14,044 bases of DNA, taken from positions 1 through 14,044 of the forward strand of contig CAYVGZ010000040.1 of the NCBI GenBank assembly GCA_964450845.1, read 5' to 3'. Below, piece after piece: positions 1 to 14,044 of the stretch. Numbering within the stretch: the first letter of the stretch is position 1; each line of letters starts with the position of its first letter. The notes beneath the pieces are model-generated. The model worked only from the letters and a program-made list of their open reading frames with translations. It made no database searches and had not been told where the DNA came from. The stretch is from an uncultured Candidatus Bathyarchaeia archaeon (GTDB lineage Archaea; Thermoproteota; Bathyarchaeia; Bathyarchaeales; Bathycorpusculaceae). The position numbers were made by a program, and so were the translations under genes.

Positions 1-551
1 TCATAAGAAAGAACAGCACCAGTCGGGTTATTCGGATAATTCAAAATCATCACACGTGACTTCTCCGTGATAAGTGACGTCACATCATCAATAGAAGGTT
101 TAAAGCCATTTTTCTCTAGCAATGGAACAGCAACGGGAACCCCACCAGCCAAAAGAACACAAGGCTCATAGCATACGAACCCTGGGTTCGGAATTAGAAC
201 CTCGTCACCTGGATTTATTAAAGCAATCAGCGCCGAAAAAATCGCTTCAGTACCGCCAACAGTTACTAGAATTTCAGAGTTTGGATCATAACTGAGATTA
301 TATTCACGATAAGCCTTTTGTGCCAGTGCCTCTCGAAGTTCAGGAACCCCATTGGTTGGTGCATAATGCGTTTTACCCTCTTTTGCTGCTAGCAATCCCG
401 CCTTCAATGCGTGTCTTGGAGGAGTAAAATCGGGTTCTCCTACGCTTAGGTTGATAACGTCGGGCATTTCTTGAGCTAAAGCGAAAAATCGGCGTATTCC
501 AGAGATTTTTACGCGTTTTAGACGTTCTGCAGGTTTAAATCTTGAAGCCAA
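1..551 (-). CDS. PLP-dependent class I aminotransferase (aspartate aminotransferase-like), 5' part, runs off the window start
   Basis: Hand translation from TTG at 551 (GGGGA upstream, in-frame stop just above): MASRFKPAERLKRVKISGIRRFFALAQEMPDVINLSVGEPDF...HYAPTNGVPELREA...VTVGGTEAI...LINPGDEVLIPNPGFVCY...ILNYPNNPTG. These are hallmark class I/II aminotransferase motifs. Absent from the ORF track because it has no stop in the window. Confidence 0.95.
   Translation of the reverse strand, partial: MASRFKPAERLKRVKISGIRRFFALAQEMPDVINLSVGEPDFTPPRHALKAGLLAAKEGKTHYAPTNGVPELREALAQKAYREYNLSYDPNSEILVTVGGTEAIFSALIALINPGDEVLIPNPGFVCYEPCVLLAGGVPVAVPLLEKNGFKPSIDDVTSLITEKSRVMILNYPNNPTGAVLSY
73..84. repeat. 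Near-perfect palindrome AGTGACGTCACA, a copy of the core of the 1176-1463 repeats, inside the aminotransferase gene
   Basis: 11/12 identity to TGTGACGTCACA at 1176-1187. Confidence 0.55.
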
Positions 552-700
552 AGACTTCCCCGATTATGCATTGTTTGCATGAGCATAAAATGTTTACGTT
601 AGTAAAACAGCAATAGTGAACGTGAAAGTCTCGATAACTTTAAAAGGGTAGCCTGTATACAAAGTTGTATCCACTAGAAGTAAACTACGCTGGGAAAGAT

Positions 701-1180
701 TTGAAGTTAAAGGAAGGCGTTCAATCGTGGTTAATGGGTTCTCAAAATGACCCCATTGCAAAAACACTCGTAAAAAATAGCCATTTGACAAAAACGCAGC
801 TAGAAACACTGCTTATTGACGTTTTATCTGAAAATATCGCAGGCAAACCACTAAAATACGATGAAAAAGCCAAATTAAGGTTAACAAAGGCAAAAATAAG
901 CCGCGGAGCCTTCAATAGGACTTTAAAACAAGCAAAAGAAAACATCACAAAATCGATTTATACCATACTACTCTTAGGGTACTTAGGGATCTTCGAAACT
1001 ACAACTCTTGACCCTTATCTAGAAATAGCCAACAAACTACAAGAATACATAGAAGCCTACAAGAACATGCCAAATAAAAGTGAAGAACTAGACGAACATC
1101 TGAAAATCATAGAAATGGTAAGAGAAGAGCTTGAAACAAGCCTAAAACAGCTCTCAAACTCTTCCCAGGGCGTTGTGTGA
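701..1180 (+). CDS. Conserved hypothetical protein with a probable HTH (Tfx/sigma-region-4-like), all-helical
   Basis: ORF 665..1180. Start more likely TTG 701 (or ATG 734) because a TATA-like TTTAAAAG at 639-646 would put the TSS past 665. Segment HLTKTQLETL...YDEKAKLR...ISRGAFNRTLKQAKENITKSIYTILLLGYLG resembles an HTH followed by a long helix. Confidence 0.8.
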   Translation: MKLKEGVQSWLMGSQNDPIAKTLVKNSHLTKTQLETLLIDVLSENIAGKPLKYDEKAKLRLTKAKISRGAFNRTLKQAKENITKSIYTILLLGYLGIFETTTLDPYLEIANKLQEYIEAYKNMPNKSEELDEHLKIIEMVREELETSLKQLSNSSQGVV

Positions 1181-1463
1181 CGTCACAAATCACATCAAAA
1201 GGTGAGCATTCGGCAGCAACAATAAACACACGCACAGCAACCAGTATAAAAAACGCTGAAAATCCAAAAACAGCCGAAAAATGAGGTTTTGGTGCATGCC
1301 AGTTGCTGTTTTAAGGTAATATGATGTTCTTTTTAAAGTGTGATGTGTGACATCATAGACTCCTTAAACAATGCAAATCTCCATAATCTTTATATCTCTT
1401 ATAGTAAAATTGTGATTTGTGATGCAACATGGGTGTATCGTTCGTAATCACATGTAAATCACA
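1176..1463. repeat. Cluster of three 19-bp repeats (consensus TGTGATNTGTGAYRYMAYA) plus a fourth variant site
   Basis: Site A (-) 1176-1194 TGTGATTTGTGACGTCACA. Site B (+) 1339-1357 TGTGATGTGTGACATCATA. Site C (+) 1411-1429 TGTGATTTGTGATGCAACA. Site D (-) 1446-1463 TGTGATTTACATGTGATT. Nine TGTGA/TCACA pentamers in about 290 bp. Confidence 0.85.
1389..1396 (+). promoter_or_regulatory. Archaeal TATA box for the membrane-anchored wHTH gene
   Basis: TTTATATC about 80 bp upstream of the start codon. The implied TSS (~1420) lies inside repeat site C. Confidence 0.55.
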
Positions 1464-1475
1464 GAGGTGCACTGT

Positions 1476-2189
1476 TTGGATGAGGTTATACTAATTCTTG
1501 CGGGTGTTTTGCTTGCCGTAACCGTTGGCGCCGCAATTAAGTATTATAAACAACTTGGAAGGGCTCAGCGAGAGTATGAAAAGGCTGAACAAGTTGTCGA
1601 GGACATTGTTTTGAGTTTTAATAGACAGATTAGGCAGGAAGCTAGTAAGTTAGAGCTTGTTGCATACAAGGTTGAGGCAGTTTCTTCAAAAAGTGATAAA
1701 GCTTTGATGAAGGCGGAAGAAGCAGATAAGAAATTGCTGTCGTTAGAAGGCAAAATTGACGTTACCTTAGGGGACAGAGAAAAGGTGTTAATGAGACTGG
1801 ATGAAATTGACAAAAAGGTGCGTGATACTGTTGTATCACAAGAGGTATTAACTGCCAAAATATCTGCGATCGAGGAACAATCCAGACAGCTTTCAATGTT
1901 TCCCGAAGCAAAAATTGAAGCAGTAATGCCCATAAAAAGAGAGAAAGTTTTAGCTCCCTTAACAGAGACCGAGCTATCTGTTCTGGAAATACTGTCTTTG
2001 GAAGGCCCTAAAACGGCGCCCGAAATTAAAGAAAAAATCAAGCTCAGCCGAGAGCACACGGCTAGGTTGATGAAAAAGCTTTACGAAAGTGGTTATCTGG
2101 AAAGAGAAACCAGCAAAATTCCTTTTAAGTATAGTGTTAAGAAAGAAATGGAAAAACTCTTGAGAAAAGCGGAAAGCGAAGCAACATAG
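1476..2189 (+). CDS. Single-pass membrane protein: N-terminal TM anchor, long coiled coil, C-terminal winged HTH (MarR-like)
   Basis: TM VILILAGVLLAVTVGAAI followed by basic KYYKQLGR. About 125 aa of E/K/L-rich heptad region. C-terminal LTETELSVLEILSLEGPKTAPEIKEKIKLSREHTARLMKKLYESGYLERETSKIPFKYSV is a wHTH. TTG 1476 has GAGGTG 6 nt upstream; the ORF track start is GTG 1467. Confidence 0.9.
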   Translation: MDEVILILAGVLLAVTVGAAIKYYKQLGRAQREYEKAEQVVEDIVLSFNRQIRQEASKLELVAYKVEAVSSKSDKALMKAEEADKKLLSLEGKIDVTLGDREKVLMRLDEIDKKVRDTVVSQEVLTAKISAIEEQSRQLSMFPEAKIEAVMPIKREKVLAPLTETELSVLEILSLEGPKTAPEIKEKIKLSREHTARLMKKLYESGYLERETSKIPFKYSVKKEMEKLLRKAESEAT

Positions 2190-2193
2190 CATA

Positions 2194-3738
2194 CTACGAA
2201 GAAGGAGGCTCCTGTTCGTTCAACCGTTTAAGTCGTTTCTCCATCTCTGAAAGGCTCTTTGATTCTGAAAGCCCATAGTCTTCCTTTCTCCTCTTGTCCA
2301 AGTAGTCTGGATAATGTGTGACCTTTATTGGTACAGCAAACCTGATTTTCGGCTCAGATATGAGCAATGCTTCGCCAACATCGAGCATTTTTATTTCCGT
2401 GTCACTATACTCTAAATAGGGCGTGTTTTCGGTCAGATATATTCTGTCCTTTCGCAACTCTGTCTTCATAATGACCTTGGTCCACAGTTCAGCGAAAACG
2501 TCAAAGTTAATCCTTGAAGGACGTGGTGTTACAGCGTTGAGTCCAACTCGGTATTTGCGGTATGTTAGGGCGATGTCTGAAAATATGGTTCTAGGCTTGT
2601 TTGGGTCAAGAAACTCGTGCGCCTCTTCAAGTGTTATGAGAAGCGTGGGCAGATTCTTCCATTCTTCATAATTTTCTTCCCACATGCATTTATAATGGTT
2701 TGCAACCGTTGAAGCCGTGAGGCAGGTGATTTTGTTTTGCTCCTCGGAGCTTATTCCTGAGATGTCTATAAGGCATGTTATTCCCTTACATACGTTCTGG
2801 GCAACGCTGTCAATGAAGCTGTAATCGGAAGCTGGGAAAATGTCGTGGGAAAGTGATGACAATTTAAGCATTAGGGCTTCAATCACGTGTTTCATCTTGT
2901 AGTCTGCGAGATGCCCTACCCCGGCGTGCCCTTCTGCCCCATAAACCTCTCTAGTTTCCTGAATCCAACTCTTGCCCAGCCTTTTGTAAAGTTTTCGAGC
3001 AAGCCGAAATTGAGGAAGACCTATGTCAGGAAACAGAGTAATAAGCCTCTCCGGGGTGATTGTGAATAAGCCCACAGTCATTTTTCCATCACGTGCGGAA
3101 TAATACTGGACCTTGCTGTGGAACAGTGGATGATCTTTTAGGCCTTTTTGCGGTTTAATCCCCTTGCCTTCAAGAAGCTGGCCGGCGAAGTCGAAAATGA
3201 GAGCCACTGTTTTAGGGCTGTTGTCAATGCTTTGTGCATTGAGAATTAGTTCGGTGTTTGTTTTCCCCGAGCCAGTCATTCCAAACATGCCCATCATTAG
3301 TGGTATGGCTTCAATATTTATGCCCGCTGACCCCAATAGTTGCTCTCCAGAGCGGAGGCATCCAACTTCTAGTTCCCCTGAGAGTTTGAGGATGGAACAG
3401 TCTTCTTCGCTAGCTGTGTACACTTTGTCTTTATAGTTTGGGTTGAAGGTTGGGGAGCGTCCTTTGCCAGCTCTCTTCTCTAAGAAGAGAATAGCTTCGA
3501 CGCTCCTGTAAGCTGAATACGGTCCGAAGGCTTCTTTGCCTTCTGCTTCACGCAGCTGCTCAATTGTGTCAAGTGTGGAGCTGCTCTCGGCGTTAACAAC
3601 CCTTGCGTAGAAGCCCCTCTCACCTGAATCTATTCGAACAATTTGTCCAAAAGAAAGATTGATTTCCTTGTTGAGAAAGAAAGATACGGAGTCTCCCTTC
3701 GTTCCACACACAAACCCTATAGGTTCAGAACTATTCAC
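2194..3738 (-). CDS. herA: HerA-like FtsK/HerA superfamily ATPase (HAS barrel + DUF87), divergent
   Basis: N-terminal HAS-barrel-like PIGFVCGT...FGQIVRI...YARVVN, Walker A GMTGSGKT, Walker B LLITLEEAHEF, YRKYRVGL arginine-finger region. Likely start GTG 3738, overlapping the nurA stop and preceded by GGAGTGGTGGA; the ORF track start is 3774. Confidence 0.88.
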   Translation of the reverse strand: MNSSEPIGFVCGTKGDSVSFFLNKEINLSFGQIVRIDSGERGFYARVVNAESSSTLDTIEQLREAEGKEAFGPYSAYRSVEAILFLEKRAGKGRSPTFNPNYKDKVYTASEEDCSILKLSGELEVGCLRSGEQLLGSAGINIEAIPLMMGMFGMTGSGKTNTELILNAQSIDNSPKTVALIFDFAGQLLEGKGIKPQKGLKDHPLFHSKVQYYSARDGKMTVGLFTITPERLITLFPDIGLPQFRLARKLYKRLGKSWIQETREVYGAEGHAGVGHLADYKMKHVIEALMLKLSSLSHDIFPASDYSFIDSVAQNVCKGITCLIDISGISSEEQNKITCLTASTVANHYKCMWEENYEEWKNLPTLLITLEEAHEFLDPNKPRTIFSDIALTYRKYRVGLNAVTPRPSRINFDVFAELWTKVIMKTELRKDRIYLTENTPYLEYSDTEIKMLDVGEALLISEPKIRFAVPIKVTHYPDYLDKRRKEDYGLSESKSLSEMEKRLKRLNEQEPPSS

Positions 3739-4744
3739 TCCACCACTCCCACTCGAACGCATGCTTAATTCCATGAAGCTCGTCAGCGAAGCTACATGAA
3801 AATTCTTCTCGGCGAAGTATTTCTAATAAGCCACTCTGGGCGAGTACATTCTCGACTTGATCGTGGTAAGAAAGAAGCATCGCATCGGAGGGTGCAGAGA
3901 AGTCGTGGGCAAGCCAAAGGGGGACAGGATATCCAAGACATCGGGGGTCTTCGGCTACTGCAGTCAAAGGAGAAAGGGTCTCGCTTACTTGTTGGTCTGT
4001 TAAGTATTCCATTATGTCACAACGAAAAACGCGGGAACTTCCTTCGCACAACCTAACAAGAGATATATCTCCATACAAGCTTTTGTCCTTGTCAGCTTCT
4101 CTGATTGGATGACAAACCCACGTATCATAAGGAGAGAGTATACTCGTAGTAGCTATTAGGTCTCTTCCTTTTTCATCATGAAGTGAGGGAGAGTTTTTGC
4201 TAACAGCGAGAAGGGTGATCCGATCTTTTTCACATTTCTCATAAAGTGCCACTCGGAATTTTCTTTCACCGCCGAAGTATCCGCCACCATCAAGTAAGAG
4301 ATAATTACTACGAGGATTAGTATGCTCGTAGTAGAAAAGGCTAGTTTTGTTCTGAAGAAGGTTAAGTGCCATTTGACTTTCTAACTCAATTCTTACATCT
4401 GTCAGAAAGTTACTACGAGTACGTGCATTACCAACTACAGTGCATATTCTTTCCTGATAGCCCCAATCAATATTGCGCTCTTTAACTGAGGCATACGCTA
4501 CTCGCATTAGGTAGATTCCCCAGTTGTTTGCCCTCTTGAGTGTTCTTGTCGAACAATCAACGGCAACGAACCCTCCTAGAAATTCGCTGATTTTTTTCAA
4601 GGGCTTTATTAAAGCCGCATCTGGTTTGACCGATATCATTGGCTCTTCTTTCACTTCAACTGCTCCAGCAACTCTTCCTTTGTCTATGTAAAACTTGAGT
4701 TTCTTCTCCATTTCAGCAAAGTCTGTCTTGATATTGCTGCTCAT
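3731..4744 (-). CDS. nurA: NurA-domain nuclease (RNase H-like fold)
   Basis: VAVDCS (first catalytic D), IELESQMA (E), LLLDGG (D) and C-terminal LGYPVPLWLAH typical of NurA. GGAGG RBS at 4751-4755. Directly upstream of the HerA-like gene. Confidence 0.85.
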   Translation of the reverse strand: MSSNIKTDFAEMEKKLKFYIDKGRVAGAVEVKEEPMISVKPDAALIKPLKKISEFLGGFVAVDCSTRTLKRANNWGIYLMRVAYASVKERNIDWGYQERICTVVGNARTRSNFLTDVRIELESQMALNLLQNKTSLFYYEHTNPRSNYLLLDGGGYFGGERKFRVALYEKCEKDRITLLAVSKNSPSLHDEKGRDLIATTSILSPYDTWVCHPIREADKDKSLYGDISLVRLCEGSSRVFRCDIMEYLTDQQVSETLSPLTAVAEDPRCLGYPVPLWLAHDFSAPSDAMLLSYHDQVENVLAQSGLLEILRREEFSCSFADELHGIKHAFEWEWWSE

Positions 4745-4862
4745 TTACTTTGCCTCCAACGCCATGGCTAAAACGTGAAATATTTTGTTGCTAGTAGTTT
4801 TTGCATGTTTGCTTTTTATCTTTTGTGAAACTTAATCTACACTGCTTATGCACATGTAGAGG

Positions 4863-5291
4863 TCAGGGTATTTCCTGTTTAACTATAGCTTGCGGAAAAC
4901 TTGCCAGTTTGTATTTCAAGCGATTAGAAGCCCCAGCTTTCACTAGTACTCCTTTGTTCGCCATTCTGGCAAAATACGTGGCCACGGTGCTGAGACTTAT
5001 CGGTTCTTTGAATTCCTGTTCGTAGGCTGATTGGATCTCTCTTGAAGAGAACCAGACCATGGGAAAGTGTTTCTGGATCAGCATGCGAACTTTTTCGTAT
5101 TTAGAGACCCAATTGCCTGCAACCATTGGATTGCCTTCAGAGTTTCCGGCGCTACTTGACACTCCGCCCAACAATTCTACCAAATCCAAAAGGCGAACAG
5201 CCTTTTCCCGAGTTATTTGCCCTTCAAAGGACACAGTATATTTATTACCTTCACTATCGAACAGCTCAACACGCATCTTTCTTGCGGGCAT
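4863..5291 (-). CDS. Origin-adjacent two-domain protein: small N-terminal beta-alpha domain plus C-terminal winged HTH
   Basis: MPARKMRVELFDSEGNKYTVSFEGQITREKAVRLLDLVELL, then a linker, then KVRMLIQKHFPMVWFSSREIQSAYEQEFKEPISLSTVATYFARMANKGVLVKAG..RLKYKL (wHTH pattern). Transcribed divergently from cdc6 across the origin. Confidence 0.85.
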   Translation of the reverse strand: MPARKMRVELFDSEGNKYTVSFEGQITREKAVRLLDLVELLGGVSSSAGNSEGNPMVAGNWVSKYEKVRMLIQKHFPMVWFSSREIQSAYEQEFKEPISLSTVATYFARMANKGVLVKAGASNRLKYKLASFPQAIVKQEIP

Positions 5292-5487
5292 CAGCAATCT
5301 ACACCGTAGCTGGTGTTCACACTTTACAGTTCACAAGTTATAGCTATTACGGTGAAAAAGTAATAAGTAAAAACGTCATAGCAAGCCTCAAAGAAGAAAA
5401 CACCAAAAAATTGCAGAGGTTTTTACTTTACAACCGTCACAGTTTTTCTAAACAGGAAATAAGCAAAAGACAGCCATTATGTTGGTA

Positions 5488-5509
5488 TCTCCAGTAGAAG
5501 GGAAGGGGT
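5488..5509 (+). promoter_or_regulatory. ORB (origin recognition box)
   Basis: TCTCCAGTAGAAGGGAAGGGGT matches the TTCCAGTGGAAAC-G-string ORB pattern. Confidence 0.75.
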
Positions 5510-5756
5510 GGCTTTTTCACAGAAAAAAGACATAAAGAAGTTAATACCGAGTAAAACAAAACCCAAAAAGACGCAGTCTCAAGTTAACTTCACATAATCT
5601 TCTCAACCGTGTGAAATTATCTAACAGATTGGAAAAAGGTATTTTTCCACTAACCTTCGAAACTAGCAAAGGAGCCTTTAAGTCTAAATAAAAACAGAAA
5701 GTAAAGAAGCAAAAACGTAGCTTAAAATTATTGAATAAGAAAAAAAGAAAGCGTCA

Positions 5757-5777
5757 CCCCTTAGTTTCCAATGGAAC
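5757..5777 (-). promoter_or_regulatory. Canonical ORB, left of the DUE
   Basis: Reverse complement GTTCCATTGGAAACTAAGGGG: near-consensus dyad plus G-string. Confidence 0.9.
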
Positions 5778-5799
5778 AGGGTAAACTTTTGCCGTTATC

Positions 5800-5925
5800 G
5801 ATTATTTTAGAGAGTATTCATCTAAAAAATTTTACAAAAATTATTATAATACATTTTTTATTCTTAGTTTTTAGAGTATAATTTAATTTTTAAGTTAATG
5901 CTATAACTATTCTTCATCCAAACAG
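5800..5925. other. AT-rich DNA unwinding element (DUE)
   Basis: 5821-5900 has only 9 G/C in 80 nt and lies between two inversely oriented ORBs. Confidence 0.8.
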
Positions 5926-5927
5926 TT

Positions 5928-5948
5928 TTCTACAGGAAATTTGGGGGT
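5928..5948 (+). promoter_or_regulatory. ORB, right of the DUE
   Basis: TTCTACAGGAAATTTGGGGGT: degenerate dyad plus G5 string, inverted relative to the 5757-5777 ORB. Confidence 0.7.
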
Positions 5949-6090
5949 GTGGCTATGGTCCTTAAGCTTTTTGTCTTCAGGCTTTCGGTTTTCTTTTAGT
6001 TTTCTTGCGCCACTAATTTAGTTTTTTGTATGGCAGAACTTATTTTCTGAAGAAAAAACAAAGCGTTACCTTTGCTTAAGAGGAATTACA

Positions 6091-7341
6091 ATGAGCGATA
6101 CTAATGTGCTTGACGATGTGTTCAAAAAATCTTTTAACAACATAAATATTTTTCAGGATAGAGAGGTTCTACGGCACGACTATCTGCCAGATACGTTACC
6201 GCACCGAGATGAACAGATTAGGCAGATCGGCGAAACTATGGCGCCCGTTCTAAAAGGAGCGAGAGGTTCTAACGTTTTTATTTATGGAAAAACTGGAACT
6301 GGAAAGACAGCTGTAACAAAACATGTGCTCAGCCATCTTGAGGTTAAAGCAAAGGAATTTAATGCACCTGTTAAGTTCTGTTACGTGAACTGCCGTTTAG
6401 CAGGAACTGAGTATCGCGTTTTTGCTAGTTTATGTCAAAGAATAGGCAAATCTGTTCCTTTTACAGGGCTATCTGTTGGGGAAGTTTTTGACAGATTCCA
6501 AGCAGGGTTGGATGACTCCAAGATTATATTTATCATAGTTTTGGACGAAATCGACGCTTTGATCAAAGCACATGGTGATAACCTTCTCTATGAACTAACA
6601 AGAATAAATGAAACCTTGCACGAGAGCAAGGTATCTCTCACTGGCATATCCAATGACCTACGGCTGAAAGAGCTTCTTGATCCTCGAGTTTTTAGTTCAC
6701 TTAGTGAAGAAGAGATTGTTTTTAGTCCCTACGATGCTAGTGAATTAAAAAATATCCTTTTTGAGCGTGGCAAATTGGCGTTCCATGACGGTGCTTTGTC
6801 TGATGGCGCTTTGAGTATTTGTGCGGCTTTAGCCGCTGCGGAGCATGGTGATGCGAGACGGGCATTGGATTTGCTACGAGTTGCTGGTGAAGTTGCTGAG
6901 CGAAAAGGTGCGAGCACTGTAATTGAGGAACATGTTCGGGAGGCAGAGAAACACATTGAACACAACCGTGTTATTGAGGCTCTCCAAAATTTGCCTTTAC
7001 ACTCAAAACTCGTGGTCTTAAGTATTCACCACCTAAGAGAAGCAGATGCCAACCGGGTCATTACTGGCGAGATTTATGAAGTTTATAGTGAGCTTTGTGG
7101 AGAATTAGGCGTCACTCCATTAACCCAACGTCGGTCAAGCACGCTGGTGAATGAACTTGATTCTATGGGACTGTTGAATTCGAAAATCGTAAGCATGGGG
7201 AGGTATGGACGTACGAAGAAGATTAGGTTGGAGATAACGCGCACTCTTATTAGAGATGTGTTCGCTAATGACAGCAGGCTTGGACGTTTGATTGTTTATG
7301 CGCCGAAATGCCTTTCAAAACCTGCAAATAGTAGGAGTTGA
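6091..7341 (+). CDS. cdc6: Orc1/Cdc6 replication initiator
   Basis: FQDREVLRHDYLPDTLPHRDEQI, Walker A GKTGTGKT, YVNCR, Walker B IIVLDEID, GDARRALDLLR, C-terminal wH domain ending GRYGRTKKI. Confidence 0.98.
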   Translation: MSDTNVLDDVFKKSFNNINIFQDREVLRHDYLPDTLPHRDEQIRQIGETMAPVLKGARGSNVFIYGKTGTGKTAVTKHVLSHLEVKAKEFNAPVKFCYVNCRLAGTEYRVFASLCQRIGKSVPFTGLSVGEVFDRFQAGLDDSKIIFIIVLDEIDALIKAHGDNLLYELTRINETLHESKVSLTGISNDLRLKELLDPRVFSSLSEEEIVFSPYDASELKNILFERGKLAFHDGALSDGALSICAALAAAEHGDARRALDLLRVAGEVAERKGASTVIEEHVREAEKHIEHNRVIEALQNLPLHSKLVVLSIHHLREADANRVITGEIYEVYSELCGELGVTPLTQRRSSTLVNELDSMGLLNSKIVSMGRYGRTKKIRLEITRTLIRDVFANDSRLGRLIVYAPKCLSKPANSRS

Positions 7342-7855
7342 GGACGGAAGTTTTCAGAAGGGCACAACACGAAGAGCCATCCTTGCAGTTGTTTTGTTTA
7401 AAGGATTAAAAATTGAGAATATTAAAATCACGAAAATAGCTGTCGACGGTCTAGATGCAACCGAGAAGCTCGTGGAAGTCTTGAACAAGTGGAAGTTTGC
7501 TGCTGTCATGCTTGCTAGCGTATCTTTTGCGGGCTTCAACATAATTGATCCAACTGCAATTCGTAAAAAATTCGAGCAACCAGTTATTATAGTAACGCGA
7601 ACAAAACCTCACAATGAGGCAGTTCATAGCGCTCTTAAAATACACTTTAAAGATTGGAGAATACGTTGGAAAGTGTTTGAGAAATCAGGTTCTTTTCACA
7701 AAGTGGCTGTCTTAGCTGATGAACCACCAGTCTATGTTGAAACAATAGGTGCTGACATCAAGTGGGCTTGTAACCTTATTCAATCCTTGTCTGTTTGTTG
7801 CAGGGTTCCCGAACCAATACGTGTTGCACGATTGATCGCCCGCGGGCTATCCTAA
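7298..7855 (+). CDS. DUF99 family endonuclease V-like protein
   Basis: IVGVEDGSF...AVDGLDATEKL...SFAGFNIID...PVIIV...VPEPIRVARLIARG match the DUF99 pattern. Overlaps the cdc6 3' end by 44 nt from ATG 7298. Confidence 0.85.
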   Translation: MRRNAFQNLQIVGVEDGSFQKGTTRRAILAVVLFKGLKIENIKITKIAVDGLDATEKLVEVLNKWKFAAVMLASVSFAGFNIIDPTAIRKKFEQPVIIVTRTKPHNEAVHSALKIHFKDWRIRWKVFEKSGSFHKVAVLADEPPVYVETIGADIKWACNLIQSLSVCCRVPEPIRVARLIARGLS

Positions 7856-9408
7856 ATAAACGGAACAACAGTAACCTCTAACGTTTGAAGGTTTACCACA
7901 GGAACTTTCCCTGCCGTTGGCACAAAACCAAGCCTTCGCATGTACTCTGTTTGTTCCTGCCATCCGCCTGAGTTTACAATTAACACTCCACGATAATTGC
8001 TGTATCCCAACGCGTGTATATGACCAGCATGAAATATGTCGGGAACACGCTCAATAACCAAGGGATCTCTGCTTTCTGGCGACAACATTGTTTTTCCGCC
8101 ATATACCGGTGCAAGATGGCGGCATTGCAACAACAGTTTCATTGCCTTTTCTGGATGGTTGGGGTCCATGCCTGGAACCGTTGAGATAACATCATCTAAG
8201 CTGCGACCATGATCTAATAATACTTCAACGCCGTGGAGACTTATGAGGCATGGGTTTCCAAGAGAATAGACCTTTCTTGACTCTTGCAACGTTTCAAGGA
8301 AAGTGTTTGATATTGGGGGCTGAGGCGAGGCTTTTCTTGGAGCGTCATGGTTTCCAGGGATGATTACCACTTCTATATAGTCGGGAATCTGCTCGATATA
8401 TTTTGCAGCAAGCTTGTATTGTCCATAAATGTCTTTGATTGCAAGCTCTTTGACCTGATTTGGGTAAACTCCTATTCCGTCTACAATGTCTCCAGCTATT
8501 AGAACATATTTTACATGGCTTGCTATTTCCCTAATTTTTTCGTCGCCATATTTGCCGTTAAGCCACAAAATGAAGCGGTTGAAAGCTTCTCTCTGAAATT
8601 TTGTGCTCCCCACATGCATGTCTGAGGTGAGCACAGCATACACTGGAATCGGAGCTTTATGTTGAGGCTTTTGTGCGACATCTGGAAAGATTATGTCTTC
8701 AGCGATTAGCAAGTTGCTCCTCGTTTTTACGACACTTAGACAGACAACTTGGTCAAGCAAGAGTAGATGTGCTTTTTCTTGGAGTTCTGCCGAGGAGTTC
8801 TGAGAAACAAGCACTAAGGTGCTTGCATGCAAATCCTCAACAGTCAGCAGTATTTTCTGTTTTGCTTCTCTCCTTTCCGTTATCATCCCGATTATTTTGA
8901 GCTTCGTGTTTGCTGGAGCCTTTAAAGCGTCGATAATAGATGCTGCGCTTTTGACGTCCATTCTTTGTCTTAGTAGCTTTTCTATTCGCTTGAACCTATC
9001 TCGGAAATATTCTAGATAATCCTCTATAGTTCCGCTTGAACTTAGTTTGGCGGCTGGGTCATCAATTATCTTGATGTTTGATTCAACCACTTCTGCATAG
9101 GGACGGAACTGTATTTTTCCCTCTGTTATGCGTATTTCTGGTAGTGTTTGGGGTGGTTCCTCTAATAATTGAGTGGGAGTCTCCCTTTTTGTTTCTGACG
9201 GTTCTACGAGGTTTTCCAAGAAGCTTCTGTCAATAAATAACGGTTTTTCTTTTAAGTCGTCGATTTTATGTATTGCCTTGCTCATTATTTCTGTTGGGTC
9301 TTGTGTACTGGCCAATATGCTTAGGAATTCAAAGGCTTCTTTGTTTATTTGGTATCCTGCTGAGATTGTCAATTCCACGGCTTTTTGTAGTTTTCCAGCG
9401 TCGCTCAT
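7852..9408 (-). CDS. polB: DNA polymerase II (PolD) small subunit DP1, proofreading exonuclease
   Basis: OB-fold region and calcineurin-like phosphoesterase motifs SDMHVGS, AGDIVDG, PGNHD, HG, FHAGHIH, NSG. polB here is the archaeal name for DP1, not a family B polymerase. Confidence 0.97.
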   Translation of the reverse strand: MSDAGKLQKAVELTISAGYQINKEAFEFLSILASTQDPTEIMSKAIHKIDDLKEKPLFIDRSFLENLVEPSETKRETPTQLLEEPPQTLPEIRITEGKIQFRPYAEVVESNIKIIDDPAAKLSSSGTIEDYLEYFRDRFKRIEKLLRQRMDVKSAASIIDALKAPANTKLKIIGMITERREAKQKILLTVEDLHASTLVLVSQNSSAELQEKAHLLLLDQVVCLSVVKTRSNLLIAEDIIFPDVAQKPQHKAPIPVYAVLTSDMHVGSTKFQREAFNRFILWLNGKYGDEKIREIASHVKYVLIAGDIVDGIGVYPNQVKELAIKDIYGQYKLAAKYIEQIPDYIEVVIIPGNHDAPRKASPQPPISNTFLETLQESRKVYSLGNPCLISLHGVEVLLDHGRSLDDVISTVPGMDPNHPEKAMKLLLQCRHLAPVYGGKTMLSPESRDPLVIERVPDIFHAGHIHALGYSNYRGVLIVNSGGWQEQTEYMRRLGFVPTAGKVPVVNLQTLEVTVVPFI

Positions 9409-10001
9409 ATTTGGAGTGTTCTCCAGTCTTGTTTTTTTGGAATGATTATGTAACCTTCTTCTTCGTCACCCAACGCCCTTGTTTGGTTTCTCAAGTAGAG
9501 ATACGCAGTTAAAGCTGCTATTACCGCGTCAATTTCGTGAGGCGTCAAGGTACGCACTTTGAGGTCTCCTTCTAAACCTATTTGCGTTAGAACTGTTTGA
9601 ACCTTTCCCCAGTCTTTTGGCGGTATGCTTAAGGCTTTGCATGATGATGTAGGATGCACTTCTATTGTCTTGAATCCTTTTTCTGCGATTAACCTGTTCA
9701 ATTTCATGGCACACATTGTAAGTATTTTCATTGCTGGAAGCGTTGGTGGGAAAACACGATAGCCATTCTTTACCATCTCTTTATCTGCTTTTCTGAGTAT
9801 CCCCCTTTTTGGAAGACTAAACGGTGCATCAACTGCTATAATTTCTGGTTTATTTTGAGTTATGGCTTGGAGTATCTGATTATCCATGTACAGTAGACTT
9901 GTTTTCTCCGTTTTGTTTTCCCAAGTCGCCCATCCTGTGGGATTTTCTGGCTTTCCCGCCAAATCTATACCAATTATAACTTTGGCTTTCAATTGTAACA
10001 C
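9405..10001 (-). CDS. DUF429 family predicted RNase H-like nuclease
   Basis: IIGIDLAG...TG...IAVDAPFSLP...RKAD...VFPP...IEVHP...HEIDAVIAAL. The stop overlaps the DP1 start (ATGA). Confidence 0.85.
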   Translation of the reverse strand: MLQLKAKVIIGIDLAGKPENPTGWATWENKTEKTSLLYMDNQILQAITQNKPEIIAVDAPFSLPKRGILRKADKEMVKNGYRVFPPTLPAMKILTMCAMKLNRLIAEKGFKTIEVHPTSSCKALSIPPKDWGKVQTVLTQIGLEGDLKVRTLTPHEIDAVIAALTAYLYLRNQTRALGDEEEGYIIIPKKQDWRTLQI

Positions 10002-10083
10002 TAGCGTCTAATTTTATATATTGGATTTTTGTTTAGATACGTTATATCCAAAGACGCATCTGTCTATTGATGTGGTGAAGTGA

Positions 10084-11067
10084 ATGGGTGAATTACGCAA
10101 GATTCAGCGCACTCCAGGTGGAACCTTCTTTGTTTGCTTGCCTAAGCCTTGGGCTGAACGCTATGGTTTGAAACGAGGCTCCGTGGTAGCAGTTACTGAA
10201 GCCAGCGATGGTAAACTCTTAATAGACACAGAGTATGCTGTTGAGCCTTCTCCCCGCACCATTACTTTAAAGCCTGGTCCCTATCTGAGTCGTGAAATCG
10301 TAGGAAAGTATCTGCTCGGCTTCGACATTATCACTGTTGAGGCGAAGAATCGTATTAGCTTTGAGGTTCGGGATACCGTTAAGACTGCTGTCAGTCGGTT
10401 AATTGGATTGGAAATCGTTGAGGAAGATTATTCACGTATTGTTATGCAGTGTTTGTTAGAGCCTTCAAGCTTTCCTCCTGAAAAGATTCTTCGCCGCGGC
10501 TACATAATCGCTGCTGGTATGCACCACGATGTTGTTAATGCATTAGTAGATGGAGACATAAACTTGGCTAAAAGCATCATAGCCCGCGACGACGAAGTTA
10601 ACAGACTTCACTTTCTTTTAGTTCGCATTCTCCGCACCATAATCCAAAATCCCAGCCTAACCGAGAAACTTGGTGTCCGTCCAATCGAATGCTTAGACTA
10701 CCGACTTGTAGCAAGCTTGGTGGAAGCTATTGGTGACGAATGCGTACGAGTGGCGATGAAAACGATTGAGTTAAACGGCACAAAACTAGGTGAAGATTTA
10801 AAGAAATCGCTTGTCGACTTTCACTTGGTTTGCTTTGAAGCCCACGAAAATGCTCTAAAAGCCTTTTTAGCTGGCGACACAGGTTTAGCTGAAAACGTGC
10901 GCCTTATTCGAGAAAAAGTTGAAAAAACGTCTTTAAACATCGAAAAAATTGCAAAAATGCAGTCTCTTGACGCTTTGCCCCACATTCTAGCAGTAACTTC
11001 AATTCTGAGGCAAATTTATGAACACAGCGTAGACATAGCAGACTTGGTGATGCCGAAAAAACTGTAA
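10084..11067 (+). CDS. phoU: Archaeal phosphate-uptake regulator: AbrB/SpoVT DNA-binding domain plus two PhoU domains
   Basis: RKIQRTPGGTFFVCLPKPWAERYGLKRGS (AbrB), YLLGFDII, and PhoU helices with RDDEVNRLHFL, LVEAIGD and IYEHSVDIAD. Confidence 0.9.
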   Translation: MGELRKIQRTPGGTFFVCLPKPWAERYGLKRGSVVAVTEASDGKLLIDTEYAVEPSPRTITLKPGPYLSREIVGKYLLGFDIITVEAKNRISFEVRDTVKTAVSRLIGLEIVEEDYSRIVMQCLLEPSSFPPEKILRRGYIIAAGMHHDVVNALVDGDINLAKSIIARDDEVNRLHFLLVRILRTIIQNPSLTEKLGVRPIECLDYRLVASLVEAIGDECVRVAMKTIELNGTKLGEDLKKSLVDFHLVCFEAHENALKAFLAGDTGLAENVRLIREKVEKTSLNIEKIAKMQSLDALPHILAVTSILRQIYEHSVDIADLVMPKKL

Positions 11068-11077
11068 ATTGCCCCTT

Positions 11078-12298
11078 TTAGAAGGGGAGTTTACCTATTT
11101 TTTGTGGTGCTTTGGCCAATGAAACATGTTCACTCATTCTTAATTCAATGGTATACTGTACCTCGCCACTTATTTGACAATCAGATTCGATTGTGATACT
11201 TTCACCGTAAATGTTTTCTGCATATGCTCCGCTTCTTAGAAAAATCCTTTTTCCATAGATATTTTCTGCGCGCGCATCTCGTCCAATAATGACTTGTTCA
11301 GCCTTTACAGATCCGCGAACTTCACCTCTTCTTCCTATTTCAATAAACCTCGCAGTCACGCCGTCAACAGTTGTTATTGATCCACCCACTTCTACACTCT
11401 CTTCAACAGTGGCTTTTCTTGAACGTATTACGCCGCCGACTTCGATGTTTTTTGTTGCCAAATCTCCGTCGATTTCTGCTTTACCTCCCACTTCTAGGTT
11501 TCCAGAAAGTTTTAACGACCCGCCGATTTCTACTCTTCCTCCTACGTCCATTTCGTCACCTTCGCCTGAACCTGTTATCTCTACTCTTCCTCCTACGTCA
11601 ATTTCTCCAAACTCTAAATCTCCTTCAACCCGAAATGAGCCTCCTACATCTATTTTTCCGCCCTTGTTTTTACCATTAAGCCGAACGGTTCCACCAACAT
11701 CTATGCTTTCAAATTCTAGTGGGCTATTTGATTCAAAACTTCCTCCTACGTCAATTTCTTGGATTGTCCCGCCGGTAACTTTTGCTGCCCCTCCTACATC
11801 CAATTTTGTTATGTTCACTTTAGACTCGATTGAAACACTGCCTCCCACATCGATTTTCTCTGCCTTCGTTTCTCCTTTGGCTTTAAAGCTTCCGCCAACA
11901 TCTATGTTTTCGGCTTTTACATTCCCATCAACTTTTACGCTTCCGCCAACATCAACTTCCTCAACTGTCAGATCCTTGTTTACGTATAGGGCTTCGTCGA
12001 CATCTATGTGCCGTGCAGTCATGTTCCCGTACACTTCTAGGCGCCCTTCTTCGACTTCAACTCTGTTTGTTATTTGTAGGTCTCCATGGATTGTCACGTT
12101 ATCCTCTGCTTCTAGGTTTTCCGCCAAAACGTTGCACTCAAAGGTGTTGCCTCCTTCGCAGTAAATGGTTCCAGAAACTTTCACTGTTGGCGGTTTACCT
12201 GTTCCGTTTATTGTTGAATGTCTGCCTACTAGTAAGTCTCCTTCAACATGGTCTATTGTTGTTGTGCTTCCTGGTGAAGTGGATGTTTTGCTATTCAT
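11078..12298 (-). CDS. Bactofilin-like (polymer-forming cytoskeletal) beta-helix repeat protein, about 406 aa
   Basis: Twelve ~17-aa repeats centred on [DE]VGG with alternating V/I/G. Start ATG 12298 has a GGAGG RBS; the ORF track start is 12349. Confidence 0.75.
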   Translation of the reverse strand: MNSKTSTSPGSTTTIDHVEGDLLVGRHSTINGTGKPPTVKVSGTIYCEGGNTFECNVLAENLEAEDNVTIHGDLQITNRVEVEEGRLEVYGNMTARHIDVDEALYVNKDLTVEEVDVGGSVKVDGNVKAENIDVGGSFKAKGETKAEKIDVGGSVSIESKVNITKLDVGGAAKVTGGTIQEIDVGGSFESNSPLEFESIDVGGTVRLNGKNKGGKIDVGGSFRVEGDLEFGEIDVGGRVEITGSGEGDEMDVGGRVEIGGSLKLSGNLEVGGKAEIDGDLATKNIEVGGVIRSRKATVEESVEVGGSITTVDGVTARFIEIGRRGEVRGSVKAEQVIIGRDARAENIYGKRIFLRSGAYAENIYGESITIESDCQISGEVQYTIELRMSEHVSLAKAPQKIGKLPF

Positions 12299-12368
12299 AC
12301 AATATCCTCCATTTGAGTCTATATTCACTGATTTAAAAGGGAAACTCACGTTTTGTGACTACTCTTTG

Positions 12369-12611
12369 TTATCGAATTGTTTGTTGGCTTCTCAGAAATG
12401 TGATTGCTTCGGCTTTGTTTTGATCCGCTTTTATCTTATATTCCTTAAGCGCTTTAGTTGCCTCAAATGCACGGAAATCGTTTGTAGTGCTTGAATTTTT
12501 TGTTTTAGAGTGCACGCTTGTGGCGATGCCAAACAGTTTTCGGGTTCTTGAACTAACGTTCTCCTTTGTTTCTTGTTTTCGATCTAATTCAACTTTTATT
12601 GAATCTTTCAT
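12369..12611 (-). CDS. Small hypothetical protein (80 aa)
   Basis: ATG with GGGGTGG RBS, co-oriented with neighbours, predicted C-terminal helix RAFEATKALKEYKIKADQNKAEAITFLRSQQ. Confidence 0.6.
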   Translation of the reverse strand: MKDSIKVELDRKQETKENVSSRTRKLFGIATSVHSKTKNSSTTNDFRAFEATKALKEYKIKADQNKAEAITFLRSQQTIR

Positions 12612-12716
12612 TTTTTACCACCCCTTTTTTCCTGAAAAAGGCTAAAGGCTTTTGAAGCCTTAAAAGGCGACGCACATCGTGAAAACACTTTTTGTAGTCA
12701 CAAGTTGTTACTATTT

Positions 12717-12995
12717 TTACTCTTCTAATGCAGCAAAGAACTTTCTCATACGTTTAAATGTTTCGAGATATTCCAGGCCCCATTTTGTCGCTCTGTATTT
12801 TTTGCGGTCGCCTATGGCTATTTCTCTTATGAAACCGTGTGAAACCAGAAAATTCACGGCTTTCTTTGTCCTATCTACGGGCATATTTGCCCCATAAGAA
12901 ATTCTAGTTAAAGAGCACAGATCCTTCTTCGCAATCATCTCTATGATGTCTGCGTAAATGTCATATTTCGTTCTTTTTTGTTCGCTGGACAACAC
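12717..12995 (-). CDS. Small archaeal winged-helix transcription regulator (HTH_45-like), about 92 aa
   Basis: KRTKYDIYADII...TRISYGANM...KKAVNFLVSHGFI...KYRATKWGLEYL pattern. Start GTG 12995 has GGAG upstream; the 13097 start would overlap udp. Confidence 0.85.
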   Translation of the reverse strand: MLSSEQKRTKYDIYADIIEMIAKKDLCSLTRISYGANMPVDRTKKAVNFLVSHGFIREIAIGDRKKYRATKWGLEYLETFKRMRKFFAALEE

Positions 12996-13061
12996 GTTGC
13001 TTCTCCGAATTTCCACTATTATTAAATGCTGATTTCTTAATCTTAATTGTGGTGAATAACT

Positions 13062-13880
13062 GTGCATCAGACAGTTTCTGGCGGCAAACAGTATCATATT
13101 GCCTGTAGGAAAGGAGATTTGGCTGAATTTTTGCTTGTGCCAGGCGATCCAGATCGTGTTCCAAAAATTGCTGGTTTATGGGATTCCGCAAAAGAAATTT
13201 CCTGCAATCGCGAGTTTCGCAGTTTTACGGGCAAATACAAAAGCGTTCCAATTTCTGCCTTGTCAAGTGGTATTGGTCCAGCTTGTATGGCTATTGTTGT
13301 CAACGAGGCTTCACGTTTAGGTGTACATACATTTATTCGCGTTGGCAGCACTGGCGCCATACAAAAGGGCATAGACTGCGGTGATGTGATTTTTTCTTCT
13401 GCTGCCGTACGCCTCGACGGTACAAGTAACTGCTATATGATGCCTGAATATCCTGCAGCTGCCAGCTACGAAGTTATGTTGGCTTTGATTGAAGCGGCTG
13501 AAAGTTTAGGCATAAGCAACTATCATGTTGGCATAACAGCCACAACTTCAGATTTCTATGCTGGACAAAACCGCCCAATAGGTGAAGGATGGTCATCGCA
13601 CATGGAAGACTTGTTTCCTACGCTACAAAAAGCAGGAGTGCTAAACTTTGAAATGGAAACAGCCACATTATATACTTTAGCAAGCCTCTATGGGTTAAGA
13701 GCAGGCTCCATCTGCGCCGTTTACGCTAATAGATGTACAAACGAATTTAAACCAGAAGCGGGCGAGGATAACGCTATAAAAATCGCAAATGAAGCCATGA
13801 AGATACTATACGGATGGGATGAGGAAAAGCGCAAAAAAGGAAAGCGTTGGCTTTTCCCCTCATTACTCCATATCCGATAA
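13062..13880 (+). CDS. udp: Uridine phosphorylase
   Basis: QYHI..KGD...LVPGDPDRV, NREF, SSGIGP, IRVGSTG, FYAGQ, NFEME. GGTGA RBS upstream of GTG. Confidence 0.95.
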   Translation: MHQTVSGGKQYHIACRKGDLAEFLLVPGDPDRVPKIAGLWDSAKEISCNREFRSFTGKYKSVPISALSSGIGPACMAIVVNEASRLGVHTFIRVGSTGAIQKGIDCGDVIFSSAAVRLDGTSNCYMMPEYPAAASYEVMLALIEAAESLGISNYHVGITATTSDFYAGQNRPIGEGWSSHMEDLFPTLQKAGVLNFEMETATLYTLASLYGLRAGSICAVYANRCTNEFKPEAGEDNAIKIANEAMKILYGWDEEKRKKGKRWLFPSLLHIR

Positions 13881-13916
13881 AAAGCCTTTTAGAATGAGAA
13901 CTGCTTTCTCTTATTA

Positions 13917-14044
13917 GCCGGGGTGGCGGAGTGGTTATCGCGCTGGCCTCGAGATCGGCAGTCAAAATCAAGAGGCTGGATAGAAGACAAGTAAGCCAGT
14001 GGGCCTTTGGGCTCGCAGGGGTTCGAATCCCTTCCCCGGCGCCA
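13917..14044 (+). tRNA. tRNA-Ser(CGA) with a 40-nt intron at canonical 37/38 (13954-13993) and encoded CCA
   Basis: Acceptor GCCGGGG/CCCCGGC, discriminator G, CCA. Anticodon stem CTGGC/GCCAG with CT-CGA-G|A loop. Long variable arm GGGCC/GGCTC. T arm AGGGG-TTCGAAT-CCCTT. Bulge-helix-bulge at the exon-intron junctions. Confidence 0.95.

Follow-up and report, generated by a model that had tools for sequence, protein, structure and literature searches.

Three small predicted DNA-binding genes, one encoding a membrane-anchored protein, beside an ORB-type replication origin in Bathyarchaeia

In B. subtilis, the protein RacA joins a sequence-specific DNA-binding domain to a membrane-binding element, acts at origin-proximal sites and needs no ParA of its own. 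RicO of S. aureus (bioRxiv 10.64898/2026.03.06.710092) and RocS of S. pneumoniae (PMC11500499) belong to the same class of origin-to-membrane anchors, in which a DNA-binding domain and a membrane-binding element are combined in one polypeptide, the recognition sites are origin-proximal and the protein's own ParA is not needed to hold DNA at the envelope. In Sulfolobales, the non-initiator protein UBP binds the ucm motif between the ORB boxes of oriC1, and the origin does not function without it (Dhanaraju et al. 2025, PMC12141716). The reviews that we checked describe no segregation machinery for Bathyarchaeia, Aigarchaeota or Thaumarchaeota. Here we analysed a window of 14,044 nt that holds an ORB-type oriC with orc1/cdc6, three small genes beside it encoding proteins with predicted DNA-binding domains (P1, P2 and P5, of which P2 is membrane-anchored), a repeat array and a HerA/NurA pair. 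All the features that the original prediction had placed to the left of the ORB-bearing origin were found, at or within a few bases of where it put them, and our search of the literature returned no paper describing the P1, P2 or P5 genes. Genome-wide motif counts refer to the 1.64-Mb assembly, which is 93% complete; the motif scans used would miss isolated short sites in the rest of the genome.

The oriC core (positions 5488–5950; motif and composition scans) carries inverted ORB boxes, each a TTCCA-N-TGGAA core plus a G-string, at 5490 (+), 5766 (−) and 5929 (+), on either side of an AT-rich unwinding region (~5780–5925), with a GC content of 31–35% between the boxes. A loose ORB pattern has 12 matches in the whole assembly, 3 of them inside 440 bp at oriC. 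The orc1/cdc6 initiator gene (6091–7341, + strand; NCBIfam ORC1-type, E = 1e-151; Pfam Cdc6_C and Cdc6_lid) starts 140 bp from ORB3, so that initiator and origin adjoin. This architecture predicts a genuine ORB-type origin in the window.

Each of the trio genes has a motif array of its own between its TATA box and its start codon. The three arrays occur nowhere else in the genome, and all are phylogenetic footprints amid unconserved sequence; their position and co-occurrence suggest which protein would bind which array. P1 (701–1180, + strand) is an all-α protein of 159 aa with a TTG start and a C-terminal helical hairpin (AlphaFold model, pLDDT 88). P1 itself has no match in Pfam or NCBIfam; Sigma70_r4 (PF04545) was matched by one of 42 family members (E = 4e-5), and Foldseek returned weak partial matches only (3vep_D and 8hnp_B), that to SigD region 4 also being weak. 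It is a probable, if weakly supported, HTH protein of sigma-70 region-4-like type. The P1 profile has matches in 257 of 301 Bathyarchaeia genomes and in 175 of 401 genomes across the phylum, and the TTG starts of both P1 and P2 line up with the starts of their orthologues. Its promoter (635–672, + strand), footprinted in 18 same-order relatives, consists of a TATA-like CTTTAAAA followed by an operator-like direct repeat, GTATAC-N6-GTATCC (655–672), of which an exact 12/12 match occurs once in the assembly. TATACA-N4-TGTATA takes the equivalent position at P1 in Nitrosopumilaceae; the GTATAC element follows P1 into that family.

P2 (1476–2189, + strand) comprises 237 aa, which Pfam and hydropathy divide into a single-pass N-terminal membrane anchor (residues ~3–21), a helical stalk of ~125 aa whose sequence suggests a coiled coil, and a C-terminal MarR-type wHTH (residues 165–224). 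The anchor, which has no sensor domain, is a hydrophobic segment of 19 residues (Kyte–Doolittle 2.5) followed by a K/R-rich stretch. The match to Pfam MarR (PF01047) scores above the family cut-off (34.1 bits against 24.6; E = 2.6e-8; residues 165–216) and spans the wHTH only, the remainder being anchor and stalk; the soluble, dimeric MarR layout of ~150 aa with N- and C-terminal dimerization helices is absent. This predicted combination of anchor, stalk and wHTH, which had been proposed at the outset, is conserved: the hydrophobic segment, preceded by 0–15 residues and followed by a K/R-rich stretch, is present in 20 of 24 lineage representatives, and four lineages have a P2 without it. The signature SREHTARLMKKLYExGYVER is kept from Bathyarchaeia to Nitrosopumilaceae, and the recognition-helix region is nearly invariant.

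Upstream of P2 lies the GTGAY repeat array (1176–1466, mixed strands), in which nine TGTGA/TCACA pentamers fall within ~290 bp, the genome-wide background being 1.6 per kb; no other 300-bp interval of the assembly has seven or more. The full 22-nt site scores 29–32 bits at three places in the array, the best score elsewhere being 17, and the genome scan found no further full-length site. Site A (1176–1194, − strand; score 31.9), a GTGACGTCAC palindrome plus an ATCACA unit, overlaps the P1 stop codon, and site B (1337–1358, + strand; score 29.4) reads TGTGATGTGTGACATCAT. Downstream of these is a BRE/TATA-like element (CCATAATCTTTATAT; 1381–1395, + strand) that the archaeal consensus suggests to be the P2 promoter, with the block ACCATAAnCtTTAAAT conserved in 18 aligned spacers. 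Site C, TGTGATTTGTGATGCAACA (1411–1429, + strand; score 28.9), lies ~15 bp beyond the TATA box, where transcription is expected to start. Site D, ATCAC-N6-AATCACAG (1447–1464, − strand; spacer comparison), is a variant spaced at 11 bp and directly adjoins the RBS, GAGGTG. The cluster foreseen by the original prediction is therefore present and unique in the genome, but its sites are of mixed orientation (A−, B+, C+, D−) and not uniformly oriented. Flanking or overlying the TATA box, the start-site region and the RBS, they form a classical promoter/operator layout. As the earlier proposal of conserved repeats would have it, the array is footprinted in the 18 aligned spacers and accompanies P2 into Nitrosopumilaceae, and also into family f44, which is without P1. 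It lies 1.5–4.5 kb from the unwinding region. We infer that the repeats are promoter operators at minimum, and they may in addition have a tether or origin-accessory role; it may also be that the proteins bind their own promoters and nothing else.

P5 (4863–5291, − strand), transcribed away from oriC, has 142 aa, in which a disordered linker joins an N-terminal β–β–α domain to a C-terminal BlaI-like wHTH (AlphaFold, Foldseek and Pfam). The AlphaFold model and Foldseek back the wHTH, whose fold is generic; Penicillinase_R was matched by 23 of 38 family members (best E = 2.6e-8), the P5 of the window itself falling short of E = 0.01. Among the lineages sampled, P5 was found only in Bathyarchaeia, Aigarchaeota and Thaumarchaeota. 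The TTCACA/TGTGAA array (5316–5615; hexamers at 5316, 5330, 5516, 5589 and 5610) covers the P5 promoter, whose TATA-like element (5338–5349) lies inside it, and is interleaved with ORB1. It is the sole 350-bp interval in the assembly with at least five of the hexamer, and it is kept site for site in 18 relatives. Its sites reach past the promoter, between and beside ORB boxes. Where the TGTGAA array stands in Bathyarchaeia, Nitrosopumilaceae have a TGTTAAC array; the P5 recognition helix differs between the classes too.

The order P1–P2–[HerA–NurA]–P5–oriC–cdc6 recurs in 35 loci of the window's own order. Elsewhere in Bathyarchaeia, P1 lies <10 kb from cdc6 in 16 of 20 loci from other families, and in other classes the trio adjoins cdc6 in 12 of 32 loci, including those of Nitrosopumilaceae and Nitrososphaeraceae. 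The earlier suggestion that homologues of the genes also sit near cdc6 in Nitrososphaerota was correct: the arrangement cdc6(−) P5(+) P2(−) P1(−) is found in 52 of 52 Nitrosopumilaceae loci, and the trio is beside cdc6/oriC in Nitrosocosmicus as well. The gap between P5 and cdc6 measures 470–830 bp in 29 of 46 genomes from 9 families (even phylum sample). As a control, the aminotransferase, DUF429, HerA, NurA and bactofilin-like genes lose their position at the depth of other families and other classes, and the replication gene DP1 alone among the other neighbours keeps it. P2 and P5 of family f44, although 190 kb from cdc6, adjoin a non-coding stretch of ~1 kb with two to three inverted ORB-like boxes. 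The co-occurrence with cdc6/oriC that had been proposed as a check thus holds across Bathyarchaeia and Thaumarchaeota, though not universally: in f51, f60 and Caldarchaeum, 15–32 kb separate the cluster from cdc6 (with P5 ~500 kb away in Caldarchaeum), no ORB boxes were found beside these detached clusters, and in some Bathyarchaeia families P2 or P5 is missing from the origin's surroundings. Since gene order close to origins tends to be stable, part of the pattern is explicable as inherited synteny. The trio is single-copy and at a fixed position in most genomes searched at the order, class and phylum levels, a distribution that fits vertical inheritance. What is observed, then, are the genes, their domain make-up, their single-copy conservation and their lasting position beside ORB-bearing origin DNA. 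We tentatively read P1, P2 and P5, with confidence a little short of even, as an ancient origin-flanking set of three predicted sequence-specific DNA binders common to Bathyarchaeia, Aigarchaeota/Caldarchaeales and Thaumarchaeota, with site arrays private to the locus.

Compared with the described systems, P2 resembles RicO, RocS and RacA in joining a wHTH, a stalk and a membrane anchor, and in having a presumed site array within a few kilobases of the unwinding region, so that its architecture and site position place it, if it binds there, in the functional class of origin-to-membrane anchors, which is not a homology family. It has no detectable homology to those proteins and comes from another domain of life; where they use an amphipathic helix at the C terminus or a partner protein, it has a true N-terminal transmembrane helix, and its presumed sites form one cluster at its own promoter in place of many dispersed ones. 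P5 with the TGTGAA array may play a role like that of UBP at ucm (PMC12141716); UBP, however, is a β-rich nucleoid protein of 111 aa with hundreds of sites and is not a wHTH protein, whereas P5 is a wHTH protein with a genome-unique array. As in SegAB of Sulfolobus and plasmid centromeres of the ParR/parC type (PMC5120986), repeats just upstream of the genes, here the genome-unique GTGAY array, could serve as both operator and centromere-like site, and, as in SegAB, the presumed binder is an archaea-specific, site-specific protein. Unlike SegAB, the locus has no linked SegA/ParA ATPase. As had been predicted, Pfam and NCBIfam scans of the window proteins found no ParA, SegA or ParB, and neither database gave a ParB-type or RHH match for P1, P2 or P5. 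No ParA/SegA was seen among the annotated neighbours of the trio at ~90 related loci, which were scanned with the window's own gene profiles only; ParA/MinD-like ATPases are encoded on other contigs of the genome.

Conservation of the arrangement as far as ammonia-oxidizing Thaumarchaeota makes the trio a real candidate for origin control or origin-to-membrane anchoring. Each protein would bind the array at its own promoter and thereby repress itself. In the left half of oriC, P5 would sit on the TGTGAA sites that are interleaved with Orc1 boxes and would serve there as an accessory factor of the origin, which may modulate initiator loading or firing, or make its own expression depend on origin state. 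P2 would be an integral membrane protein, almost none of it extracellular, and would bind the GTGAY array that surrounds its promoter; being membrane-integral and bound to an origin-proximal array, every DNA-bound P2 would use its long helical stalk to keep DNA near the origin at the membrane. P1, with its sigma-4-like HTH, would bind the GTATAC repeats at its own promoter and may regulate or bridge to P2 and P5. That P2 and the GTGAY array form an archaeal origin-to-membrane tether, and P5 a second, non-Orc factor binding inside oriC, which together with P1 make up an origin positioning and control system, we consider unlikely but well worth entertaining; from sequence we infer no more than that a segregation or positioning role is conceivable. 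If the proposal were true, it would be the first chromosome-origin positioning or control system described for Bathyarchaeia, Aigarchaeota and Thaumarchaeota, and the old idea of a membrane-attached replicon would be realized with entirely new protein families.

The trio might instead be ordinary autoregulated transcription factors that also act in trans on other genes, whose sites would be short or degenerate, a possibility that we take seriously while thinking it rather less than even. Their place at oriC would then reflect inherited synteny or a benefit of gene dosage or cell-cycle expression, and P2 would be tethered to the membrane and inactive until proteolysis or a membrane signal releases it. 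Sites that cover each gene from its TATA box to its start codon are the classical repressor layout that simple autorepression predicts, P2 and P5 share their wHTH types and these promoter sites with MarR/Lrs14-type and BlaI/MecI-type repressors, the cluster persists away from a recognizable origin in f51, f60 and Caldarchaeum, and some lineages have a soluble P2. Unlike those repressors, however, P2 has an anchor and a long stalk in addition, P5 has a novel β–β–α domain at its N terminus, and both are fixed at an origin with no detectable regulon. No further full-length site of any of the three motifs was found in the nearly complete genome, and if there is no regulon to control, something else must explain why such a regulator is retained in single copy across three classes. 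The reach of the TGTGAA sites beyond the P5 promoter, the lack of a sensor domain in the P2 anchor and the retention of P2 and P5 by ORB-bearing DNA where cdc6 has moved (f44) also speak for the origin-linked reading over ordinary regulation.

Between P2 and P5 lie the genes for a divergent HerA-type hexameric ATPase (2194–3774, − strand; Pfam, NCBIfam and PDB profile matches) and a probable NurA-like nuclease (3731–4744, − strand), whose 44-nt overlap suggests an operon. HerA is above the cut-off for Pfam DUF87 (PF01935; 35 bits against 23.2), matches S. solfataricus HerA (PDB 4d2i; E = 1.6e-15) and has GMTGSGKT and LLITLEEAH motifs, its Walker A and B, invariant in 14 orthologues; it scores 40–56 bits against NCBIfam equivalog cut-offs of 600–970 for repair HerA. 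NurA is below the Pfam cut-off (18.3 bits against 21) and has no PDB sequence match; all 30 of its language-model neighbours are NurA clusters at ~0.95, and its VDCS and LLDGG motifs, which we take to resemble those of NurA, are invariant among orthologues. The FtsK/HerA-type ATPase with NurA that had been proposed is thus of HerA and not of FtsK type, its partner having a sub-threshold Pfam score. The fold, Walker motifs and overlapping gene recall the canonical archaeal HerA–NurA end-resection complex, which acts with Mre11–Rad50; the window pair differs in being highly divergent, a second pair in its genome, limited to one order, decaying and without mre11 or rad50 in the window.

A full partition machine, in which the repeats would be the centromere, P1, P2 and P5 the site binders and tether, and HerA/NurA the DNA motor, would draw on the adjacency of all these parts and on the high conservation of HerA where it is retained (67–87% identity), yet we judge it very improbable. 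Its place between P2 and P5 is limited to the window's own order, where about half of the loci have it; the pair is reduced to fragments in two same-order relatives, the sister species has a TGA nonsense codon within herA and a TAA nonsense codon within nurA, and it was not seen beside the trio at any of the 52 P1-centred loci retrieved from outside the order. This distribution contradicts the model, as do the second HerA/NurA pair elsewhere in the genome and the lack of a linked ParA/SegA gene. HerA/NurA is not supported as the module's DNA motor, in view of its patchy, order-limited distribution, decay and second copy; on this sequence evidence it would be an unrelated, order-confined insertion that is not part of the conserved module. 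The claim of a conserved, lineage-wide system thus stands for the three HTH/wHTH genes and the repeat array, and falls for HerA/NurA. An integrated mobile element or defence island beside the origin would suit the patchiness of the pair within the order and the occurrence of HerA and NurA-like pairs in defence systems, although the PADLOC HerA matches here are weak (best E = 2.5e-11). We regard it as scarcely credible for the locus as a whole: the trio is single-copy and fixed in position, as vertical inheritance would have it, no integrase was seen among the window proteins scanned with Pfam, no tRNA was seen flanking the stretch, and the window's composition is unremarkable. Such an origin could apply to the HerA/NurA pair alone.

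Six-frame ORFs and family scans gave the gene order of the window, which is one entire 14-kb contig of a 1.64-Mb Bathyarchaeia assembly estimated to be 93% complete. An aminotransferase fragment (3–551, minus strand) is followed by the small DNA-binding genes P1 (701–1180, plus) and P2 (1476–2189, plus), separated by a 295-bp spacer, then by a herA-like gene (2194–3774, minus), a nurA-like gene (3731–4744, minus) and a third small DNA-binding gene, P5 (4863–5291, minus); an 800-bp non-coding region separates P5 from orc1/cdc6 (6091–7341, plus). By sequence, the origin in the window is genuine: three ORB boxes at 5490(+), 5766(−) and 5929(+), each built on a TCCA-N-GGAA core plus a G-string, enclose the window's most AT-rich part, and 3 of the 12 matches to a loose ORB pattern in the 1.64 Mb fall inside these 440 bp. 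Beyond orc1/cdc6 lie genes for Endo_dU, the PolD small subunit, a DUF429 protein, a PhoU-family protein, a bactofilin-like repeat protein and uridine phosphorylase, and a tRNA. The Endo_dU gene shares about 50 nt (7292–7341) with the 3′ end of orc1/cdc6, and a gene of this kind adjoins orc1/cdc6 in some relatives and is absent from that position in others. The PhoU-domain protein (10084–11067) carries an N-terminal AbrB/MazE-like domain, and its gene stays near the origin in the majority of Bathyarchaeia loci and, to a weaker degree, in Nitrosocosmicus. The 423-aa repeat protein (11078–12349, minus) shows pronounced GC and AT skew and only weak hexapeptide/bactofilin-like matches; it is kept near the origin in close relatives only. 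The tRNA match (13917–14041) spans 125 bp against a 71-position model, so the tRNA probably contains an intron.

P1, P2 and P5 are deeply conserved, single-copy genes that, in the majority of lineages of three classes, lie at an origin with ORB boxes. In a set of 41 genomes, the window's own plus 40 from its family and order, P1, P2 and P5 were each found in 34–36, nearly always as a single match and, where contig ends permit, next to the main cdc6. Because the same-order neighbourhood is wholly collinear, the aminotransferase gene included, linkage among close relatives proves little. At greater depth, the profile detected P1 in 257 of the 301 Bathyarchaeia genomes and in 175 of 401 genomes across the phylum; in other Bathyarchaeia families, P1 lies within 10 kb of cdc6 in 16 of 20 loci, usually in the order P1–P2–P5–oriC–cdc6. 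The trio also sits beside cdc6 in Nitrosopumilaceae, Nitrososphaeraceae (Nitrosocosmicus) and four further families (f43, f49, f50 and f56). All 52 Nitrosopumilaceae loci with full flanks read cdc6(−) P5(+) P2(−) P1(−). In an even sample of 70 phylum genomes, 46 have P5, and in 29 of these 46 it is separated from cdc6 only by an origin gap of 470–830 bp. Seven families (f40, f47, f48 and f52–f55), which we presume to be Thermoprotei-like, yielded neither P1 nor P5 in the genomes sampled. At class and phylum depth the control neighbours (aminotransferase, DUF429, bactofilin-like gene, HerA/NurA) lose their place, and only the replication gene DP1 keeps it. The statement in the original prediction that homologues of the three proteins also lie near cdc6 in Nitrososphaerota is therefore correct.

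Several lineages depart from this arrangement. The cluster lies 15–32 kb from cdc6 in families f51 and f60; in Caldarchaeum, 14.5 kb separate P1–P2 from cdc6, and P5 is some 500 kb distant; in f62, P5 is at the origin and P1 124 kb off; and in f45, P5 alone of the trio flanks the origin. A scan of the detached clusters of f51, f60 and f62 gave no ORB matches, a result that is uninformative because the same pattern also misses the ORBs of Nitrosopumilus. In the two complete genomes of family f44, the main cdc6 lies 190 kb from a convergent P2/P5 pair, which adjoins a non-coding stretch of about 1 kb (5104–6178 of locus L183; 4100–5166 of L185) containing two or three inverted ORB-like boxes; no others of the kind occur in these 10-kb loci. 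The position of P2/P5 next to this stretch, remote from cdc6, suggests that P5 follows origin DNA and not the cdc6 gene. The ORB-like stretch may itself be a candidate origin that lost its adjacent initiator gene.

Alignment of the non-coding regions of 18 same-order genomes revealed conserved footprints, sharp against otherwise unconserved sequence. The repeat cluster that had been reported between P1 and P2 is real and unique in the assembly, its sites being of mixed orientation and not uniformly oriented as had been proposed. The spacer holds nine TGTGA/TCACA pentamers, compared with 1.6 per kb genome-wide, and is the sole 300-bp stretch of the assembly with at least seven; a matrix built from orthologous sites scores 29–32 bits at three places in the spacer and at most 17 anywhere else in the assembly. 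The GTGAYRTCAC palindrome has three copies in the genome, two of them on the window's contig; a second perfect GTGACGTCAC palindrome lies at 74–83, within the aminotransferase gene and 1.1 kb from site A. The P2 footprints run from site A, over the P1 stop codon, through site B and a BRE/TATA-like block to site C, about 15 bp downstream of that block and over the expected P2 transcription start, and then to site D, which adjoins the ribosome-binding site. At the P5 promoter, the stretch from a TATA-like element to the start codon contains two TTCACA units; with further ones directly beside ORB1 and between ORB1 and ORB2, they form the genome's only cluster of this hexamer. The P1 promoter has a TATA-like element and, after it, GTATAC-N6-GTATCC, found nowhere else in the genome. 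A GTGAT array and a GTATAC element recur at the equivalent promoters of Nitrosopumilaceae, whose origin-side array uses a different word, TGTTAAC, and is likewise interleaved with the ORBs. In f44, which lacks P1, the GTGAY array still accompanies P2. Judged by position and co-occurrence, the putative target would be GTGAY for P2, GTATAC for P1 and the origin-side array for P5. Matrix, palindrome and hexamer-cluster scans of the whole assembly for a regulon of the three motifs returned only chance matches inside coding regions. A non-coding RNA in the P1–P2 spacer was likewise rejected, there being no Rfam match and no conservation of the sequence between the sites.

The public records, among them the entries for Nitrosocosmicus franklandus and Caldarchaeum subterraneum, label all three proteins hypothetical, and a full-text literature search found no description of their genes. 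P2 has a MarR-type winged helix scoring above the Pfam cut-off and, at its N terminus, a 19-residue hydrophobic segment (Kyte–Doolittle 2.5). With two residues ahead of this segment and a K/R-rich stretch behind it, the anchor is predicted to be N-out/C-in, without an extracellular domain; the roughly 125 residues between anchor and winged helix look like a helical stalk. In the P5 structure model, a disordered linker joins a small beta-beta-alpha domain to a canonical winged helix, and the BlaI/MecI model matches 23 of the 38 family members. The possibility that P5 is a stand-alone copy of the winged helix of Cdc6 was rejected (hhalign probability 0.6%). The P1 model is confident and all-alpha (pLDDT 88). 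A known fold for P1 was rejected: Foldseek gave no match below E 0.8, and VIA-align matched only the C-terminal helical hairpin, with a Z of about 8 that is typical of helical chance matches. One family member and the conserved segment LTxxQxE...SRGAFNRTLxQAxxN suggest a possible sigma-70 region-4-like helix–turn–helix in P1. In the window's genome both P1 (701) and P2 (1476) start with TTG, which stands at the start position in most aligned P1 orthologues; several P2 orthologues have ATG.

The original prediction combined the three genes, the repeats between P1 and P2 and HerA/NurA in a partition machine, with HerA/NurA as its DNA motor, a reading that we consider highly improbable in that full form. 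The window's ATPase is a genuine but divergent HerA, and its partner is probably NurA-like, a search of the latter against the PDB by sequence giving nothing at E ≤ 1. Of 35 same-order loci, 14 have the pair between P2 and P5, two more have only fragments of it, and in one it is truncated by a contig end; outside the order, none of the 52 loci retrieved around P1 showed it next to the trio. In the same-genus relative L013, herA (L013:7847–9406) has TGA in place of the window's Trp365 and nurA (L013:6859–7875) has TAA in place of a conserved Ser, although apart from these codons the two genes share 94% and 73% identity with their counterparts in the window; the two independent nonsense codons indicate either early pseudogenization or sequencing errors in the metagenome-assembled genome. 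A second HerA/NurA pair lies at the end of contig 7 of the window's genome. PADLOC matches to a defence module are weak and generic. HerA/NurA is an insertion restricted to the window's order and undergoing loss, and not a conserved motor of the module.

The site layout by itself guarantees little more than autoregulation, and that the trio are plain trans regulators is an explanation only slightly less probable than the mechanism favoured below. Even were the proteins to regulate nothing but themselves, it would still call for explanation why three regulators with no detectable regulon are kept at an origin across three classes, and what role falls to a motif array interleaved with ORB boxes. 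The absence of a detectable regulon, the P5-side sites among the ORB boxes, the retention of P2 and P5 by ORB-bearing DNA after cdc6 had moved, and a conserved P2 membrane anchor without a sensor domain all argue that the proteins act on their own locus. The most economical mechanism, which we hold tentatively and at somewhat less than an even chance, is that P5 would be an accessory binder of the origin and P2 a self-limiting tether that, when bound to its own array, would hold origin-proximal DNA at the membrane. The closest functional parallels, both without homology, are the bacterial anchors RicO, RocS and RacA for the tether and the ucm/UBP pair at Sulfolobales origins for the origin side; UBP is a beta-rich 111-aa protein, and its resemblance to P5 is functional only.

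Origin positioning, licensing and segregation in archaea beyond Sulfolobales are largely unknown, and the reviews consulted name only SegAB and ParA-like proteins, with nothing specific to Thaumarchaeota or Bathyarchaeia. The module offers three deeply conserved candidate proteins with defined putative DNA sites. Nitrosopumilus and Nitrososphaeraceae, groups that include cultured members, carry these genes and sites too, so that binding, localization and replication-profile work is feasible now. The P2 orthologues at loci L086–L089, L091 and L092 (families f43, f49, f41 and f63) have no hydrophobic anchor at the N terminus, only coiled coil and winged helix; these putative natural soluble variants would be useful for examining the tether idea.

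Follow-up and report, generated by a model that had tools for sequence, protein, structure and literature searches.

The locus and its gene order

The window analysed here is the whole of a 14,044-bp contig (C40) from a 1.64-Mb bathyarchaeial MAG that is 93% complete and has a G+C content of 41%. It opens with an aminotransferase gene (3-551, minus strand) and orf171 (701-1180, plus strand; 159 aa counted from the conserved start), and the repeats that are the subject of this work occupy the region between orf171 and the gene for a 237-aa MarR/TrmB-type protein (1476-2189, plus strand). This last protein, for which a TM segment, a long helix or coiled coil, a linker and a wHTH domain are predicted in that order, is our proposed binder of the repeats and is referred to below as the TM-wHTH protein. 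Beyond it lie HerA (2194-3774) and NurA (3731-4744), both on the minus strand, and wHTH144, a small wHTH protein (4863-5297, minus strand), followed by the AT-rich, ORB-bearing oriC (about 5480-5960) and by orc1/cdc6 (6091-7341). An EndoV-like gene, the PolD small subunit, DUF429 and PhoU complete the order past orc1/cdc6. The herA-nurA pair (2194-4744) is absent from about one-third of the order's syntenic loci, where the TM-wHTH gene abuts wHTH144 and oriC; as an optional insert, it is not considered part of the core of the module.

Sequence and layout of the repeat sites

The full repeat unit, a triad, measures 19 bp and consists of three GTGA half-sites spaced at a 7-bp pitch, with the consensus TGTGAyn-TGTGAyr-TCAyr. 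Site A (1176-1194, minus strand; TGTGATT-TGTGACG-TCACA), within which the TGA stop codon of orf171 falls, joins a perfect palindrome, TGTGACGTCACA, to a third half-site 7 bp off. Site B (1339-1357, plus strand) is also a triad and ends 31 bp before the TATA box of the downstream gene, and site C (1411-1429, plus strand), with two heptads and a degenerate third half-site, starts 16 bp past that box. Site D (1447-1463, minus strand) is made up of two ATCAC(A) units 11 bp apart, a spacing that occurs twice in the genome; it lies in the 5' UTR and abuts a Shine-Dalgarno-like GAGGTG, which is followed in turn by the TTG start codon at 1476. The first-pass annotation had these four sites and their reading exactly right, including the 11-bp spacing of D, and its description of two TGTGA units 7 bp apart in each of A to C, with a perfect palindrome in A, agrees with the sequence.

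The array so described had overlooked a fifth full site. Site E (66-84, plus strand; cGTGATA-aGTGACG-TCACA) is a complete 19-bp triad inside the aminotransferase coding sequence, about 620 bp upstream of orf171 and about 1.1 kb upstream of site A. It is adjoined, in the same coding sequence, by a palindrome of two GTGA half-sites, E' (50-59; TCACACGTGA). In A, B, C and E alike, direct TGTGAYN units thus recur every 7 bp, with at most three contiguous heptads in any one site and gaps of 18-1090 bp between sites.

The pentamers TGTGA/TCACA are strongly concentrated here, with 9 of the 32 in the window falling in 1176-1463. Counted over both strands, the genome has 1.6 of them per kb, from which 0.46 would be expected in these 288 bp (about 2e-9 per segment of this length by a Poisson estimate), and our recount bears out the earlier figure of nine where fewer than one is expected by chance.

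A single locus in the genome

The tandem form TGTGANNTGTGA has four copies in the 1.64-Mb genome, three of them in the array. The strict pattern GTGA-N3-GTGA-N2-TCA matches three times, always on this contig, against one match for a control pattern. In a genome scan with a position matrix, the four best matches are A (31.7 bits), E (29.4), B (28.3) and C (16.5), followed by a next best of 13.1; the scores are inflated because the matrix was trained on sites selected by a regular expression, but the ranking is nevertheless clear. Since the four top matches are sites of the array, a global regulon is ruled out. All high-scoring sites fall within about 1.4 kb, at 4 to 5.4 kb from the ORB-bearing oriC. 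Five other genomes each have three matches to the tandem heptad at the locus, with matches elsewhere no commoner than those to control patterns.

The first-pass annotation held that its proposal would fall if the motif were absent upstream of orthologues or were bound by an unrelated global regulator. The motif is present upstream of orthologues and has no other promoter targets in the genome, and a global regulator with many ordinary promoter targets was rejected as the binder.

Conservation of the array

Upstream regions were aligned for 20 loci of the same family, in which the identity of the downstream protein ranges from 89% down to about 50%. Discrete blocks are kept, corresponding to A, B, the BRE/TATA element, C and D, whereas the 140-bp spacer between A and B has diverged. 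Such conservation of blocks without conservation of spacers is the mark of a protein-binding footprint and not of an RNA gene. Site A keeps its position in 18 of the 20 loci and also in other families, site B is kept in 18, at -107 to -133 relative to the start, site C in all 20, and site D across the order. The positions of the array around the BRE/TATA element are maintained in orthologous loci of 33 relatives, the same site plan recurs in other families of the order, and GTGAYRTCAC palindromes are found upstream of the wHTH gene both in this order and in others.

Among 41 relatives, the strict pattern is present in 36, which are the same genomes as those with orf171, and control patterns give 0-2 matches. 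The TM-wHTH gene was detected in 34 of the 36 pattern-bearing genomes; in G031, one of the other two, orf171 is located at a contig end. The downstream protein itself has a single orthologue in 34 of the 41. The array is a real and deeply conserved set of cis elements, which occurs once in the genome, beside oriC.

Site E is found in the same place in most syntenic loci. In two loci from two genera (L036 and L039), where a different gene stands in place of the aminotransferase gene, non-coding DNA 380-480 bp upstream of orf171 still contains an E-type site. Module-less genomes contain only aminotransferase paralogues of 36-42% identity and no orthologues, and variation at third codon positions and the intergenic loci were analysed instead. 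When 13 aminotransferase orthologues are compared, nowhere in the fragment is the entropy at third codon positions lower than in the E/E' stretch; the third positions of the E' codons TCA-CGT-GTG are nearly invariant, and the amino acid at the centre of the palindrome varies (T, M or R). The constraint on third positions, together with survival in the non-coding DNA of two genera, argues that site E is a DNA element in its own right and not a by-product of the coding sequence.

The pattern of conservation also bears on whether the blocks might work as RNA, in the form of a structured 5' UTR or small RNA, or as recombination sites around an invertible orf171 segment. Either role is scarcely credible. 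Site D does lie in the 5' UTR beside the ribosome-binding site, but no RNA family was found in 1176-1463 by Rfam at the gathering threshold or by ARAGORN run on the window, the half-site blocks alone are kept and not the spacers, and sites occur on both strands and also upstream of the promoter. Sites E and A are mutually inverted around orf171, as recombination sites might be; however, no recombinase is encoded nearby and the orientation of orf171 is constant in all loci of the order, and a role for the inverted pair in inversion or recombination was rejected on these grounds.

The TM-wHTH protein

Residues 165-224 of the downstream protein match the Pfam families MarR (2.6e-8) and TrmB (8.2e-7). 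At the N terminus, a hydrophobic 19-mer with a mean Kyte-Doolittle score of 1.9-2.7 is found in all 24 aligned orthologues and is predicted to be a TM helix; it is followed in all 24 by net positive charge, from which a cytoplasmic C terminus is predicted. The AlphaFold2 model (pLDDT 83) comprises a continuous helix (2-139), a disordered linker (140-155) and a winged helix (164-221). The protein is thus predicted to have an N-terminal TM helix that leads into a helical stalk of about 115 residues, with a flexible linker joining this stalk to a cytoplasmic winged helix of MarR/TrmB type. The fold neighbours of the wHTH domain are MarR and ArsR proteins, and AspA (5k5q, E 1.6e-3) also appears as a non-specific wHTH match. 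A sequence search of the PDB with the TM-wHTH profile returned coiled-coil proteins, one weak MarR entry and nothing else.

The recognition helix is invariant as R-E-H-T-x-R and, in the form S/T-REH-T/V-x-R, extends from Bathyarchaeia to Nitrosopumilaceae, while the sequence of the stalk is variable. In one homologue (L058, G089:C12), the REH helix and the upstream GTGAYRTCAC palindromes are kept, and the N-terminal TM segment is apparently absent; this is possibly a soluble variant, which bears on the membrane-tether reading considered below. Literature searches found no publications on this protein family or on the motif.

Candidate binders of the sites

The locus has genes for three putative DNA binders, and E and A bracket orf171. 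An alternative is thus that the array is bound by orf171, by wHTH144 or by a factor encoded elsewhere, with the TM-wHTH gene a regulated target and nothing more. We consider this unlikely. The product of orf171 is an all-alpha protein, present in 164 of 201 sampled Bathyarchaeia genomes, that has a sigma-70 region 4-like sequence pattern and gave one weak Sigma70_r4 lead in an Atlas search (score 0.79; 14% of cluster members), the other matches there being clusters of 'hypothetical protein'. Against this, neither family nor fold matches point to DNA binding: scans of the window proteins gave no Pfam or NCBIfam family for orf171, its AlphaFold2 model (pLDDT 80) has no Foldseek PDB match at E<=0.001, and a VIA-wide structure search returned generic helical-hairpin matches only (residues 100-159, Z<=8.1).

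The more telling comparison is provided by five Bathyarchaeia genomes (94-100% complete) in which orf171, wHTH144 and orc1 are present and the TM-wHTH gene is nowhere to be found. The strict pattern is missing from four of the five and has two scattered matches in the other, and in none of them does a matrix match, that is, an A-type site, follow orf171. The motif thus tracks the TM-wHTH gene and not the other local candidates for DNA binding, although the link is correlative and this set of 'natural knockouts', at five genomes, is a small sample. A further point against wHTH144 comes from the origin beside it, where TGTGAA predominates (93%), whereas the array uses TGTGAY (89%).

The orf171 protein has an invariant core, SRGAFNRTL...LLLGYLG, and is more diverged in Nitrosopumilaceae. 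Its gene is nearly always found beside the origin and, in 20 loci of other orders, is usually within a few kb of wHTH144 and orc1.

Promoter overlap and proposed autoregulation

A BRE/TATA-like promoter core, CCATAATC followed by TTTATAT, is located at 1381-1395 on the plus strand, and from archaeal promoter architecture we infer that it acts as the promoter of the TM-wHTH gene. The 20 aligned upstream regions retain the promoter block ACCATAAnCTTTAAAT, which precedes site C by 16 bp. With its start at that distance past a kept TATA box, site C would cover the predicted transcription start. The first-pass annotation had claimed that the array overlaps a promoter and that C lies on the predicted start, and the kept element lends support to both statements. 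The layout is the one expected of an autoregulatory operator, with the gene of a putative regulator directly downstream, site C after the core promoter and site D in the 5' UTR.

On sequence grounds, the repeats are probably dedicated operators of the downstream TM-wHTH protein, through which it would autoregulate its own gene; we put the probability of this reading at about 0.6. What is established is where the sites are, that they are conserved and unique to this locus, how they are placed relative to the kept promoter, and that they co-occur with the TM-wHTH gene; which protein binds, and whether each site serves activation or repression, we infer. The reading also draws on the recognition helix, which is invariant alongside an invariant half-site. 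The site positions relative to the TATA box call to mind TrmBL1, an archaeal wHTH protein of the TrmB/MarR type that recognizes TATCAC-N5-GTGATA, the Thermococcales glycolytic motif, and represses when bound downstream of the TATA box and activates when bound upstream (PMC4706686). It is this positional logic, together with the shared GTGAT/ATCAC half-site, that leads us to read the array as an autoregulatory operator set. The two proteins differ in several respects: TrmBL1 is a soluble sugar sensor with dozens of targets in the genome, whereas the TM-wHTH protein is predicted to be membrane-anchored, has no sensor domain and has one target locus. The sites also differ, with 7-bp-pitch triads and direct repeats here and a single N5-spaced palindrome for TrmBL1.

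In the proposed mechanism, the winged helices of the TM-wHTH protein would recognize GTGAY half-sites, arranged either as a GTGAYRTCAC palindrome with a third half-site 7 bp away (E, A, B and C) or as direct repeats 11 bp apart (D). Occupation of C, at the transcription start, and of D, in the 5' UTR, would block the recruitment of RNA polymerase, and B, upstream of the BRE/TATA element, could stimulate transcription or stabilize the complex, such that C, D and B together would bring about autoregulation of the TM-wHTH gene. Sites E and A bracket orf171, which looping would probably bring into the same nucleoprotein complex.

Several considerations weigh against this operator reading. The co-occurrence of sites and gene is expected of any cis element of that gene, whichever protein binds it. 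A half-site pitch of 7 bp from centre to centre leaves little room for a classical wHTH dimer, and no stoichiometry readily suggests itself for a unit of three half-sites. Finally, E and A are 1.4 and 0.3 kb from the promoter, and plain autoregulation needs neither. As the sole targets flank the protein's own gene and there is no evident output, regulation may not be the whole function of the TM-wHTH protein. Were autoregulation all that there is, this would still be an unusual case of a membrane-tethered regulator without a regulon.

The origin and its own repeats

The intergenic region of oriC (5298-6090) has its own conserved class of repeat, TTCACA/TGTGAA, which is also found in L021-L040. 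Examples are a TTCACA/TGTGAA pair at 5316-5335, next to the start of wHTH144, a TTCACAG at about 5516, directly after an ORB, and a TTCACA-N6-TTCACA-N3-TGTGAA group at about 5589-5615. These may be sites of wHTH144 or of another origin factor.

The first-pass annotation had also called the array iteron-like, which would make the repeats replication elements, that is, binding sites of the initiator or an accessory factor and part of the origin. The array is close to oriC, and TGTGA pentamers are enriched in the oriC intergenic region as well (7.2 per kb compared with 1.8 per kb elsewhere). Nevertheless, the idea is very improbable and that label has been dropped. The ORB elements and the AT-rich core are 4 kb off, at about 5480-5960, and the array, which sits on a gene promoter, lies outside this region. 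Its motif differs both from the ORB and from the origin repeats: of 99 TGTGA occurrences at the origin, 93% are followed by A, and of 150 in the array, 89% are followed by a pyrimidine (C or T). Moreover, the array is absent where orc1 and oriC are kept but the TM-wHTH gene is missing.

A possible link between origin and membrane

To our knowledge, the organization and segregation of chromosomes are largely unexplored in archaea beyond Sulfolobus and the haloarchaea. A more ambitious interpretation of the array is that its main role is as a centromere-like element or origin-to-membrane anchor, with the membrane protein binding a single cluster beside oriC and so pinning or positioning the origin at the envelope; autoregulation would then be a by-product, as at plasmid parS sites. 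We regard this as a tentative possibility. In its favour, a TM anchor and a cytoplasmic wHTH on a long stalk are predicted in one protein, all high-scoring sites are gathered in about 1.4 kb at 4 to 5.4 kb from oriC (judging from the gene map, about 1-2 kb in loci that lack herA-nurA), the sites reach into and past neighbouring genes, and the gene order linking module and oriC is kept across the order, in most of the class and in Nitrosopumilaceae. Functional precedents exist in RicO/ricS of S. aureus (bioRxiv 10.64898/2026.03.06.710092) and in the sites of AspA and SegB (PMC5120986). On the other hand, the 14-kb window has no gene for a ParA/SegA-type ATPase or adaptor, and the sites are confined to about 1.4 kb and not spread over the origin domain. 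In addition, the L058 homologue apparently has no TM segment, orc1 was not found within 19 kb of the module in one family (L041, L044 and L057), and the kept synteny could be explained by simple inheritance. Pfam and NCBIfam scans of the window proteins, in which small ORFs were partly covered, contained no RHH or ParA families, and neither the window nor the syntenic loci examined contain a Walker ParA-type gene, the neighbours being orf171, an optional HerA-NurA pair, wHTH144 and Orc1.

Among known partition systems, the array recalls the type Ib heptad parS of pSM19035, where the RHH ParB protein omega binds WATCACW heptads in runs of 7-10 contiguous units, at least four of which are needed for ParA activation (PMC9499535). 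The two share a 7-bp pitch, a near-identical unit (WATCACW there and NRTCACA here), the presence of direct and inverted units and an overlap with a promoter, through which the partition site doubles as an operator in the plasmid. They differ in that contiguous units number three at most here, the inverted pair abuts (GTGAYRTCAC), and no RHH protein or ParA is encoded adjacently, the likely binder being a wHTH protein. AspA of pNOB8 and SegB are dimeric, site-specific archaeal centromere binders with palindromes just upstream of their own genes (PMC5120986). The palindromic site upstream of the gene of the candidate binder is similar, and AspA is a wHTH protein that appears among the fold neighbours. 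However, AspA and SegB belong to operons with ParB/ParA or SegA ATPases, none of which is found here, and neither is membrane-anchored, as the TM-wHTH protein is predicted to be.

RicO, like the prediction for the TM-wHTH protein, combines a DNA-binding domain and a membrane-targeting element in one polypeptide, and in both cases the sites are origin-proximal only. There is no homology between the two; RicO uses an amphipathic helix where a TM anchor is predicted here, and the sites of the array are gathered in one 1.4-kb cluster at the promoter of the putative binder itself. Another bacterial origin-to-membrane anchor is RacA with its ram sites.

Whichever role applies, the analysis defines a concrete cis/trans pair, consisting of a cluster of sites found once in the genome and a predicted membrane-anchored DNA-binding protein beside oriC. 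If origin tethering proved true, it would amount to a new kind of archaeal centromere.

Depth of the module and its link to oriC

The order orf171 - TM-wHTH - wHTH144 - oriC - orc1 - polD-small is found across the order, in most of the class and in Nitrosopumilaceae. When the phylum was searched with a profile, related genes turned up well beyond Bathyarchaeia, and the gene order recurs in other classes. The Nitrosopumilaceae homologues, which include NZNM25_17740 of N. zosterae, NADRNF5_0070 of N. adriaticus and one in N. maritimus, are annotated merely as 'winged helix/MarR' or hypothetical, and retain the TM segment and the REH recognition helix. In all six Nitrosopumilaceae loci, the densest 300-bp cluster of GTGAY is at or just upstream of the start of the homologue, with 8-12 half-sites against a mean of 1.2-1.5, the enrichment being measured within the retrieved loci, and in four of the six a D-like TCAC-N6-TCAC pair is located just before the start codon. 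The location beside oriC has thus been kept through a very deep divergence, cultured Nitrosopumilus species being among those that have it.

From this distribution, it can be conjectured that the module is an ancient origin-positioning device common to Bathyarchaeia and the ammonia-oxidizing Nitrososphaeria, in effect a ParA-independent analogue of a centromere that would couple the origin to the membrane, possibly with orf171 and wHTH144 as partners. We put this forward with some reserve and continue to favour the operator reading set out above.

Two observations concern the linkage to the origin. In one Bathyarchaeia family (L041, L044 and L057), orf171 and the TM-wHTH gene adjoin polD-small and EndoV, and orc1 was not found at distances of up to 19 kb; perhaps the module is no longer linked to the origin there, or perhaps the initiator has diverged or been relocated. 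In one MAG (G120; L054 on C1 and L055 on C11), orf171 is present twice, and each copy has a wHTH144 - orc1 - polD-small cluster of its own a few kb away. Either this genome has two origins or the bin combines two strains; its contamination is about 3%.

Other features of the window

At 11078-12349, the window encodes a 423-aa bactofilin-like protein with many [DE]VGG repeats, which is matched by Pfam Bactofilin in three stretches; a long ORF that runs antisense to it (11289-12164) is apparently an artefact of the repeats in this gene. At the contig end, 13917-14041 has an Rfam tRNA match of 47.5 bits that covers 125 nt against a 71-position model and has no counterpart from ARAGORN. It is probably an intron-containing archaeal tRNA.

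Follow-up and report, generated by a model that had tools for sequence, protein, structure and literature searches.

RacA and its ram sites in Bacillus subtilis form an origin-to-membrane or origin-to-pole anchor that combines an HTH domain with attachment and uses origin-proximal sites. ParR (with parC) and AspA of pNOB8 are plasmid centromere-binding proteins whose centromere, an array of short direct repeats, overlaps the promoter from which the binder itself is expressed and serves in autoregulation. ToxR and CadC are single-pass proteins whose N-terminal OmpR-type winged helix lies in the cytoplasm near the membrane and which carry a periplasmic sensor domain. RicO of Staphylococcus aureus, whose site is ricS, was described as a DNA-membrane bridge (bioRxiv 10.64898/2026.03.06.710092), and RocS of Streptococcus pneumoniae links chromosomal DNA to the membrane (PMC11500499, PMC13042908). 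Among archaeal proteins, ArnR and ArnR1 of Sulfolobus acidocaldarius are TM-anchored one-component transcription factors that act on promoter boxes; ArnR has its HTH at the N-terminus, HAMP-like and sensing domains, and a pair of TM helices at the C-terminus (PMC6396743). UBP, a 111-aa saddle-shaped, beta-rich protein, binds ucm at hundreds of sites and contacts MCM (PMC12141716). The literature found describes no factor that connects a chromosomal origin with the membrane in archaea. The locus reported here provides a small, concrete and testable system.

The window is the whole stretch of DNA analysed, the 14,044 nucleotides of contig CAYVGZ010000040.1 (assembly GCA_964450845.1) from an uncultured Candidatus Bathyarchaeia archaeon. 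It encodes P0001, a candidate membrane tether of origin DNA, a reading that is unproven and only partly supported. The gene (1476..2189, + strand) was defined by its ORF and translation and codes for a 237-aa protein with a TM helix, a coiled coil and a winged helix (wHTH). It starts with TTG, preceded by GAGGTG at 1464-1469. One database entry is 100% identical to P0001 and the lowest identity among its full-length relatives is 26%. The architecture and topology given for the protein in a preliminary description, made from the letters of the sequence, are confirmed: an N-terminal TM helix, basic residues after it that predict a cytoplasmic C-terminus, a coiled-coil stalk (shorter than the ~125 residues claimed, see below), a C-terminal wHTH and no extracellular sensor domain. 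The single TM helix (residues 3-22; 1482..1541, + strand), assigned by Kyte-Doolittle hydropathy and family conservation, includes the top-scoring 19-residue window of the protein (residues 3-21, mean 2.51) and is found in 61/61 aligned relatives. Only two residues (D2, E3) lie outside ahead of it, and it is followed by K22, K25, R29 and R32. The same N-out/C-in arrangement is predicted for the set of 61 diverse relatives, where the flank ahead of the helix is short (median 3 residues) with a net charge of -0.9 and the first 15 residues past it carry a charge of +2.2; the positive-inside rule is obeyed in 57 of them. P0001 is thus probably inserted in the membrane with its bulk in the cytoplasm.

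The stalk (residues 23-139; 1542..1892, + strand) measures about 117 aa past the TM helix, which would span about 17 nm if fully helical. Its coiled-coil nature is supported by several lines of evidence. The AlphaFold2 (AF2) model of P0001 has a mean pLDDT of 90.9 and shows residues 2-139 as a single unbroken helix (pLDDT 97-98). The power of the 3.5-residue period is 1.48 as compared to 0.22 +/- 0.20 in shuffled sequences (0/200 shuffles as high), and this heptad periodicity is significant in 55/61 relatives. The family profile matches solved coiled coils (myosin, tropomyosin, MCP), and a juxtamembrane motif, YY..(5-8)..EYxxAKxxVxDIVxSF, is conserved at the start of the stalk in the family alignment. 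The stalk sequence varies across the family but its length is conserved: in the 61 relatives the recognition helix is separated from the end of the TM helix by 168 aa in the median (5-95% range 160-175). A flexible, disordered linker (residues 140-163; 1893..1964, + strand) with a conserved IPIxxExAL motif follows, its residues 140-154 having a pLDDT below 50 in the AF2 model. Prediction of a homodimer from two P0001 copies and the family alignment gave scores of 0.17 and 0.16 (mark 0.42), which speak neither for nor against dimerisation. The protein would act as an oligomer, most simply a dimer, with a parallel coiled coil.

The C-terminal head comprises a MarR/TrmB-type winged helix (residues 164-221) and a final helix (residues 223-236), encoded at 1965..2183 (+ strand) and delimited by Pfam, alignment and Foldseek. 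It exceeds the Pfam cut-offs of both MarR (PF01047; 34.1 bits, cut-off 24.6; residues 162-213 covering profile positions 1-52 of 59) and TrmB (PF01978; 29.3 bits, cut-off 25.6). In Foldseek searches its nearest solved folds are MarR/ArsR DNA-binding domains, all generic wHTH matches, with AspA among them at rank 13. The recognition helix, REHTARLMKKL, is nearly invariant across the family, and R192, H194, R197, R210, P216 and Y219 are invariant in the family alignment. P0001 shares the traits of its own family (full-length alignment, a REH[TA][AS]RLMK recognition helix and a PYxY wing) and departs from the better-known families. Only the wHTH core of ~55-60 residues matches MarR, whose dimerisation helices and ligand pocket are absent; the canonical MarR layout (about 140-150 aa with helices at both ends as dimer interface) is not the one found, and Foldseek alignments to full MarR chains have an rmsd of 16-18 A outside the wHTH. 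In contrast to TrmB, the wHTH is C-terminal rather than N-terminal and the C-terminal effector-binding domain is absent. P0001 also scores below the NCBIfam cut-offs of Lrs14 and Sta1 (25.9 vs. 90 for NF040939 and 22.2 vs. 80 for NF053606).

A head of MarR/TrmB type is what would be expected if P0001 were a membrane-bound, one-component-style transcription factor, autoregulated and either repressing or activating its neighbours P0002 and P0289 and possibly orc1, with no structural role in DNA positioning. The TM helix would then be a regulatory device, operating by sequestration or by release through proteolysis or a membrane signal, and ArnR and ArnR1 offer archaeal precedent for membrane-bound transcription factors (PMC6396743). 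We consider this reading possible but doubtful. The AF2 model and domain layout show no sensor domain, whether outside or in the cytoplasm, and a local repressor has no need of a coiled coil of some 117 residues whose length is constrained.

The P0001 family comprises 565 clusters (50% identity) at E <= 1e-3, a conservation that excludes chance, and 595 confirmed loci in species genomes (>590 species genomes). The closest 80 loci are all from Bathyarchaeia (80/80), and orthologues are distributed across Thermoproteota, including Nitrosopumilus (P0377 in Nitrosopumilus maritimus). No characterised member of the family was found. The TM helix is kept in nearly all full-length relatives, Nitrosopumilaceae orthologues included. 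Orthologues without it occur in Methanomethylicia (Methanosuratincola, Methanomethylicaceae), Culexarchaeia (Culexarchaeum), Nezhaarchaeales and one Thermoprotei MAG; they still carry the coiled coil, the wHTH, the upstream TGTGA repeats and the proximity to ORBs, which makes the membrane anchor dispensable for the core function that is conserved. If P0001 were a membrane-bound regulator, these would be its plain soluble versions.

As the preliminary description had noticed, the gene lies directly downstream of a repeat array. This TGTGAY array (1176..1463) ends 13 nt before the start codon and holds 9 of the 21 TGTGAY matches of the window, organised in sites A (1176-1194), B (1339-1351), C (1411-1423) and D (1447-1463). 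Site A consists of the palindrome TGTGACGTCACA plus ATCACA and overlaps the stop codon of the upstream gene, P0002. The heptad doublet TGTGAYNTGTGAY has only 4 copies in the 1.64 Mb genome, 3 of which are within the array; the fourth (C47:11359) was rejected as a functional site because it lies by coincidence in the coding sequence of a nitrilase-like ORF. Conservation of the array extends to 80/80 Bathyarchaeia loci (motif density 27/kb vs. 2.3/kb). Doublets are present in 80/80 related spacers, with 216 inside the spacer and 21 outside, and across the 80 species TGTGAYNTGTGAY is about 375-fold enriched in the spacer upstream of P0001. The complete 2.2 Mb genome of one relative has 20 doublet matches, and 7 of these cluster at the P0001 locus. 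TGTGA repeats are also found upstream of orthologues in Nitrosopumilaceae, Methanomethylicia and others, whichever gene is upstream. In one relative that lacks P0001 the array is absent too, whereas P0002, P0289 and the ORB are retained. Relatives G021 and G246, which match neither wHTH gene, were left out as absences since the locus is maybe unassembled in them. This co-occurrence and the single case of gene loss suggest that TGTGAY is read by P0001 rather than by P0002 or P0289. The conserved 300-nt spacer was also considered as a source of non-coding RNA, a possibility not supported by an Rfam scan of the window, whose sole match is a tRNA at 13917-14041.

Motif DNA is also found in an unrelated neighbouring gene. 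The doublets outside the spacer map to the region of a TGTGA/TCACA-bearing element (45..95) embedded in an aminotransferase coding sequence, with an inverted-repeat match to site A. In 44 species its third codon positions are conserved at 0.75-1.0 over ~14 codons, as compared to a baseline of about 0.5. The motif DNA is conserved there at synonymous sites within a coding sequence, a place in which it is unlikely to be an operator.

The spacer contains a predicted TATA box (1389..1395, + strand) in a conserved CTTTAAATC context, which forms a block when 81 spacers are aligned. With the standard archaeal TATA-to-TSS spacing, the predicted TSS falls within site C; sites C and D flank the predicted TSS and 5'UTR of P0001. 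Related motifs are found just downstream of the TATA box of P0289. P0001 bound at these sites might feed back on its own transcription. This is the layout of ordinary autorepression and is counted against a tether, as is the small number of composite sites (about 4-6). It is also what the transcription factor interpretation predicts, and the loss of the array together with the gene is as expected of a promoter-operator unit. On the other hand, an autoregulator would need fewer sites than the 4-6 composite ones distributed across 1.4 kb, with motif DNA under selection in an unrelated coding sequence among them, and no regulon-like sites were found elsewhere in the 1.64 Mb genome.

P0001 belongs to a conserved module with the order HTH-like gene P0002, TGTGAY array, P0001, convergent P0289 and ORB-bearing origin, usually with orc1; the order P0002/P0001/P0289/ORBs/orc1 is kept in Bathyarchaeia and beyond. 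P0002 (701..1180, + strand; about 159 aa, HTH-like) is directly upstream of P0001 in 80/80 loci, and P0002-type genes directly abut short TM-winged helix genes of other Nitrososphaerota. It has no Pfam or NCBIfam match, and an Atlas search gave unnamed Bathyarchaeota clusters only, plus a weak Sigma70_r4 lead. P0289 (4863..5291, - strand; 142 aa) has an N-terminal beta-beta-alpha unit, a linker and a wHTH; its AF2 model (pLDDT 74.7) has generic wHTH fold matches only. It adjoins the P0001 gene in 76/80 close loci and in most distant loci. Here the two are separated by a HerA-like ATPase gene (2194-3774, - strand; in 35/80 related loci) and a NurA-like gene (3731-4744, - strand; in 30/80), both with weak family scores. 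This pair (2194..4744) is a variable insertion between the two winged helix genes, outside the core module. The window genes scanned contain no ParA, SegA or ParB domain; without a ParA/SegA ATPase partner among them the locus does not belong to ParABS or SegAB, and the conserved module contains no gene for a partner NTPase (ParM, ParA, SegA).

Three putative DNA binders encoded together make the assignment of sites ambiguous. It might be that the winged helix of P0001 is a protein-binding module and that the protein is a membrane scaffold which recruits P0289 or P0002, the array belonging to one of these; in ESCRT-type systems of archaea, winged helix domains are able to make contacts between proteins (PMC11188069). 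We find this very improbable, as the invariant R192, H194, R197 and R210 are placed in the recognition helix and wing in the manner of MarR/ArsR proteins that bind DNA, and the TGTGA repeats track P0001 where P0002 is not adjacent and vanish with P0001.

The preliminary description put the gene about 3.5 kb from oriC; the first ORB is at 5489, 3.3 kb downstream. The oriC core (5489..5949) is formed by ORBs at 5489-5509 (+ strand) and 5756-5776 (- strand) and a degenerate ORB at 5926-5949 (+ strand), with AT-rich DNA between them (GC 31% over 5501-6000) and conserved blocks in the alignment. The ORBs were searched with a mismatch-tolerant pattern that has 3 matches in 1.64 Mb, 2 of them at the oriC core; the third (C49:5626) was rejected because it lies inside the coding sequence of an HtrA-like protease. 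The Orc1/Cdc6 initiator gene (6091..7341, + strand; Pfam Cdc6_C 2.4e-27, Cdc6_lid 4.3e-25) follows. Between the start of P0289 and the ORB core lies a second motif cluster, of TTCACA type (5312..5615), with 6 matches in 300 nt; the genome has only 3 such clusters. Its density in 73 species is 11-19/kb in the first 400 nt and about 2/kb beyond, and blocks of it are conserved in the alignment. This cluster is of a different motif flavour and is retained in the relative without P0001, and may therefore belong to P0289. In distant genomes, orthologues of P0001 lie within about 1.3 kb of ORBs in 13/20 loci, against a background of ~3 pattern matches per 1.64 Mb, and the link persists where orc1 is not adjacent. 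P0001 is thus persistently linked to ORBs and not to any regulated pathway, which argues against the transcription factor reading.

The same linkage, independent of orc1 adjacency and extending across Thermoproteota classes, could mean that P0001 acts with P0289 and P0002 as an accessory factor of origin activity, modulating initiation beside the ORBs by sequestering or insulating the origin after firing, or by helping or hindering Orc1 and MCM loading, with the anchor as a lineage-specific addition. Orthologues without the TM helix keep the ORB linkage, the conserved TTCACA cluster directly adjoins the ORB core, and UBP at Sulfolobus oriC1 is a precedent for an archaeal non-initiator that binds an origin (PMC12141716). 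We nevertheless regard this role as unlikely: the densest TGTGAY array is 3.3-4.3 kb from the ORBs here (about 1.2 kb in relatives without the HerA/NurA insertion) and thus outside the origin core, the cluster that does abut the core is the TTCACA one, and profile and fold searches gave no similarity of P0001 to UBP or any replication factor.

The mechanism that we prefer is that P0001, a single-pass N-out/C-in membrane protein with a cytoplasmic stalk, flexible linker and MarR-type winged helix, would bind as an oligomer to the TGTGAY heptad-doublet sites that cluster near oriC, within the region upstream of its own gene and around it. Origin-proximal DNA would be held at the cell membrane because the site-bound protein is fixed there. 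Autoregulation would be coupled to this through binding at those sites that flank the TATA box and TSS, just as plasmid centromere-binding proteins use their centromere as operator. As a whole, membrane tethering plus autoregulation is plausible, although we stop short of calling it probable; P0001 may affect the position, segregation or initiation of the origin. A tether is partly supported by the kept TM helix, the constrained stalk length, the near-invariant recognition helix, the unique oriC-side cluster of presumed sites, the motif DNA conserved in unrelated coding sequence and the ORB proximity in distant loci. The orthologues that are ORB-linked without a TM helix, and a conserved core function that can do without the anchor, weigh against it. 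The preference for a tether over a sensor in the preliminary description therefore holds in part: the missing sensor domain, the constrained stalk and the unique origin-adjacent array favour it, the promoter-flanking sites and the orthologues without TM helix do not. The same description named homologues lacking the TM helix as evidence against its view; such ORB-linked orthologues exist, yet nearly all full-length relatives keep the helix. A broader proposal, which we make tentatively, is that the P0001 family and the TGTGAY array form a centromere-like handle of Thermoproteota chromosomes that is fixed to the membrane in Bathyarchaeia and Nitrososphaeria and to another structure in the lineages without TM helix.

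The locus offers for study a protein with an anchor, a ruler-like stalk and a DNA head, a unique oriC-side cluster of sites and two putative DNA binders that are conserved along with it. Ammonia oxidisers in culture (N. maritimus) have a member of the family, so that experiments on binding, localisation and origin position are feasible. If the centromere-like handle proves true, it would be the first chromosomal origin-anchoring/segregation device described in archaea lacking ParABS. Should P0001 be only an autoregulated membrane-bound regulator, its sensor-less architecture would still be unusual and its deep linkage to the origin would need explaining.

In comparison with the systems described above, P0001 shares with ToxR and CadC a single membrane pass and a cytoplasmic winged helix, but its head is of MarR type, C-terminal and placed at the far end of the stalk, and only 2 residues are outside. 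ArnR and ArnR1 are, like P0001, Thermoproteota proteins with a DNA-binding domain and TM anchoring. They differ by their opposite polarity, as P0001 starts with its one TM helix, continues with a long coiled coil and ends with the wHTH, with neither HAMP nor sensor domain. The ArnR proteins regulate archaellum and pili genes and have no linkage to an origin. UBP is, as P0001, an archaeal non-initiator, and recognises its own motif at an origin of replication, but it is not membrane-bound, has another fold and is not homologous. A connection to ESCRT or CdvA was dropped, no matching architecture being described in PMC11188069, and the haloarchaeal origin-associated genes oapABC are unrelated (OapA is a small GTPase). 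As in ParR/parC, the P0001 array overlaps the promoter of its own gene and could thus be both centromere and operator; the membrane anchor and stalk have no counterpart in ParR/parC or AspA, and the P0001 module lacks a partner NTPase. RicO, RocS and RacA are small proteins that combine a sequence-specific HTH with membrane or pole attachment and whose sites are concentrated near the origin; in P0001 the putative counterparts are the predicted DNA-binding head, the predicted TM helix and the genome-unique cluster of presumed sites beside oriC. Pfam, NCBIfam and PDB matches show no sequence or domain homology between them and P0001. The polarity is reversed, with the anchor N-terminal and the DNA head C-terminal in P0001; an integral TM helix takes the place of the amphipathic helix or DivIVA contact as anchor; its wHTH head is, unlike theirs, of MarR type; and the putative sites form one 1.4 kb patch at its own gene while those of the bacterial proteins are dispersed over the origin domain. 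If the centromere-like handle is real, it would be an archaeal form of the membrane attachment of the replicon model, evolved independently of bacterial RacA, RocS and RicO.

The gene of P0001, the protein under study, lies at window positions 1476-2189 (forward strand) in a 1.64 Mb Bathyarchaeia genome that is 93% complete. It starts with TTG, 6 nt downstream of a GAGGTG sequence, and codes for 237 amino acids. The predicted transmembrane helix, the only strongly hydrophobic segment of the protein (residues 3-21; mean Kyte-Doolittle value 2.51), has two acidic residues on its N-terminal side and K22, K25, R29 and R32 on its C-terminal side. In the AlphaFold2 model, computed with a 61-sequence alignment (mean pLDDT 90.9), residues 2-139 form a single uninterrupted helix, followed by a disordered segment (140-163), a winged helix (164-221) and a final helix (223-236). 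The stalk is proline-free. Its 3.5-residue hydrophobic periodicity of 1.48, compared to 0.22 ± 0.20 for shuffled sequences, was reached by none of 200 shuffles, and 55 of 61 relatives show such a periodicity at a significant level. PDB matches of the family profile are the coiled coils of myosin, tropomyosin and chemoreceptors. Only the winged helix-turn-helix (wHTH) core of the head scores above the Pfam thresholds for MarR and TrmB; the closest folds of the head are MarR and ArsR DNA-binding domains. Since the membrane, fold, coiled-coil and head results agree, the preliminary description of an N-terminal transmembrane segment (TM) followed by basic residues, a coiled-coil stalk and a C-terminal wHTH was right on all structural points.

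An exhaustive profile-free search yielded 565 clusters of relatives (50% identity) at E ≤ 1e-3 and 230 at E ≤ 1e-10, with full-length alignments extending to identities as low as about 26%; pattern scanning of species genomes confirmed 595 loci. Matches at E ≤ 1e-5 occur in 224 of 301 sampled Thermoproteota genomes, the weakest of which may be generic MarR hits. Orthologues of Nitrosopumilus adriaticus, N. maritimus, Nitrosotalea, Methanosuratincola, Culexarchaeum and Nezhaarchaeales are annotated just as hypothetical, winged-helix or MarR-family proteins, and a literature search found no paper on any family member. The positive-inside rule is obeyed by 57 of 61 relatives. The stalk is constrained in length and variable in sequence: the end of the TM and the recognition helix are a median of 168 residues apart (5-95% range 160-175). 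Strong conservation is found in two short regions, the juxtamembrane motif EYxxAKxxVxDIVxSF and the head, whose recognition helix REHTARLMKKL and wing residues P216 and Y219 are near-invariant. A role of P0001 as a protein-binding scaffold appears very improbable.

The juxtamembrane motif, in full YY..EYxxAKxxVxDIVxSF (window 1542-1620, residues 23-48), is conserved far above the remaining stalk and could be a partner-binding site or an oligomerisation trigger site. Short family versions of 143-146 residues, almost stalkless (TM, short linker and wHTH), are encoded in other Nitrososphaerota (L103:8980-9411 and L104:8874-9314), directly 3′ of a gene resembling P0002 and without a spacer; neither a TGTGA array nor a nearby origin repeat (ORB) was found at these two loci.

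Gene neighbourhood was counted in the best 80 of the 595 loci, all from Bathyarchaeia species. A gene like P0002 (window 701-1180, forward strand) is found about 800 nt 5′ of the P0001 gene, in the same orientation, in 80/80 loci. No family was assigned to P0002 by Pfam or other family searches; a sigma-70 region-4-like HTH is weakly suggested. In 76/80 loci it is followed by a convergent gene like P0289 (window 4863-5291, reverse strand; 142 residues with a predicted beta-beta-alpha unit, disordered linker and wHTH), and in 73/80 by orc1/cdc6. The overlapping NurA-like and HerA-like genes between the two winged-helix genes (2194-4744, reverse strand) are a variable insertion, as they are present in only 30 and 35 of the 80 loci, respectively. 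The P0001 gene is 3.3 kb from the origin with this insertion, as in the window, and about 1.2 kb without it. With a score of 56, the HerA-like protein stays far below the 600 required by the equivalog models for CedD and HerA. Rightward, orc1, an Endo_dU gene and the PolD small subunit gene make up a classic archaeal origin neighbourhood. Other features of this region are a 423-residue protein with three bactofilin-domain stretches (11078-12349, reverse strand; Pfam 4.9e-14), found at that position in only 7/80 loci, and a gene coding an AbrB/MazE-like N-terminus and two PhoU domains (10084-11067, forward strand), kept in place in 43/80. A 125-nt tRNA detected with Rfam (13917-14041, forward strand; 47.5 bits) and not reported by ARAGORN probably contains an intron.

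Of the 21 TGTGAY hexamers in the window, nine fall within 1176-1463, in the spacer between the P0002 and P0001 genes. They form four composite sites: A (1176-1194), which combines the palindrome TGTGACGTCACA with ATCACA and overlaps the stop codon of P0002, B (1339-1351), C (1411-1423) and D (1447-1463). The heptad doublet TGTGAYNTGTGAY has four genomic copies, three of them in this array; the fourth was discarded as a coding coincidence. Across 80 related species the spacer is maintained at about 300-330 nt and always carries at least one heptad doublet. Its TGTGA density is 27/kb compared to 2.3/kb outside, with 216 doublets in 25 kb of spacer and 21 in 919 kb outside. Sites A-D and a TATA-like block (1389-1395) are all conserved in an alignment of 81 spacers. 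The complete 2.2 Mb genome of a relative has 20 doublets of a looser form, 7 of which are grouped at the P0001 locus. TGTGA repeats also precede orthologues in Nitrosopumilaceae, Methanomethylicia, Culexarchaeia, Nezhaarchaeales and others, even where a CBS-domain gene replaces P0002. Because the repeats are there whatever the upstream gene, and the recognition helix is invariant, these sequence data point to P0001 as their putative reader. In a single case, genome G270 of the same class (L118:7215-8135), the P0001-type gene and the TGTGAY spacer are both absent, so that the genes resembling P0002 and P0289 are direct tail-to-tail neighbours; the motif cluster 5′ of P0289 and one ORB are still there. 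A pyruvate phosphate dikinase-like gene (879 residues) lies between this ORB and orc1.

All 21 doublets outside the spacer are upstream of it, in or near an aminotransferase gene. In 44 species, TGTGA and TCACA motifs are found in a stretch of about 40 nt of its coding sequence (window about 45-95). Third codon positions there are conserved at 0.75-1.0, above the baseline of about 0.5, which indicates selection on the DNA itself; the gene is an unrelated one, and the stretch lies 1.4 kb from the P0001 start codon. Another motif cluster, of the TTCACA type, occupies the first 400 nt from the P0289 start toward the ORB core (11-19/kb compared to about 2/kb in the orc1-proximal half; 73 species).

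The ORB pattern (TTCCAGTGGAA with up to two mismatches, 2-8 nt, GGGGT) has only three matches in the 1.64 Mb genome. Two lie in the window's origin (5489-5509 and 5756-5776); the third, within a protease coding sequence, was rejected as an origin element. Among 20 loci from other families, the convergent neighbour is mostly a P0289-like gene, followed by orc1 and PolD-DP1 in Nitrosopumilaceae and several other families. In 13 of these 20 loci the pattern is found no more than about 1.3 kb from the gene or gene pair; among them are those of Methanomethylicia, Culexarchaeia, Nezhaarchaeales and a Thermoprotei MAG, in which orc1 is not close by. The link of the family to origins is deeper than synteny with orc1. 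In Methanosuratincola verstraetei, two inverted ORBs enclose an AT-rich non-coding region of 1.1 kb (L102:10104-11178), which is faced by a P0289-like gene paired with a TM-less winged-helix gene. No orc1 was found within 9 kb of this candidate replication origin, which would not adjoin an initiator gene. ORB-like repeats of a different flavour were identified by eye between orc1 and the P0289-like gene of N. adriaticus. It is unlikely that P0001 is an accessory factor of initiation.

Fixed in the membrane, P0001 would use its ruler-like stalk to bear a DNA-binding head whose reading surface is invariant. Its apparent sites lie together in a single patch next to the origin in each genome. These features fit a putative DNA-to-membrane link better than a sensor, as proposed in the preliminary description, and we tentatively put forward a tether as a possible function. 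The claim is restrained because sites C and D lie on either side of the predicted transcription start of the P0001 gene, related motifs lie just 3′ of the TATA box in the P0289 promoter, and TM-less orthologues exist. Ordinary autoregulation would account for at least part of the array; a purely regulatory membrane-bound factor is a somewhat less probable reading than a tether. Homologues without a TM, which the preliminary description counted against a tether, were found in Methanomethylicia-type lineages. Nearly all full-length representatives retain the segment. Membrane anchoring appears to be a trait of Bathyarchaeia, Nitrososphaeria and some other families. The TM-less orthologues still have the coiled coil and the head, and are still found with the repeats and close to ORBs, so that the family's core function is putatively to bind origin-linked DNA as a coiled-coil oligomer.

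Autoregulatory and centromere roles can coexist in plasmid centromere binders. The closest functional analogues of P0001 are the bacterial proteins RicO, RocS and RacA, which are not homologous to it and have the opposite domain order.
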